A DNA stretch of 64,000 bases, from positions 91,099-155,098 of IMG/VR virus record IMGVR_UViG_3300025012_000031. One strand, given 5' to 3'. This document shows, in pieces, positions 1-64,000 of this stretch. The position numbers and the translations under genes were made by a program. Source of the DNA: a virus. Position 1 is the first letter of the stretch, and the number at the start of each line of letters is the position of its first letter. Below the pieces are notes generated by a model. The model ran no database searches. It had not been told where the DNA came from and saw nothing but the letters and a program-made list of their open reading frames with translations.

Positions 1-53
1 GCTGCGATTTAAATCTTGGATATTTAAAATTCATTAGTTTACCTTTCTTTGTG

Positions 54-127
54 TGGAGGGAAGTATGGGGTTCGAACCCATGCTCGCCGGGTCACGGCCG
101 ACGCGACTACCATTATCTTAACGACCC
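54..127 (-). tRNA. tRNA-His(GTG), atypical
   Basis: Cloverleaf with anticodon arm GTCGG-CCGTGAC-CCGGC, T arm ATGGG-TTCGAAC-CCCAT and encoded CCA; two acceptor-stem mismatches, C33, U73. Confidence 0.75.
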
Positions 128-132
128 ATTAA

Positions 133-348
133 TCAAGATTCTTTTAATACTTCAAGATGCTTACGAATATACCGCATGAACAACATCGCCTTTTCTTCAG
201 CGGGGAATGTTGCCTCACCGCAATCTTCAATCGGTACAGGGAACTCGAAGTTCTTATCAATGACTTCATAGTAAAGATTACCAGCCCGATAGCGAACAAA
301 ACGAACGACTGTCCCTTTAACTAAATCTTTAATATTCAATTCACTCAT
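133..348 (-). CDS. conserved phage hypothetical protein
   Basis: 71-aa ORF in the minus-strand operon, overlapping the upstream stop. Confidence 0.75.
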   Translation of the reverse strand: MSELNIKDLVKGTVVRFVRYRAGNLYYEVIDKNFEFPVPIEDCGEATFPAEEKAMLFMRYIRKHLEVLKES

Positions 349-508
349 CTTTGAAATATCCTTCCGTGTCGCTCATTGCATCGCTATAGCCGCTCCAATT
401 GTCAACACCATATACTTCAAGACGATCAAGGGTATCAGCACTCTTCAGTAGGCTGTTATATTCTTTCTCAGTGATGGTTACCATTTTTTCTTCTGTTGGT
501 TGAGACAT
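341..508 (-). CDS. small phage protein with GVDNWxGY motif
   Basis: Manual translation MSQPTEEKMVTITEKEYNSLLKSADTLDRLEVYGVDNWSGYSDAM...; AAGGAG Shine-Dalgarno (SD). Confidence 0.75.
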   Translation of the reverse strand: MSQPTEEKMVTITEKEYNSLLKSADTLDRLEVYGVDNWSGYSDAMSDTEGYFKDE

Positions 509-528
509 TGAAGTCTCCTTTCATTACG

Positions 529-620
529 TGGTGGTTCTAGGACGGAATTGAACCTCTTGCCCATACGGGGAATGTTCTACAGACATCCGGCAGCACCAGC
601 TACCCTTACTTGCAAGAACC
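529..620 (-). tRNA. non-canonical tRNA-Tyr(GTA)-like RNA
   Basis: Acceptor GGTTCT/AGAACC + ACCA; anticodon arm GGATGT-CTGTAGA-ACATTC; 6-bp D stem GGTAGC-TGGT-GCTGCC; T loop TTCAATT. Confidence 0.65.
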
Positions 621-801
621 ATAAGTTATATTACTTCCAACCGTAAAGATCTTTTCCCTGGTACATCCAACGGTGTACCTTCTTTTCGTCGTGTAGTCGA
701 CGTGATCTTTCCTGTGCAGCTCCGAAGTGATGATAGAAAATTCGTTCTTCGTCAAACTCAATTATTGATATCTCCGGCATCATTCTTTCCTTTACTTAAT
801 A

Positions 802-946
802 TGGTGGCCCGCGTTGGAATCGAACCAACATTCCCGGAGACAGTGTCCTCAGAGTCGCGACTAAGAGTTATGATATACCGACATACGTTTCGACATACCA
901 CAAGAAACACCATCCACATGGTCTTAACCGATTAGATGAGCAGGCC
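802..946 (-). ncRNA. 145-nt tRNA-like RNA with anticodon arm replaced by a long structured insert
   Basis: Acceptor GGCCTGC/GCGGGCC-ACCA, D arm, T arm GTTGG-TTCGATT-CCAAC; about 90 nt of helices in between. Confidence 0.8.
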
Positions 947-959
947 GTGCTTTAATTTT

Positions 960-1045
960 TGGTGTACGTAACAGGAGTCGAACCTGTTCAGCATTAAGCA
1001 ACTGGGTTACAGCCAGTCCCGGCTCTCCAACTCCGGCGTACGCAC
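960..1045 (-). tRNA. tRNA-Tyr(GTA)
   Basis: ACTGG-CTGTAAC-CCAGT anticodon arm, long variable arm, CCA encoded. Confidence 0.95.
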
Positions 1046-1187
1046 ATATAATTTTTATCCGTTGGTCGTTGGTCCATAACAAATCGGACAAATGACAGTC
1101 TTGTTATGATGACCGACTTTAAGCCGAAATGAACCGTGTACTTTACAAATTCGTTTGACTTCTATCTTCATTATTCATTCTCCTAAT

Positions 1188-1263
1188 TGGTCGAGTCTCG
1201 GGGTTTCGATCCCCGCTCTACTGCTTTTCAGACAGTTGCTTTCACCAGATTAGCTTAGACCCG
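1188..1263 (-). tRNA. tRNA-Phe(GAA)
   Basis: ACTGT-CTGAAAA-GCAGT anticodon arm; T loop ATCGAAA; CCA encoded. Confidence 0.93.
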
Positions 1264-1365
1264 ATTGTGTTGTGCTTTATCCAACTATTGATTTGAATGC
1301 CCATGCAAATGTTAAAACACCCACGAGAATAATGATAAATTGAACTGCTCTATATTGATGTTTCA

Positions 1366-1575
1366 TTACTTCTTATCCGTTGCATCGAGTTTTCTCTTTT
1401 GATATTTCCCGCAACATTTACATGTGCGATCCTCATATACAGATGTACGAATAATCGTTTCCCACCCAAAATGAAGTGGTACTGTTGTAGAAAACTTTGA
1501 CCACTTCTCCCAGTCATGGAAGAGGCGCCCTTCAAGACAACGGGCAAAGACTTTAAATATTCCTCTGAGTTTCAT
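1366..1575 (-). CDS. small Cys/His zinc-binding hypothetical protein
   Basis: C...HDW...CKCCG pattern; AAGGA SD. Confidence 0.65.
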   Translation of the reverse strand: MKLRGIFKVFARCLEGRLFHDWEKWSKFSTTVPLHFGWETIIRTSVYEDRTCKCCGKYQKRKLDATDKK

Positions 1576-1599
1576 TCGTTTATTCCTTTTCTTTATGAG

Positions 1600-1672
1600 C
1601 GAGAATGACGGGATTCGAACCCGCGCTACAGGAGTGACAATCCTGCGTGCTAACCGCTAACACTACATCCCC
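1600..1672 (-). tRNA. tRNA-Asp(GTC), no encoded CCA
   Basis: CAGGA-TTGTCAC-TCCTG anticodon arm, G73 discriminator. Confidence 0.95.
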
Positions 1673-1844
1673 GTGTAAATTTTAATCTGCCTCTTTAAGA
1701 AAGACCACAACTATTTCTGCGGCCAATCCTGTAGCAAATGATCCCGATTCTTCATGACGAATCTCAAACGGTGATTCGCATTCGATGATCCAACCATGTC
1801 TTGCTAAAAGTTCTTCGGTCATTTGTTTACCTCATTTGAAAAAT

Positions 1845-1921
1845 TGGTCTATGTGGAGAGATTTGAACTCCCGTCCTCCTGCGTCCAAGGCAGGCCGTCT
1901 ACCAGGCTGACTTACACATAG
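1845..1921 (-). tRNA. tRNA-Pro(TGG)
   Basis: CCTGC-CTTGGAC-GCAGG anticodon arm; C1-G72, A73, CCA. Confidence 0.93.
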
Positions 1922-1935
1922 ATGATGAACATTAG

Positions 1936-2008
1936 CGAGCGCGACGGGATTCGAACCCGCAACAGTCTGATAGACAGTCAGACATCATTACCATTTGAAA
2001 CCGTGCCC
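1936..2008 (-). tRNA. tRNA-Asp(GTC) second copy, no encoded CCA
   Basis: TCTGA-CTGTCTA-TCAGA anticodon arm; T arm GCGGG-TTCGAAT-CCCGT; G73. Confidence 0.88.
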
Positions 2009-2042
2009 GTACTTTTTTCTTCCGTTCAATCAATGGTGAAGT

Positions 2043-2071
2043 ATTATACAAAATCTTCCTCACTTTGTCAA
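2043..2071 (-). promoter_or_regulatory. sigma70-type promoter inside the tRNA cluster
   Basis: TTGACA-17 nt-TATAAT perfect consensus. Confidence 0.9.
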
Positions 2072-2111
2072 ACAAAATCTTCACAGTACATCATTTTTAT
2101 TTCAAAGAACT

Positions 2112-2186
2112 TGGTCGGGATGACAGGATTCGAACCTGCATGGCCTCCGCCCCAAACGGAGTGACTGACCGTTAGCCTACATCCCG
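2112..2186 (-). tRNA. tRNA-Pro(TGG) second copy
   Basis: CTCCG-TTTGGGG-CGGAG anticodon arm; CGGGATG/CATCCCG-ACCA. Confidence 0.95.
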
Positions 2187-2199
2187 ATATTTTAAAACT

Positions 2200-2230
2200 A
2201 AAAAAGGAGCCTACCGATAAGATAGGCTCC
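2200..2230 (-). terminator. intrinsic terminator (candidate attenuator) directly upstream of the tRNA cluster
   Basis: GGAGCCTATC-TTATC-GGTAGGCTCC followed by TTTTTT. Confidence 0.9.
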
Positions 2231-2262
2231 CTTGAAATGGGGAAGGACTCTATACTTAAAGG

Positions 2263-2355
2263 TTAATCGGTGCTTACACCATAATCCACAGGCGACATCG
2301 GATAATCAGAGTCGCTAAAAGCAAAATCAAAATGTGGGGATGAATGTGTAAACAT
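2263..2355 (-). CDS. 30-aa putative attenuator leader peptide MFTHSSPHFDFAFSDSDYPMSPVDYGVSTD
   Basis: GAGGT SD 6 nt before ATG; lies between a late promoter and the terminator; strongly biased composition. Confidence 0.75.
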   Translation of the reverse strand: MFTHSSPHFDFAFSDSDYPMSPVDYGVSTD

Positions 2356-2389
2356 GATAAGACCTCTTGTAGTTTTTGTCCGTTTAAGT

Positions 2390-2397
2390 TATTTATA
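2390..2397 (-). promoter_or_regulatory. T4-type late promoter
   Basis: TATAAATA; a gp55 homolog is encoded in the window. Confidence 0.75.
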
Positions 2398-2412
2398 AAA
2401 GCACTCTGGTTT

Positions 2413-2523
2413 TTAGCCAATTTCGTTGTAGGCAATGCCCTGTTCATCGAGGAAATCTTCGATAGCTTGCTTCTGTTCATCGTTCTCATCATCCAATTCG
2501 ATCTCGTAAATTACAATTCCCAT
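2413..2523 (-). CDS. 36-aa acidic peptide
   Basis: AAAGGAGG SD; MGIVIYEIELDDENDEQKQAIEDFLDEQGIAYNEIG. Confidence 0.7.
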   Translation of the reverse strand: MGIVIYEIELDDENDEQKQAIEDFLDEQGIAYNEIG

Positions 2524-2549
2524 ATAGTATGTCCTCCTTTCGTTTATTT

Positions 2550-3002
2550 TTATTCCTGTAAAAGTCTGCGGTGAAGAATCTTGAATTCTTCGTCTTTGTT
2601 TAATCCTTCGAGTGCCGCCAACACTCTTTCTTCTAAACCATAACCACTTCTTGTATAAAATATGACAGCGGCTAAGGTGTTAACTTCTTTACTATTCTTG
2701 ATGATGTTGGTGGTGATATTCTTTATCGTTTCACCACTACAACAGAAATCATCGATGATGATGTACCGCCCCCGGAGTCGACCAACATCACCCCCCGAAT
2801 GACTTGATTTTTTGTCTTCATCTTTACGAATGACATAGATGTTTTTATCCAAGAGGTGTGCCAAAACAAATCCTAATGCCATACCAGAAACACCCCGACA
2901 CACAATAGTGTCAAATTTAATTCCGCTGAGTAATTTCTCACAATCTATAATAGTCTTCTTCCGTTGACTTGGATCAATTGCCTCTTTGAAATAACTTGCC
3001 AT
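2550..3002 (-). CDS. type I phosphoribosyltransferase-family protein
   Basis: PRPP-binding motif IIIDDFCCSGETI; IRK loop. Confidence 0.85.
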   Translation of the reverse strand: MASYFKEAIDPSQRKKTIIDCEKLLSGIKFDTIVCRGVSGMALGFVLAHLLDKNIYVIRKDEDKKSSHSGGDVGRLRGRYIIIDDFCCSGETIKNITTNIIKNSKEVNTLAAVIFYTRSGYGLEERVLAALEGLNKDEEFKILHRRLLQE

Positions 3003-3037
3003 GGTTTGTCTCCTCGGTGTTTTTATTCAATGAGGAG

Positions 3038-3066
3038 ATTTTAATACAAAGCGATGATCAAGTCAA
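3038..3066 (-). promoter_or_regulatory. sigma70-type promoter
   Basis: TTGACT-17-TAAAAT. Confidence 0.75.
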
Positions 3067-3226
3067 TATTAAAATTCATCGCCTTACATTTTTATATTCT
3101 TCCTTTATAACGAACCTTACATCTTTTACATGTAGCCGACTGGGTTGATTCACGCCCAACATAAGCAAGTTCGCTTAACCGCCAGGACCAACGATGCCAT
3201 CCGATGAAACAAAGAAATTTTCCCAT

Positions 3227-3547
3227 TCATTCTCCTCTTGATTTCTGAAGTATTGCATATGCTTTGTTCCGAAGGTCCGCCTTAATAGCGTTGATCCTTT
3301 TTCTTTCGGCGCGTTCAGCGATAAGAATTTGCTTTTCATCACCTATCCCATCAACAATCTTTTCACAACGTAGACATATCTTAGTGGTGTAAACAAAACG
3401 AGACTTGCCACTACCCCTACAGAGTTTCACCCAGTTTCCAGTCTCGTCATGTATGATGTCTTCCAGTATTTTAAAACCGTGTCTCTGTTTAACAACAACG
3501 TATTTATGAATTCCGAATTTACACCAATTCATGATTATCTCCTTCAA
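3227..3547 (-). CDS. hypothetical Cys/His protein
   Basis: WCKFGIHKY...CLRC; in operon (true start may be the second Met). Confidence 0.65.
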   Translation of the reverse strand: MKEIIMNWCKFGIHKYVVVKQRHGFKILEDIIHDETGNWVKLCRGSGKSRFVYTTKICLRCEKIVDGIGDEKQILIAERAERKRINAIKADLRNKAYAILQKSRGE

Positions 3548-3553
3548 GAAAGT

Positions 3554-4633
3554 TTATGCGTCAGAATCCTTTATCAGATAGCGATTAGATATCGCCTTGA
3601 AGCTTAATATCTTACCATAATAATTATTGAATGATTTATGAAAACCGCGGATAACGATACCCTCCCGCTCGTTTGTCGTTCCTTCATATTTCGATTCGGC
3701 CAATTTAAGAAGGTCATCCATACTATATTCGAATGAATCACCGATTTTAAACAGCGGTACGCGCTTCAAATTGAGGGCATTACAGACAACACCCATATCG
3801 TGGTAATCGTAATACCGCTTCTGGGTTTTATCAAAGACATTGAAGACAAACATATCGATGGCTTTCAACCCAAGACGATTTTTCTGTATGCCCGGGCCGC
3901 AGATTTCCCCCTGGATGACAAGATGACTAAATTCTTTATCTAACATGATTTCATCAAGACGATATTTTTTAGCAATATTCCAATAAACATTACCGCCTTC
4001 TTTAATCATCAAATTCCTGGAACAAGCAAAGAACCCATCTTCATCAATACCATAGGTTCCTGACGTACCATCACACTTGACGGTAATCTCATACGGCTTC
4101 CCGGTGATTCGTTCAATAAGACTTGGGTCAGATTGAACTCGTGTCTCGTCGGTCCTTGGGAGAATATGATCGGGGAATGATCCCTTGGCGTCACCGTTCT
4201 CAAATGTGATCGGTGGTTCATACTTATTTATCCCGAGAGCATCGGTGAAGTCAATTCCTTCCATGAGGTTGAGATACTCGCATGTGCCATCATTCTCGGA
4301 CCTGGCCATACAGAAATGTCCGTTGTCATTCTCCATCAACCATCCATTGTCTTCAAGGATTTCTCGCACAACCGGAAATGGGATGACATAACCCTGGGAG
4401 ATCTGCCCGCGGAGTTTCATTGTGCGGATGCGACCCTTACAATTTTCAAGCTCAGGAAACCGATCAAGTGGAAGTACAGAGTCAATCTCGCAATAGATGA
4501 CTAGATCACCTTCCCGATGATATCCCTTTCCAACAACACAATCCCAACCAAGAACCTTTGCAACCTCTATACGATCGGCGTTAGGAATTGGGCGTAAACT
4601 TTCAATCCTTTGAAGCGAGGCTAACTTTCTCAT
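3554..4633 (-). CDS. RNA ligase, Rnl2-like/DRB0094 family
   Basis: MRKLAS...PIPNADRIE N-terminal domain, KCDGTS motif I, QGEICGPGIQKN, EGIV, SFKAIS; start placed after AAGGAG. Confidence 0.93.
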   Translation of the reverse strand: MRKLASLQRIESLRPIPNADRIEVAKVLGWDCVVGKGYHREGDLVIYCEIDSVLPLDRFPELENCKGRIRTMKLRGQISQGYVIPFPVVREILEDNGWLMENDNGHFCMARSENDGTCEYLNLMEGIDFTDALGINKYEPPITFENGDAKGSFPDHILPRTDETRVQSDPSLIERITGKPYEITVKCDGTSGTYGIDEDGFFACSRNLMIKEGGNVYWNIAKKYRLDEIMLDKEFSHLVIQGEICGPGIQKNRLGLKAIDMFVFNVFDKTQKRYYDYHDMGVVCNALNLKRVPLFKIGDSFEYSMDDLLKLAESKYEGTTNEREGIVIRGFHKSFNNYYGKILSFKAISNRYLIKDSDA

Positions 4634-4850
4634 TCGTTTCTCCTTTTCTGTATTCAAACAAGTCATCATGTTTGCCCTGTAATGAAAACAGCGCATCATC
4701 TCGTTGTTCTATCGTTTTATAACTTTTCCACTTTTTCCATTCACCCCATGATTTAAACACCGGGCGAGTCATCTTCCACTCGATTGTGAATGGTTTCTTT
4801 ATCTTTGCCCGACTTTTACGGTGTTTTGGAATCTCTTCATCATTCATCAC
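4602..4850 (-). CDS. hypothetical protein
   Basis: ORF with GAGG SD in operon. Confidence 0.65.
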   Translation of the reverse strand: MMNDEEIPKHRKSRAKIKKPFTIEWKMTRPVFKSWGEWKKWKSYKTIEQRDDALFSLQGKHDDLFEYRKGETNEKVSLASKD

Positions 4851-4856
4851 GGTACC

Positions 4857-5099
4857 TCACTCAAACGGATATTCTTGCCCCTGACTTCCGTCAGGAAAGA
4901 TTCGCCAATAACAACTTCGCCAATATGCACCATTATTCCCGCCGTTATCAACCTCGTGATTTGGACACCAAAATTGATATTCTTGGTGTTTATGTCCTCT
5001 TGGTAGACGATCGTAATAGGCACCGCACCCCCTACATCGATGTAATCTAAATTTGAAAGTCGGTATCTTAAACCAACTCTTGAGAAATCCGAACATCAT
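4857..5099 (-). CDS. hypothetical protein
   Basis: ATGA-coupled to the upstream ORF; CxxC. Confidence 0.6.
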   Translation of the reverse strand: MMFGFLKSWFKIPTFKFRLHRCRGCGAYYDRLPRGHKHQEYQFWCPNHEVDNGGNNGAYWRSCYWRIFPDGSQGQEYPFE

Positions 5100-5443
5100 T
5101 TCACCGGCTCCTTGTTATACTTTTTAAGAAATCCGTATAGTGCACAAGCAAATCTCTCGGGGTGGATGAACCAATTAATTTTGTTGTCTATGGATGAGCA
5201 ACAATCATATAGGATTTCATATTCAAAGTCAACCCACCATTCTTGTTCCTGTGCCCACACCCAAAGTTTCCCGAAGCCGGGCCATGTATCATAATACTTT
5301 TTATTTGCCAAACTTGGATTAACCGTGCTCGCTCCACATTTTAAACATTTCGTCGGTTCAATGAGGAGCTTATTGGGATAGTACTCGTGCCAACATTCGC
5401 CCATCATCTCTGTTAGGAATCTGTTAATCCCGTCGAATTCCAT
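5096..5443 (-). CDS. hypothetical protein (CWHE...CxxCG family)
   Basis: Start at MEFDGIN right after the upstream stop; shares motifs with 29707 and 30551 ORFs. Confidence 0.7.
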   Translation of the reverse strand: MEFDGINRFLTEMMGECWHEYYPNKLLIEPTKCLKCGASTVNPSLANKKYYDTWPGFGKLWVWAQEQEWWVDFEYEILYDCCSSIDNKINWFIHPERFACALYGFLKKYNKEPVK

Positions 5444-5444
5444 G

Positions 5445-5843
5445 TTATACCGCCATGACATAGTAAGATACGACCGCGAGCAAGAAGTTGACAATCATAT
5501 GAAGCCACTGATCAATCTTAATCTGCATCCACCACAGAGAATCCATTTCTCGATCGCCAATCATCTTGACTTTCTTCATGAGCCACTTAACAGCTTTGCG
5601 ATCATCAATCATAAAGTGAGTTCCGAACAGCGTCAACCAAATACAGAGACCCCACCACGTGCAGTAACCGAACAAGCTGATTAGAACATATGTCAGCGCC
5701 GAATACTTGAATGCATGTCGTGCACGAATCCTCCAGTTATCAAATTTGCCTAGGCCTTCTTCAGCGGTTTGGTAAATCCAGTCAAATGCCATAGACATGT
5801 AAAGCAGGATGAATAGTGTCGTGTCAATATGAAGACTTGTCAT
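5445..5843 (-). CDS. DUF3307-like membrane protein
   Basis: Hydrophobic helices; DW.yQ, HFMID, DQWLH motifs. Confidence 0.8.
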   Translation of the reverse strand: MTSLHIDTTLFILLYMSMAFDWIYQTAEEGLGKFDNWRIRARHAFKYSALTYVLISLFGYCTWWGLCIWLTLFGTHFMIDDRKAVKWLMKKVKMIGDREMDSLWWMQIKIDQWLHMIVNFLLAVVSYYVMAV

Positions 5844-5962
5844 TTAACCCTTCTTTCTGAAGTTGTTGCAGTATTTCCCATACTGCTCGTAATACCAATA
5901 GCGGCCATAGCGAATGTTTGATTCTTTCAACATATGCGATTTCCACTCATGAAATGGCAACA

Positions 5963-6115
5963 TCATTGTCTCTTCCTCTTCCGCTTTCTTTCAATTGAAT
6001 CTTTTGATGATATGTAGAAATCAGGAGCTTTATGTTCAACCCACTCGATGAATTTTTGAATGTCAGGGTGTTCTTTGATTCTTTCCCATGTATGATAGTA
6101 GTTATGGAGTTCTCT
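5963..6115 (-). pseudogene. C-terminal half of a small HNH (YisB-like) gene interrupted by a homing endonuclease
   Basis: RELHNYYHTWERIKEHPDIQKFIEWV...; no start codon of its own. Confidence 0.7.
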
Positions 6116-7010
6116 CCCAATCTCGTTCCCAAATACTCACTACATTAAAGCCCTCCTGTTTAAAGGAGTTTTCATATTCTATTGTTTCTTTATAAAGTAT
6201 CCCAGCCGTCTTACCAACACGCATATTGAGGAAGTCTGATTCATAAACTTCTGGGTTACCATGCCAATAATCACCATGAAAAAGATAAATCGTATTCGTG
6301 TTCGGATCAAAACCATCGACGATCCTAACCCTATCATTTATTGTAAATTTTACTTGTCTATGACCTTTATCAAATGGTATGCCGATCTCGGACAACCAAA
6401 TATCTTCTTTTTTCTGTTCACATATAAAACACCCAACCCGCAAATGATCCTTTGGTGTTATTTCTATTATTCCATGTTGTTCGCATATCAACTGAATCGA
6501 TGTATTGCAGTCTTTATATTCAACCAACTCATATGAAAATTTAGTCAAAAATTTCTTTCTTGACGCCTTAATGAAATTAGTTAATCTAAAATTTTTATTT
6601 TCTTCAACCGAGCATTTTTTACATCCACCACTATCAAATTGAAGATGGTGTTGCGCCTTATTTAATTTAAATTTTCCATGTTTTTTACAAACTAAAATTA
6701 TTGGTTTAGTGATCCCCTCGTAATTTTCTATTTGTGTATAATCAAAAGATGAAAACTTCAGTTTCCCCCTATTGATAAATTCTTGTTTATCTAAAGCGCG
6801 ATTCTTTGATTGTTTAAGTTGTCCGCAGTGCGGACAATCCCAACGTCTTTCTATATGATGTCTTGCTATCTGTTTGAAATCACCGTGTTCTTTACACCCA
6901 ATCGAAACGTGTCCACACCAACTATAATAATTATCTTTGTTATACGAATACTTGTCACCGTGAACTTCAATTGCCCGTTTTTTAAAAGTTTCAAATGTAA
7001 TCTTTTCCAT
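6102..7010 (-). CDS. free-standing homing endonuclease (repeated CxxHG zinc modules + Vsr-like nuclease)
   Basis: Three CxxHG...CxxC repeats; VDGF...FHGDYWHG...IWE; AT-rich. Confidence 0.85.
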   Translation of the reverse strand: MEKITFETFKKRAIEVHGDKYSYNKDNYYSWCGHVSIGCKEHGDFKQIARHHIERRWDCPHCGQLKQSKNRALDKQEFINRGKLKFSSFDYTQIENYEGITKPIILVCKKHGKFKLNKAQHHLQFDSGGCKKCSVEENKNFRLTNFIKASRKKFLTKFSYELVEYKDCNTSIQLICEQHGIIEITPKDHLRVGCFICEQKKEDIWLSEIGIPFDKGHRQVKFTINDRVRIVDGFDPNTNTIYLFHGDYWHGNPEVYESDFLNMRVGKTAGILYKETIEYENSFKQEGFNVVSIWERDWERTP

Positions 7011-7038
7011 ACATACCTCCATTTGTCATCTATAAAAT

Positions 7039-7046
7039 TATTTATA
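7039..7046 (-). promoter_or_regulatory. late promoter within an RBS-occluding hairpin
   Basis: TATAAATA inside the TGTCATTTTATAAA/TTTATAGATGACA stem. Confidence 0.7.
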
Positions 7047-7098
7047 AAATGACATACAGAAGTATGATAAATCTTATGGTATCAAGTGTTTTGGAAAT

Positions 7099-7239
7099 TT
7101 AATTTACATGTATCTTTCGGTGACAGATCTTATGGAGGGGGCTCTTAATCTTTCCTCCAAACGTCTTCGGTAGCAGGTGATGACGGTCAATCAATCTACC
7201 AAGGGTTCGGGCGCATATAGGACATTTTTCTTCATTCAT
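7099..7239 (-). pseudogene. N-terminal half of the interrupted small HNH gene
   Basis: MNEEKCPICARTLGRLIDRHHLLPKTFGGKIKSPLHKICHRKIH then VN-stop. Confidence 0.75.
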
Positions 7240-7257
7240 GATCAATAGACCTTAAAG

Positions 7258-7295
7258 AAAAAATCAGGGTGGCAACCTACACCACCCTGATTTTT
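7258..7295 (-). terminator. intrinsic terminator
   Basis: AAAATCAGGGTGG/CCACCCTGATTTT inverted repeat with T tracts. Confidence 0.85.
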
Positions 7296-7317
7296 GTTTG
7301 CGACGTGATGTTGATTT

Positions 7318-7881
7318 TTACTTTCGGAGCTTCATACCGTTTTCAACACCGGTCTTCTGGGCTTCGACGGCCATGCCCGACTTGATGACTTTCATGTCAT
7401 CCATGTTGATCTTCGGAAAACCGAACAGACCTTTGAGGACGAAGTTGTTGGGAAACGTATCAAGCATCGTTTCGTATTGAGCTTTCATATCAAGCAACTT
7501 CTTCTGTTCGTTTTCAAAGGCATTACGGCCGGCGACGATCTCTGTTTGAATATTTGCATAGAGAGAAGAATCGAAATCGATGTTGCGTTCTTTGAGCCAC
7601 AACATTGCCTGCTCGGAACCATTCGGGCCGTACGTTCCGCTGATTGCCCCCTTCAGAACATCGCCGTAGTCAGCTTTGTACATTTCGGGAATTTGCGCCA
7701 TCTCGACGATCTTGTTGCTGTACTGCGAGAGGTTGTTCAGCTTCTGTTCGTTCTGTGCAAAGAGGCGTTTCTCGGTTCCGGTGGCGGTGTTGTAGGCGCC
7801 GATGAGTTTGCCGGCCATAAGTACGCCGACACAGGTAAGAGCTCCAACAATGCACAGGGCGATGATAGTACCTTTTTTCAT
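7318..7881 (-). CDS. LemA-like membrane-anchored protein
   Basis: N-terminal transmembrane helix, YN, I...RN.F...Y...FPN pattern. Confidence 0.7.
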   Translation of the reverse strand: MKKGTIIALCIVGALTCVGVLMAGKLIGAYNTATGTEKRLFAQNEQKLNNLSQYSNKIVEMAQIPEMYKADYGDVLKGAISGTYGPNGSEQAMLWLKERNIDFDSSLYANIQTEIVAGRNAFENEQKKLLDMKAQYETMLDTFPNNFVLKGLFGFPKINMDDMKVIKSGMAVEAQKTGVENGMKLRK

Positions 7882-7915
7882 TTGTGTTCCTTTCGTTCTC
7901 TGTTTGGGGTTGATG

Positions 7916-9037
7916 TTACCAGCGACGTTTCATATCGCCAGAAGTCTTGTTCCATGTTTTTCGTTCAGTGCCGAAAACATCATTTTTGTAGAAGAAGAAT
8001 GTTAATCCAATACTACCTCCGATCGAAACGATTGCTGCCAAAATAAGGACCCATGTTGGTGGTTCAATGTTATCTTTTAGATATTCATAATCCTCCATGT
8101 TCATTTTTTTGTAGTGCTTTTCGATGTTCGCTTTCATTACGGCTGGTGCTAATTGAACGGTATCTTCATTCAGCTCTTTGAACTTTTCGAGATTGGCTCG
8201 GAGATTTGCCTTAAGATGTTCATTATCCCATGACATAATCCTAACCCAGTCGATCTTCGGATAATTTGGAACACCGAAAACAACAACCACATCATTCTTC
8301 TTGCCGCCCACCCATTCTTTTTCGAGTGCGTGGATGTACGCTGAATTGTTTGACTTGACGAAAATCGTTGACAGATTGACCTTTTTCTTCGGACCTAACT
8401 TCTTGTTGATGTCGTTGATTGCAGAGTTCCATTCTTTAAAATCTTTTAGTGGAACACCCATCGAAACAACACTGTCTTTTCGATAATAGTCATAAATTTT
8501 ATCAGGATATGGCGGGATCAGCCCAGCAAATTCTTCGGTACTAAACTCTGAATCATTAAACAGTGAACCGGATGATGCCCTGATGTAATTTGTATATGTT
8601 CGAGACGAGGAGAACGGATCACCAATCCTTGCAGCCGTCCATCGGGGTGGTTCTTTTACTCCTCTTTCATCAATTCGGTTAATCCTTACACCGATTCCGG
8701 TTGATGCGTACACATTCCAATCGAAGTCATTGTCATGATCATAACAGGTTTGGCAGGTTGTAATTGAACCGCCTTTCGAGTCGGTCGGTATCGTGACACA
8801 GTTACATTGGTATGAATGTTCACATGAAACCGTTTCTCGCGTTTTCTCGACAACCTCATCATTCCAAACTTCCGTATCAGTCATCGCCGAGGAACGACCC
8901 ATGGCAACAATGCCGACACAAACAACAGTGATGATGACGAGCTGTAGGCCGAGTTCTTTCCAACAAATCTTGTGGGGCCAAATCATTTTTGTAATCCAGG
9001 CCCAGATGATTGGAAACAAGAGGATCAGATAAATCAT
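7916..9037 (-). CDS. conserved phage membrane protein
   Basis: Two N-terminal and one C-terminal TM segments; CEHSYQCNC; WVGGKKND. Confidence 0.8.
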   Translation of the reverse strand: MIYLILLFPIIWAWITKMIWPHKICWKELGLQLVIITVVCVGIVAMGRSSAMTDTEVWNDEVVEKTRETVSCEHSYQCNCVTIPTDSKGGSITTCQTCYDHDNDFDWNVYASTGIGVRINRIDERGVKEPPRWTAARIGDPFSSSRTYTNYIRASSGSLFNDSEFSTEEFAGLIPPYPDKIYDYYRKDSVVSMGVPLKDFKEWNSAINDINKKLGPKKKVNLSTIFVKSNNSAYIHALEKEWVGGKKNDVVVVFGVPNYPKIDWVRIMSWDNEHLKANLRANLEKFKELNEDTVQLAPAVMKANIEKHYKKMNMEDYEYLKDNIEPPTWVLILAAIVSIGGSIGLTFFFYKNDVFGTERKTWNKTSGDMKRRW

Positions 9038-9342
9038 TGATGTTTTCTCCTAACTTGATTTATGTTCCGTTAATTGTCAGAGTAAAATATCAAAGAATGC
9101 GGTGAATGTAAATAGAAAAATGCACCATGATGTAATTTATGTTATCGAAGATAAATGGAGCTATCATCTTGATATCCGCACGTCGGACACGCCATGATAC
9201 ACACCCTCCCAATATAAATTTCGGTGTCACCGTTTGAACAATAAGGGTCTTTGCATGTAGAGAATTCTTCAAGTTCAATGTTGCAGTTTGGGCACGTCAT
9301 TTCTTTTCCTTTATAATGTTGGGCTTGCTCGGAAATGTTGTC

Positions 9343-9630
9343 TTAATTGACCTTTAATTGGGGGATGGCATCCCCCAATTGTTTGCGGGCCGCATTTACA
9401 AAATCGTAGCTGGCACCCTTGCCCGCTAGAACGGCTTTACACAATGTATTGATGTTATTACGAATCATATCTTGTGTAGCAATAACAAGATACTGTTTGT
9501 GGTCTTCTTTCTCCTGGAGAGCTCTGTTATACTCAATCTCGTTCATTCGCTTTTGGTGCTGAAGTTGTTCTTCACGTTCAGCAATCTCAAGACGGCGACA
9601 CTCTTTTTCATAATTTTCTACTTCCATCAT
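9343..9630 (-). CDS. hypothetical coiled-coil protein
   Basis: ORF with AAAGG SD. Confidence 0.65.
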   Translation of the reverse strand: MMEVENYEKECRRLEIAEREEQLQHQKRMNEIEYNRALQEKEDHKQYLVIATQDMIRNNINTLCKAVLAGKGASYDFVNAARKQLGDAIPQLKVN

Positions 9631-9667
9631 TATAACCTTTCGTTTGAGCGAGCAAGCCCATTACATC

Positions 9668-10159
9668 TTACAGTTGACCGAAGGCAGCAGCAATTGCCCA
9701 ACAATCATTTTCTTTATCAAGCAGGTCCCTGAGTTTATGTAGGCGACCACAAAATTCTGAAGTCGTGAGAACTGTTTCGTTCGTCTTCCTCTTCCCCATT
9801 GAGTGACAAAAGACGGCGTTCCCTGAAGCGCGTAGTGCATTACGGAATCCTTCGTTCTGAAGAAACATGGAAAGATATGCGCTGTCGAGGAGACGTTGAT
9901 ACCCATCGCTATCACGGTGATATTTGACACCGTCCCAATAGAGAGTTTGTGTTCTGTACCAATTCTTTTTCTTCCCACGAAACTTCGCAGCCTTTCCGAC
10001 GAGCTTACAGACTTCCTTTTGGATTTCCGGATTCTCAAACTTAAAACTTTGTAACAGCCCCTCCATCCCCGCGCATTCAACGCCACGAAAGACAAACGGA
10101 TGAACCGCGAAGTTACTCAACTTATTTGATGGGAACGAACCACCCGATGATATGTCCAT
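9668..10159 (-). CDS. NADAR-family protein (T4 gp30.3-like)
   Basis: LSNFA.HPFV..GV.C..MEG.LQ..K; QTLYW.G; QN.GFR.AL; H.MG...TVLT..EF. Confidence 0.85.
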   Translation of the reverse strand: MDISSGGSFPSNKLSNFAVHPFVFRGVECAGMEGLLQSFKFENPEIQKEVCKLVGKAAKFRGKKKNWYRTQTLYWDGVKYHRDSDGYQRLLDSAYLSMFLQNEGFRNALRASGNAVFCHSMGKRKTNETVLTTSEFCGRLHKLRDLLDKENDCWAIAAAFGQL

Positions 10160-10181
10160 TATTTATCCTTCATCTTTCTGT

Positions 10182-10589
10182 CTACCAAGACGCGGTGATT
10201 TCGGCTATCCATACTTCCATGCCGTCCCACGGATCATCTATTCCAGAGGAGTGGTGTGTATAATTATCAAGTCTTGTGTTAATAGTAAAACCATCGCTTT
10301 GTAGTTTTGAAAAGAATGATTTTAAGTCGCCGTTTTTTATTGCCGAATAGACCGTGCTCTCCATGAATTCATGTTTATTGCAGTCCATCACAAATTTATT
10401 TTTACCAGCTGCAATTGCCTTCTTCACATTCTCATCAAAAGACTTGGTTTGATATCCAATGTAGTCAATGAGAAACTTTTCATAATATGACTTTGAAATA
10501 GCAAGTTGTTTTTTTCGCTTTTCTTGCTCTTCTTTTTGTTTTTTATTAATTTCTTCATCTAATAATTGTCTTGCATCCGATGCTTTCAT
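10182..10589 (-). CDS. hypothetical protein
   Basis: AGGAG SD; operon. Confidence 0.7.
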   Translation of the reverse strand: MKASDARQLLDEEINKKQKEEQEKRKKQLAISKSYYEKFLIDYIGYQTKSFDENVKKAIAAGKNKFVMDCNKHEFMESTVYSAIKNGDLKSFFSKLQSDGFTINTRLDNYTHHSSGIDDPWDGMEVWIAEITASW

Positions 10590-10599
10590 GATCTACTCC

Positions 10600-10818
10600 T
10601 TATTTTCTTTGAGCAAGGATATTAACTAAACGTTCGAACTGTAAGATGATACTCACCAGATGTTGGGCGGAGTCGTCACCTTCATATGCCAACTTTTCTA
10701 AGTTAAGCATTGCTGTTTTAACCTTAACAAGTTCAACCCCGCCGTCGGTACACGCAAACACATCGATAATTCTAACGATAGAATTTTGTATCGGAGATTC
10801 TTTAATGAATGTCGACAT
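10600..10818 (-). CDS. hypothetical protein
   Basis: Operon-packed ORF. Confidence 0.65.
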   Translation of the reverse strand: MSTFIKESPIQNSIVRIIDVFACTDGGVELVKVKTAMLNLEKLAYEGDDSAQHLVSIILQFERLVNILAQRK

Positions 10819-10820
10819 TT

Positions 10821-11120
10821 TTAATGATCCTCGATTGGATTTTCCTTCTCGTATTTCTTGTATAGGTCGGCTACATAATTTGGGTTCTCACAATGATTGT
10901 ATGCATACCCAAATCCAAAACCAAAGAACCTGATGACGCCCGCACAGATATAATCCCAACTTTTTCTGTTAGAGTAAACGATCGCGGTCTGAAAGAAGAT
11001 CGCCTTTTGAATTTTACTCCGAACAATAAGTGGCCAATATATTTCAACCGAATGCAGCTTGCAGAAAATTTGTACTCTATCAGAGCAGATGTAACAGTGT
11101 TTAAACCTTTTGAGTATCAT
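10821..11120 (-). CDS. hypothetical protein
   Basis: Operon-packed ORF with SD. Confidence 0.6.
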   Translation of the reverse strand: MILKRFKHCYICSDRVQIFCKLHSVEIYWPLIVRSKIQKAIFFQTAIVYSNRKSWDYICAGVIRFFGFGFGYAYNHCENPNYVADLYKKYEKENPIEDH

Positions 11121-11131
11121 GTTAGTTCCTT

Positions 11132-11401
11132 TCAGATTGGTTTAGAGACATCTTTATATTGATAAAACCCCTGCTTGTATCTTTGGTAGTACATTGTATT
11201 GTCACCAAGTAGGTCCATATCAATTCCTCTACGAATCTCATCAAAGAACGAGTATCCGCATACACATGTGTATTTGTTTTTATGAACTAAAATCAATCCA
11301 TCCTTTGTCTTTCTTACATAGGGATAAGGATGTTCCACCAAAGGAACATGATCTTCTTTTCCACAGTATGGGCAAATTGGTTTGTTCATTATATAGTCCA
11401 C
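11132..11401 (-). CDS. zinc-ribbon hypothetical protein
   Basis: CPYCG...CVCG. Confidence 0.6.
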   Translation of the reverse strand: MDYIMNKPICPYCGKEDHVPLVEHPYPYVRKTKDGLILVHKNKYTCVCGYSFFDEIRRGIDMDLLGDNTMYYQRYKQGFYQYKDVSKPI

Positions 11402-11640
11402 GTGATGCAGTCAACATTATTTTTCTTATAGAAAGAGATGATAACTTCCTTGGCAATGGGGTGCATTTTGTAGGCGGTCCCTTCTATTTCGCTAAGGTCC
11501 CAACAAATTGTTCCATCACCATCACTCGGTAAGAAATCACTTTCGTTAGCGATAAATTCATGAAGCTCGTTCCAGTCATGACCCAATTCTTGACCGTGCT
11601 CTAAGAGTTCGCTCCAATCAGCAAGGTTAACTGTTTTCAT
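11389..11640 (-). CDS. hypothetical protein
   Basis: Operon-packed ORF. Confidence 0.65.
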   Translation of the reverse strand: MKTVNLADWSELLEHGQELGHDWNELHEFIANESDFLPSDGDGTICWDLSEIEGTAYKMHPIAKEVIISFYKKNNVDCITWTI

Positions 11641-11644
11641 TTAT

Positions 11645-11944
11645 CTATGTCTCCTTATTTAAGTAAGCCGCATACCTAGCGAGGATTTCTCCATGACATG
11701 GTAGGGGAGCACAAAAGCAGACAAGAATCTTACCATGAAGGTCCTTGACTGCCTTTGCAAATTCAACATCTTTTGTGATTTTATCTTTAAGATAAGTTTC
11801 GTATTTGCGGAGGGTTGATCCGCGAGCAGATTCTTTTGGGAGATGATATGGATTACCGAATATGCTTGGTCTGGCGATGTAGACGTACCGCGGGTCATTC
11901 TTCCAACCACGCGGTGCATCTACAATATTAATTACATGCGTCAA
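11645..11944 (-). CDS. DUF4326-family protein
   Basis: VYIARPSIFGNPY...L.GK.L.CFCAP.PCHG.IL. Confidence 0.88.
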   Translation of the reverse strand: MTHVINIVDAPRGWKNDPRYVYIARPSIFGNPYHLPKESARGSTLRKYETYLKDKITKDVEFAKAVKDLHGKILVCFCAPLPCHGEILARYAAYLNKET

Positions 11945-13007
11945 TTTTGTATGTCTCGTCAGGCAAACTATTCAGCACGGATTTATTGAATGTAACCAAC
12001 TTCTTGTTACACCCATAAAGACATTTAGCCGACATCACCTTATGAACGCTGAATTTCTTTGCTCGGCGAAACACCGATTCTAACGGCCAATCAGCGATGT
12101 TATCACCGGTGTGAGATGTTCCGTCGCGATACAAGTGCGAGCAGTTAGCAACATCACCGTATTCATTCACGACGAGTTCTGACAACTGAAGATAACACGG
12201 AACATGGCGATTGTCTTCAAAGCGAACACCAGCCGTGAATGTAGTCTTGTCGTGAGAAGCATTAAACAAAAACTTTGATTCCCCATCTTCGTGTGCCTCG
12301 AATAGAAAATCAAGTTCTGGCTTGATGTCATTAAACAAATGATCGATGCTTTCTTCTGTGAATACGAATCGCTCGTTCGTTCCTTTGTATGCCGAAAAGA
12401 ATGCTGCATACAGATTCGGTAGCTCGTTATAATACATCTTAAGGAACGGAACAATGTGATCCAGATTCTCCCTGGTCATCGTATATGTAATAGAGGTGAT
12501 CGGACGAATATCTTCCGGTAATTTATTGATACGACGAAGATTTGTCAGGACACTATAGAATGATCCTTGTATACCCACCAACGAATCAAAGTAACCGGCA
12601 TCATGAGAATCAAGAGAAACTTTCAATCTCTTAATATAACGGAGTGTTTCCATCGGGATGAATGTGACAAGATTTGTGTTAAGATGAAACTGCACCGAGG
12701 GAAACATCCTTCCCAACCGAGCAATGTCACTATATAGCCAAGGAACACAGGAAGGTTCCCCACCGGTGATATGAAGAATACCCCCACCCATTTCATGATA
12801 TTCACGAACGAGTTCACTGAACAGACGCCGATCAAGACTCTTCGGGGAACGCTCTTCATTGCAGTAGCTGCACTTGAGATTACAAGCAGAAGTTATATGT
12901 AAAGATAATCTTCTAAGATTTGGAAGTTCGTTCTTCAATAGACTATCAATTGTCTCCCCTATTCGCATTTCAAATAAATCCCAATATTTCGCTCCCGGAT
13001 TGCTCAT
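11928..13007 (-). CDS. radical SAM enzyme with C-terminal Cys cluster
   Basis: CNLKCSYC, ITGGEP, LNTN, VSLDS; C-terminal PC...G.V..C...C.YGC. Confidence 0.92.
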   Translation of the reverse strand: MSNPGAKYWDLFEMRIGETIDSLLKNELPNLRRLSLHITSACNLKCSYCNEERSPKSLDRRLFSELVREYHEMGGGILHITGGEPSCVPWLYSDIARLGRMFPSVQFHLNTNLVTFIPMETLRYIKRLKVSLDSHDAGYFDSLVGIQGSFYSVLTNLRRINKLPEDIRPITSITYTMTRENLDHIVPFLKMYYNELPNLYAAFFSAYKGTNERFVFTEESIDHLFNDIKPELDFLFEAHEDGESKFLFNASHDKTTFTAGVRFEDNRHVPCYLQLSELVVNEYGDVANCSHLYRDGTSHTGDNIADWPLESVFRRAKKFSVHKVMSAKCLYGCNKKLVTFNKSVLNSLPDETYKIDACN

Positions 13008-13824
13008 TTTCTAATTCCTTCCTTATTTTATTATTTCGTTTTGTCTCTGCTATTTTTCTTTTTGTTTCTTCTGTATGTTTTCTCCTAGGCCTATTTTTTA
13101 ATTTCATTCTTGTTTCTTCAGAAATTCCTGGCCTATTTTTTGCTGATTCTGATTGTTTTCTTTTTGTTTCTGGTGAAAATGTTTTTCCTATATTACTAAT
13201 TCCAATTTTCTTTCGATGTTCCTCCGTTAAACAAATACCCTTTGTAGACTTCCCCACCTTTTTCCCAACTTCCTTAAATTTTTCTTTCATAACATCAGTC
13301 ATGAATCTACCCAACACCCACCCGTTTTTTATTAGATCATCGATTTCTGTTAAATGCGCCGGGCGAGATATGACTCCATTATTCAACCAAGATGTTCCTT
13401 TATTCCCACCCGGATATGTATTTCTATCTCTATTTTTGTGAGACAGTTTTATTTTTTCTATATGATCATTTTTTAATTTGTCTGTACCATTTTTTTCTCT
13501 CGTTAATCTTTTCCTATTTTTACATTCGTCACTCTTTTGATATGTATTATATTGTTTTTTTAACCATTCATAATTTCTACTATTATATTTTTTGAAATTA
13601 CTCATCATCACGGCTGCACAACATAAACTAGAATTTTTATATATCTTTGCTAATAATAAATGACACACGAAATGTTCTCTTAATGTTAAATATGCAAAAT
13701 TATCTTCTATATCTGAACCACCGATACATCGTGGTAAAATATGATGTCTTTCGTATTTTACTTCGGATTTTATTCTATTAACACTATTTGAAATTATCAG
13801 CTCGTAAATTTTTGTGTAATTCAT
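12970..13824 (-). CDS. HNH homing endonuclease with NUMOD3 repeats
   Basis: ERHHILPRCIGG...N...LT.REHFVCH.LL; TEEHRKKI/SEETR repeats; start MNYTKIY after GGAG. Confidence 0.92.
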   Translation of the reverse strand: MNYTKIYELIISNSVNRIKSEVKYERHHILPRCIGGSDIEDNFAYLTLREHFVCHLLLAKIYKNSSLCCAAVMMSNFKKYNSRNYEWLKKQYNTYQKSDECKNRKRLTREKNGTDKLKNDHIEKIKLSHKNRDRNTYPGGNKGTSWLNNGVISRPAHLTEIDDLIKNGWVLGRFMTDVMKEKFKEVGKKVGKSTKGICLTEEHRKKIGISNIGKTFSPETKRKQSESAKNRPGISEETRMKLKNRPRRKHTEETKRKIAETKRNNKIRKELENEQSGSEILGFI

Positions 13825-13847
13825 ATAATAGGCTCCTGTTTTATTTT

Positions 13848-13855
13848 TATTTATA
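13848..13855 (-). promoter_or_regulatory. late promoter in hairpin
   Basis: TATAAATA within CTGTTTTAT/ATAAAACAG. Confidence 0.7.
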
Positions 13856-13877
13856 AAACAGTTAACCAATTAGTGCA

Positions 13878-13929
13878 TTATGCAAAGCTGCACTTAAGAT
13901 TGCATTTATTTATGATATGTCAAATTCAT
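13878..13929 (-). pseudogene. frameshifted relic of a radical SAM CxxxCxxC-coding segment
   Basis: Reads HIINKCNLKCSF; 17/19 nt match to the motif in the 11928-13007 gene. Confidence 0.65.
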
Positions 13930-13937
13930 AGAGGCGA

Positions 13938-13966
13938 ATTATATCACACTTTGGGTGTGGTGTCAA
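13938..13966 (-). promoter_or_regulatory. sigma70-type promoter
   Basis: TTGACA-17-TATAAT. Confidence 0.9.
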
Positions 13967-14240
13967 CAACTAAAAAGGCCACCAGAAGGCAGCCTAAAGT
14001 TTAATAAGGAAATTTTTAATTAAACTTTATTCATAAAATAAACACCCAGACGGCAATCAGAATCTTCCGCTTCAATTTGGCCGAAATCATGACAAGGAAG
14101 ATCTTTGTAGTAAGGTCTGTCATGTAAAGCACAAAGGTATTCTCCGTATGTTGTTGTTTGTTGTTCGTGATTAAACAATAACAAAATACGAAGATGGTGT
14201 CAATAGATTTTTTCATATAGATGATTTTTATTTTGAAATG

Positions 14241-14280
14241 AAAAAGGACTTCAAGGAAATTAATCCAAGAAGTCCTTTTT
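14241..14280 (-). terminator. intrinsic terminator
   Basis: AAAAAGGACTT/AAGTCCTTTTT inverted repeat after the 14281 stop. Confidence 0.7.
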
Positions 14281-14601
14281 TCATTTGCCCTTCATTGTTC
14301 TGTACCAATGGCGATAAAGCGCCTTCCAATCGGGTTCATCCCTTTTATCGGTAAGACTACGGGGATTGAAGGCGTGACCGAATTTCTTCATGTCACGATT
14401 GACGCCCTCTACCTCTTGTTGCCATGTTCTTGACCAGCCCCAATCACGAATGTCATATTGACAGTAGGCCTTTTTGTAATTTGATCCGTCGGCAAATGTC
14501 TTGCCGCCACGCATCATTGCTCTGACTTTCCCATTAGCCAACCGTTTCCCAACAGTTGGGCAATCTCCACAGAACGGATGTTTCTTGAAACTTCTGCTCA
14601 T
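14281..14601 (-). CDS. basic protein, MSRSxKK family
   Basis: MSRSFKKHP...K..AN.KVR...YKK.Y..YDI.D; GAGGAGG SD. Confidence 0.8.
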   Translation of the reverse strand: MSRSFKKHPFCGDCPTVGKRLANGKVRAMMRGGKTFADGSNYKKAYCQYDIRDWGWSRTWQQEVEGVNRDMKKFGHAFNPRSLTDKRDEPDWKALYRHWYRTMKGK

Positions 14602-14609
14602 AAAAGTAC

Positions 14610-14677
14610 CTCCTCGGATTGTATTAGTGTAACTACAAACCGTGAGTGCATTTTCCTTTTACAAGATAGTGACGCAT
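14610..14677 (-). promoter_or_regulatory. uORF (14 aa, 14633-14677) plus SD-sequestering hairpin
   Basis: GGAG-ATG MRHYLVKGKCTHGL*; CTCACGGTTTGTA pairs with TACAATCCGAGGAG. Confidence 0.7.
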
Positions 14678-14693
14678 ATTTGCGCTCCGTTGT

Positions 14694-15143
14694 TTAAGGG
14701 CGGTTATATTTCACGAAGGTCTTTTTGACCTCATCCCGGAATTCGCCGAGAGTCAATTGCCTGAAATAATACGAGCAGCTGACGGTAAAGTTATTTATGG
14801 CGGCCCGGAGAATGTAATGGCGGTCACAGTCTTTGTTCGGGTTGATGTAGATCACGGGCTTTCCAGTAAGGGCGTTTTGAATGGCGATCTCCCGGCCGGT
14901 TTCTTTCACGAACGTGTCGCCGTGATTGATGAGCGCCAAACCGAATTTGATTTTCCCATCGTCATCAATGACGGCTGCGAGTGTACCGATGCCTTTGCCG
15001 TCATAATTGCGGATGTGGGCGATCTTCATTTGTCTTTTACCTTTGGTTTCCATCTGTTTATTTCCCTTCGTTAGTTTGGCCAACAGACACTTGAAAATCA
15101 TCATGTATGAGGGCGGTTGTTTATTGGGGTCGAATGAAAACAT
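14694..15143 (-). CDS. hypothetical protein
   Basis: G.....D.F.K..GR.IA motif; start uncertain. Confidence 0.65.
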   Translation of the reverse strand: MFSFDPNKQPPSYMMIFKCLLAKLTKGNKQMETKGKRQMKIAHIRNYDGKGIGTLAAVIDDDGKIKFGLALINHGDTFVKETGREIAIQNALTGKPVIYINPNKDCDRHYILRAAINNFTVSCSYYFRQLTLGEFRDEVKKTFVKYNRP

Positions 15144-15145
15144 GA

Positions 15146-15463
15146 TTACACCCGAGCCATGACAAAGTTTTCGTACTGTGGTCCGAGAAAATATTTCTTT
15201 GCACTTCGGCAGAATGTCACCAGCCCCGCATGTTTAAGAACACGGAATGTCGTTGAGTGGCACCCGTTCATCACCATGCCCTGCGTATTGTAACCAAGCC
15301 GAACGAGGATTTCGTTCTTTGACATCGGTCCGTGTTTCTCGATGCTTTCCATCATCCGCAAGTAAACAGACTTCTTTCCGTCGGCGGTAACAGGCCGATT
15401 GAGATTGAATTCTTTGCATCCCGGTACGTCCGGTGATTGGAATCTGTTTTCACTTCTTGTCAT
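15146..15463 (-). CDS. hypothetical protein, possible winged helix
   Basis: AAGGAG SD; helix pattern followed by a beta hairpin. Confidence 0.6.
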   Translation of the reverse strand: MTRSENRFQSPDVPGCKEFNLNRPVTADGKKSVYLRMMESIEKHGPMSKNEILVRLGYNTQGMVMNGCHSTTFRVLKHAGLVTFCRSAKKYFLGPQYENFVMARV

Positions 15464-15527
15464 GATTTTGTTGATCTCCTTCGTTCGTTGATTGATTAAA
15501 GCAATTTATCAAAATTTGCTTGCGATG

Positions 15528-16136
15528 TCAACCACTTTTTGCTATGATATAGACATCTTTATTTTTGAGTTGTCTTTCATATTCAAGAACATCATCGGCA
15601 TATCTTGCACATACCTTCCATCGTAGGCCGGCGTGCCCGCCATTATAGAAACGTAGGGCATCTCGCTTATTTGGATACTCGCTCATCAGTGTATTCATGA
15701 TGAAGTCACAGGCTGCGAGATTTTGCTCAATCTTATAATAATCATCCATTCCACGTATGATGCCCGCCTTCTTTAATGCCTTATGCCAGTATCGTGGAAT
15801 GATGCCCGTTAAACCTTTTGCTCCCTTATGACTAATTGCACTCTTGTTGAAAGAAGATTCTCGTAAAGTAATAGCGATGATTAATTCCGGTTGAGATGTT
15901 TTCATCGCGGCGATTACGATACGATCAATGTATTCTTCGCTGAGGGTCGGATCAAAGTCATATATGAAATCTGCTATTCGTTCTTTTCTTACGAAGAACT
16001 GGTTGCTGATGTCGCCCGCAACCAGTTCTTCGGCGGATTTCATACTTGGTATATTTTGTCTTTTCATCACCGTATTGATACCTAGAATAGTAAAGATACC
16101 TATCAGGCACAAGATGATAAAATTACGATTTTTCAT
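15528..16136 (-). CDS. lytic transglycosylase (SLT domain)
   Basis: RESSFN..AIS..GAKGL.GI, N, YNGG; N-terminal hydrophobic anchor. Confidence 0.9.
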   Translation of the reverse strand: MKNRNFIILCLIGIFTILGINTVMKRQNIPSMKSAEELVAGDISNQFFVRKERIADFIYDFDPTLSEEYIDRIVIAAMKTSQPELIIAITLRESSFNKSAISHKGAKGLTGIIPRYWHKALKKAGIIRGMDDYYKIEQNLAACDFIMNTLMSEYPNKRDALRFYNGGHAGLRWKVCARYADDVLEYERQLKNKDVYIIAKSG

Positions 16137-17011
16137 TATCCTGATACTCCGTGAACGATGACCTCCCGCGGGATGTTAAACGGATTGTCTCGTTTGAATT
16201 TTGTTGCGTTATGGCGCTTGATGACAGGGCAGCCGGGAATCACGTCATTCTTGTTGATGCAGAATGCAAGGAGTCGACAATCGACCTCTGCATACGAATC
16301 GACCCCAAGTTGGTCAAGATCAGAATTTGTGATACCAAGACCGTCGGTCGGCGTCGCATCAATGCAGGCATAAAGAGCTTCAGCAGGACGAAGTGCAATT
16401 AGATCGCCGCTAAGACCAGCTTCTCTGCGGTATTCATCGGCCATGAATTTCGCGAGACCATAAACTTCAGTCTTCCAAAGCTGTTGAATCATGCCGTAGT
16501 CGCCGACGTCACCGTGTAGTGTCCAGAATCCGAGTGCGAGTTCGGTGAGATTGTCTGTCGAAAGGACAAGACCTTTATACATCGATGCGATATGGTAGAG
16601 CTGAATCATCCGCACTCGAGCTTTGACGTTGCCGCGCCGAATCTTGATGCCGAACTCGATTTCATCTTCGGTCGCATCGTCCGAAATATAAAAAGCGGCT
16701 TCTTCATAATTTTCCATCGGGTCATAAAGACCACGGAACGACCTCGTCATATCAATTGTCGCAAAATCTTGGCAGAAGTGCAAACCGATAGCCGTGCCCC
16801 TGGCGGTTTCTTCCTTTGAGTTCGTTTCAATCGGTAGGCATCGACCGATGACGGGAACACCGCATTCTGAAGCAAGGGCCGCCACGAGTGCCGAGTCAAT
16901 TCCTCCAGATAATCCGATAACGAGGGCCTGGATGTTATTTGCTGCAATGTACTCTTTGGTCTCGCGAAGGATGTTCTCCTTCATCTTTGCATAGTCTGTT
17001 CTGAATTTCAT
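16136..17011 (-). CDS. nadE: NH3-dependent NAD+ synthetase
   Basis: GLSGGIDSA, GNVKARVRM, TDNLTE..LGF.TLHGD, K.EVY.LA, PTDGL. Confidence 0.95.
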   Translation of the reverse strand: MKFRTDYAKMKENILRETKEYIAANNIQALVIGLSGGIDSALVAALASECGVPVIGRCLPIETNSKEETARGTAIGLHFCQDFATIDMTRSFRGLYDPMENYEEAAFYISDDATEDEIEFGIKIRRGNVKARVRMIQLYHIASMYKGLVLSTDNLTELALGFWTLHGDVGDYGMIQQLWKTEVYGLAKFMADEYRREAGLSGDLIALRPAEALYACIDATPTDGLGITNSDLDQLGVDSYAEVDCRLLAFCINKNDVIPGCPVIKRHNATKFKRDNPFNIPREVIVHGVSG

Positions 17012-17022
17012 TCTTTTCTCCT

Positions 17023-17532
17023 TTACAGATTTAGTTTACGAGCGATTTCATCTGTTCTCACGCTGAGAACATCTGTTCTCAAATTGAGAACATAGGCCAG
17101 TTCATAAGGTGTCGGTGCTGTCCAACTTTTCGCCATATTACTTAGTATTTCTTTAGGAACCTGTCTTTCACGCAAATTTTGGAGTTTCATTGCCGCATCA
17201 ATATCTGGTGCAAACAACACAAACTTGAACTTGGCGCCGAACTCTCTACCAACAACCAACCAATCTTTTCTTGCCTTCGGTGAAGTATGAGTGTTGGTTA
17301 TTCCAATATGAGTGATGTTCGGATCAGTAAGCGCCTGTGTGTACAAGGCACGACAACGATCGGTTACTTGTCTTTCATGTGTAAAGCAATCTTCTCTACC
17401 AGTCAATATCTTTCGCATGTCATCCCTATTGATAATAACATGCGGTGTATCTTTAAGCATTTCCGCAACGAACGTTGACTTACCACATGATGGTATGCCG
17501 ATCGTTATGATAACTGTTTTTTCCATATTCAT
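17023..17532 (-). CDS. polynucleotide kinase domain (AAA_33)
   Basis: GIPSCGKST, INRDDMR, R.RQVP. Confidence 0.85.
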   Translation of the reverse strand: MNMEKTVIITIGIPSCGKSTFVAEMLKDTPHVIINRDDMRKILTGREDCFTHERQVTDRCRALYTQALTDPNITHIGITNTHTSPKARKDWLVVGREFGAKFKFVLFAPDIDAAMKLQNLRERQVPKEILSNMAKSWTAPTPYELAYVLNLRTDVLSVRTDEIARKLNL

Positions 17533-17657
17533 ATCTCCATATTAATTCAATGAATTCGTTATGTCAACAACTTTATTTTAAAATTTCATAAACGTGCCGA
17601 TGTTCAATTTGGGCCGATATCTTCCTAAGTTTCCACCGCTCGTATAACTGTTGCCGA

Positions 17658-18077
17658 CTAGCCATTCCCTGAAACCCCGTCGACCTTAGTCGTGTCGGCA
17701 TCGTCAAGATCGCATAAACGACTTATATCATCAACAGAAAGTTTCTTGGCATATGTTTTGAAGTAATCAATGAAAATGCCGATCCCCGCCCTATGATCAT
17801 ATTGGTTTTCTTCCTTCTCGTATAAAGAAACAATCACATTACGAAATTTTAGCAGCGTATCAATACTAAAAATTTCTTTGGGTAACTTCACTGCTATATT
17901 GTTGTACCGATCAATGTACAGGTCTTTAAGGATGACCCCGTCAATCTCAACCGAGTCGTCGGTTCTTTTAATATAGCCAACATTCAGAACATTGGCTACC
18001 TCGATATTAATCCGCCGATTCATCACTTCTAACGCTTCACGTTCAATCGTCTTTATGCTTTCACGTAGTCCGTTCAT
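17658..18077 (-). CDS. hypothetical protein
   Basis: AAGGAG SD; operon. Confidence 0.65.
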   Translation of the reverse strand: MNGLRESIKTIEREALEVMNRRINIEVANVLNVGYIKRTDDSVEIDGVILKDLYIDRYNNIAVKLPKEIFSIDTLLKFRNVIVSLYEKEENQYDHRAGIGIFIDYFKTYAKKLSVDDISRLCDLDDADTTKVDGVSGNG

Positions 18078-18089
18078 TCGTTTTCTCCT

Positions 18090-19085
18090 TTACATACGAA
18101 GTTTATCTTTGAGATATGTGATCGGAATCATCTTCACTGCTTTATCTTTTTCTTCGTCATCACGGTATAATTGCTGGGCATTAGTTCCGATACATCTGTT
18201 GACAAATTCATCATAGATTTTTTTCTGTTCATCTCTTGGAAATCTATATTTGATAACTTCACATAGATCAATGAAACTCCACATCCGATCTTTTGTTGTA
18301 TGCGTGGTAAATAATATATCTGAAATTTCTGATAGATCAGTTGTATATGATGATTCCGCTACAGACAGTTCACCCAATAGACGGCCGTTTAGTGCCGGTG
18401 AATTCTCCATGATAACTTTGTATTTTTTCCGAAGGCCATGTGTCACCGAAAATGCATGTGGGTGGACTTCTATGTAAGTCGGTATACCCTTTTTACACTT
18501 AGCAACATATTCATATTGACTGTTGGCGAAATCAATGGAACCCAACAGATACTTATGGAAGACACCCTTGATTCCTTTAGTGATATCATTCCAATCGCTA
18601 TAGTGCGAGAATATCGCCCACTCTGTTGGAATACACGCAGCATCACAGTCAACAGGAACGAAGTCAAATTGAATGTTGCCAATTGGAGTTTTGAATAATG
18701 CCGAAATTTGAGAGATGGACGTTTGACTAATACCAAAGCATTCAAACGAACCGATCTGTTTATTGTCCCTTAGAAATTGTCTTAGAGAATGATAGTCACG
18801 TTTGTCAATGAAAACATCAACATCACCGAACTGCGGTTTAAACTCGGCAAGTTCGATATTGGCTATTGCATAATCAAAAAGAAATCGCGATGAACCGGCG
18901 AAACGATACTTACTTGGTATTACTATGTTCGGCCAAAGTGGAACAGCATCAATCCACTTTTGCTCGAACTCGGCATTTAGTACACCCAATAGTTCATTGA
19001 TGACCGTTGTGACTTGGTGCCTTGGATAAACTAAAAGGTCGACACAATCTGCGCCGACCCCATTGACTTGAATGTTTCCGCCCAT
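18090..19085 (-). CDS. Pol-beta-superfamily nucleotidyltransferase (MGGN-start phage family)
   Basis: AGSS, FGDVD, IQFDF; start re-placed after AAGGAG because the tracked TTG is part of a -10 box. Confidence 0.75.
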   Translation of the reverse strand: MGGNIQVNGVGADCVDLLVYPRHQVTTVINELLGVLNAEFEQKWIDAVPLWPNIVIPSKYRFAGSSRFLFDYAIANIELAEFKPQFGDVDVFIDKRDYHSLRQFLRDNKQIGSFECFGISQTSISQISALFKTPIGNIQFDFVPVDCDAACIPTEWAIFSHYSDWNDITKGIKGVFHKYLLGSIDFANSQYEYVAKCKKGIPTYIEVHPHAFSVTHGLRKKYKVIMENSPALNGRLLGELSVAESSYTTDLSEISDILFTTHTTKDRMWSFIDLCEVIKYRFPRDEQKKIYDEFVNRCIGTNAQQLYRDDEEKDKAVKMIPITYLKDKLRM

Positions 19086-19154
19086 GTGATCGTCTCCTTT
19101 AGGATTCGTAATGAACGGCCATTTTATCAATTTTTTAGAAGAATGTCAATAACT

Positions 19155-19442
19155 TTATACTCCACGCCTACGAGATTTGAGATCACGCATCAACCGATCG
19201 AATTGGTCCTCGGCAATCCAAACAACAACAGTCTTCCCCGTGCCAGGGTCCTTCTGGTGAATTGCCACACCGACCGCGGATGTTCCACCGACAAAGAGTG
19301 TTGGGACTGATGTATTAGAGATGATCTTTGTGAACTCATCGCCGAATGAAGTTGTGGGGAGCACTTCGGCTTCTGTGACCGGTTTGGCACCGAGAACCTC
19401 AGCTGCTTTAAGATGTCGTGAGAATTTATCTTTTGTGATCAT
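19155..19442 (-). CDS. hypothetical protein
   Basis: TAATG-coupled to the upstream ORF. Confidence 0.7.
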   Translation of the reverse strand: MITKDKFSRHLKAAEVLGAKPVTEAEVLPTTSFGDEFTKIISNTSVPTLFVGGTSAVGVAIHQKDPGTGKTVVVWIAEDQFDRLMRDLKSRRRGV

Positions 19443-19876
19443 TATTCTATCTCCACTATTGTCAATTTTTTAAACTCTATGATAGTACCGTTCATATCTT
19501 CAACGACAACCTTTTCTGTTCCTGGTTTTGGAAATGATCGACCCGGTGGAAGAAACGTAATTAAGCTAAGATTGCCATTGGCATCGACCCCAGAAACAAA
19601 TCCCTGATTAAGAGACTTGGAGAAGAAAAGAATCTCATCTCCAGCTTTTGCGGTCATCGTCTTAAACTGTTCTATTGCATTAATGAATAGTGTTTTGATA
19701 TCATCCGTGGTTAATGTTGTCCTTTGAATGATTCTATCAAGACCGTGCTTTGTATTGAGGAGCCAGAGATTCTTCCAAAAGAAAAGAAACTTACTACCAA
19801 GATTAAGCACGCCATCAAGCAAGCCTTCATCTATTTCTGTTTGTCTTTGTTTGAAAGATTTTATCATCTTCATCAA
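19442..19876 (-). CDS. hypothetical protein, possible internal head protein
   Basis: N-terminal IKSFKQ...IDE resembles a T4 capsid-targeting peptide. Confidence 0.6.
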   Translation of the reverse strand: MMKMIKSFKQRQTEIDEGLLDGVLNLGSKFLFFWKNLWLLNTKHGLDRIIQRTTLTTDDIKTLFINAIEQFKTMTAKAGDEILFFSKSLNQGFVSGVDANGNLSLITFLPPGRSFPKPGTEKVVVEDMNGTIIEFKKLTIVEIE

Positions 19877-19884
19877 TACCGATC

Positions 19885-20541
19885 TTATGCAAACAATACA
19901 CCCAGCTCTGCTTGTTTACCACCCTTGCTAACACGAACTTCATAGCGAAGGTTCGGAGAAAATTGACGATTGATCTTGTCCTTATAAGCGACAAATGCTT
20001 TGATGTTGTCAACATCCGTGTCATCAAACTTACGCTTGTCTCGGCGAGAGATGATGCTTGGCATTGTACCAAACGTATCATAGTCCTTTTCGGCCATTTC
20101 ATCTGGATCACAGTCAGCAACTTTATAAACATCATCTTCTTTTATGACATAGAACTCTTCAAAATCGTTGAGATCATATTCACTGAACTTCCCACCCATT
20201 GTAAATGCAGGAGCGAAGAGTTTGTCACGAGCCGCATCTTTGAGAGATTCGAAGCTACGAGGATTATATTCATCATATTCCTTGTTACGAAACTTCTTTT
20301 TCAATTGTTTACGACGCGATTGGCCCTTCTCAAGAGCGACCTCTCCACCGCCGCTATTAGGATCATTTCCTATGACGACGTCTTCTGCCGCGGTATCATC
20401 AAGATCAAGTTTATTATACCACTTGAAAAATTCATCCCATGTAGTAAATCCGAACATCCCTTCAAATTCCTTAAGCGGTGGGACTGACACTTTCTTACCA
20501 CGACCTTCGGTGAGATAGACTTTAAAGCCCTTTATCTTCAT
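19885..20541 (-). CDS. hypothetical protein, possible internal head protein
   Basis: N-terminal MKIKGFKVYLTE. Confidence 0.65.
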   Translation of the reverse strand: MKIKGFKVYLTEGRGKKVSVPPLKEFEGMFGFTTWDEFFKWYNKLDLDDTAAEDVVIGNDPNSGGGEVALEKGQSRRKQLKKKFRNKEYDEYNPRSFESLKDAARDKLFAPAFTMGGKFSEYDLNDFEEFYVIKEDDVYKVADCDPDEMAEKDYDTFGTMPSIISRRDKRKFDDTDVDNIKAFVAYKDKINRQFSPNLRYEVRVSKGGKQAELGVLFA

Positions 20542-20545
20542 ATTA

Positions 20546-21454
20546 TTACCTTCCTCTGAATGTATCACTTATCACTTTAAATTTGAAAGTATCAGCAACG
20601 GTGCAGACGATTCCTTCGACTTCATCCCCGAACTTATAATCATTCACACTATCAAAGATGTCTTTAGCAAACGAGTTGCCGTACTCAAGCATCAGATCAT
20701 ATAGCTCTTGTTTTACTTCCTTATGTCGATGTTTTCGACTTTGGAGAATAAAGGACGGCATATCATCTAATTTTATTTTATTTATACTTTCAATGAATTC
20801 AGAAAATGGCTTTGTGATCTTGATCGGTTTCTGTCTGATAAATGGGTCGCTATAAATCGCTCGTTCATTATTTAATCTCTTGATCGAATTAATCAGAAAC
20901 ATTTGAACATTTGGCTGTATGGCGCCATCAAACCCACCAAAATCATTGTTCCCAATAACAGCATGATTGACTATAGTCATCATGTGGCCAAGTTTTCCCA
21001 TGTCATAATCTGTCTTAATGAAACGGATAGACCCATTCGGTTGAATCGTACCCAATGGATTATAAAGACATTCAGCGACAAATTTAATACCACGATGACT
21101 ACGAAATGCATATTTGTTCAAACTCAAGAATTTCTGTAGCCTCGCATCATTCAACATCATATCAAAGATGTGATCATACGCATCGGCGATTTCATTTGAC
21201 TGCCCATATTTTTGTATGGCATATTCAGAGAAGGACCCGTGTTTATGTTGGGGACCAGACCTAGATGATTCGATAAAAAATCTATCATGTTCATCTAACC
21301 CATACCGAAGACCAAAGCCATCGATCTTGAGTTGAATGTGCGGTGTAAAGCCGGGTAGATTACCGAAAGAATTCATCGAAAATAACATACGAAGTAAATC
21401 ATTCTTTTGCATCGTTTCGATATGCGGTATGCCTTTTCTTGGTGTCGGTTCCAT
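20546..21454 (-). CDS. ligase-fold nucleotidyltransferase (DUF6267-like)
   Basis: PHIE, KIDG (motif I), AECLY, EGIV (IV), FKFKV (V). Confidence 0.7.
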   Translation of the reverse strand: MEPTPRKGIPHIETMQKNDLLRMLFSMNSFGNLPGFTPHIQLKIDGFGLRYGLDEHDRFFIESSRSGPQHKHGSFSEYAIQKYGQSNEIADAYDHIFDMMLNDARLQKFLSLNKYAFRSHRGIKFVAECLYNPLGTIQPNGSIRFIKTDYDMGKLGHMMTIVNHAVIGNNDFGGFDGAIQPNVQMFLINSIKRLNNERAIYSDPFIRQKPIKITKPFSEFIESINKIKLDDMPSFILQSRKHRHKEVKQELYDLMLEYGNSFAKDIFDSVNDYKFGDEVEGIVCTVADTFKFKVISDTFRGR

Positions 21455-21519
21455 GTGTTCACCTCAAATGAAAATGGCCACCTTTTCAGATGGCCATGAT
21501 TGAATTAATCAGTTAATGA

Positions 21520-21747
21520 TTATTGCAAATTGGCGCGGATGTATCTTTTCACCGCCGCCGAATCAACCTTGAAGTTCGGTTTGTTAAGTTCTGCGGCAAT
21601 GTTAACTGAACCCGCTTCGGGACCAAAAAGTACAGGCAAACCGCGGATCGCAATTTCACCATTCGGTCCATTCATCGTGATTGACTTGCGTTCTTTGTTG
21701 ACTGTGTACTGCCATTCTTGATCACCAACTTTTACGGATGAAATCAT
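21520..21747 (-). CDS. hypothetical protein
   Basis: Own promoter, AAGGAG SD, downstream terminator. Confidence 0.75.
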   Translation of the reverse strand: MISSVKVGDQEWQYTVNKERKSITMNGPNGEIAIRGLPVLFGPEAGSVNIAAELNKPNFKVDSAAVKRYIRANLQ

Positions 21748-21787
21748 GTGAATCTCCTTTGATGCTATGTGGGTTGATGATAGTGAG

Positions 21788-21816
21788 ATATTAATACAAA
21801 CGATGAATCAAGTCAA
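21788..21816 (-). promoter_or_regulatory. sigma70-type promoter
   Basis: TTGACT-17-TAATAT; spacer similar to the 3038-3066 promoter. Confidence 0.65.
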
Positions 21817-21818
21817 TA

Positions 21819-22217
21819 TTAAACTGACCTCATGTTGCTTTTCAAAATGCGGATGAATTTTATCCATTCCGTCAGCAAAGAAATCCGGGCGGGAACGGTA
21901 GAAACCGGGTCGTCACAAAAGGCATCGTGTATAGAGTAAAATTTTCTGGGAAGGCTCCGGGCCCACAAATTACACACGGCGTCATTGCCGCTTTCCTGCC
22001 ATAATTGGTGCTCAAGAATACCCCACACACAATTAAGTCGACATTTCTCTACTTCAATTCCTCTGTCTTGAACCCTTTCACATAATGGACAATCACCGCC
22101 GACTGCGCTAAAATCATTCTTCTTATATGCCCGACGCATCTTTATCAGCGTCGGTAAAAACAGCACCAGCCGATTAATGTCTTCCTTTGATAATTCTCTA
22201 TCGGTATAATCTGACAT
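21819..22217 (-). CDS. hypothetical Cys-containing protein
   Basis: CPLC...C...C; AGGAG SD. Confidence 0.65.
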   Translation of the reverse strand: MSDYTDRELSKEDINRLVLFLPTLIKMRRAYKKNDFSAVGGDCPLCERVQDRGIEVEKCRLNCVWGILEHQLWQESGNDAVCNLWARSLPRKFYSIHDAFCDDPVSTVPARISLLTEWIKFIRILKSNMRSV

Positions 22218-22228
22218 ATTTGTCTCTC

Positions 22229-22939
22229 CTAACCCCGACCGTTGATGATGTGTTTGAATGAATTTTTCGCCTTGATGTAATCAATTAATTCATCTTCATT
22301 TGTGATAGGTGTCTTTGACTCCATGTAACACACCTCTAACAATTTGGAATGATGCGCATCAGAACTACATAACTGAACTTTTCTTTTCATTCCCCAAGGA
22401 ATCATCCGCCATCTCCAAAACGGAATGTGGCTTGGATGGAAATGATCAGTGCCACCGTTGACGCGTTCGAAGCCATCAATGATATCAGCAGCCCCTCTTT
22501 TAACCCATCGCTTTGGTTGATTTGGGTGCGCCATGATAACGGCACATTTGTATTTGTTGCGAATCATTCTGATATCGTCGACAGTCATTAACCCTGTAAT
22601 TAAATCAAAGCCCGTTATTAAACGTGCATCTCGTAAATGAAGAATCTCTTTGATTGCCTCCTCTCCGAAGATAAGACATTCTTCCATGCGACCGACGCTA
22701 ATCTCGATGCCGCAGATGATAGGAATACCAACTACCCGCGACGCCGAGGCCACAACATCAATTTGGTCAATATACTTGTTAAGATTCAGACTACATGTAT
22801 CTTTTGAATACACATGATCCGTCAAAACACATGCAGTGAATCCGAGGCGTTTACATTCCATGGCCATCTCTGTGACAGTGTTTTTACCGTCGGAGTAAAC
22901 ACTATGGGCGTGCATATTAATGTAATTCATATTCACCAC
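22229..22939 (-). CDS. PHP-domain phosphoesterase
   Basis: HAHSVYSDG, TDH, GIEIS, AHP, SDAH. Confidence 0.92.
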   Translation of the reverse strand: MVNMNYINMHAHSVYSDGKNTVTEMAMECKRLGFTACVLTDHVYSKDTCSLNLNKYIDQIDVVASASRVVGIPIICGIEISVGRMEECLIFGEEAIKEILHLRDARLITGFDLITGLMTVDDIRMIRNKYKCAVIMAHPNQPKRWVKRGAADIIDGFERVNGGTDHFHPSHIPFWRWRMIPWGMKRKVQLCSSDAHHSKLLEVCYMESKTPITNEDELIDYIKAKNSFKHIINGRG

Positions 22940-23601
22940 CGCTCAAACGGCAAGACCGCCATCGCCGAATTCGTATACTTCATATCATGAGTGATCTCAT
23001 CACCGATCCATAGCGCATGACAAAACGGCGACGGCCTTTCTTTACCAAACTCCATCTCGGCCACAATGAGGCCTCTATTCTCGTCTAGAAACTCGTCGAC
23101 CTCGTAATAGAGGTTATTCGTATACGGAATAATATTGCGGACCTTACGGACCCTTCCAGCATCCAGAACCGCCACAATATCATATGCCAGGTCAAGATCG
23201 GCGGGAAAATTAAATTCGTCTCTCTCGTAACCACAACCACCTTTGAAAGTTAGTTCTGCTTTCTTTCCTTCGGTGATGCGAATCCTGATCGCCGTTTCGT
23301 TGGTATCAATCGCCCACACCCTAATGTTAGCCCCGGTCTCACTTATTCTCTTGGGTCGGAGAACACTTATCATCTCCATTGCATCACTGGGTTTAACGAC
23401 AAAGCTGAAACTAATCTCGGCACCATCACGTTCGTCGGCGAACGTGATCTCGGCAGCGCCTATTATAAGATTGCCGATCATACCTACTGTTATCTTTGTG
23501 TTTTCGTTGAAGTACCATTGCTCGATGATCTTTGCTTCTTTGATATGATTTCGCCACTCCGGGGAGCAGACGAGAAATTTCTGTTCACGTTCTTTTGCCA
23601 T
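22933..23601 (-). CDS. CYTH-domain (triphosphate tunnel) protein
   Basis: EREQKFL, RIRI, LTFK, R.E, K.R, EVDEF, AEME. Confidence 0.88.
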   Translation of the reverse strand: MAKEREQKFLVCSPEWRNHIKEAKIIEQWYFNENTKITVGMIGNLIIGAAEITFADERDGAEISFSFVVKPSDAMEMISVLRPKRISETGANIRVWAIDTNETAIRIRITEGKKAELTFKGGCGYERDEFNFPADLDLAYDIVAVLDAGRVRKVRNIIPYTNNLYYEVDEFLDENRGLIVAEMEFGKERPSPFCHALWIGDEITHDMKYTNSAMAVLPFERW

Positions 23602-23623
23602 TCATTTTTTCTCCAAAAGGTTA

Positions 23624-24814
23624 TTATGCAGATAGTGCCAATTGAAAAGTGTCTCTCAGCATCACCATGTAATTACGATCCTCGCACATGCTTTTCCCGG
23701 GGGAGTCAGAAAGTTTGGCCACGGGTTTTCCATCGCAGTTGACCATCTTCATTACGATAGATAGAGCTTTGCTTGAATCGAAGTCATTGGTCAGATTGGT
23801 GCCGATTCCGAAGACGATGGTTGGAAAGGCCAGACCGAGATGTTGATTATATTCGCCACAGCTAAACATAATCGACGATGCCGTCTCAACATCAAGTCCA
23901 TCACTGAAAATGAATGTCTTTGTGGAGGGATCAACACCAAGTTCAGCAAGACGATTAATCAGTGTCATATACCAAATCATGGTGTTTCCAGAATCATGGC
24001 GGAAGCCGCGGTATCGCTTGGCGTTTTCAACAGAGAGATCGCGACAAAATGCATCAATACCAACGATGTCTGTTAGAGCAACGGCGAGCTTATCGCCATA
24101 CTCATCGTACCAAACATTGAGGGCATTCTTCTGAAAGTCGATGAGTTTGGGAGAAAGAGCCTGATATGCCTGGAACCACTCGTGGGCTTGGGTACCTTTA
24201 CAGGGAATGCCGAGTTTCCAGGCGAGGTAGACGTTAGAGGTGCCACCAAAATTTTTCAGATTGTCTTTGAGATACGAAACGACCTCGTACTGCCAACGAC
24301 GTGAGCGGCGACGGCGGGTTCCCATCTCAATGATCGGCATACCAACCTCATTAGCATCGTTGATCTTTTCACGGAGGTTAAACATTGCACTGGTGTAATC
24401 GGGGTGGGGGTCCTCATTGCGGAAGTAAACCTCGTTAACGATGGCAAGAACCGGGACCTCAAAGAGGATCGTATTGACCCAATGACCTCGGATGCGGATA
24501 ACGATGTCATTCCAATCCCAGGAGATGAAAACCGTCTTCGGATCAAGCTGGAAGTCTTTGAGATAGTCAAGAAAGTCTTCAGCGAAGATATCCAAAGATC
24601 GAAGGTACTCAATTTCTTCGGACTTGAATTTCAATGCACAATACCATCTGATCTGATTCTCGATCAGCTCGATATATTTCGTCAGATTTACTCCTTCCGA
24701 CCGGCACTTAAATGCATAATCAACAATCGGATTTTCTGTCTGATGAAATGCTGCTTGCATCTGTGTGAGTTTGTATAAGTCATTATCTAACAACGAAGGT
24801 TCTAACATAAACAT
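23624..24814 (-). CDS. pncB: nicotinate phosphoribosyltransferase
   Basis: DLYKL.Q.QA, EMGTRRR, GTSNV, GTQAHEW, RHDSG, FSDGL, FGIGT, KLSDSPGK. Confidence 0.96.
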   Translation of the reverse strand: MFMLEPSLLDNDLYKLTQMQAAFHQTENPIVDYAFKCRSEGVNLTKYIELIENQIRWYCALKFKSEEIEYLRSLDIFAEDFLDYLKDFQLDPKTVFISWDWNDIVIRIRGHWVNTILFEVPVLAIVNEVYFRNEDPHPDYTSAMFNLREKINDANEVGMPIIEMGTRRRRSRRWQYEVVSYLKDNLKNFGGTSNVYLAWKLGIPCKGTQAHEWFQAYQALSPKLIDFQKNALNVWYDEYGDKLAVALTDIVGIDAFCRDLSVENAKRYRGFRHDSGNTMIWYMTLINRLAELGVDPSTKTFIFSDGLDVETASSIMFSCGEYNQHLGLAFPTIVFGIGTNLTNDFDSSKALSIVMKMVNCDGKPVAKLSDSPGKSMCEDRNYMVMLRDTFQLALSA

Positions 24815-25443
24815 TTAATGATTCTCCATCCCTTATGTTTCTTATTGTTTGTTAACGTGCGTTGCATATGGGCACGATGAAGGTTATGTTCTCTACAAAA
24901 TGCATTCATTCCAGATGTTGTATTATACAAATTTCCGTCTTGATCTTCAACTAAATAATTCTTTATATTAATTTTTCCGGTTGATGTTGCACTACATTTT
25001 TTTCTTGTTTCATCTGTTGTTATTCTTGCCTTTCTAGCTATCGAAAGATTTGATTTATGTTCCTCTGAAAAGAGGACACCCATCTTCCCTTTACTTATAT
25101 TTTCGCGATGTTCTTTAGAAAACTTTCGACCGATTCTTTTCTCGGCCATCTTTCTTTGCATCTCTTCAGTGAATCCCGAAAAGCCGTCGCCGCCAATAGA
25201 TAAATTATATCCAACGTCTGCATTCCGAGAATTTAATTTCTCTATCCAAAATATCTCTCTTTGGTTTAATTCTTCAAAAGAAAAACATTCTTCGAGAATT
25301 TCTTTAGAAAAACTTTCTTTACCGTATTTCTTTATTGCATGTGATAACACAATACCAGAACCAAGATAATCTTTTCTCTTTGATGATTGTTTCCCAACAT
25401 AAATTTTCCCATTGATATTATTCGTCGTCTTATAAATGAACAT
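24802..25443 (-). CDS. GIY-YIG (Seg-like) homing endonuclease
   Basis: FIYKTTN.INGKIYVG, YLGSG, GYN, NUMOD3 repeats. Confidence 0.93.
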   Translation of the reverse strand: MFIYKTTNNINGKIYVGKQSSKRKDYLGSGIVLSHAIKKYGKESFSKEILEECFSFEELNQREIFWIEKLNSRNADVGYNLSIGGDGFSGFTEEMQRKMAEKRIGRKFSKEHRENISKGKMGVLFSEEHKSNLSIARKARITTDETRKKCSATSTGKINIKNYLVEDQDGNLYNTTSGMNAFCREHNLHRAHMQRTLTNNKKHKGWRIIKCLC

Positions 25444-25468
25444 ACAAACCGCCTTTCTGGTTTGTATG

Positions 25469-25476
25469 TATTTATA
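25469..25476 (-). promoter_or_regulatory. late promoter abutting an RBS/ATG hairpin
   Basis: TATAAATA then CATACAAACC/GGTTTGTATG. Confidence 0.75.
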
Positions 25477-25486
25477 AAAGTCTTTA

Positions 25487-25540
25487 TCAAATTAAGAGTT
25501 TATATAAGTCATTGTCGAGAAGACTGTGTTCAAGTATCAT
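25487..25540 (-). pseudogene. orphaned original 5' end of pncB
   Basis: GGAG SD, MILEHSLLDNDLYKLLI* versus pncB MLEPSLLDNDLYKLTQ. Confidence 0.88.
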
Positions 25541-25613
25541 TTCTTTCTCCATTTCAAAAGATTATGGGCCTTCCTAAAAACAATATATCAGGAAGGCCCA
25601 TAGATGTAAATGG

Positions 25614-26063
25614 TTAAATTGCGTCGGGGAAAAGTTTATCCCATTCATCGGCGAGCTTGTGCATGGCCTTTTCATCGTTGTCCCAGAAACCGATTTTCTT
25701 CGCCGCGGCATAAAGTCTGTTGCCTTCGGTGAACATTGGTTCTGGTGCAATGACAACTTTACACGGGTCAGAACAACAAGAGCTTCCTTCAAAGAGAAGT
25801 TCGCAATCCGGGAAGTGTACTTTCAATATCTCAATTGCCCGCTGTCTGACATCATCTTCAGTGTCAAACCGCTCTGTCAAATCGCCGACTTTATACGAAT
25901 CCCAGTTGTCTTTTTTGTTGAGGGTGTCAACTTCTTCCCGTGACATCGGTTTTGAAACTTCAACTTTAGAGTGCGGGGAATTGCATGTCAGCGATCCGTA
26001 AAAATGTTCGGCACCTATTGATACACCGGCCCAGGAAGTGATTCTTAGATACACGGCTTTCAT
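25614..26063 (-). CDS. hypothetical protein
   Basis: Operon-packed ORF. Confidence 0.7.
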   Translation of the reverse strand: MKAVYLRITSWAGVSIGAEHFYGSLTCNSPHSKVEVSKPMSREEVDTLNKKDNWDSYKVGDLTERFDTEDDVRQRAIEILKVHFPDCELLFEGSSCCSDPCKVVIAPEPMFTEGNRLYAAAKKIGFWDNDEKAMHKLADEWDKLFPDAI

Positions 26064-26065
26064 GA

Positions 26066-26614
26066 TTAAACCTTTGGCCTTTCCTTGACCTCGAGAAGAT
26101 CATATTTATAGTCGTTACCACCACGACGATCAAACTTGATGTCGACGAAGCGGAAACCCTCAAGAGTGTTGAACATGCTGATGTCTTTCGGAGCAACCTT
26201 CAATTTATCAGGCAAATGATTCTGCACTTCATCACAGAGAGCAAAGTAAGTGGATGATATCTTCCGCAGACCGTCAGATCGCCAACAGGAGTCATGGTTA
26301 GATGTGTTCTCCCATTCCTCCATCGGCAAGATGTTCCCAAAGAATAGTTTACCTATTGTGTGGCCACACCACACATGGACATTGCCATGGAAGATGAAGT
26401 TCAGATTGGCATATGCCGACTTTGCATCGTAGCCGCTAAGGGTGTTCCCGTCCTCAAGATACCCCCAATAGTTGGCGCGGAGTTCAACAGAGACAAGCAG
26501 CGCGGTTTGGTATTCGCCGTCTCGTCTTGATTTGAAGTTATGATCAATCTCTTTACGAAAAAAATCGACAATCGTTGCAACGGTGTGTTCGGCATCAAGC
26601 CCACATACGCCCAT
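26066..26614 (-). CDS. hypothetical protein
   Basis: Operon-packed ORF following pncA. Confidence 0.7.
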   Translation of the reverse strand: MGVCGLDAEHTVATIVDFFRKEIDHNFKSRRDGEYQTALLVSVELRANYWGYLEDGNTLSGYDAKSAYANLNFIFHGNVHVWCGHTIGKLFFGNILPMEEWENTSNHDSCWRSDGLRKISSTYFALCDEVQNHLPDKLKVAPKDISMFNTLEGFRFVDIKFDRRGGNDYKYDLLEVKERPKV

Positions 26615-26617
26615 GAT

Positions 26618-27265
26618 TTAGTTCCTCAGTTCGTCGGATGATGCAATGATCAGAACACCAGCCACCCGCATTTCTTCTAATGCTGTTGCGGCGGTCTCCT
26701 CGGAAACTGCCCGGCAGGCTGCGAGATTTACGATGACCCGGAAACCCGCGGCGACCAATTGGATAGCCGTTGTCTTGACGCAGTAGTCAAGGGCGAGGCC
26801 TCCAACGACGACGGTATCAACGGCGGAATCTTGTAGATATTCGATGACACCGGTTGAGATGTCTTCTCGGAGATCATGGAAGCAGGCGCCGTATGGGTGC
26901 ATGTCTCGTTCAATGCCCTTATAGACAAAGAAATCATACATCGAAACTTTAGGGAGACCGTCAATCAGTTCGAATCCCTCAGTGCCGACGATGCAGTGTG
27001 CATTCCAGGCAAGATCGATGTCAGGACCAAAGAAACCACGAAGATCAGAAAACTGGGGGAGTCCGGCATTGGCAATCCAGAATGCATTGGGTGGGTGCGC
27101 ATCTTTACTTCCGACCCTGTATGCAGCAAATCGCGCCTGTGCCTCGAGTTCACCGACGATGTTGTGTCCATCGGGTACCGGGAGTTCGTTGGGACAAAGA
27201 GGAGTGAAACCCTTTTGGGCATCAACATCAAAAGTTGCGGTGTTCATCAGGCTGAGTGTTATCAT
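26618..27265 (-). CDS. pncA: nicotinamidase/pyrazinamidase
   Basis: DVDAQKGF, ELPV, KDAH, W..HC..GT.G, KG, GLALDYCVK.TA. Confidence 0.93.
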   Translation of the reverse strand: MITLSLMNTATFDVDAQKGFTPLCPNELPVPDGHNIVGELEAQARFAAYRVGSKDAHPPNAFWIANAGLPQFSDLRGFFGPDIDLAWNAHCIVGTEGFELIDGLPKVSMYDFFVYKGIERDMHPYGACFHDLREDISTGVIEYLQDSAVDTVVVGGLALDYCVKTTAIQLVAAGFRVIVNLAACRAVSEETAATALEEMRVAGVLIIASSDELRN

Positions 27266-27497
27266 CTTATCCTCCGACCTTCACAAGATACCCGAGTGCA
27301 TTCAGAAAATTGAAACCGCTCCATAATGTCATTGTGAAGAAAGTAAACTTGATTGAAAAATTGGACCAACCTTTTGTTGACCAAATAATGGCCAACAACA
27401 TGAAAATAATTGTAGCAACACCCGTGTAAAATATCATTCTCGTTTCCTCCGTTTATTTTGTCAAATTGTATTCTATATCAGTGAAGATGTCAACAAC

Positions 27498-27782
27498 TTA
27501 TTTCTCGTTAATAAGATAAACATTGATGGGCAAACAAGAACACCCGACATTATCAGTGTCACTCAATTTGACGGTTTCTAACCCGGCAGCGATGCAAGAT
27601 TTCTTGTTTGGCCAAGCGGTGTACACTATCTGATGCACACGTTCTTTATTGTTACCGGTATAAATCACCGTGATGAGATTATGTGGTGTGTCGCCTACTT
27701 CTACCGATGTACGAAACTGCTTCGCTTGGGCAATATTTGCAATCATGACAAACATAACTAAAAGGACGATGATATTTTTCAT
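27498..27782 (-). CDS. exported hypothetical protein
   Basis: Signal peptide ending AQA; GGAGG SD. Confidence 0.7.
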   Translation of the reverse strand: MKNIIVLLVMFVMIANIAQAKQFRTSVEVGDTPHNLITVIYTGNNKERVHQIVYTAWPNKKSCIAAGLETVKLSDTDNVGCSCLPINVYLINEK

Positions 27783-27806
27783 GTGGTTCCTCCGTTAAAG
27801 ATAAAT

Positions 27807-28109
27807 TTAAAAATATGATATCTTGATCGACCTTGCACTCAATATTTGTCCGTCACTTTCATGTTCCTCATAAAAGAATTCGTGGTTGCAGTTATAGCAG
27901 ATCATATCAACAATCGTTCGTCTTTCGCAGATCGGACATTTTTCCTTTTCATCCGATTCTTCCCGTGATTTACCATTAAGCAACCAATCAATGAGGAGGG
28001 CGAGGAGAACGCCCGATGCAACACCGAGGCAGATACCGAATGATAACGTGATAAAGTTGATCGATGGTGCCAGTAAAGTATCAATGGATACGTCATATAA
28101 GTTTGTCAT
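27807..28109 (-). CDS. membrane protein with zinc ribbon
   Basis: TM helix; CPIC...CYNC. Confidence 0.65.
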   Translation of the reverse strand: MTNLYDVSIDTLLAPSINFITLSFGICLGVASGVLLALLIDWLLNGKSREESDEKEKCPICERRTIVDMICYNCNHEFFYEEHESDGQILSARSIKISYF

Positions 28110-28117
28110 CGTATCTC

Positions 28118-28405
28118 CTAAAACCCGCGCTGTTCTTTTTCAGTCGGAACATACCCGTCTTCAACTTCTTTGAAACCGGCAAAGGCAACCATGAACCGCT
28201 TGTCTTCGATGTGGATGATGTCGCCGCAAGAAACGGAACGAATCGGAAGAGGCTGAAAATCATTCTGACCGTACTTGTAAATCTCATCAAGAAGATTATC
28301 AGGTTTGTCTTTGTTCTTCTCGACGATTGCATCGGTCAGTTCAACTTCGCGAATTGCCCCATTAGAACCGAATGCCCAGAGTTGAACTTTGAATTTCTTT
28401 CCCAT
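28118..28405 (-). CDS. hypothetical protein (YodL-like RSVSxGD motif)
   Basis: RSVSCGDII...GF; AGGAGG SD. Confidence 0.65.
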   Translation of the reverse strand: MGKKFKVQLWAFGSNGAIREVELTDAIVEKNKDKPDNLLDEIYKYGQNDFQPLPIRSVSCGDIIHIEDKRFMVAFAGFKEVEDGYVPTEKEQRGF

Positions 28406-28416
28406 GACCCGTCCTC

Positions 28417-28872
28417 CTAGCAGTTAAGTGAATAGTTATAAAGTTTTGCTTCAAGATCGGCAAGATCATCGGAAAGCCAATCCTCATTACAAAGCAACAA
28501 ATAATATTTGCCTTTCGATGGGTCTTTCTCGATTTCGATGTAATAACCATCTTCATAAACAAGAACCGTTGCCGCTTCGGAGAAAACGTCTTCATCGGAG
28601 CCGATCAAATTGGCAAAGTCAACAACCGACATTTCCCGTTTTGTTGCGACGAATTCGTCAAATGAAAGTTTTTTCGAAGGATCGTAAACAATTTCGATCG
28701 GTGTACGAAGCGAATGCTCTTTGCTGTAATGATAAGCAAACAGATCAGCACTACTTTGAGCGGAAATGCCTTTGAACTCTGCCTCCATGACGGTTTGATC
28801 GGCGGCGGTGAGTGTCACGGTTGTTTTCTCGGCACTGATAGTTTTTATTGTCAAGATCTGTTTTTCATTCAT
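28417..28872 (-). CDS. hypothetical protein
   Basis: Start MNEKQ after AAGGAG, downstream of a promoter. Confidence 0.7.
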   Translation of the reverse strand: MNEKQILTIKTISAEKTTVTLTAADQTVMEAEFKGISAQSSADLFAYHYSKEHSLRTPIEIVYDPSKKLSFDEFVATKREMSVVDFANLIGSDEDVFSEAATVLVYEDGYYIEIEKDPSKGKYYLLLCNEDWLSDDLADLEAKLYNYSLNC

Positions 28873-29257
28873 TGTTTTGCTCCTTTGTTGTTTGTTGGAT
28901 ATACAATAACAAAAGAGCACAATGATGTCAACAAAAATAATGATTATTTTCTTTAGATGATGTTTTTATTTTTCAAAGAACGTACCAGCCAACGGACGTA
29001 TGCACCCACCACCTTTTTTGTGTGTTTGGAAGTACAGTGAAACCGAAAGAACATCGAGACCTTGAAGACGGCCCCTGACTGTATTTTCAAAATTCACAAC
29101 CGAATCGAGAGTCTTCACGAACTCGATTTGCCGCTGAAGAAATATTGGATCGGTGTCAATACTGAACTTAAAGCGAATCTCTGTAGGAGTGATGGTGATC
29201 TTTGATTTATATGCCGGCCATTCACTTTTTCCTTGAAGAACAATTTCACGGTTCATC

Positions 29258-29704
29258 TCACTCTCCCCTGAATAATCTGATGTTTGGGCCACTGTGAATG
29301 CATTCAATCACTCTCAGCGAGCCGCATATGATCGTGCCCGGGGGTGTGTCCACAAATCTTACACCGAGGTTATCTAAGACCACCCTGATCTCGTCTATAG
29401 CGGCGTCTTCACCTTTTGATATGGCATCCCAGTACAAAGACACCACCTCGTTATCATATAGTGATCCGACGGCGAGAATAAATGGTGGTGTTGATTTGAT
29501 ATCATACGCCTCACACCTGCATAGCGCATCACCAACACCATATTTTTGTGCAGAAGCCACCGAATCAAAAACGAACAAACCGCCGACGGTTGGTAAGATT
29601 GTATCGCCGACATTATATTGTATTGTCATTTCAGCAGCACCATTAATTGATACCATGTAACCGTCATACTCCACACAGAGAGCCTTATAAACAATATTGC
29701 TCAT
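29258..29704 (-). CDS. hypothetical protein
   Basis: YK...Y..G...GGLFVF phage-type pattern. Confidence 0.65.
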   Translation of the reverse strand: MSNIVYKALCVEYDGYMVSINGAAEMTIQYNVGDTILPTVGGLFVFDSVASAQKYGVGDALCRCEAYDIKSTPPFILAVGSLYDNEVVSLYWDAISKGEDAAIDEIRVVLDNLGVRFVDTPPGTIICGSLRVIECIHSGPNIRLFRGE

Positions 29705-29706
29705 CG

Positions 29707-30048
29707 TTATCTTCCTTTCAAGTATTCACTGATTGACTTACAGACGGCATTTCTTATTGATGAACACCCATAACCAAGACCATCATGAATTCTAAGTTCA
29801 TGAACATTATGTCCTGCCATTTTATAACTCAGCAGCTTATATTCAATGTTCTTCTCCGTCAGTTTATCAAGGAGTTGAAGAATGACGGTTGGATTATCAA
29901 ACTTCGGATTTTTGTAACGAATGCAACGAACAACATTCGTTACGCCACATATACACATACTATGTACACCCGTAGGTTCGTGCCATGCCACACCAAGGAA
30001 TTCGGCAAGAGCTCTCTTATCATCGTTTGTTAGAAATTCATTTACCAT
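29707..30048 (-). CDS. hypothetical protein (WHE...C family)
   Basis: LAEFLGVAWHE...CICG. Confidence 0.65.
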   Translation of the reverse strand: MVNEFLTNDDKRALAEFLGVAWHEPTGVHSMCICGVTNVVRCIRYKNPKFDNPTVILQLLDKLTEKNIEYKLLSYKMAGHNVHELRIHDGLGYGCSSIRNAVCKSISEYLKGR

Positions 30049-30550
30049 TTTTGTTTATCCTGTTTGAGAAAGAATCTTTGTATTGTTTACAGACACTAGT
30101 AATAGTAAAATAAAATGGAATCATTAAATCTTTCCAAAAAATACTCTTGATATCATATTGGTCAAAAATAAATCGTAAGAGAACGAATATTCTTTCGGCA
30201 ACACAAAATGCCATCAGAAAGAAGATATAAAAATTTGGGTCTGTCAACGGGTTAAAGTTTACTGTCATATAAAGCTCCTTTAGAAAGACGAAGTTGTATC
30301 AGTTGCATGACCTTCTGCAACGTCATGAATATAATCATATAATGCAATATAAGCAAGGTAAATACCAAGACCACCATAAACGGTCATCCATACGAAATCA
30401 TTCTGTTGGTGACCGATGACGTTACAAAACTTCTCGATGGCAAAACTGAAGTTAAGGAAGCAAGCGACTATCAAGACTTTCATATTTCGTTTTGCATCGC
30501 TTGAAAGACGATCAGCTTTGATAAGGTGTATGAAATACTTATATGGGTTT

Positions 30551-31060
30551 CTATTCTTTTTCATCATCACCTTCGCGCCAACCAAGATATCTTGCAACCA
30601 ATAATGGGAACGTGTTGAAATCTATGTTTATCAGAATATCATTTTGGCTCATTAATTTTCTACCAAAGCAATATTCGATAAAGTTCTGATGCCAACCTTC
30701 CCCGACAATCTTGTTCTTCAAAAGAAAGAAGCCTTTTTCTGTGAAGAAGTTTTTGTTATTTCTGTAGGGGCGGGGGGGATTTAATGACATCATTCGTTTG
30801 AGTGCCTTTTCTGCATCCTCTTTACACAGAAAACTTCCCTCTACGACATCGTCGCCGCACCGACATTTTAAGACAATGTCACAACCTTTAAAAGAGACAT
30901 TACTTGAATCAGAATACTCTTCCCCAACCACTGGCGTATATTCATGCCAACACCGATTGTAGAGAGTCACCGTAAGAAAACGATTGACAGATTCTTCCAT
31001 TTTTAATCTTGCTTGATATTTTGGATCGGCCGTGTCGGGTATAACTATGCAGTCTCCCAT
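30551..31060 (-). CDS. hypothetical protein (CWHE...C family)
   Basis: NRFLT...CWHEY...CRCG...NFF...GF. Confidence 0.65.
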   Translation of the reverse strand: MGDCIVIPDTADPKYQARLKMEESVNRFLTVTLYNRCWHEYTPVVGEEYSDSSNVSFKGCDIVLKCRCGDDVVEGSFLCKEDAEKALKRMMSLNPPRPYRNNKNFFTEKGFFLLKNKIVGEGWHQNFIEYCFGRKLMSQNDILINIDFNTFPLLVARYLGWREGDDEKE

Positions 31061-32163
31061 TATAGCAACACCTTCTCAATGTATGATTCTGATTTACGCC
31101 ACAGGTGATCTAACTGTTCATCCGTAACCTCCGTTCCGTACTGCTTCCTTAGATCAAACAGAAGGCCGCTGAACGGAGTTGGATTCTTCTTGGTGATGTG
31201 AATCGCAAAAGCCTTCTGTTCAACGATCTCCCGTGACTCATAGAAGACCTGCATCAATTGTGCATATGCAGCATCAACTTTGACTTTGAGTTTTTCGTAG
31301 TACGGTTTAACTTCGGGGAAATATGCAAAGAGCTCATCTTCTTCACCTTTAAGTAGCCAGGGAAGAATATTTTTAGGGTTAAAGATGTTTCCGTTGTCTT
31401 TGAGATGATGAAGACTCATATACATTTTACTTTTGATCTTGAGTCGCATTCCATACTGGTCCATAACGACAACACCTTCAAAAGTCGGATCATTTACTTC
31501 CTGGTACTCAATGAACTTCTCGATTTCCTTTAGAGAATTGAATGTGTGCTTGGTCGGTCTACGAATGCCATAATCCTCTGCATAGATATCAACCGACATG
31601 GGGTAAACTTCTTCCATGGTTTGATTATTGAATATCGCAAGAAGAATGAGTTGGGTTTCAGCATAGTGACGGACAACTTTGTTATGAACCGAACAGAATT
31701 CAAAAACATACGTGTAGTTTTTATTTAAAGAAGACAAATTGAAATCTATTACTTCAAATGCCAACTGCTTCCAGGTCTTCCCTGAGAAACCGGGGTCACC
31801 GTCTGCAAAGGAACCACGGGTGTTGACATGCCACTCGCCGTTCCAATAATACATTGGCATCAATGATCCGTCTTCCTTTGTGTAAACAGTAAGCGGACCG
31901 TTCCAATCAAACTTATCGGTGAGGTCAAGCATTTCACCGAAGTTGAAAAAACGATCGAAAGATTTTGAAACAACATCCCAACCATCTTGATGAAGCGTCA
32001 GACCACGACATTCACGAACAATCGGATGGGCCTTTGGTGAATTAATTTGACAGTAATTCAAGATCACACGACCATCTTCATGTTTGACATTCTTGATGCC
32101 GAACTGTTCGTTTAGTGTGTCAAGCGTACCGCCGTTCCGCAGGAACTTCTGAACTTCCATCAT
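31060..32163 (-). CDS. T4 Rnl1-like RNA ligase
   Basis: RECRGL, FDRFFN.GE, KEDGSL, FE.....N.VV, EGVV, R.KIK. Confidence 0.93.
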   Translation of the reverse strand: MMEVQKFLRNGGTLDTLNEQFGIKNVKHEDGRVILNYCQINSPKAHPIVRECRGLTLHQDGWDVVSKSFDRFFNFGEMLDLTDKFDWNGPLTVYTKEDGSLMPMYYWNGEWHVNTRGSFADGDPGFSGKTWKQLAFEVIDFNLSSLNKNYTYVFEFCSVHNKVVRHYAETQLILLAIFNNQTMEEVYPMSVDIYAEDYGIRRPTKHTFNSLKEIEKFIEYQEVNDPTFEGVVVMDQYGMRLKIKSKMYMSLHHLKDNGNIFNPKNILPWLLKGEEDELFAYFPEVKPYYEKLKVKVDAAYAQLMQVFYESREIVEQKAFAIHITKKNPTPFSGLLFDLRKQYGTEVTDEQLDHLWRKSESYIEKVLL

Positions 32164-32432
32164 ATCTAATTCTCCTAGTTATTTCTCTGTAAAATTAATT
32201 GATGCATTATAACGATCGAATGTCAACGAAAAGGAACGCAATTTTCCATATGTGAAGATGTTTATTATCATCCAATCCGAATATAAGTTTATGATTTTGA
32301 AATCAGAAATTTTTGATTTATTCAAAGCATTTCTTAATACATCAACTAATTCGGCTTGTAGGGAATGCACCATCATATCGGTGTAATTTCTACCTCTATA
32401 TGAGTTGAGTAATTCTATGATATCATCAACTA

Positions 32433-33095
32433 TCACTTCTTTACTGCTTCGGCGAATTCGTGGGCGTATTCGAGGAGGGCGATTTGCCGCTCGAGCGAAT
32501 GCTGAATGTTGATGAAGATCATGTAATATTGGGGCCATTTTTCTCGGGCCGCTCGAAGCATCGGATAGAAGTAACTCTTGACTTCTTCAATGTAGTACTT
32601 CTGTTTGACGATACCGAATGCACGAGCCATTGACTGAATGTTGTGCATTCGGTCGCCGCCCTTAACCATCACTGAGAATGCATCTTCGAGAATTGCCATG
32701 TAGTAGGCATGTTTATGTTCGGTATCTCTTTTGTTGAAATTGGCCGGCTTGGAAACTCGTTTGATGATTCCGTGAACGGCCTCTCCGAAATTTTCAAGAA
32801 CTTCTTCGAGGGAATACTTATCAGGATAATCTTCAACTAGATCATGTAGGAAGGCGGCGGCGATGATGATGTCGAGTTCGTCATTGGGAATCTTGTTCTC
32901 GAGTACTTGAATAAGATACCCAGCAATTTCGATTTGGTGCGATACTTCTTCCCGGCCATCAGATCGTTTGCCGATGTGGAACTTGAGAGCCAACTCGAGA
33001 GCACGAATTGATTTGAGCATGTTACGACCGACAAAATAACCTTTGAAGAAGATGATTTGTTTCTTAAGTCTGTCTTTTGATTTCTCGATCGTCAT
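32433..33095 (-). CDS. RelA/SpoT-type HD hydrolase (small alarmone hydrolase-like)
   Basis: LA..FH....R.DG....H, AAFLHDLVED, VK..DRMHN. Confidence 0.85.
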   Translation of the reverse strand: MTIEKSKDRLKKQIIFFKGYFVGRNMLKSIRALELALKFHIGKRSDGREEVSHQIEIAGYLIQVLENKIPNDELDIIIAAAFLHDLVEDYPDKYSLEEVLENFGEAVHGIIKRVSKPANFNKRDTEHKHAYYMAILEDAFSVMVKGGDRMHNIQSMARAFGIVKQKYYIEEVKSYFYPMLRAAREKWPQYYMIFINIQHSLERQIALLEYAHEFAEAVKK

Positions 33096-33126
33096 TTCAT
33101 CACCTCGTTTATTTGTTTAGATAAGC

Positions 33127-33155
33127 ATTGTATACCAATCCGTCATACAAGTCAA
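33127..33155 (-). promoter_or_regulatory. sigma70-type promoter
   Basis: TTGACT-17-TACAAT. Confidence 0.75.
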
Positions 33156-33435
33156 TAATAAAACAAAAGAGCAGACGATTATTTTTATCGTCTGCTCCTT
33201 TGTTTGGGTGTTATATATTTTTAGTTATCGGATTATTCATCCTCCTCGAAAGTAGTACCCGCGATACTTTTCAGTCGGTGCGACATATTGCCGGGACGAC
33301 TATAACGCTCCCGATCAAATTCATGCCGATGAGGACGAGACTTCGGTCCGCCGCTGTTTTTGAAAAATTTGTTCCGTCCCTTTTCGTTGCTGAGGTCAAC
33401 ACAGCCGTCCATGATCTTTTTCTCCTGTTAGTTGT

Positions 33436-34695
33436 TTACGAAATGACCGCTACAAGGCGGCTCTTGAAATCCTTCTCTGCGTGTGCAAAGGCCTGGACAT
33501 ATTGATTGAATGCCGCTTCTCGTGGATTCTTTGCATTGGTGACATCGATCACTGCATGTTTTGCTACCGCGGTTGCCATCCTCCACCGATGATCTTGCTC
33601 GGAGGTTAACGGATGATCACACATACAACATGCATGATATTCTGGCCATTGCTCGGAGCGGATTGCTTTAACGAGGGCCATTACTTTCCGACCTTTCATC
33701 TCTGCAATGTAATGCATCTGCATATGATATCTTGCAACCGTGAGAACGAGTTTATTTGTGTGGCGATCAAATGTCTGATCCTTCAACCACTCTTCGGCGA
33801 TGTCTTTACTCCTGAGCTCATGACCATAATGATGTGGGAGAATTTCGGGTTTGGTTGTTGCTTTCCCAAAGTCATGACACATGCAGGCGATGAAGCAAGA
33901 GAAGCTGTACTCATTTTCCTGGCATCGGTCAATCACTTCCATCGTATGTTCAAATGCCGTGTTACCGTGATGCCACTGAATCGGACCAGCGGTGACATAA
34001 CGAAGATCATCGAGCGGTTTGATGATGTACTTAAGAGCATCAATTTCCGCAAGTACTTTGAAGAAAGAAGATGCCGGGAACTTATTCTGGGCTTTCCACA
34101 ATTTCTCGAGCTCCAGAACAATTCTTTCCTTTGTAACAAATTGCAGCTTATGAGCGGCCGCCTTCATCAGAGACAATGTGTTGTCGTCAAAGGTGAATCC
34201 TAAACGTGCATGCAATCTTGCACCACGAAGGATGCGGACGGGGTCTTCAAGAAATGCCTTTTCAAAAACGGTCCTTAAGATGCCGGCCTTACAATCGGGA
34301 ATACCACCGAAGGGATCAACGAATGTTTCTGTTTGCATGTGCCAAGCAATCGAGTTGACTGTGAAGTCACGACGGCCGAGGTCTTCAATCAGAGGAACAC
34401 CGACGCGATCAACAACGAAGTCTCCATATCCATCACCGGTGGAACGCTCGGTGCGGGTCAGCGCAATCTCTGACTTGAAGTCGGACATAAACACCGGGAA
34501 ATCTTTACCAACCCTGGGCCATGCCGGAAACGCTTCCCTGAGTTGCTCTTCCGTTGCTTCAACTACGATGTCCATGTCATTGGGCATCAGGCCGATATGC
34601 TTGTCTCGGCAAAATCCACCAACGATGTATGTCATTGGATGAAGAGCGCCGAGCAAATGTTTTCTTCCATATATTTCTTCGGTCGTTACGTGCAT
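33436..34695 (-). CDS. cca: CCA-adding tRNA nucleotidyltransferase with HD domain
   Basis: VGGFCRD, DMD, GKDFPVF, RTERSTGDGYGDF, EDLGRRDFTVN, EDPVRILR; H...HDFGK. Confidence 0.93.
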   Translation of the reverse strand: MHVTTEEIYGRKHLLGALHPMTYIVGGFCRDKHIGLMPNDMDIVVEATEEQLREAFPAWPRVGKDFPVFMSDFKSEIALTRTERSTGDGYGDFVVDRVGVPLIEDLGRRDFTVNSIAWHMQTETFVDPFGGIPDCKAGILRTVFEKAFLEDPVRILRGARLHARLGFTFDDNTLSLMKAAAHKLQFVTKERIVLELEKLWKAQNKFPASSFFKVLAEIDALKYIIKPLDDLRYVTAGPIQWHHGNTAFEHTMEVIDRCQENEYSFSCFIACMCHDFGKATTKPEILPHHYGHELRSKDIAEEWLKDQTFDRHTNKLVLTVARYHMQMHYIAEMKGRKVMALVKAIRSEQWPEYHACCMCDHPLTSEQDHRWRMATAVAKHAVIDVTNAKNPREAAFNQYVQAFAHAEKDFKSRLVAVIS

Positions 34696-34825
34696 TGTGT
34701 TTCCTTTCATTGTTGGGTAAATTATATATCATTACTTTTCATATGTAAATAGAAAAATACATCACTCCTATTATTTTCTTTTGATAAATAATCTAAATTT
34801 CTAATCACATTGGGAGTATACATAA

Positions 34826-37800
34826 ATGAAGAAACATCTTAACAATTATCTTATCGAGAATTCGATGTTCACCGATGCTGCAGGCAGAGCAAAGCTTGTA
34901 CCAAAGGACCCAGATAAAACTCTCGGTAACCTTTTCGTTATTAACTTCCTTGGATTTTTAGCGCTCTATCAGGTCAACCCAAAACACTCCAGATTAGTTA
35001 ACTATCTCCGCAAGTATCCCGTTAAAATCGGGAGCATCGATGATACAGGTAGTGACCTTACTCTTATTATCAAAATTCTTAATGATGAAGGTATCTTGAA
35101 TGATGCCTACACCACGAGATACACAAAACTACTTGCCCTTATGAAGCAGGGGTCTATTGATAAGCTTGATGAAGAGGTGATCAAAGATCTTCTCAAACCA
35201 ATCAAATTCTCTCAGATGTGGACCAGCCCAAAACTATACTCTCTTGTGAATAGTTTTAAAAAGGGCGATACGAACCTCCTCGGTATGATCAAGCCGATCT
35301 ATGAACATGCCCGTCGTCTAAAATACGCTGATGAGTTTAGAGATGTCGCTCGCCATGTTGTTCATGACATCAATGACCCAAAATCTCCGATTGTGGCGGC
35401 CGTTGATACCGGTAAACCCGCAGCTCCTGTCACCCAGCCTGCAGTCGGAAACTCGAATACACAACAAACGGTACCAACACAAGCTGCTGCTCCAGTAACA
35501 CCAATCAATCCCCCGCCTCAACCAGTCAAAGTAAGGTTCTCTGGTACCGGCATTGATGAGCTTGATTATAATGACCTCTCCAAAAAATTACCAATTAGTA
35601 ATGCTGAAGACGGCGCAACTATCTTCATGCGATTAATTGATTCTAATGGGGCCGCGGCCTTCACTAGTGTGTTAGAGACAGTGAAAATATCGCTCGCTGA
35701 ATTATCAACGAATGTTTTTGTCAGGGCAGCAGCGATTCGGATCGTCGATAAAAATAACGATCCAACTAACGGCCCAATTCTTACTGCGGCAATCAAACTA
35801 TTCCATGACGATTATATTTCGTATGATGTGATCAACGGTCCACTCACAAGAATGTCCCCATATGGGTTCTCTAACATCTACAATGCGACCGTTAAACTTT
35901 GGTTCAACGAAGGTCGTTTTGATGCAAAAAATCTTGATCACTTAAGAATGATTGTTATAACTGGGGCCGCTTTAACACAACCAATATTCATTGCACGTGG
36001 TGATAATGTTAAGGGTGGTCTTGATGTTATTGATAAATGTAAAAAAAGATTACTAAATGACACGGTAGAATTTTTAAAGGACCTTTTCTCGATTGATAAT
36101 GGTTACGGAACTTGGATTGTACAAAGACTTCGATTGAACAGTTCACTTTATGGTAACTATCAGACATGGAAGTTCTTTCTCATAGATACACTTGTTAGAA
36201 ATATCGCCGTGGATGGGGATAACATCGATTGGAATGTTGTACTTAAAGCATGCCAAAGTGATCCGACTATGTTTGAAGAATTTGGACTCCTATATGCGCG
36301 GATGTTCGATTTTAGAAAAGATACATTCGAAAGTATGAAGGGCGCTGTTAAGGCTGCTGGTCTGTTTGGCACAGGCAACTTTGCACATGGGGCTACTATT
36401 ACTGACTTCCCGACATTCCAAATAAACGAGTTCCTCGTTAGATACATCGCCGGTGAGATCGGCGCTGGTAATTTTGATTATTCTTTTAAAGATGAACTCA
36501 TTAAACAAGGTGGAATTCTTAAAGTCTTAAAAGAAGATGGTCGCTTTTATGATAAGTTCTGTTCGATGTTGACGAAAGATGCTATTCAATATAGTCGCGT
36601 GCAGGATATATGGAAGCGCGGGGGACCAATTGAAATATTAAACTTTGATGATGGGTTGATGATTTCAGTTATTGGCCAAATTAATATTGCCAAACATATT
36701 TACATGTCTGGTTATGCAGAAGCAATGATCACTAATCTCCAACGAGGATTTGAAAAATCACCAGCTTTCAAAGAGGCATTCATTGCAAGAGCAAAACCGC
36801 TCGACAGCAATCCATCTGGTGTTTATAATGTCGGTTATGGCGATGTGCTTATTGGCGCAAAAACAATGAAAAGACTCTTTGGGAAAGATTATCTCCAACA
36901 GTATTGGCTCGATGCAATTCCTTTTGTGAGAGATAATTATAGAGGGGAACAATTCCAAAAGCAAGTCTGTTTTGAACTAGGTGAGGACTTCTTTGAGAAA
37001 TATAATGACGAATTGTTTGCAGTAATATTTAGTCGGGAGTATTCTCGTTGGGATACTATCCTCGGTGATATGAGATCGTTTGGCGCTTTCTATGTTTTCA
37101 ATAAATTCTTCTTCACCAAACCAACACAGATTGAAAAGTTCAAGACAGATATATCTACACAAATCGAAAATGCGGGCCCGGGTGAAATCATTAAATTCTT
37201 CACGGATACGAAAATCACAGAGCCGGTTGATTTCGTAAATGATATTTTTAACAATATCAAAAATAGATATGAAGTTTCTTCTGGTAGTAGTTATGAAGAT
37301 AGAGGGGCCATTCCTGTCATCGTTGACATAGGAGCCTACATTGTCAACGATGCGGATGATCTTCCAGAACAATTACGTGATCTGTATAAAGATCGTGAAG
37401 TAAGAGCAAAAAAATACATCGACAATATGCTTGCTTTTGCCGCCGAGTGTGATGGTAAGGACGAAGAAAATTATAGAACAGTAAAAGAGAAGTTTGAACG
37501 TGCAAACAATAATGAAAATGTCGCTGTGTTCAGTAAGATCATACGTGAAATTGATCGCCATGAAAATAAATTTTGTGAATGGTTAAACAGGACAAAAATT
37601 TACACGGAAGATGAAAAGAATAAACTAAAATCAGACATCGTGAAATTTAGTATGAAGGGTGGATCACAATCATTTAATCCATTGGCATCAACGAATATTT
37701 CTTTAGACATCAGAAAAAACCCCGAAACATACGATGCCGAGGCATCCGCCGCCTATATGTTAAAACAGGCAAGAAATGCATCGTATCAAACGTGGAGAGA

Positions 37801-39109
37801 GATTGACGAATCTATCGGTAATTATCAAGGAACATTATTGTTCAACATCTATAGTGATGTCAAAAAACGCCATCTCATCAATAAATGTATTGATGCATAT
37901 GGAAAGAAAGCTCCAATCGTTTATAAGAAGCTGAAAGACCGCTGCGTGCTTCTTCCTATTCTTGAGGAACTCAAAGGACAGAACACCCCAATCAAACCAC
38001 CATCGGATATGCCGCTTAAAGAGATGATTGAAATCCTTGCTCATAATAACTTCGAGTTAACACAGAAGAAAATTATGAAAAGACCCAAAGAAGATTATGT
38101 TGAATACCTAACTCGTATTACAACCGACAAGAAATATGCATCAGCTGACCTCGAGCCACTAAAGGTTACACCGCTCGTTGAAACGGCAGAAGAACTTGAA
38201 ATTAAAACGGCAGAACTCTATCAATACTATTCGCCGAAATGGAGACATGGTAATACTGGTCTGAAGATCATTCAATCATTTAATGTTGATCTCGAATTTC
38301 CTGAGTTCAAAGATTTCAAAGAGAAACACCCAAACACCCAGATCATTCCAGCATTCCATGGTACGGGTTCTGTTGGTGCATCAATGATTCTTCGCTTTGG
38401 TTTCATGGTTATGACTGGTAAGTTTGAGAAGGCCGGAAAAATGTTGGGCCACGGTATCTACTTCACTAATACTCTTGACAAAGCCATCCAATATGTTGGT
38501 GATAAAGGTATGACTAGATCAAGTGGCACAACGGGTTATGTCTTCGAGATGGATGCGTTCACTGGTAGTAGTGATGAGGATTTTAAAGCGGCGGGCGTTG
38601 GTGGTGATGGTATTCGTTCTCCCGAATGGTGCGTCTTTAACCCAAGGGCTCAGTTGAAAATAACCAAGGCTCATAAGGGTGTAATCATACCACGAAACGA
38701 AGCAAAAGAATTAGCAAAGAAACATAACAAGACAATCCTGGACGAAGGTATCTACTTCCAAAAGTTCAAGAAATATAATGACCTACTTAAAGAAAATGAA
38801 ATGATAGAACCGATTGTTGATAATGCTACACCAAGTCAATATTATGATGTAATTGACTTCGTCTTCATGGATGACAGGATTCCGGTTTCAGACTGGGAGC
38901 TTGATGATCCGATTCAATTTACGAAAAGGTTGGCAGGAAATGATCTTGTCTCTGTTGAACATTCGATGATGGGCGGATCAACCGTTAGCATTAAGAATAA
39001 GCTTGGTTATAACGGTACAGTAAGGGTACCATCTGGTGATGAATTCTACAGAGAAAATCCTGAAGGAAATCTAGAATTGTTCATGCAACTAACAGGTCAG
39101 ACAATATAA
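34826..39109 (+). CDS. 1427-aa protein with C-terminal PARP-like ADP-ribosyltransferase domain
   Basis: FHGT, GKMLGHGIYF, K..QY, PEWCVFN (H-Y-E triad); Pro/Ala/Thr linker; GGGAG SD. Confidence 0.85.
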   Translation: MKKHLNNYLIENSMFTDAAGRAKLVPKDPDKTLGNLFVINFLGFLALYQVNPKHSRLVNYLRKYPVKIGSIDDTGSDLTLIIKILNDEGILNDAYTTRYTKLLALMKQGSIDKLDEEVIKDLLKPIKFSQMWTSPKLYSLVNSFKKGDTNLLGMIKPIYEHARRLKYADEFRDVARHVVHDINDPKSPIVAAVDTGKPAAPVTQPAVGNSNTQQTVPTQAAAPVTPINPPPQPVKVRFSGTGIDELDYNDLSKKLPISNAEDGATIFMRLIDSNGAAAFTSVLETVKISLAELSTNVFVRAAAIRIVDKNNDPTNGPILTAAIKLFHDDYISYDVINGPLTRMSPYGFSNIYNATVKLWFNEGRFDAKNLDHLRMIVITGAALTQPIFIARGDNVKGGLDVIDKCKKRLLNDTVEFLKDLFSIDNGYGTWIVQRLRLNSSLYGNYQTWKFFLIDTLVRNIAVDGDNIDWNVVLKACQSDPTMFEEFGLLYARMFDFRKDTFESMKGAVKAAGLFGTGNFAHGATITDFPTFQINEFLVRYIAGEIGAGNFDYSFKDELIKQGGILKVLKEDGRFYDKFCSMLTKDAIQYSRVQDIWKRGGPIEILNFDDGLMISVIGQINIAKHIYMSGYAEAMITNLQRGFEKSPAFKEAFIARAKPLDSNPSGVYNVGYGDVLIGAKTMKRLFGKDYLQQYWLDAIPFVRDNYRGEQFQKQVCFELGEDFFEKYNDELFAVIFSREYSRWDTILGDMRSFGAFYVFNKFFFTKPTQIEKFKTDISTQIENAGPGEIIKFFTDTKITEPVDFVNDIFNNIKNRYEVSSGSSYEDRGAIPVIVDIGAYIVNDADDLPEQLRDLYKDREVRAKKYIDNMLAFAAECDGKDEENYRTVKEKFERANNNENVAVFSKIIREIDRHENKFCEWLNRTKIYTEDEKNKLKSDIVKFSMKGGSQSFNPLASTNISLDIRKNPETYDAEASAAYMLKQARNASYQTWREIDESIGNYQGTLLFNIYSDVKKRHLINKCIDAYGKKAPIVYKKLKDRCVLLPILEELKGQNTPIKPPSDMPLKEMIEILAHNNFELTQKKIMKRPKEDYVEYLTRITTDKKYASADLEPLKVTPLVETAEELEIKTAELYQYYSPKWRHGNTGLKIIQSFNVDLEFPEFKDFKEKHPNTQIIPAFHGTGSVGASMILRFGFMVMTGKFEKAGKMLGHGIYFTNTLDKAIQYVGDKGMTRSSGTTGYVFEMDAFTGSSDEDFKAAGVGGDGIRSPEWCVFNPRAQLKITKAHKGVIIPRNEAKELAKKHNKTILDEGIYFQKFKKYNDLLKENEMIEPIVDNATPSQYYDVIDFVFMDDRIPVSDWELDDPIQFTKRLAGNDLVSVEHSMMGGSTVSIKNKLGYNGTVRVPSGDEFYRENPEGNLELFMQLTGQTI

Positions 39110-39150
39110 CAATGAAAAGGCCGGAAGATGATTTCCGGCCTTTTCATTGT
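39109..39150. terminator. bidirectional terminator between convergent genes
   Basis: ACAATGAAAAGGCCGGAA/TTCCGGCCTTTTCATTGT. Confidence 0.85.
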
Positions 39151-39165
39151 GTACTTATTTTAGAT

Positions 39166-39900
39166 TTAAGGGTTGTACTTATCAAGATCGCTAAATGAAA
39201 TTATATCCCTGAATAAGCAGATGAATTTTTCATCGAGCCGCAGATCACAGTGATAGTGTCCCATCAACCAATACTTGAATTTTGTACTTCTCCTTATGTC
39301 CTCGAGTATACTTTCGGTGTGATCGAATTGCTTGATTAAATTTCTGATAGTTGCAATCTGATCTTTCCGTGTAGATGGCGCAGTATGAGTCAGGACGAAG
39401 TCGACTTTGAATTTATGTTTAGCTAAATTCTCGAAAGCAAAGTCAATTTCCTCGGCCGATGGGGTTTCTTTCGTCCAAATCGATTTAACACCCGTCTTTA
39501 GGAAGTCAGCCTCACGTTCGTGTTTGTCGACTGATTTGGCTCCACCCATTGTGAAGAACTTCAAACCGTCGATGATATAGACCCGGCCTCGCCGTAGATG
39601 ATAAATTGATTCACTGACCTTCCCGACATCTGCACCATATTTAAATACCGTTGGAAGTGTCGCAAGAGCATCGTGATCTTCGTGGTTGCCGTCAATGAAA
39701 AGGATGGTGAAATTGCAATTCTCTAACACCCCACGAATAGCAGCTTCCGTGAGTGGCCGTTTCTGTGTATTGAAAAATAACCCGGTGTCTCCAAGCAGAA
39801 TCAATTTGTCCGCCTTGGTGAGTTGTTGGTTATCTGCATTGAACTTGAGTAATTTCTCAAGATCGTAATAGCCGTGATTGTCTGCTCCGAAATAAATCAT
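39166..39900 (-). CDS. calcineurin-like metallophosphoesterase
   Basis: DNHG, LGD, DGNHE, THTAP, GHYH. Confidence 0.92.
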   Translation of the reverse strand: MIYFGADNHGYYDLEKLLKFNADNQQLTKADKLILLGDTGLFFNTQKRPLTEAAIRGVLENCNFTILFIDGNHEDHDALATLPTVFKYGADVGKVSESIYHLRRGRVYIIDGLKFFTMGGAKSVDKHEREADFLKTGVKSIWTKETPSAEEIDFAFENLAKHKFKVDFVLTHTAPSTRKDQIATIRNLIKQFDHTESILEDIRRSTKFKYWLMGHYHCDLRLDEKFICLFRDIISFSDLDKYNP

Positions 39901-40081
39901 ATTCCTTTTTCCCCACATTTTGGACATTCTGTATCAGGAACGTGAAGTGCGAATCCTCGAACATATTTCTCTTGGTGACGCATAACACAACGTTCCGTTT
40001 TTATCGGAACAACCTTCTCGCCACATGCTCTACATATCTTCGTATCGCTCATCTATAATCTCCGATCACTAATTTGAAATA

Positions 40082-40110
40082 AATATAACATATAAGAGGA
40101 TGAATGTCAA
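40082..40110 (-). promoter_or_regulatory. leftward sigma70-type promoter
   Basis: TTGACA-17-TATATT. Confidence 0.7.
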
Positions 40111-40123
40111 TCATTATTTTCTA

Positions 40124-40292
40124 TTGACAGAAGATAATTCTTGTGTTATAATAGAACCGTGTTCGCCGGAGAAAAGATTAATAGGGACCGTGTAGCAAAT
40201 CTTTTTCGTAGTGGTGTATTTTTCTATTGACATTCATCTGATTTGCTGTTATAATAGAACCGTGTTCGCCGGAGAAAAGATTAATAGGGACC
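40124..40292 (+). repeat. tandem duplicated consensus promoters with 46-bp direct repeat
   Basis: TTGACA-17-TATAAT at 40124 and 40227; identical 46-mer at 40144-40189 and 40247-40292. Confidence 0.92.
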
Positions 40293-40364
40293 TTGGAGAA
40301 ATCCTCGAGTCCCTATATTAGTATCTTGATAAATATAACAAATTAAATAACTTGGGAGTAAATT

Positions 40365-40802
40365 ATGGAAATGACACTGTCTGAACAGAGGGACAAAATC
40401 ATCGAAAAGTTCCAAGAACTCAAAGCCAAATCGGTTAGTGATGTCAAATTTGACAGGGGTTCGTTGGAAAAATCTTTCGACTGTACGATGAAAATCGCGT
40501 GGTGGATAAACATGCGAACGGAATGGTCTAAGGCTTTTAGGACCTACGAGTACAAGCGAAACAACGCTTGGAAGAAAGCTTATGAGTACTATCGTACGGA
40601 GTATCAACTTAAACTTGAGACGAAAGAAGAGTTTAAGCTTATGGTCGACTCCGATCCTGACTACTTCGAAGCAGCCGAACTAACGAAACTTGTTCAAGAG
40701 ATCATCAACTTCATTGATTCTGTAATTGATAATATGAAAGCCCGGCAGTGGGAGATAAAAAATTGCATGGAGTGGCAAAAGTTTACTAATGGTGTGGGTT
40801 AA
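40365..40802 (+). CDS. uvsY: recombination mediator UvsY
   Basis: YEYY, D.DY, R.WEIKN..EW.KF..G; synteny with uvsW. Confidence 0.88.
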   Translation: MEMTLSEQRDKIIEKFQELKAKSVSDVKFDRGSLEKSFDCTMKIAWWINMRTEWSKAFRTYEYKRNNAWKKAYEYYRTEYQLKLETKEEFKLMVDSDPDYFEAAELTKLVQEIINFIDSVIDNMKARQWEIKNCMEWQKFTNGVG

Positions 40803-41523
40803 TCTTATATGAGTTTAACGACCAACCTTCTGTTGTTGATTTAAGTGTATGGTCATTTTTATAAACAACAGGACCCGAATTCATAAATTTAGTCAATCTT
40901 GTGGCTGAAATATTGTTATCACTACAGAATTTAACGAAGTTACATTTGAGGGTGAATTTGAATGTAATTCCATTCGGGGATGTCATTTCATATATTTTTG
41001 ATTGTGAATTATTTTCTCCTGAATTTAGTTCTCTTTGTCGTTGTTTATATTCTTCTGTATGCTTCTTTCCGTAAAATGGATTGCTTTCGTTAAATTGATT
41101 CAGTCTACGCCATTTAGATGTTCCTAGTTTACGTCCCTTCATTCTTTCTCTAGTTTCATTTTTGTGCTTCTTACCGAAGAATGGATTTTTACTTCCCGTC
41201 ATCGCCAAACTTATCTTTAATTTCGAAGAATCATCGTGATAAATTGAAGACTTATCTCCTTTCATCAAATTATACCCACCTACAGAGACATGCGTATTAA
41301 ATAATTCAATGAAATGTGCTTCTTTTTCACAAAGATCTTGCCCATTAAATGAAATATAGATAATGTCTTTTCTGAAATTCTCTTTCCCATACTTTTTAAA
41401 AGCATTACGAATTAATATACCAGAACCTAGATACCCGTCATCCAATACAGTGGTTCGATGCTGTCCCACATATGACTTGTTATTAATAATATTTGTTGTT
41501 TTATAGATTAGATGATATTGCAT
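40786..41523 (-). CDS. GIY-YIG (Seg-like) homing endonuclease
   Basis: LIYKTTN.INNKSYVG.H, YLGSG, GYN, NPFFGKKH NUMOD3 repeats. Confidence 0.93.
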   Translation of the reverse strand: MQYHLIYKTTNIINNKSYVGQHRTTVLDDGYLGSGILIRNAFKKYGKENFRKDIIYISFNGQDLCEKEAHFIELFNTHVSVGGYNLMKGDKSSIYHDDSSKLKISLAMTGSKNPFFGKKHKNETRERMKGRKLGTSKWRRLNQFNESNPFYGKKHTEEYKQRQRELNSGENNSQSKIYEMTSPNGITFKFTLKCNFVKFCSDNNISATRLTKFMNSGPVVYKNDHTLKSTTEGWSLNSYKINPHH

Positions 41524-41587
41524 GAAACATCTCCGATAAATATTAAAGGCCGTGCTGTTAATATTTATTCATATTAGGATATACATT

Positions 41588-43081
41588 ATGTCAGATATCA
41601 AGGTTCATAAGGTAAATGAGTCAACAATTTTTATAGAAACAACCAATCTTAAGATTTCTAAAGAAATATCAAATTACTTCACCGTAAAGGCCCCTAACTA
41701 TAGGTTCTCGCCTAAATATCGCCAAGGGTTCTGGGATGGGAACATTAGGTTCTTCTCTACTATGGACGCGACTCTTGCGATCGGATTAACGGAAGAACTG
41801 AAAAACTTTGCTCGCGGTGGTGACTATTCGATCAAGCTGAACTTCGAAGATGGGTTCTCGATGGAACCCGAGGAGTTTCGTAAGTTTGTTGATATGCTCA
41901 ACATCGTCGTTCCTGGCGGCGGTAAGCCGAGGAACTACCAGATAGCGGCTGCTTGGGATGCTATTACAAAACGAAGGATTTCTTTAGAGATTCCTACATC
42001 TGGTGGTAAGACACTCGTCAGCTACATTGTTGCTCGATTCATGCAGTTGACTGGCCGAAAGATGCTGATGGTTGTTCCAACAACTTCTCTTGTCGAGCAG
42101 ACATTCTCTGACTGGTATACGTACGGTTGGTATGACATCGACAAACATGTTCACCGCATCTACGGCGGACAGAAGAAAGTGTACGATGCTCCTATTATTG
42201 TTTCAACATGGCAGAGCCTTTACAAAGACAAAGAGCTGTTCTCTGTTTTTGATACACTCCTCGTAGACGAAGCCCACCTAGCAAAAGCAACCTCCTTGAA
42301 GAATATATCCGCGTGGTGTACAAGCGCTGCGCACCGCATCGGTATGTCCGGTACTTATCCTGATGCTGGTAATGCTGACTATCTTACCGTTGTCGGTGCT
42401 CTTGGGCCAATCAAGAAGTACATCACATATCAAGAGATGGCTGATAAGGGATATATTGCAAGGTTGAAGATATTCTCTGTCATTCTTGATTACGACCAAG
42501 AGTTCAGAATGAGGATTAAGAATGAGTGTTATAAGGATTATCCTGGCGAGGGCGATCTTATACATAATCATCCTGGTCGGAATATGTTCATCTCAAAGCT
42601 AGTCAATAATTTAGACAAGAACGTGTTGATTCTTTTCACGAAGATCGAGAAGCACGGCCTTGTGTTGAAGAAACACCTCGAGCAGCACTGTAAGGAAAAG
42701 TCGATCATTTACATTGACGGCGACACCCCGACTATGGAGCGAGAACGGTTCAGGCGAATTGCCGAGGAAAGAAACGATCTCGTCATCCTTGCTTCATATG
42801 GTACATTCTCTACGGGTATTTCTATCAAGAATATTCACCATGTTATCTTTGCATCTGGTTACAAGTCAAAGTATAAAGTTCTTCAATCAATCGGTCGTGG
42901 ATTACGAAAAATGAAAGATAAATTCGTCATCCATCTGTATGATTTGATAGATGATTGTAAGACAAAGAAAAAAGGCGAACCGGCATACATTAACTATTCT
43001 CTTCAGCACTACGATGAACGTAAAATTCTTTATGAAAACAACAACTTCGAGAATAAAGAAATGCGGTACCCAATTAAGTAA
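41588..43081 (+). CDS. uvsW: UvsW DNA helicase
   Basis: WDG.IR, PTSGGKT, DEAH, SGT, STGISIK, QSIGRGLR. Confidence 0.96.
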   Translation: MSDIKVHKVNESTIFIETTNLKISKEISNYFTVKAPNYRFSPKYRQGFWDGNIRFFSTMDATLAIGLTEELKNFARGGDYSIKLNFEDGFSMEPEEFRKFVDMLNIVVPGGGKPRNYQIAAAWDAITKRRISLEIPTSGGKTLVSYIVARFMQLTGRKMLMVVPTTSLVEQTFSDWYTYGWYDIDKHVHRIYGGQKKVYDAPIIVSTWQSLYKDKELFSVFDTLLVDEAHLAKATSLKNISAWCTSAAHRIGMSGTYPDAGNADYLTVVGALGPIKKYITYQEMADKGYIARLKIFSVILDYDQEFRMRIKNECYKDYPGEGDLIHNHPGRNMFISKLVNNLDKNVLILFTKIEKHGLVLKKHLEQHCKEKSIIYIDGDTPTMERERFRRIAEERNDLVILASYGTFSTGISIKNIHHVIFASGYKSKYKVLQSIGRGLRKMKDKFVIHLYDLIDDCKTKKKGEPAYINYSLQHYDERKILYENNNFENKEMRYPIK

Positions 43082-43107
43082 GGATGATGTGAAAACCTTT
43101 ATTTTTG

Positions 43108-43136
43108 TTGACTTTCTTTATGGTTTTTGTTATAAT
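43108..43136 (+). promoter_or_regulatory. sigma70-type promoter
   Basis: TTGACT-17-TATAAT. Confidence 0.85.
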
Positions 43137-43163
43137 AACTAACTTAAGTAAATGGAGGTACAC

Positions 43164-43823
43164 ATGGATATTCCACTTAGAAAACCCGCAAGAGAAAAAG
43201 AACATTATGTCAACAATAAAGAGTTCACCGCTGCCGTTAGCGAGTGGGCCAGATTAGTTAAAAAAGCGAAGAAAGAAGGCACGGAAATTCCTCCAGTGAC
43301 AACTTATATCGCAGGCTGTATTATGAAGATCACCGAGCGGTATTCAAAGAAACCGAACTTCTCTGGTTATACATACCTTGACGAGATGAAATCAAATGCA
43401 ATCTTTCTCAGCTTGAAGTATGCCCATAACTTTGACCCAGAGAAATCTTCGAATGCATTTGCCTATTTCACCACCGTTATCAACAATGCTTTCATTGCTA
43501 TCATCAACAGCGAGAACAAGTATGCGGCCCTGAAGTTCAATGTTTTCAAGGAACAAGAGTTCAATAAGATCGGCGGCAACGACTATCGGAATATTCGCCT
43601 CGGTGAAGATGACGATGAAAGTAATTCATTTTTTGAGGATGATGTTTTTTCAGAAGAAAGAACCGCTCTTGATGAGCTGAATGAAAAGAAACTAAAGGAA
43701 GACCTCGCTCTTGCCGAAATTGATGAGGTGATGCCTGACATTGAGGAGCTGATCGAATCAGGTGAGTTTGTAGAGCTTCTTGATCTTGATCCTGATGACG
43801 AATTAGATGAAGAAATTCAATAA
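43164..43823 (+). CDS. 55: late sigma factor gp55
   Basis: HYVNNKEF, PNFSGYTY..EM, NFDPEKS.NAFAYFT. Confidence 0.95.
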   Translation: MDIPLRKPAREKEHYVNNKEFTAAVSEWARLVKKAKKEGTEIPPVTTYIAGCIMKITERYSKKPNFSGYTYLDEMKSNAIFLSLKYAHNFDPEKSSNAFAYFTTVINNAFIAIINSENKYAALKFNVFKEQEFNKIGGNDYRNIRLGEDDDESNSFFEDDVFSEERTALDELNEKKLKEDLALAEIDEVMPDIEELIESGEFVELLDLDPDDELDEEIQ

Positions 43824-43832
43824 GGTGTAAAA

Positions 43833-44957
43833 ATGATTCCTATCGTAAGTGATACACATTTTGGGAGCAAATCATTCAACAAGGGCATCTTTGAATTAAT
43901 GATGCTTTTCTTCGAGAAACAATTCTTCCCATTCCTGTTGAAGAACAAAGTCAAAGATGTGCTGCATCTCGGCGACGTGTTTCACAATAGGAATATCATC
44001 GATCTATACATCCTCCAGCAGGTTAAACAGCGCTTCTTTCAATTCTTTGAAGACAACAACATCAACCTCCACATCGTTGTCGGTAATCATGACATCTACT
44101 ACAAAACGACTATTGAATATAATGCTCTTGTAGAGAACACAAAAGAATTCAAGAACATCATAATCTACGACAAACCGACAAAGGAAACGATTGGTAGGTA
44201 CACAGTCAATCTCGTGCCGTGGGTTATAAATTACGAAAAGGACCTCGATCTTAGTGTGAACGCCGATATCTGTTGCGGTCATTTTGATATCCAAGGTTTT
44301 AAGATGACCAAGACACAACTATCAGAAGAAGGTGCTGATAGTGAAATGTTCAAGAAATATCCTCTCGTTTTCTCTGGGCATTATCATGTACATGGATCAA
44401 AGGATAACATTCACTATGTCGGTACACCCTATCAAATCAACTGGGCCGACTATGATGAAGACAAGGGCTTCTACGTTCTCAAAGAAGATTTTAAATATGA
44501 GTTCATTCAGAACGAAACAAATGCTCGATTTCTTAAACTTTACTATGACGAGATTGATGATCGCGTTTCTGTTCGTGTCGGTGGACTTATTAGAGGAAGG
44601 GTTGTAGAACTCAAGAATATCAATGAGGCAATTGAACTGGCCTCCAACAACTATGTCCGCCTGATAACAAACAATGTAATGAACAAAACCATGCTAGATG
44701 CATTCTGGACATCTCTAACCCGTGTTTCTAGGGACGATTATAAAATAGAAATCCTTGACGCAAATGAAGTTATCGAATCATTTGACGTTAGCGAACTTGA
44801 AGAGCAGATTCAATGTGAAAGCGATGTATTCTCTACTGTCAGAACATTCCTTGACGGTATGGAGTTTGAGAAAGACATTGACAAGAGTGTTCTGTTGGGG
44901 CTCTTCGAATCTCTTTATAAAGAAGCTTCAGAAATCACAGACGACGGTGAAATTTAA
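43833..44957 (+). CDS. 47: recombination nuclease gp47 (Mre11/SbcD-like)
   Basis: SDTHFG, LGDVF, GNHD, SGHYH. Confidence 0.95.
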   Translation: MIPIVSDTHFGSKSFNKGIFELMMLFFEKQFFPFLLKNKVKDVLHLGDVFHNRNIIDLYILQQVKQRFFQFFEDNNINLHIVVGNHDIYYKTTIEYNALVENTKEFKNIIIYDKPTKETIGRYTVNLVPWVINYEKDLDLSVNADICCGHFDIQGFKMTKTQLSEEGADSEMFKKYPLVFSGHYHVHGSKDNIHYVGTPYQINWADYDEDKGFYVLKEDFKYEFIQNETNARFLKLYYDEIDDRVSVRVGGLIRGRVVELKNINEAIELASNNYVRLITNNVMNKTMLDAFWTSLTRVSRDDYKIEILDANEVIESFDVSELEEQIQCESDVFSTVRTFLDGMEFEKDIDKSVLLGLFESLYKEASEITDDGEI

Positions 44958-46678
44958 TGTTAATTTTTAAAGAACTTACATATAAGAACTTCCTTTCATA
45001 CGGCAATGTTCCAACAACATTCCACTTTGCATCCGGCATCACGAGGATACGAGGAGAGAACGGTGCCGGTAAGAGTTCGTGTATTCTTGATCCACTGTTC
45101 TTTGCTCTATTCGGCAAACCGTACCGCAAGAAACAGAAGCTTGAACATTTGATTAATGCGATAAACAAAAAGGACTTAGAGGTTTCCCTTCTATTTGAAA
45201 GTGGATCATCCGTCTACAGGATTGAGCGAGGAATCAAACCTCATTACTTTAGGATGTTTAAGGATGATGAACTGATTGACATCTCTTCCCATAAGAAGGA
45301 TTATCAGCAACATCTTGAAGAAGACATACTACACTTCAATGAAAACATCTTTGACCAAACCGTTGCCAAGTCGCTAACAAAGAACATATCGTTTCTTGCT
45401 CTCTCAAAGTATGAGAAACGTAACATCGCCGAGGGAATTTTCAACATTGAAATTTTCTCAGTGATGAATCGGTTAGCAAAAGAAAATGTCACGAAGCTTG
45501 AGGATAAAATCTCCAAGGTCATGGCTGACATTCAACACTGTAAGGTATTGATCGAGCGGGAAGTTGTTAACCTTGATCGTCTAAAGAGTATTAAAGAGAA
45601 GATGGACGCCGATACGACGAAGGAAAAGGAACGAATTCTTGCCCAGATAGAAGATGATAAACAGAAATTAAATACATTCACCGAAGCACTCCAGAAAATT
45701 GATTTCTACAAGAACGAAAAGGCTGTTGCCACGGAGAAGTTAAAGTCAATCACCGCTCAGATAAAGGCTACAAAAAAGGATCGTGATGATCTCTCCATTG
45801 CAATTCAATTAGCAGAAAAGAAACTGGAATTGTTCACGAAAACATGTCCTGGTTGTGCCAAACTTGAAGACATTAATACAGGAAGCAGTTTTGAAGTAAA
45901 ACGGGAAAAATATACAGAGATCATCGAGAACTTAAAGGTATTGGTTACAGATCAAGAGGCAACGCAGAATAACATTTCAAAGCTTGACTCGATCATCAAC
46001 AACGAACGATTCGTTAAGAACAGTATTGATGGGCTTCGTAAGAATATAACTAATCTTGAAAATACTCTTAAAGAACAAAACACTCGAGAGAATATTGTCA
46101 TTGATGAAAGTGTTCTGATAGAATACAAGAAGAAGCGCCTTGACAAAGAGAAGGATTATAACAGTCTCAGCCGCTCAAAGAAACACATGGCTGTCATCCG
46201 CAATCTGTTGGCCGATGAGGGTATCAAGTCATTCATCATCAAACGATATCTTCCGTACATCAACAAATTGCTTAACACCTACCTTCAGAAATTTCAATCG
46301 GACATTCTGTTTTATTTTGACACCGAGTTCAACGAAGTCATTGGTACGCGTAATAAAGAGAAATTTAATTACTACTCTTTCTCTGAAGGTCAGAAGAGAA
46401 GAATCGACATGGCTATTCTATTCTCGTTCTTGGAGTTCTGTAAGATCAAGAATCGCAAATCTGACACGAATCTTTTGGTTCTTGATGAAATCACCGCAGG
46501 AGTAGATGCCAACGGCGAAAATATGCTGTATGACATACTTCGGGAGATTGTTCATAAGGAAGGTAAGGAAATTGTCACTGTTAGTCATTCAATGGCTATA
46601 GATTCTGATAAGATTGATAACTGTTATGACGTTAGAATGGAAAAAGGTTTCTCTATCCTCACCAGAGCAGAATCATAA
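44957..46678 (+). CDS. 46: recombination ATPase gp46 (Rad50/SbcC-like)
   Basis: NFLSYGN, GENGAGKS, CPGC hook, FSEGQK, LDE, SH. Confidence 0.96.
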   Translation: MLIFKELTYKNFLSYGNVPTTFHFASGITRIRGENGAGKSSCILDPLFFALFGKPYRKKQKLEHLINAINKKDLEVSLLFESGSSVYRIERGIKPHYFRMFKDDELIDISSHKKDYQQHLEEDILHFNENIFDQTVAKSLTKNISFLALSKYEKRNIAEGIFNIEIFSVMNRLAKENVTKLEDKISKVMADIQHCKVLIEREVVNLDRLKSIKEKMDADTTKEKERILAQIEDDKQKLNTFTEALQKIDFYKNEKAVATEKLKSITAQIKATKKDRDDLSIAIQLAEKKLELFTKTCPGCAKLEDINTGSSFEVKREKYTEIIENLKVLVTDQEATQNNISKLDSIINNERFVKNSIDGLRKNITNLENTLKEQNTRENIVIDESVLIEYKKKRLDKEKDYNSLSRSKKHMAVIRNLLADEGIKSFIIKRYLPYINKLLNTYLQKFQSDILFYFDTEFNEVIGTRNKEKFNYYSFSEGQKRRIDMAILFSFLEFCKIKNRKSDTNLLVLDEITAGVDANGENMLYDILREIVHKEGKEIVTVSHSMAIDSDKIDNCYDVRMEKGFSILTRAES

Positions 46679-46681
46679 AGA

Positions 46682-46689
46682 TATAAATA
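46682..46689 (+). promoter_or_regulatory. late promoter
   Basis: TATAAATA in an intergenic gap. Confidence 0.65.
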
Positions 46690-46723
46690 ACGTATAACAT
46701 AAAAGAAAGTATGACACTTACTC

Positions 46724-46942
46724 ATGGAAAACATTAAGCTACTAAAAATTTTTGCAAAAAGAGCCGGCATCACTACCAGACAAGCAAGGGTGGTGTGGGA
46801 TAACAATGTGAATAGGCTGGTTGCAGAAGGCCACGCTCAATCTGACAGACTATTCATCCAGGATGTTGTTATTGCCGTGCGAAAAGAACTTAATGTACAT
46901 GAGAATACAGCCACTCTTGAAAAATTTAAAAAATATCTATAG
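46724..46942 (+). CDS. small late hypothetical protein
   Basis: Follows the late promoter. Confidence 0.65.
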   Translation: MENIKLLKIFAKRAGITTRQARVVWDNNVNRLVAEGHAQSDRLFIQDVVIAVRKELNVHENTATLEKFKKYL

Positions 46943-46953
46943 GAGATAAAGCA

Positions 46954-47139
46954 ATGGCAAGAATTAAGATAATGGGTTACCCCGTTATTGAAGAAGCTGT
47001 CTTTACTGATGTTGAGCTAACCCCGCTCATTAGTTTACTCAAGGTTAGTGGAAAAATTCAAACAGATCATCCGGTTGATGCTCTACGACCGTTTGAAATA
47101 ATCATTCACCCAGATAGGATAGAATCTTATTTGGAATAA
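46954..47139 (+). CDS. hypothetical protein
   Basis: AGGAG SD. Confidence 0.65.
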   Translation: MARIKIMGYPVIEEAVFTDVELTPLISLLKVSGKIQTDHPVDALRPFEIIIHPDRIESYLE

Positions 47140-47163
47140 CAAACGAAGGAGATAAATGAACGT

Positions 47164-47709
47164 ATGATTAACAACACAACCATTGCTTGGAATTTTCACG
47201 ATGCTTTTAATATTTCATCCATATTCAATAAATTAGAGCGAATAGGCCGAAACTTTTTAAATGTCAAAACTAACCCAGACGGTCTTGAAGGTTCAAAAAG
47301 ATTCGTCTCGGACATGATTCATAACCTCAACCACCAAGCAATCCTTTCTCACTTCCTCATCACTATCGTATTACAAGAATCCCCCGAACACGAAGAAGAT
47401 CGTTTGACAATTCAAAGATACTTGACATGCTTTCCTGGAGCAGTCGTCAATGGTAATGTGATCACCATGACGCTACTCGGTTGGCGAACATTCTTCAAGA
47501 GTGAGGTCGAGGTTTCTTTATCAAATGAGGCCATCCATTTCTTTGCAATGGACCTCGCCTGTAAATTTGAAAAGGAAATCCCAATTGTGTTTGATGATAT
47601 TGCAAGTTGTTATAGAGTTGCACATAGTCATTGGGCACCGGCCGCCGGAATCAATAAAGGCAAAATTGCACCAATGGTGCATTTATCAACCACCGCGAAT
47701 ATGCATTAA
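47164..47709 (+). CDS. degenerate ThyX-like protein
   Basis: ERIGR, H.A.L.H, TMTLLGWRTFF, IPIVFDDI; lacks RHRxxxxxxxS. Confidence 0.55.
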   Translation: MINNTTIAWNFHDAFNISSIFNKLERIGRNFLNVKTNPDGLEGSKRFVSDMIHNLNHQAILSHFLITIVLQESPEHEEDRLTIQRYLTCFPGAVVNGNVITMTLLGWRTFFKSEVEVSLSNEAIHFFAMDLACKFEKEIPIVFDDIASCYRVAHSHWAPAAGINKGKIAPMVHLSTTANMH

Positions 47710-47721
47710 GGAGAAAAACAA

Positions 47722-48840
47722 ATGGCCAAAAAAGGAAGTCTCAGAGACAGAATGTTAGGCGCCGCTAAATCAGAATTTGCTGGGTATTTTGATGACGAAG
47801 ATTATGGTAAGATTCGTGATTGGATTGACACTGGGTCCATCGTTCTCAACTGTCTAATCTCCGCTGACCCAGATCGTGGTATGCCGACTGGTCGTATCAT
47901 CCAATGGGCAGGACCTCAATCCGTAGGTAAAACATTCGTTTGTATGGAGACGGTAAAACAGGCTCAAGCAAAAGGATACTTTATTGTATACTATGACTCA
48001 GAAGCCGCCAATGATAAGGATAGCGTACTCAAGCGTGGTCTTGATCCAGCCTCCCTACTCTATGTCCCCGTAGCAACCGCCGAGGAACTTACTACATCAA
48101 TGCTGAACATCATTGATGAGGCCGACGCTGATGAGAAGGTTATGATCGTCGTTGACTCCATCGGTAATCTTTCAACTCGTAAAGAGCTTCAGGATTCGAC
48201 TGACGGTTCCGAAAAGAAAGACATGACACGCGCCGCAAAGCTTAAGGCACTCTTCAGAACCGTCACGATCAAAGCCGGTATGAAGAACATTCCTGTCGCG
48301 GCCGTCAATCACGTCTATGCAAGCGTCGGTTCGTTCTTCCCATCTAATACCGTTGGTGGTGGTTCCGGCAGCCTTTATGCTTCATCGGCGATCATTGAAC
48401 TTTCAAAAGCCCAAGACAAAAAAGGAACAGACGTTGTTGGTGCCATCATCACGGCCAAGAATATCAAATCTCGTTTTGCTAAAGAGAAGATGAAAGTTAA
48501 GTTCAACATCAACTTCAACAAAGGTCTCCAACGTTATTCTGGACTCCTTGAGATTGCTGAGGTGATGAATGTTTTGATTCCGGTCAAGCGTTCATATGCA
48601 TTTAACCCAACTGGTGAAATTCCAAAAGATTGTCAGGGTGCAAGTAAGGAAGCAAAGGCCAATTACGATAGATGGATTACAACAATGCCTCTATTCAGTG
48701 CGGGAATGCTTGATCCAACCGACCCGATTGTCTGGGACAAGATTCTTGAAGATGGGTTCGCTGACAAGCTCCGGGATATCTTCGGGTATCAATCAGCAAC
48801 ACAATGCCTTGGATTAATGGAAGACGAATCAGAAGAATAA
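47722..48840 (+). CDS. uvsX: RecA-like recombinase UvsX
   Basis: GPQSVGKT, YDSE, DSIGNL, DMTRA, NHVY, GGG, KSRF. Confidence 0.96.
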   Translation: MAKKGSLRDRMLGAAKSEFAGYFDDEDYGKIRDWIDTGSIVLNCLISADPDRGMPTGRIIQWAGPQSVGKTFVCMETVKQAQAKGYFIVYYDSEAANDKDSVLKRGLDPASLLYVPVATAEELTTSMLNIIDEADADEKVMIVVDSIGNLSTRKELQDSTDGSEKKDMTRAAKLKALFRTVTIKAGMKNIPVAAVNHVYASVGSFFPSNTVGGGSGSLYASSAIIELSKAQDKKGTDVVGAIITAKNIKSRFAKEKMKVKFNINFNKGLQRYSGLLEIAEVMNVLIPVKRSYAFNPTGEIPKDCQGASKEAKANYDRWITTMPLFSAGMLDPTDPIVWDKILEDGFADKLRDIFGYQSATQCLGLMEDESEE

Positions 48841-48860
48841 TAATTCACAACAACATAAAA

Positions 48861-48916
48861 ATAAATGGCCGCAAATGTATTTTTCTATTTACATTTGCGG
48901 CCATTTATTTTATAAT
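48861..48916 (+). promoter_or_regulatory. terminator hairpin overlapping a sigma70 promoter
   Basis: ATAAATGGCCGCAAATGTA inverted repeat; TTTACA-17-TATAAT at 48888-48916. Confidence 0.75.
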
Positions 48917-49035
48917 CTATCTCCTTCAATAAAAACACCCCGTTTTTCTCAGAAGCAAATCCCAAATAAATTCAAGTTTACATTAGAGATCGCCGGCTCT
49001 TAGGAGTTGCCCTGTCTTTAGTGTTGGAGAAGTGA

Positions 49036-50448
49036 ATGTTAAATCAGGCCATTATTAAAAGCTTGTTTGAAAGTCCAACCTATTTCAATAAGACCATACA
49101 TCATCTAACACCAGAACTATTTGATAATGATGCGCAGGGTGTAGTTGTTCGTAAAATCAAGGATTATTCCGAACTCTATAAAAGACAACCGAAGTGGGCC
49201 GATATTAAATTACTCATCAAGAATGACCTTAATCTGAATGAAGGAGTTACAGATGAGGCTATCGAATTTATTGATTCGTGTAAAGGCGCAGAGGAAGTTG
49301 CCGATGATATGCTTATCACCGAATCCGAAAATTGGGGAAAGCTACGTTCGCTTGAGAATGCCATTATGGATTCTCTTAAAATCATGCAGGACCCGAAGTC
49401 AAATAAAGGAATCATTGAGGATATCATCAAGCAGGCTCTTCGGTTTGGGTTTGCACAGACGCTCGGCCACGACTATTTTCGTGATGCACCGACACAGTAC
49501 GAGTACTATACCACACAAGACGAAGTGATGCCAACTGAAGTTGAGTCAATGAATCAATCGCTCGGTGGTGGCTATCGTCGCAAAGCAATCTACGTTTATA
49601 TGGGTCGGACAAACATCGGTAAGACTCTTTGGATGTGTCATGAAGCCGCAGCATTAATGCGTAAAGGTTACAACGTTCTTTATGTCTCTGCTGAAATGTC
49701 TGAAGAGATGATCCGCACACGCCTTGATGCAAATCTCCTTGAGTTTATGACAGATGAACTTGGGATGCAACTTGATAAAAAGGAGTACTTCAAGAAGGTT
49801 CGTGAACTGTATGACAAAACGACCGGTCGTTTAAAAATCAAGGAGTATCCTAGCGGAACGGCATCAGCCAACACCATCCGTGCTTTGATTAATGACTACA
49901 AACTTAAGGAAGGTTTCGTTCCTGACGTTATCATTCTCGATTATCTCAACATCTTTGCCAGCTATCGTCTACCCGCCTCTGCAATATCCAATCAGTATCT
50001 ATATGTCAAATCTGTAACAGAAGAAATGCGCGGTCTCGGAGCATCTTTTGAGAACGGCGGTTTCAACTGTGCGGTCATCTCTGCAACACAAACAAACCGC
50101 GGTGGATCAGAAGCCGGTGTTGACACTGGTATGGAAGATATCGCTGACTCATTTGGCCTTCCGATGACGGCTGATTGGATGGGGGCTATCATTCAGAACC
50201 CAGAATTGTTCAAACTATGTAAGTACCTTCTGAAAGTTATTAAGACACGGTTCGGTGCAAACAACTATGAGATCTATACGGTCGGTGTTAACAGAAGTCA
50301 TATGAAGTTACATCAGCTTGCAGAGAGTGAACAAGAGTTGCCGCTGCATGTAAAAGATCAGTTGAAGGTTGAAGAAGCCACCAGGTATAAGAAGAAAAAT
50401 GCCGAGGCAACAGAAGACGTTCTTGCAAGATTTACATTTGAGGAGTAA
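49036..50448 (+). CDS. 41: replicative helicase gp41
   Basis: GRTNIGKT, EM, IKEYP, DYLNI, ATQTNR, SFGLPMTAD, K.R. Confidence 0.96.
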   Translation: MLNQAIIKSLFESPTYFNKTIHHLTPELFDNDAQGVVVRKIKDYSELYKRQPKWADIKLLIKNDLNLNEGVTDEAIEFIDSCKGAEEVADDMLITESENWGKLRSLENAIMDSLKIMQDPKSNKGIIEDIIKQALRFGFAQTLGHDYFRDAPTQYEYYTTQDEVMPTEVESMNQSLGGGYRRKAIYVYMGRTNIGKTLWMCHEAAALMRKGYNVLYVSAEMSEEMIRTRLDANLLEFMTDELGMQLDKKEYFKKVRELYDKTTGRLKIKEYPSGTASANTIRALINDYKLKEGFVPDVIILDYLNIFASYRLPASAISNQYLYVKSVTEEMRGLGASFENGGFNCAVISATQTNRGGSEAGVDTGMEDIADSFGLPMTADWMGAIIQNPELFKLCKYLLKVIKTRFGANNYEIYTVGVNRSHMKLHQLAESEQELPLHVKDQLKVEEATRYKKKNAEATEDVLARFTFEE

Positions 50449-50451
50449 TAA

Positions 50452-50943
50452 ATGAGAATAGTTAAACCACCAGAATTTTACCAAACAAAAGGATTCTCTG
50501 TCTTTCTTGCCGGCTCAATAGAGATGGGAACCTGTGCTGATTGGCAGAATGAGTTGATTCAATTAGTGGAAGATCACACGGAATGGTCGTCGAACTTTAC
50601 AATTTATTCACCTCGCCGCGATGATTTCGATGCAACACAAGATCAACACATCTCGAATCCGTACTTCTTCCAACAAGTTACATGGGAGCTTGATTACATT
50701 GATAAGTGTGATGTTGTTGTGATGTATCTTGATCCAGTAACAAAATCACCGATCTCATTATTCGAACTTGGTTATCTTGCTGGTAAATGCCCACAGAAAT
50801 TGGTCGTATGTTGCCCAGATAGGTTTTATCGCAAGGGTAATGTTGACATCATATGTCACCGTTTTGGAATAGAGCAAGTACCATACATCGCCTCTCTTGC
50901 CGGTGCATTGATTTATAAGGAGTCACAACATGGTAAACATTGA
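50452..50943 (+). CDS. nucleoside 2-deoxyribosyltransferase-like protein
   Basis: VFLAGSIEMG...WQ, PRR, QV.WEL, SPISLFELG, RKGNV. Confidence 0.88.
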   Translation: MRIVKPPEFYQTKGFSVFLAGSIEMGTCADWQNELIQLVEDHTEWSSNFTIYSPRRDDFDATQDQHISNPYFFQQVTWELDYIDKCDVVVMYLDPVTKSPISLFELGYLAGKCPQKLVVCCPDRFYRKGNVDIICHRFGIEQVPYIASLAGALIYKESQHGKH

Positions 50944-51934
50944 TATGTCTCACTATCTTTATCGGTTGATCTATGCAACCACTAAAGACCTGTTCGATAA
51001 GAACGAGGAATATGGTACTGATGAAGATACGGTCGGTTCAAAGAGAAAATTAAACCGTCATTATATGATGCATATTCTAATGCGTGGTCTTCTATCACGG
51101 GCTCGTGTTTTTGGATGTTCGGTGACAAATCCTCTAATCGTTGCTCTTGATGATAGCCCAACATGGCGTCACATATGGTTTGAAAAAAATCGACACAACA
51201 TTGATGTTTACAAGGAACGATCATATAAACAGGGCCGTGATAAGAATGACGACTATCCGTGGCCTGATATCTTCTCGGCTTATAATGAATGTATGGACAT
51301 TCTCGATAAGTATAGCGATTTTATCGTACTACGGTGTAAAGAAGCAGAGGGCGACGACGTCATTGCGATCACAACAAGACACTATGCCGCAAAAGGCGAG
51401 CCTGTTTTCATCGCTGGTTCTGATAAAGATTTTAAACAGCTACAACAGGAAGGTGTTCATATTTATGATCCCATGACGAATAAATATTGTCCACCGATCA
51501 ATACCGACTTTCAGCTTCAAACTTTGATTATAGCCGGCGATAGAGGAGACGGTTGTCTTCCTATCAAGAAAGGAGTTGCACAAAAGACAGCTGAGAAAAT
51601 TTATAAGGCTGGGATTGAGACATTTCTCAAAACGGAAAAAGGGGCGAGGGAGATTTACGAGTTCAATCGTACACTAATTGACTTCAATTATATCCCCGCC
51701 GATGTCAAGAATGGAATTATTTCAGATCTGACTGAAAAGAAACATATGAACTTCAATTCTACGGAGTTGATGAAGTTCTTTGTTAAGTACGGCCTGAAAG
51801 ACATTGCAGCGCAGATGAACAATTTCAAAATGAACACCCCCGTGATCAAGACAAAACTCAACACACCACAACAAGAAAAAAAGAAATCGCATGACGCGAT
51901 GATGAATTCTAATTTGGAGGATTTTTTCTCATGA
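50930..51934 (+). CDS. rnh: RNase H / 5'-3' exonuclease (T4 rnh-like)
   Basis: WR, YK..R, EGDD.I, SDKDFKQL, GD.GD, N..LID. Confidence 0.92.
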   Translation: MVNIDMSHYLYRLIYATTKDLFDKNEEYGTDEDTVGSKRKLNRHYMMHILMRGLLSRARVFGCSVTNPLIVALDDSPTWRHIWFEKNRHNIDVYKERSYKQGRDKNDDYPWPDIFSAYNECMDILDKYSDFIVLRCKEAEGDDVIAITTRHYAAKGEPVFIAGSDKDFKQLQQEGVHIYDPMTNKYCPPINTDFQLQTLIIAGDRGDGCLPIKKGVAQKTAEKIYKAGIETFLKTEKGAREIYEFNRTLIDFNYIPADVKNGIISDLTEKKHMNFNSTELMKFFVKYGLKDIAAQMNNFKMNTPVIKTKLNTPQQEKKKSHDAMMNSNLEDFFS

Positions 51935-52236
51935 AGAAAACAGTAGAAGTACCAGTGAATACCCTAATTCATATGTTCAGAAAAGAACAAGACCCAGTCC
52001 TTAAAACACAGATCATTGACCTTGCAATTAATGGTGTTGAGACAAAGGCATTCGAGTCACTCGTCAGAGAGTATGAAGAGAATATGTTGATTTCTACAGG
52101 ATTACCAATCAACGAATCGACTGTCATGAATTGTGTTACCAAAATAATGGAAGAAATTGCAAATTACAGAACACCGCTATCACAACAACCCAAAACCAAG
52201 CAGTCGATGGATGACTATTTGAGCTTACTCAGATAA
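51931..52236 (+). CDS. hypothetical protein
   Basis: ATGA-coupled to rnh. Confidence 0.7.
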   Translation: MKKTVEVPVNTLIHMFRKEQDPVLKTQIIDLAINGVETKAFESLVREYEENMLISTGLPINESTVMNCVTKIMEEIANYRTPLSQQPKTKQSMDDYLSLLR

Positions 52237-52248
52237 GGAGATCATAAT

Positions 52249-52431
52249 ATGAAGATGGAAGATTACTTTCATTGCAGCGCAAAAATTCGCATAGAGAATT
52301 GCACAAAGACAACAAATGTATGTTGTCTGCAGTGCGATGACGCCGGAAGATGTTCCTCTGTAAATAAATTCCCCCGCCCCTGTAATGCTTCTGATTTAGA
52401 ACAAGACGAAATTTGCGAATTCGCTGTTTAA
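52249..52431 (+). CDS. small Cys-rich protein
   Basis: AAGGAG SD; 8 Cys in 60 aa. Confidence 0.6.
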   Translation: MKMEDYFHCSAKIRIENCTKTTNVCCLQCDDAGRCSSVNKFPRPCNASDLEQDEICEFAV

Positions 52432-52434
52432 TAG

Positions 52435-52463
52435 TTGACATCAAACCCCAATGGGATTATAAT
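52435..52463 (+). promoter_or_regulatory. sigma70-type promoter
   Basis: TTGACA-17-TATAAT. Confidence 0.88.
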
Positions 52464-52476
52464 ATCTGACCTTCCT

Positions 52477-53466
52477 ATGATTGACTACTTTACCGAAATA
52501 GAGTTCATCCATAAACTCAACCTACGAAATCTTCGCCAAGAAGGCCGTAACTTCCGTTTCTCTTGTCCTCTGTGTAATGAAGGCAAGTCTCCGTGGAAGA
52601 GACGCGGTTACTATCTTTTTGACAACGGAACGAGAGGGCACAATACTTTCTGCTGTCAGAACGGTTGTGAACCAAGGTCATTAAAAACGCTTATAAGAGA
52701 CCTTGATTACGAGCTCTATAAACAATATTGCCGGGTCGAAAAAGACGAGCTGGTGAAGGAATTGAAATCCGGAAGGTCTATATTTAAAAAGAGGACGATC
52801 GCCAAGTTTACTGAAGGGTCATCAGAACCAAAATACGTTTTTAAATTAAGTCCACGTACATTCACCCCCGCCCGCAAAATTCCAAAGGCCGTTGAATATT
52901 GCCGCTCGAGGAAATTCCCAGATGCCATCATTGATACCCTTTTCTTTGGTACTAAGAAAAACACCGACTTCTACAATATGTTGATTTTCCCACTCAGTTA
53001 CGACGAAGAAAGCGTTACTGGTTTTCAGGGTAGAACTATCGAAGGTAAGAAGCGGTTTCAGACATTCACCAAGAATGATTCATTCAAGGTCTACAATTTC
53101 TTCAATGTTGATTCAGATAGAAATGTTTATGTTCTTGAGGCCATCATAGATTCGTTCTTCATCGACAATGCCATCGCAATGTTAGGTTCTGACCTATCGG
53201 TGACCGTTCGGAAAACACTGAAGCATCCGATATTTTGCTTTGATAATGACAGGACCGGTTGGGAGAAAAGTCTCAAGTACCTTAATCAAAATGAAAGAGT
53301 ATTCATTTGGCCGGATCAGTTACAATCGAAGGATTTTAACGAACTGATCTGTAAAGGTGTTACACCACCACAGATCAAGAAAATGGTTGATGAAAACATA
53401 TTCTCTGGTCCACAAGGAATAGCCAGGGTCATGTTAAAACTTGGGAGACTGAAGAGAGGAAGGTAA
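52477..53466 (+). CDS. 61: DNA primase gp61
   Basis: CPLC...K.RG...C.N.C zinc domain, FQGR, E..IDS.F, DND, KDFN; start moved downstream of the promoter. Confidence 0.93.
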   Translation: MIDYFTEIEFIHKLNLRNLRQEGRNFRFSCPLCNEGKSPWKRRGYYLFDNGTRGHNTFCCQNGCEPRSLKTLIRDLDYELYKQYCRVEKDELVKELKSGRSIFKKRTIAKFTEGSSEPKYVFKLSPRTFTPARKIPKAVEYCRSRKFPDAIIDTLFFGTKKNTDFYNMLIFPLSYDEESVTGFQGRTIEGKKRFQTFTKNDSFKVYNFFNVDSDRNVYVLEAIIDSFFIDNAIAMLGSDLSVTVRKTLKHPIFCFDNDRTGWEKSLKYLNQNERVFIWPDQLQSKDFNELICKGVTPPQIKKMVDENIFSGPQGIARVMLKLGRLKRGR

Positions 53467-53473
53467 TAAATAA

Positions 53474-53734
53474 ATGGCTGTAATGGTTGAAGTTAAATGT
53501 CCGACCTGTAAGAAGGTGTATCGTACGGGGGTGCCGGCGAGGATGGGTTACATCAGCGAGCTTCTTTGTAGTGACTGCGAAAAGTTAGAAAAGGAAGTTA
53601 AAGAGAAGGCTCATTTTGATGTGCTCGATTCCATGACGATTGACGAAAGAGTTCGCCGAATCGAGAAGATTCTTTACGATATGAGTGTTAACCCCAAACC
53701 GGAGCGATTTGATCCTTATGCTCTCATCGGATAA
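53474..53734 (+). CDS. zinc-finger hypothetical protein
   Basis: CPTC...CSDC. Confidence 0.65.
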   Translation: MAVMVEVKCPTCKKVYRTGVPARMGYISELLCSDCEKLEKEVKEKAHFDVLDSMTIDERVRRIEKILYDMSVNPKPERFDPYALIG

Positions 53735-53739
53735 TAATT

Positions 53740-54177
53740 ATGAATGTACCAGAAGAAATTCAAAAGGAGTATCATGTAGTAATAGACTCCCTCATCGATC
53801 TCAACAAAAAGTACAGAGAGGCATTTTCATCGAAGATAGAAGATCTTCTATCACCGGGTTTATATGCAATGGAGTGCTGCACCGTCAAAGTCGATATTGG
53901 TCGGCAGACAGGTAAATCATCATACATCAGACAGCATGCTGGCCCACATGACCTTGTCATAACATTCAACGAAGCATCTGCCAGGGAAATCGGACGTGAT
54001 CTATCATCATCGGTCGTTTGTGTTAGAGATCTTGACGTTGATGTAAAATATATCAAACCGCTTAATAAGGTTTACATCGACGAACCACAAGCAGTATTCA
54101 GAATCATCCCCGCCGTTACAATCTACAATCTCCTAACAATGAACAACCAAAAACCCACCTTTATCCTTCTCGGATAA
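53740..54177 (+). CDS. small P-loop-like protein
   Basis: GRQTGKS and YIDEP. Confidence 0.6.
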   Translation: MNVPEEIQKEYHVVIDSLIDLNKKYREAFSSKIEDLLSPGLYAMECCTVKVDIGRQTGKSSYIRQHAGPHDLVITFNEASAREIGRDLSSSVVCVRDLDVDVKYIKPLNKVYIDEPQAVFRIIPAVTIYNLLTMNNQKPTFILLG

Positions 54178-54213
54178 TTTTTCAAACAAATACCCCACTA
54201 CAAGGAGCACCAC

Positions 54214-54510
54214 ATGCCATCATACGTTTTTGTATGCGACCGGGAGGAGTGTAAGAATCCCGTCGAACGCATTGTGCCTATGCGAGATCATGACGAATTA
54301 AAGAAAAACATTCGTTGTGAAAAATGCGGAAGTACAATGTCTCAGGAAATACCAAACCAATTTCGTTTTAAATTAAAGGGCAATGGTTGGTCCGATCAAG
54401 AATATGGAATCACCGACATGGAGACCGATAAGAATCTTGACGGTGAGAAACGAATTGAAGAGATAGCAAAAGATTATGTCCGCGCTGATCGAGAAGCCAA
54501 CAGAAAATAA
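54214..54510 (+). CDS. FmdB-family zinc-ribbon protein
   Basis: MP.Y.F.C...C...CEKCG...F.LKG.GW. Confidence 0.85.
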   Translation: MPSYVFVCDREECKNPVERIVPMRDHDELKKNIRCEKCGSTMSQEIPNQFRFKLKGNGWSDQEYGITDMETDKNLDGEKRIEEIAKDYVRADREANRK

Positions 54511-54522
54511 TAGGAGCACTAC

Positions 54523-55737
54523 ATGAATTTGAATTTTTTTATTAATGAGTTTCAGCATGATATTTGGAGTGATCACTATCGGTTCAACGGTGAAACAATC
54601 GAAGGAATGATGTGGCGACTTGCTAGTGGTATTCTCCATGATGGCGGTCCCGTAATGCAGCAAGCATTATTTGATGCAATGATGTCCCGCCGCATCTCCT
54701 TTGGTGGTCGTGTTATTGCTAACACAAATACATCATACGGTAAAACGAACTCGTTCAACTGCTACGGTGCACAAAGAGCAAAAAAACCTTATGACTCTAT
54801 TCAGGGAATCTTCACCGATCTTCTGAATGCCGCGGAGATTTTGAAAACAGAAGGTGGGATCGGTTTTAACTTCAACCATATTCGGCCACGTGGTACACTC
54901 ATCAAAGGTGTACGTGTCGGGACCCCGGGTGTTGTTTCATTCATGGACATTTATAATGTCAGTGCAGACGTCATTACTCGTGGTGATTCCGGTGAATTAC
55001 ACCAAGATGACGGGAAACCAACAAAAAAGAAAATCCGCAAGGGTGCACAAATGGCGATGCTTGATTGCCGCCACCCCGAGATCATTGATTTCATCGAGGC
55101 CAAGAAGATTCCTGGTCGTCTGACGAAATTCAATATGTCAGTTATCGTCACCGATAAATTTATGGAAGCCGTCGCTGCCGATGATGACTGGGAACTATGG
55201 TTCCCCGATATCCGTTATGAAAAATATGACGAGCTGTGGGATGGTGATTTTGATAAATGGGAAGAGGCTGGACTTCCGAAATATGTTTACAAAACAATAA
55301 AGGCATGCGATCTCTGGGAACTTCTTCTCAAAAATACATATACACGCAATGAACCCGGTATCTATTTCATCGATAGCGCAAATCGTTTTAATAATCTCAT
55401 TTATTATCAGAAAGTAACCGGAACTAATCCCTGTGTTGTTGGGAACACCGTTGTTAAGACTGATGGTGGCGATATTACAATCCAAGAATTATGTGATCGT
55501 TATAAAGCTGGTGATAAATTTAAAGCATTAACAATGAACACCGAAACACTTTGTCTTGAATACGAAAACATCGTATTTGCTGATAAAACAAGAAATAACA
55601 CGGATGTTATTAAAATTGAGTTGGATGATGACATGATTCTTGAATTAACACCAGACCATAAAGTGTTTACGGAAAATCGCGGTTACGTCGAGGCGGCATT
55701 ATTAAACGATGACGATATTTTACTGCTTGTAGATTAA
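54523..55737 (+). CDS. nrdJ: class II ribonucleotide reductase N-part fused to N-intein
   Basis: GGR, NC, GGIG, RKGAQM, FNMSV, EPG, GTNP|C; intein TPDH block. Confidence 0.93.
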   Translation: MNLNFFINEFQHDIWSDHYRFNGETIEGMMWRLASGILHDGGPVMQQALFDAMMSRRISFGGRVIANTNTSYGKTNSFNCYGAQRAKKPYDSIQGIFTDLLNAAEILKTEGGIGFNFNHIRPRGTLIKGVRVGTPGVVSFMDIYNVSADVITRGDSGELHQDDGKPTKKKIRKGAQMAMLDCRHPEIIDFIEAKKIPGRLTKFNMSVIVTDKFMEAVAADDDWELWFPDIRYEKYDELWDGDFDKWEEAGLPKYVYKTIKACDLWELLLKNTYTRNEPGIYFIDSANRFNNLIYYQKVTGTNPCVVGNTVVKTDGGDITIQELCDRYKAGDKFKALTMNTETLCLEYENIVFADKTRNNTDVIKIELDDDMILELTPDHKVFTENRGYVEAALLNDDDILLLVD

Positions 55738-55759
55738 ATATCAAAAAACCACATGGATT

Positions 55760-55767
55760 TATAAATA
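55760..55767 (+). promoter_or_regulatory. late promoter in RBS hairpin
   Basis: TATAAATA; ATAAATATTTC/GGAGTATTTAT. Confidence 0.75.
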
Positions 55768-55786
55768 TTTCTAAAAAGGAGTATTT

Positions 55787-56542
55787 ATGAATCCATGGAA
55801 TAAAGATACACTTAGATTTGACTTTGATACAACACATAAAGATGAATTGATTAAATTTTATAAAAATGTAGTTTCGTATCCAAAGGCAAAAAGAAAACAG
55901 GCACTGGTTGATACAAAACGCCCCACAGAAGAAACGATAAAATATCTAAAAAGTGTATATGATGATGGATATGGTTTAAAAGTTATCGCTAGGGAAATCG
56001 GCCTTACATATTCTAGAATACGATCATTATTCGTCTATTTAGAAATAGATATCAGACGTGGTTATGACATATCGACATCAAAAACAGATGAATTCCGTAG
56101 TGCTCGTGTTAAAGGCAATAAGAATCCTTGGTATGATTGGACAAACAGAATACCAGAGATGCATGCATCTACGTCAAAAGGAATACAGGGATATTTTAAA
56201 AGGAAAAATGGCCAATTCGTATGGTTAAGATCTACATGGGAATTCATTTATGCAAAATGGATTGATGATAAAAACATTAATTGGGAGTTTGAAGGAGAAC
56301 ACTTTCATTTATCAAGCGGTGAAAGTTACCGCCCCGATTTTTCAATTTTTGATGATAATGGTCAACTTCTATACATCGTCGAGGTTAAGGGTTTTTTTAA
56401 GAATAGAATGTATAAAATTGATTTGATGAAGAAGGACTATCCTAACATTAAAATGATCGTTATACACGACATATCTAAATATTGTAAAAATTATCACGAG
56501 GAGCTTAAAATATGGAAACAGGAACGAATCCTGCTAAAGTAA
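55787..56542 (+). CDS. PD-(D/E)XK homing endonuclease
   Basis: RSTWE, YRPDF, VEVKG. Confidence 0.88.
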   Translation: MNPWNKDTLRFDFDTTHKDELIKFYKNVVSYPKAKRKQALVDTKRPTEETIKYLKSVYDDGYGLKVIAREIGLTYSRIRSLFVYLEIDIRRGYDISTSKTDEFRSARVKGNKNPWYDWTNRIPEMHASTSKGIQGYFKRKNGQFVWLRSTWEFIYAKWIDDKNINWEFEGEHFHLSSGESYRPDFSIFDDNGQLLYIVEVKGFFKNRMYKIDLMKKDYPNIKMIVIHDISKYCKNYHEELKIWKQERILLK

Positions 56543-58341
56543 TTAGAAAACGAATTAAAAGAATAACCGTCATTGAAAATCAGGATGTCTATGATATTCA
56601 AACAACAACAAATCATAACTTTTTTGCTAATAATATATTAGTTCATAATTGCGGAGAGATAGCAATGTTGGCTGATGCCGGTATTGTCGAGATTGACGGC
56701 GTCATCTATGATCACCTTGGTGATATCTGTAACCTCGGGCATATCAATGTACCAATGTACTATGATAAGAATAAAGGATTTGACTGGGAAACATATGCGG
56801 CCGATATTGCTCTCCTCGTCCGTTCACTTGACTCTATCATTGATGTTTCTGGTTATCCGCTCCCGGGAATCGAGGCATCGGCACAACTTCGCCGTAAGAT
56901 CGGTTGTGGTCTCCTCGGTTACGGTTCTCTGTTGATGATGATGGGTTTCAAGTATGGATCACGGGATGCAAACGCATTCACACAACAACTAATGGCAACA
57001 TATGCAAATGCGGCCTATCATGCATCGGCCATGCTTGCTAAGGAGAAAGGTTCATTTAAACTCTTTGATGTAGATCTAATTTTTAACGGTGGGTTCGTCA
57101 AAAATTCGGGCGTTCTTACAAAGAACACTCTTGATGCAATTCGTCATTATGGTCTTCGTAACTCCCAACTGCTAACCGCCGCGCCGACGGGAACTACGGG
57201 AATTCTTATGGGGCTTGTATCAGGTGGAATTGAGCCAGTCTTTGATCTTGACTACATTCGTTGGGTAACTATTACCTATAAGATACATGAGGAACTAAGA
57301 GGACTGGCTTACCCTGATGTGACAAAGGGTGAATGGTTTGAAACGAAAGACTTCGTTGCAGAAAAAGTTGGCGATGACGATGTACTGATGTCAACATGCC
57401 GCAATTATTACTTTGACAAAAATCGTGGTCTCGTCAAGAAGACGGAATGTATGGACTTTGGTTGGTTGTGGTGTAAAGAGAATCTTTCAGTTGAAGAGAT
57501 GGAAAGATATAAAGCCAATGGCGCATTCACGACGGCAATGGACCTCACCGTTGAAGAACACATTGACCCGTTTACCATCTTCTCCTCACACATCGATAAC
57601 TCTATTTCCAAGACTGTTAACCTTCGTGCTGATTATCCTTATGAAGAGTTTGACCAATTATTCCGTAAGATGTGGCGGGACGGCGTAAGGGGTATCACAA
57701 CCTACCGTGAAGGTACCATGATGTCGGTACTTGAAACGAAAAAGAGTAATGATGGAAGTTCAATCAAAATGCAACAGCATGAATTTTTTGATTCGTGGAA
57801 AGATCACCAGGATGGACATATTTTCCTTGATGATGTTTCGCTCCCAGATGAATATCCGATGAAGGGTTACAAGATCAAGTCCGAAGGTAAAAAGTGGTAT
57901 GTTTCGGCTGCATTCAAAGATCACGAAATGAAACGCCCCTTCGCTATCTTCGTACAGACAAATAACCGCGAGCCTGATGTCAATACCCATGCTTGTATTG
58001 AGGCGCTAACGGAAATTGCAAAGAATGCCGGTATTGCTCCACATATCATTGATGATAACGATTCAAAGATGATCGGTAACACAAATGTTACAAAGATCGC
58101 AAGGACGCTGAGCTTATTGCTTCGTCATAACATACCAATCATTGACATTATTAAAACTCTTGATACACTTGATCTACCGATCGGTTCTTTTATTTTCAGA
58201 ATCAAAAAATTCATTGCGAATTTTATCGATGAAGATGATCTGATGGCTGAAATGACATGTCCCGAATGCGGCGGTCATGAATTCAAAATGTCAGAGGGTT
58301 GTCCGATCTGTAAAACATGTAGTTGGACAAAGTGCGGTTAA
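56512..58341 (+). CDS. nrdJ: C-intein fused to class II RNR C-part
   Basis: HN|CGE, CNLG, R..G.G, RN..L...APTGT, SGGIEP, SISKT.N, G.T.YR, C-terminal CPECG...C..C...KC. Confidence 0.93.
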   Translation: METGTNPAKVIRKRIKRITVIENQDVYDIQTTTNHNFFANNILVHNCGEIAMLADAGIVEIDGVIYDHLGDICNLGHINVPMYYDKNKGFDWETYAADIALLVRSLDSIIDVSGYPLPGIEASAQLRRKIGCGLLGYGSLLMMMGFKYGSRDANAFTQQLMATYANAAYHASAMLAKEKGSFKLFDVDLIFNGGFVKNSGVLTKNTLDAIRHYGLRNSQLLTAAPTGTTGILMGLVSGGIEPVFDLDYIRWVTITYKIHEELRGLAYPDVTKGEWFETKDFVAEKVGDDDVLMSTCRNYYFDKNRGLVKKTECMDFGWLWCKENLSVEEMERYKANGAFTTAMDLTVEEHIDPFTIFSSHIDNSISKTVNLRADYPYEEFDQLFRKMWRDGVRGITTYREGTMMSVLETKKSNDGSSIKMQQHEFFDSWKDHQDGHIFLDDVSLPDEYPMKGYKIKSEGKKWYVSAAFKDHEMKRPFAIFVQTNNREPDVNTHACIEALTEIAKNAGIAPHIIDDNDSKMIGNTNVTKIARTLSLLLRHNIPIIDIIKTLDTLDLPIGSFIFRIKKFIANFIDEDDLMAEMTCPECGGHEFKMSEGCPICKTCSWTKCG

Positions 58342-58347
58342 CACAAC

Positions 58348-58379
58348 ACTGGGTGGTTCTGAATTCAGAACCACCCAGT
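58348..58379. repeat. perfect 32-bp palindrome after nrdJ
   Basis: ACTGGGTGGTTCTGAA|TTCAGAACCACCCAGT. Confidence 0.9.
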
Positions 58380-58402
58380 TCAATTAAAGAAAGGTTAAAC
58401 TA

Positions 58403-58843
58403 ATGTCTGAAGAAATCGTTGTTAACCATCACTCAAAATTTAGCAAGTGTCCAACGGATGTATATGCCCTTGTATTATATGGTTATGCCGATCTTATGTC
58501 TAAGAATCTTGCCGACAAAGGATTAGTGATAGACATTAATGAGGTGATTTCCGCAACAATCGGAAATGAGGTTGTTGGTATCATGGTGTTCTTTGAAACA
58601 GAAGCTGATTATATTTGGATAAACTTGGCATATGTAAAAGAAGAACATAGGAACAAAGGCATCTACAAAGCAATGCTCGGTTGTTTGAATGAAGAAGCGC
58701 GGTCCCGGGATATTAAATCACTTCGCTCTGGTACTGGGATAGAAAATGAAGTGATGATTGTTGTTAAAGAGAAAGTCGGGTTTGTTAAAACATACATCAT
58801 GCATGAATATAAAATTGAGGATGTCGATCAATGCGAAAAATAA
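58403..58843 (+). CDS. GNAT acetyltransferase
   Basis: YV.EEHRNKGI, N...M....K.GF. Confidence 0.85.
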   Translation: MSEEIVVNHHSKFSKCPTDVYALVLYGYADLMSKNLADKGLVIDINEVISATIGNEVVGIMVFFETEADYIWINLAYVKEEHRNKGIYKAMLGCLNEEARSRDIKSLRSGTGIENEVMIVVKEKVGFVKTYIMHEYKIEDVDQCEK

Positions 58844-59322
58844 AAACATCAACGGTTCGCCAATTGGCAAAATCGGTTTTAAAAGAAAGGGTGACACAGC
58901 CAACGAAATGTAGTTGTGTTGCGGCCGTCATTGCAATGGCAACACACTCTCCGATAACAGATATCTTTGAACACTGTGGACATGATGGGTCATCTCGGGG
59001 TTTCTATCTAAAGGAAATGATTGCCTTTATGGTAAAGTGTGGTTACATGGTCGGCACCTATCCCGAATTAAAACCGGCCTACACTAACTACTATGACGGT
59101 GGGGTGAATGGCGCCGCCATCGGCGATACATTGTACTTAAAGTTGTCAATGGATTCTCCGGCGATGTTGACGGTGCGGAGTGAAAAGTATGAAAGTGGAC
59201 TTCACGCTGTGTTCTGGGATGGTTCATCGGTTAGAGACCCCAACCCTGACGTCGAAGATCATCGCCCTTTATCAGATTATCATATTCTTGACATCATACC
59301 GATCAACTTAATTTGGGGTTAA
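58831..59322 (+). CDS. papain-like/C39 peptidase-fold protein
   Basis: Q....C..A.IAM, HAV.WDG...DP. Confidence 0.6.
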   Translation: MRKIKTSTVRQLAKSVLKERVTQPTKCSCVAAVIAMATHSPITDIFEHCGHDGSSRGFYLKEMIAFMVKCGYMVGTYPELKPAYTNYYDGGVNGAAIGDTLYLKLSMDSPAMLTVRSEKYESGLHAVFWDGSSVRDPNPDVEDHRPLSDYHILDIIPINLIWG

Positions 59323-59334
59323 TGTTCATTCTTA

Positions 59335-59363
59335 TTGACATTCATCGTCTAATGTATTAAAAT
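59335..59363 (+). promoter_or_regulatory. sigma70-type promoter
   Basis: TTGACA-17-TAAAAT. Confidence 0.8.
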
Positions 59364-59394
59364 ACACCTCTTATCCAATCAAGGAGGTTGTTTT

Positions 59395-59790
59395 ATGGCA
59401 AGAAGAACGACGTGCCCGGTGCCATTTACATGTCCAGACATCAATTCGGTTATACATGAAATCAAATCAACGGTAGAAGACCTTCAATTACTCGAATCCG
59501 ATTTCATGTCAATGACGCCGAATGATATTATGAAAATGTTATCAGAGGCCGCCGACCGATTGAATGATCTTATTAGTGGAAATAAGTCGGCCCTTGAAGA
59601 AATACGAGAAGCGAATCATAACCTGCGTGAATGGGGCGCTGATTTAGAAGAGGCATCCTGGAAGCTCGAAGACACAATTTCTAATAATGGCGACGAAATT
59701 GAAGATCTCAAAGATCAGGTTGGTTCATTAAAGGACGAAATTGATTCTCTCGAAAATCAAATCGAAGAATTACGAAAAAACACATATTAA
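59395..59790 (+). CDS. coiled-coil hypothetical protein
   Basis: TCPDI...LE.IR.AN..LR.WG; heptad repeats; AGGAGG SD. Confidence 0.8.
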   Translation: MARRTTCPVPFTCPDINSVIHEIKSTVEDLQLLESDFMSMTPNDIMKMLSEAADRLNDLISGNKSALEEIREANHNLREWGADLEEASWKLEDTISNNGDEIEDLKDQVGSLKDEIDSLENQIEELRKNTY

Positions 59791-59809
59791 ATTATTGGAG
59801 ATCATCAAA

Positions 59810-60508
59810 ATGAAACAAAGAATTATTCCAATCGGCGATGTACACGGCTGTCTCTACTCACTTGCAAAATTACTAGGTTTAATCAAACCAAAGACGAACG
59901 ATGTCATTGTTTTTCTTGGGGATTATATTGACCGCGGACTTCGTTCGAGTGGTGTCATTGAGGCACTGATTGATATGAAACGCACCTATCCAAACATGGT
60001 TTGTCTGAAGGGCAACCACGAGGATATGTTTATACGAGCACTTGCCGGGGACAGATATCAAGAGGGGTTGTTTCTCTATAATGGTGGGACCATGACGGTT
60101 GATTCATACACGGTCAAAGAAACACCACCGGTCGTCGGTGAAGAATTTGAAATGGGTGGGGTGAAATTTATATTACCGGATTCTCATAGAAAGTTTTTAG
60201 ATGAACTCCCAACTCATTTTGAAACAGACGATTACATTTTTGTTCATGCCGGGCTTTACCCAACGATCGAACTCAAAGATCAAAACGATCAAGATAAGAT
60301 GTGGATTCGTGCTGACTTTCTTGAGTCAAAATGTAAGTGGGACAAGATCGTAGTGCACGGCCACACACCAGGAACATGGCCACACATTGACGAGCGTCGT
60401 ATAGGTCTTGACACCGGTGTTGTGTTTGGTGGACGATTGACGGCGCTTGACTTAACGAATGACATTCTGTACTCTGTTGGCAAACACCCAATGGATAAAC
60501 TCAAATAA
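59810..60508 (+). CDS. Ser/Thr protein phosphatase family (lambda PP-like)
   Basis: GDVHG, GDYIDRG, GNHE, HAG, HGHT, DTG. Confidence 0.92.
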   Translation: MKQRIIPIGDVHGCLYSLAKLLGLIKPKTNDVIVFLGDYIDRGLRSSGVIEALIDMKRTYPNMVCLKGNHEDMFIRALAGDRYQEGLFLYNGGTMTVDSYTVKETPPVVGEEFEMGGVKFILPDSHRKFLDELPTHFETDDYIFVHAGLYPTIELKDQNDQDKMWIRADFLESKCKWDKIVVHGHTPGTWPHIDERRIGLDTGVVFGGRLTALDLTNDILYSVGKHPMDKLK

Positions 60509-60566
60509 AGGATAAAAAACGAATGTCAAATTAAACACCAATAAGTGCACGATCGTGTATACTTTT

Positions 60567-60574
60567 TATAAATA
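60567..60574 (+). promoter_or_regulatory. late promoter in the loop of an RBS hairpin
   Basis: TATAAATA between ATAAGTGCA (60541) and TGCACTTAT (ending in the start codon). Confidence 0.75.
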
Positions 60575-60604
60575 AAATAAAAGCCAATCACAGGAGATGC
60601 ACTT

Positions 60605-61543
60605 ATGATTTTAACGGAGCTAGAAATTTGTAAAGATAGAAGAGGATGGCGTTCAAAAGATGGTTTCAGGGGAATGCAGCTCATTGACGTGTGTTGCGAC
60701 AAATGTAAACATGTTTTTAATTCTTCATATAATTGTGTAAGAAATAATAGGGAAAAACATCATAAGGATTTGTGTGGTGGTTGTCGAAGTGCAGCCGCCA
60801 ATATAGCGAATTCATCAAGGCGTAAAGGGAAAACATTTGAAGAAATTCTCGGCACAGAGAAAGCAAATAAGGCAAGGGAAAAACTAAAATTGTATGTTGG
60901 TGAAAGGGCCTCAAATTTTGGGGGGAAATTTAACGGCCCCGGACAACATATTGCAAACGCAAAACGCATAGGAAAAACATATGATGAACAATATGGAAAA
61001 GAAAAGGGGGATTTAATAAAGAAGAAGTTGTCTCGATGCGGAGAAAAAAATCATATGTTTGGTAAAGCCGCCCCGGTTGGTTCTGGTCGAGGTATATCCG
61101 GAATGTATGAGGGTTTTCATTTTCGAAGCACTCTTGAATTGACATTCATCAAACATCTTGTTACAATAAAGATTCCGTTTGTTTCTGGGGAGTCTAAGGA
61201 ATATCGAGTTGAATATGAAAAAGATGGTTGTAAGAGAAACTACTACCCGGATTATGTCTTGGGTACGGGGGAGATTATAGAAATAAAACCATCACGATTA
61301 ATTAATTCGGATGATAATAAATTGAAATTCGCCGCAGCAATTAATTTATATAGGGAAAGATTTAAAGTTTTAACCGAAAAGGATTTTCCAACATACAAGA
61401 CAGAATTGGCTGAAGATTTTATTGCCGGAAGAATTAATTTAAGCGAGCATAATAAAGGAAGATTTGAAAAATATGTTGGACTACAAAAAAGGCATGAATT
61501 TTTTCAAGAAGAACAATCTGACCCCACGTCAAATACAAATTGA
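60605..61543 (+). CDS. PD-(D/E)XK (TnsA-like) homing endonuclease
   Basis: GKT.EE..G repeats, N.MFGK, FRS.LE, YYPDY, IEIKP. Confidence 0.88.
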   Translation: MILTELEICKDRRGWRSKDGFRGMQLIDVCCDKCKHVFNSSYNCVRNNREKHHKDLCGGCRSAAANIANSSRRKGKTFEEILGTEKANKAREKLKLYVGERASNFGGKFNGPGQHIANAKRIGKTYDEQYGKEKGDLIKKKLSRCGEKNHMFGKAAPVGSGRGISGMYEGFHFRSTLELTFIKHLVTIKIPFVSGESKEYRVEYEKDGCKRNYYPDYVLGTGEIIEIKPSRLINSDDNKLKFAAAINLYRERFKVLTEKDFPTYKTELAEDFIAGRINLSEHNKGRFEKYVGLQKRHEFFQEEQSDPTSNTN

Positions 61544-63125
61544 ATCTATTACAAAGATAATAAATGCATTAAATTCCGGAAAACGATTTGTGTTATTAAG
61601 CGCGCCGGTGGGCGTCGGAAAGCAGTTCATTGCACAGGCAATTGCTGAGTCAGCTCGCAATGCCCACATCATCACTTCCTCTAAACAACTTCAAGATCAG
61701 TACAAGAATCCCGGGGGTGTTGTTGACCTTCGCGGTAAGGGAAATTATAAGTGCGGTATTAATCAACTGATGACATGCGAATCTGCTCCCTGTGCAGCAA
61801 TGCCGCAGATCATCAGGCAGTGTCAAGCTCGTCAAGTGTGTCCGTATATCAATCAACGAAACAAGGCAATGGAAGCACCCGTGATGCTGACCAACTATGC
61901 ATACTATCTCTTTGCCCGATTGTGTGGTCCACTATCTGACGAGAAGCAAGTTACACCCCGTGAAGTTTGTATCATGGACGAAGCCCATGCCCTTGAAGGT
62001 TATCTTGTTGGATTTGCGGAGATCATACTCAAACCGGCAGAACTAAAAGAGCGGTACGGTATTTCTGATCTGACATGGTTCTTCAACGGGTCAAAGAATG
62101 AGGATATGAAGGTTCTTGTTTCAATGACGAGGGCAATCATGGCTCGTAAAGCAGAGTGGACGAAGGACCGTGATAACATTTATGCTGATAATGGCATTGA
62201 TGAAAACACACCGATGCAGAACATATCTAAACCGATCCTCGAGAAGATCAATAAGATTAGTGCAAAGGTCAGTGATATTGATAAGGTCGTTAAGAAGCTC
62301 GAGATTTACTTTGAACGTCGAGACCTTGAAGAATGGATCGTCGAATCAAATGCCGACGAGAATCACCTGACTATCACACCTCTTTCGGCTCGTGGTCTTT
62401 TTCAAAAGTTCATTGGGGAATCGGCGAGCAAGTTTGTATTCATGTCAGCAACAATCGGTTCTGCTGTAGAATTTGCTCGTGAGCTTGCTTTGCCGGCCGA
62501 TCAAGTCGAATACATTGAAGTTGATTCTCCGTTCTCTCCAGATATGTCACCGATCATCGTCCTTCCCATTGGTAAGATGAACTACCAAAACATCACAGCA
62601 ACACTACCGAAAATTGCTGATGCTGTTGACCACATCATGGATCATCACAAGACAGAAAAGGGAATCATACACAGCGTCAACTATCGTATCACCGATGATA
62701 TTGCTAAAAGGGTTAAAAGAAACCGATCACGATTGCTCAGTCGTGGTATGGACCCCGTGAACTTCAAGTTCGGAATCAAGAATGATGTTCTGATCAAGAA
62801 ACACATGGAATCGAGAACACCAACTGTTTTGCTCAGTCCTTCTATGAGTGAAGGTATAAGTCTTGATGACGATCTTGCTAGGTTTCAGATTATAGTCAAG
62901 CTCCCATTTGCAAGCATGGCTGATCCGCGGGTTAAAGCGAAGATGAAAGAAGGTAAATGGTATGTTAATCAAATGCTGAAGGAAATCATGCAAGCAAGCG
63001 GGAGAGCTACAAGATCAGAAGAAGATCACTCGGTCACATATGTACTTGATAGTAGTTTTCCTTTTTTTATAGAACAGTGTAAAAATGAATTACCAAAATG
63101 GTTTGTTGATAGAATTCAGATGTAA
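61464..63125 (+). CDS. DinG/XPD-like SF2 helicase
   Basis: R..Q, AP.G.GK, LQDQY, Cys cluster, DEAH, MSAT, EGI, QASGR..R; start uncertain. Confidence 0.92.
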   Translation: MKNMLDYKKGMNFFKKNNLTPRQIQIESITKIINALNSGKRFVLLSAPVGVGKQFIAQAIAESARNAHIITSSKQLQDQYKNPGGVVDLRGKGNYKCGINQLMTCESAPCAAMPQIIRQCQARQVCPYINQRNKAMEAPVMLTNYAYYLFARLCGPLSDEKQVTPREVCIMDEAHALEGYLVGFAEIILKPAELKERYGISDLTWFFNGSKNEDMKVLVSMTRAIMARKAEWTKDRDNIYADNGIDENTPMQNISKPILEKINKISAKVSDIDKVVKKLEIYFERRDLEEWIVESNADENHLTITPLSARGLFQKFIGESASKFVFMSATIGSAVEFARELALPADQVEYIEVDSPFSPDMSPIIVLPIGKMNYQNITATLPKIADAVDHIMDHHKTEKGIIHSVNYRITDDIAKRVKRNRSRLLSRGMDPVNFKFGIKNDVLIKKHMESRTPTVLLSPSMSEGISLDDDLARFQIIVKLPFASMADPRVKAKMKEGKWYVNQMLKEIMQASGRATRSEEDHSVTYVLDSSFPFFIEQCKNELPKWFVDRIQM

Positions 63126-63157
63126 AAACATGACCGGCCTTCGTGTGATAAGGAGAA

Positions 63158-63616
63158 ATGAATGCATGGAAAAGATTAGTAATTGCTGTTGGGAGAAAAA
63201 ATAGAATGATGGGACCCGACGGCCCTGACTTTCAAGATGTTAGTATCTGCCCACATTGTAAGGAACACTGTGAATTTGTTGAAGATGACAAGGATACATT
63301 ATGGTTAGAACACGTCAAAAAGAAAACACAGATTCTTGATATAATTACTACACAGTATGGCGAACAATTGATACTCGGCAATCCATATTTACTTTATTAC
63401 TATGGTGAAATTGATGGTGTGAAAAGACCAGCAAGAGTCGGTTGTCATCTCGGAGACGAGTTAGTCACTACATCAAGAATAGAAAAAACAGATGGCTTTG
63501 TGCGATGGTTGACGGTCGAGGATCGTGAATATCTTAATAGTATAATCAAAGATGAAATATATCATCGGATTATGCATGGGAATAATTGTTGGGTTACAAG
63601 AATAAAGGAGGAATAG
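63158..63616 (+). CDS. hypothetical protein
   Basis: AAGGAG region upstream; CPHCKEHC. Confidence 0.6.
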   Translation: MNAWKRLVIAVGRKNRMMGPDGPDFQDVSICPHCKEHCEFVEDDKDTLWLEHVKKKTQILDIITTQYGEQLILGNPYLLYYYGEIDGVKRPARVGCHLGDELVTTSRIEKTDGFVRWLTVEDREYLNSIIKDEIYHRIMHGNNCWVTRIKEE

Positions 63617-63883
63617 AAAATGTTACATGAAATAAAAGACAATGATAAATGCCCAAATTGCGGGAACCTCTTAATTATCACCGGGGTCCTTCCTGGGAAC
63701 AGAGTTAAACGTGAGTGCACGGAACGGTGTGGATTTGATCGCCTTGATGAAGTAAAGACTGTCCAGTTGAACGAGGGATAAAAATATTCATCTAAAGTAA
63801 AAATAATCATTTTTCTTATTGACACGGCCTCTGTTGTTTGTTATTATTGTCTCAACAATCAAACAAACACAATGGAGGCCATC

Positions 63884-64000
63884 ATGGCAAAAGCAAATTT
63901 GACGCCCGAAGAAAAAGCTGACAAGATTCTTACCCTCACCAAACTTGCCGATCGTATCGGACGGCAACAGATCAAGTGCGATGCCATTCTTGCCAAGCAC
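63884..64000 (+). CDS. hypothetical protein (runs off the window)
   Basis: TTGACA promoter and GGAGG SD; MAKANLTPEEK... Confidence 0.7.
   Translation, partial: MAKANLTPEEKADKILTLTKLADRIGRQQIKCDAILAKH

Follow-up and report, generated by a model that had tools for sequence, protein, structure and literature searches.

Attenuators and the control of tRNA supply

Several leader-peptide attenuators of enterobacterial amino-acid operons respond to a single signal (trpL, hisL, leuL and pheL), and others are multivalent, such as thrL (Thr/Ile) and ilvL of the ilvGMEDA operon (Ile/Leu/Val). The pheM leader of E. coli pheST attenuates an aminoacyl-tRNA synthetase operon, and T-box riboswitches act by direct binding of a single uncharged tRNA. 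It has long been asked why phages have tRNA genes, and codon compensation has been set against the replacement of tRNAs destroyed by host defence. Phage tRNAs have been described as a counter-measure to host anticodon nucleases (PMC10264068); that study concerns tRNA sequence, its text contains neither the word "promoter" nor "late", and we found no expression switch in it. Functionally, the published system closest to the locus described here is the trn operon of Anabaena, a long array of 26 tRNA genes which is induced when translation is impaired and repressed by TrcR (PMC8421152, PMC10272220). Control is exerted there by a ribbon-helix-helix repressor, with no codon roster (PMC8421152, PMC10272220), and the words "attenuation" and "leader" are absent from the text of PMC8421152.

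The locus analysed here, unit A, stands at the head of a phage tRNA array (array A) and, judging from the analogy of its parts, would work like the thrL and ilvL attenuators. It resembles them in having a short leader that would be translated, an intrinsic terminator before the first gene, a predicted antiterminator, weaker than the terminator, which a lagging ribosome would free, and a protector helix predicted for the untranslated RNA. Those attenuators control biosynthetic enzymes and contain tandem codon runs for one to three amino acids, whereas the phage units would control tRNA genes behind a late promoter and present dispersed codons for 7 to 20 amino acids; their roster (the amino acids of the downstream tRNAs) changes with array content, and the 20 amino acids can be shared out between two complementary units. 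Amino-acid-operon attenuators in the narrow sense precede biosynthetic, transport or synthetase genes and use tandem runs, but unit A has tRNAs downstream and seven amino acids dispersed; because of its different target, host and breadth and its evolving roster, we do not class it in that family. The pheM leader likewise tunes the supply of charged tRNA by attenuation, but for one amino acid and through a synthetase instead of tRNAs. In T-boxes the choice between terminator and antiterminator is also set by tRNA status, whereas here the signal would come from the many codons of an ORF; the T-box Rfam model (stem I specifier loop, antiterminator bulge) had no match to unit A up to E=10. The anticodon-nuclease study suggests a likely purpose, the replacement of depleted host tRNAs (PMC10264068). 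The preliminary description of this DNA knew of no described multi-codon attenuator of phage tRNA arrays, and in our coverage of the literature, mostly outside the subscription journals, no publication describing such control was found; the genome paper of phage RsoM2USA mentions neither attenuation, leader nor terminator (PMC8504454).

Genomic setting and parts of the locus

The window, the whole stretch of 64,000 nucleotides that was analysed, covers positions 91099-155098 of IMG/VR record IMGVR_UViG_3300025012_000031, a 155-kb linear virus (41% GC, 65% complete according to CheckV) from groundwater/sediment metagenomes. The gene content is T4-like, with a gp23-family gene, UvsX, a DnaB-like helicase and SbcCD, and the genome has 23 copies of the late-promoter motif TATAAATA, many of them directly 5' of genes with a ribosome-binding site. 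The minus strand carries over 40 tRNA genes between 93.3 kb and 51.4 kb of the genome, with unit A at the head of this region; the phage has two tRNA arrays, each of them with a late promoter, a short ORF and a terminator at its head. Since the leader A region is identical in nine further assemblies or runs from the same site, an assembly error is excluded, although such copies are not independent as evidence of function. There were no sequence variants of the locus in the contigs compared and no close relatives of the phage in the collections searched; some related-looking loci turned out to be the same phage. None of the sequencing runs listed for it was of RNA.

The promoter, Shine-Dalgarno sequence, 30-aa ORF, terminator, tRNA-Pro and sigma70 site listed in the preliminary description were all recovered at their positions on the minus strand (Table 1). 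The antiterminator strand begins 4 nt 3' of the leader A stop codon, and the predicted terminator energy is -18 to -19.6 kcal/mol. The perfect sigma70 promoter bypasses unit A for all but one tRNA, as had been pointed out, and this counts against the attenuator; only the first tRNA-Pro(UGG) depends entirely on read-through. A sigma70 promoter is placed in the same way behind the terminator of leader B. Because these promoters would supply tRNAs early, the attenuator would act as a late top-up, with negative feedback. From the Ser codons of the leader, tRNA genes for Ser, and also for Thr, Val and Met, had been expected left of the window: those for Ser (UGA, CGA and GGA) and Met are indeed part of array A, and those for Thr and Val belong to the second array. 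Small ORFs are interspersed among the tRNA genes of 960-1672, and position 33 of the anticodon loop of tRNA-His is C instead of the usual U.

Table 1. Coordinates of the leader units, of the tRNA genes around them and of leaders in related phages
Feature	Position	Strand	Basis or remark
Window coordinates
T4-type late promoter TATAAATA	2390..2397	-	sequence; putative function
5' leader with Shine-Dalgarno (2368-2362, 6 nt before ATG)	2362..2381	-	predicted fold
Leader ORF A (P0001), 30 codons	2263..2355	-	sequence
Small hairpin within ORF A	2292..2315	-	predicted fold
Antiterminator 5' strand	2243..2258	-	predicted; pairs with 2231-2218
Intrinsic terminator	2198..2233	-	stem 2231-2206, 13 pairs; U-tract 2205-2200
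tRNA-Pro(UGG), array A gene 1	2112..2186	-	tRNA prediction
Perfect sigma70 promoter TTGACA-17-TATAAT	2043..2071	-	downstream of attenuator
tRNA-Asp(GUC)	1935-2008	-	tRNA prediction
tRNA-Pro(UGG), second copy	1845-1921	-	tRNA prediction
tRNA-Asp(GUC), second copy	1599-1672	-	tRNA prediction
tRNA-Phe(GAA)	1188-1263	-	tRNA prediction
tRNA-Tyr(GUA)	960-1045	-	tRNA prediction
Degenerate second tRNA-Tyr(GUA)-like gene, odd D arm	529..620	-	read from sequence; missed by ARAGORN and Rfam
tRNA-His(GUG)	54..127	-	tRNA prediction
Genome coordinates
tRNA-Met(CAU)	~90980	-	array A, left of window
tRNA-Ser(UGA)	90053	-	array A, left of window
tRNA-Ser(CGA)	89277	-	array A, left of window
tRNA-Ser(GGA)	88322	-	past weak terminator and sigma70 promoter that follow Ser(CGA)
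Abnormal-loop tRNA-like genes	86322-86167 and 82617-82540 (L001:15069-15224, 11442-11519)	-	
Unit B: late promoter, 35-codon ORF, terminator, sigma70 promoter, tRNA-Glu	76778-76525	-	
Leader B ORF	76696-76589	-	
Cultured phages
KVP40 leader (AY283928)	178917-178804	-	layout
RsoM2USA leaders (MG752970)	87361-87248 and 112124-112047	-	layout
Metagenomic relatives
G001 leaders	11116-11283 and 24316-24381		layout
G003 leader	61069-60953		layout
G004 leader	167863-168015		layout
G006 leader	8939-9055		layout
G010 leader	9607-9750		layout

On the other side of the late promoter, a very acidic 36-aa ORF adjoins it upstream (window 2413-2523, minus), followed by a small phosphoribosyltransferase (2550-3002, minus). 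As no terminator was found between these genes (2413-3002) and leader A, earlier transcripts may enter the leader too. An RNA ligase lies just upstream of the tRNA region (3554-4699, minus) and a tRNA nucleotidyltransferase further away (33436-34710, minus); both are tRNA repair or maturation genes, which fits a context of tRNA defence. A divergent gp23-family gene is isolated within the tRNA region (L001:11596-12870, genome 82694-83968, minus), and likewise in the relative G001.

Codon content of leader A

Our recount confirmed the composition initially reported for leader A: 16 of its 30 residues are Phe, His, Pro, Asp or Tyr, Ser is present six times on five codons, and there is no Lys, Glu, Leu, Ile, Asn, Arg or Gln, nor any Cys or Trp. 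The six amino acids Pro, Asp, Phe, Tyr, His and Ser, those of the array A set, make up 22/29 residues (enrichment over background, p=8e-8), or 23/29 on-roster when Met is counted too (p=6e-8). Each of the nine anticodon types of array A finds its cognate codon in the leader, 21 of whose 29 codons are readable by array A tRNAs. Two Thr, two Val, one Ala and one Gly codon and two AGC codons are off-roster for leader A, the Thr and Val tRNAs being in the second array; their concentration in helices was not significant (p=0.14). Two features by which leader attenuators are recognized are present, a short ORF with Shine-Dalgarno sequence and start codon between the promoter and the first gene, and an enrichment of the leader in codons decoded via the products of the operon.

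A pyrimidine-rich spacer could produce a Phe/Ser/Pro-rich ORF by chance, and pyrimidine-rich codons are indeed within the amino acid set. However, none of 20,000 stop-free dinucleotide shuffles of ORF A reached 22 such residues (mean 12), and none was devoid of the nine missing amino acids. ORF A also ranks first among the 1,095 short ORFs of the genome by its P/D/F/Y/H/S content, and not one of 29,819 windows of 29 aa in the long ORFs of the phage reaches 22 (maximum 17). With the complete lack of Leu and the replication in other phages with other amino-acid sets, described below, a chance origin is extremely improbable.

Leader B, a comparison within the genome

The second unit provides an internal comparison. 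Residues of the P/D/F/Y/H/S set amount to 22/29 in leader A versus 4/34 in leader B (Fisher p=3.6e-7); of all 38,760 six-residue sets, the one defined by the tRNAs separates the two leaders best. Leader B has no Phe, His or Tyr and contains all 13 non-Met amino acids of array B that were tested; its single Trp codon is matched by a tRNA-Trp at genome ~76225-76150, which ARAGORN had missed. At the codon level the match of leader B is partial, AGA, AGG, AAG, ATA, TTG and CTA being absent though those tRNAs are present.

The two units are also informative about another explanation, in which unit A acts as an independent small structured RNA made late, of the 6S or another type, and the ORF is incidental. 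The untranslated RNA of unit A is predicted to form one long hairpin (z=-4.3), noted already in the preliminary description, which hides the Shine-Dalgarno sequence, the start codon and the antiterminator strand; the unit has its own promoter and terminator and shares a few motifs with unit B. However, no Rfam family matched, the Rfam 6S model had no match to unit A up to E=10 (the apical stem is only about 10 bp), the nucleotide similarity between A and B is marginal (p=0.04) and the fold of leader B is ordinary (z=-1.05), and the reading of A and B as paralogous 6S-like RNAs was rejected. A pattern scan for the motifs shared by A and B gave two matches, neither of them near a tRNA, which resemble the antisense strand of a protein gene and were judged to be chance. 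A role as RNA alone also leaves unexplained why, in several phages whose splits differ, one frame matches the tRNAs that follow it. We therefore regard it as very unlikely, and take the long hairpin for the protector state of the untranslated leader in preference to a rival non-coding RNA.

Leaders in other phages

Since the collections contain no close relative, the comparison was made with distant ones (32-45% protein identity) and with cultured phages, all of them hand-picked and not phylogenetically independent. Ten further leaders were found in eight other phages, namely five metagenomic relatives and the cultured KVP40, RsoM2USA and Atu_ph07. The layout of the unit is present in five of the seven tRNA-bearing metagenomic relatives and in three of ten cultured phages with tRNA clusters, RsoM2USA having two leaders. 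The script detected no leader in T5, XacN1, Aeh1, Felix O1, Xoo-sp15, S-CRM01, GAP32, G002 and G005; as it also missed the real leader Rso_c, these negatives are not proven absences. In the ten leaders the stop codon and the terminator are separated by 23-39 nt, a spacing that is not diagnostic, ordinary terminators here lying 20-35 nt behind stops. Rosters were taken from ARAGORN/Infernal output, without the Trp (G000, the studied phage) and Gln (G004) tRNAs found later, whose addition would only improve the match.

The composition of the leaders co-varies with tRNA content, within the genome as seen above and also across related and cultured phages, as the preliminary description had anticipated. 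In RsoM2USA the amino acids are split into P/C/E/Y/L/W/S/H/V and M/I/N/Q/K/R/F/A/V/P/D/T/G, differently from the studied phage, and the two leaders are on-roster for 21/24 and 34/36 residues (contrast p=2e-9). The KVP40 leader has 19 of the 20 residue types in 36 codons ahead of a complete array; among full-set leaders, residue diversity is significant solely in this phage (p=0.03). The second leader of G001 is rich in Leu, Tyr and His and precedes a Tyr/Leu/Pro/His array. The G004 leader lacks only Gly and Tyr, the tRNAs for both of which lie upstream of it, and the G010 leader lacks only Gly, whose tRNA is upstream, the tRNA for Tyr being downstream and Tyr in the leader. For the seven partial arrays, the true assignment of leaders to arrays is the best of 5,040 permutations. 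The exception is the leader G001a, which mismatches its detected array (26/54 on-roster, expected 0.55).

Conservation of the frame could be followed in the KVP40 family, eight phages with 75-99% DNA identity. Their ORF has 37-38 codons with the same stop and 17-20 residue types; the majority of the changes are non-synonymous, the only indel, of 3 nt, preserves the frame, and where the last sense codon differs, so does the terminator loop predicted to pair with it. Some records of this family annotate an antisense ORF at the leader, or nothing. A pattern of this kind agrees with selection for an open frame and a codon roster, and not for the peptide. It bears on the explanation that ORF A encodes a small protein made late for a function of its own, the terminator being an ordinary one which insulates the tRNA array. 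The good promoter, Shine-Dalgarno sequence and terminator would suit such a gene, and some assemblies annotate the 30-aa product as a gene; but it is a singleton in the protein collection and has no PHROG, the leaders at equivalent places share no sequence while their composition follows tRNA content, and the non-synonymous changes of the KVP40 family add to these points. A functional small protein is thus highly improbable.

RNA folding and a possible kinetic switch

The preliminary description had proposed that a strand behind the stop codon pairs with the 5' arm of the terminator. The pairing exists in a slightly different register: in the lowest-energy form 2258-2245 pairs with 2231-2218, at -10.0 kcal/mol versus -19.6 for the terminator. 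Compared with shuffles, its strength is borderline for unit A (p=0.06) and not significant for unit B (p=0.23). Because this strand pairs with both the 5' arm and the loop, it would occupy the bases on which the terminator nucleates. If the leader is untranslated, the 5' leader (2362-2381) is predicted to pair with 2263-2245 as a protector helix, with P(terminator)=1.0; this is not so in several relatives. The hairpin 2315-2292 is a possible RNA-polymerase pause signal, which would couple polymerase and ribosome.

At full-length equilibrium the terminator of leader A wins in every ribosome state (P about 0.98), so a switch must be kinetic. We modelled the nucleation step with the transcript cut 4 nt before the U-tract and the ribosome footprint masked, which approximates a kinetic process statically; in this model termination depends on ribosome position. 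For unit A the modelled terminator probability is 1.0 when no ribosome is present or when one stands at the stop, and 0.27-0.53 for stalls at codons 15-25; a stall at codon 5 gives 0.98, and read-through is then not favoured. For unit B it is 0.01-0.04 when stalled and 0.99 at the stop. By a fixed measure, a rise of at least 0.4 from stalled to stop, 9/12 leaders switch versus 2/54 ordinary terminators (p=3e-7), the controls being taken from behind ordinary genes in the same sequences, though one of them is the G004 leader's own. By this measure leader B goes from 0.12 to 0.88 and leader A from 0.50 to 0.99, which places A among the weaker modelled switches (0.49); Rso_b, Atu07 and G004a show no switch.

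These results bear on a further alternative, a translated tRNA-roster sensor with another output, such as precursor processing or stability, exposure of the RNA to Rho, or the opposite polarity. The composition evidence is silent on the output, the antiterminator of leader A is weak and loses at equilibrium, and the model gives no switch for three of the leaders. Nevertheless, an intrinsic terminator lies just 3' of all 12 leaders, several antiterminators are strong (-22 to -30 kcal/mol in G001a, G001b and Rso_b) and include the last codons, and the modelled direction is that a stall gives read-through wherever a switch is seen. A different output is on balance unlikely.

Proposed mechanism

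From the comparative evidence and the model we consider it likely that unit A is a ribosome-mediated transcription attenuator reading a tRNA roster, as the preliminary description proposed; that ORF A is a codon-sensing leader of some kind we hold with high confidence. Array A tRNAs are probably made late only when ribosomes read the leader codons slowly. Late RNA polymerase would start at TATAAATA, and a ribosome would translate the 30 codons, which list the downstream tRNAs for Pro, Asp, Phe, Tyr, His, Ser and Met. With these charged tRNAs plentiful, the ribosome would reach the stop and cover the strand just behind it, and the terminator would fold before tRNA-Pro. If any of them is short, whether cut by an anticodon nuclease, uncharged or scarce, the ribosome would lag, so that the leader acts as an OR-gate on tRNA supply; the freed strand would pair with the 5' arm and loop of the terminator and the polymerase would read into array A. 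Without a ribosome, the antiterminator strand would be taken up by the 5' end and the Shine-Dalgarno sequence, and the terminator would form. The second unit of the same build would control array B for other amino acids, and the sigma70 promoter behind each terminator would provide the early tRNA supply. With each amino acid represented by one to six scattered codons, the leader would be better suited to detecting a strong stall on any one tRNA, for instance after anticodon-nuclease cleavage, than to fine sensing of one amino acid; starvation or simple scarcity would have the same effect on the leader as nuclease cleavage.

Other RNAs of the tRNA region

The tRNA region contains other RNAs. 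A tRNA-like gene of 145 nt (window 802-946, minus) matches no Rfam family; its acceptor stem, T arm and CCA are intact, but the anticodon arm is replaced by two or three hairpins. Similar enlarged genes are present in G003 and G006, and as "pseudo" tRNAs heading the KVP40 array. Three tRNA-like genes between arrays A and B have abnormal or short anticodon loops of 5-6 nt, and are possibly decoys or nuclease-resistant forms. An intact-looking amber-suppressor tRNA (CUA) lies apart from the main arrays (L002:324-398, genome 51422-51496, minus), and such a tRNA is also found in G004 and RsoM2USA. A GOLLD RNA is inside the region (L002:10133-10550, minus; 146 bits, slightly below the gathering threshold of 150), and a c-di-GMP-I-type riboswitch aptamer (L002:7327-7401, minus; E=5.6e-9) is upstream of a 71-aa ORF. 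In the tRNA region of G006 (L059:4280-4700, about 224.3 kb), a late promoter is followed by ~300 nt of sequence, non-coding and apparently structured, and by a strong terminator; this element is not a roster leader.

Significance for large phages

It is fairly probable that roster attenuators of this kind are general in large phages of several lineages, and that the loss of any rostered tRNA, for example to a host anticodon nuclease, is sensed by ribosomes on the leader and leads to transcription of the matching array. Each leader would then spell the tRNAs of its array, evolve with the gain and loss of tRNA genes, and show which tRNAs the phage monitors. The correspondence between leader and array would also provide a sequence rule for annotating missed tRNAs, which led here to the Ser, Met and Trp genes. 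Since the element is present in the cultured KVP40, RsoM2USA and Atu_ph07, it can be tested at the bench. If the proposal is true, attenuation would extend to tRNA genes and to as many as 20 signals per leader, and the element could serve as a reporter for tRNA-targeting defences. A sensor of decoding speed ahead of the tRNA genes would bring the question of why phages carry them within reach of direct tests, as the attenuator would open under just those conditions for which the tRNAs exist.
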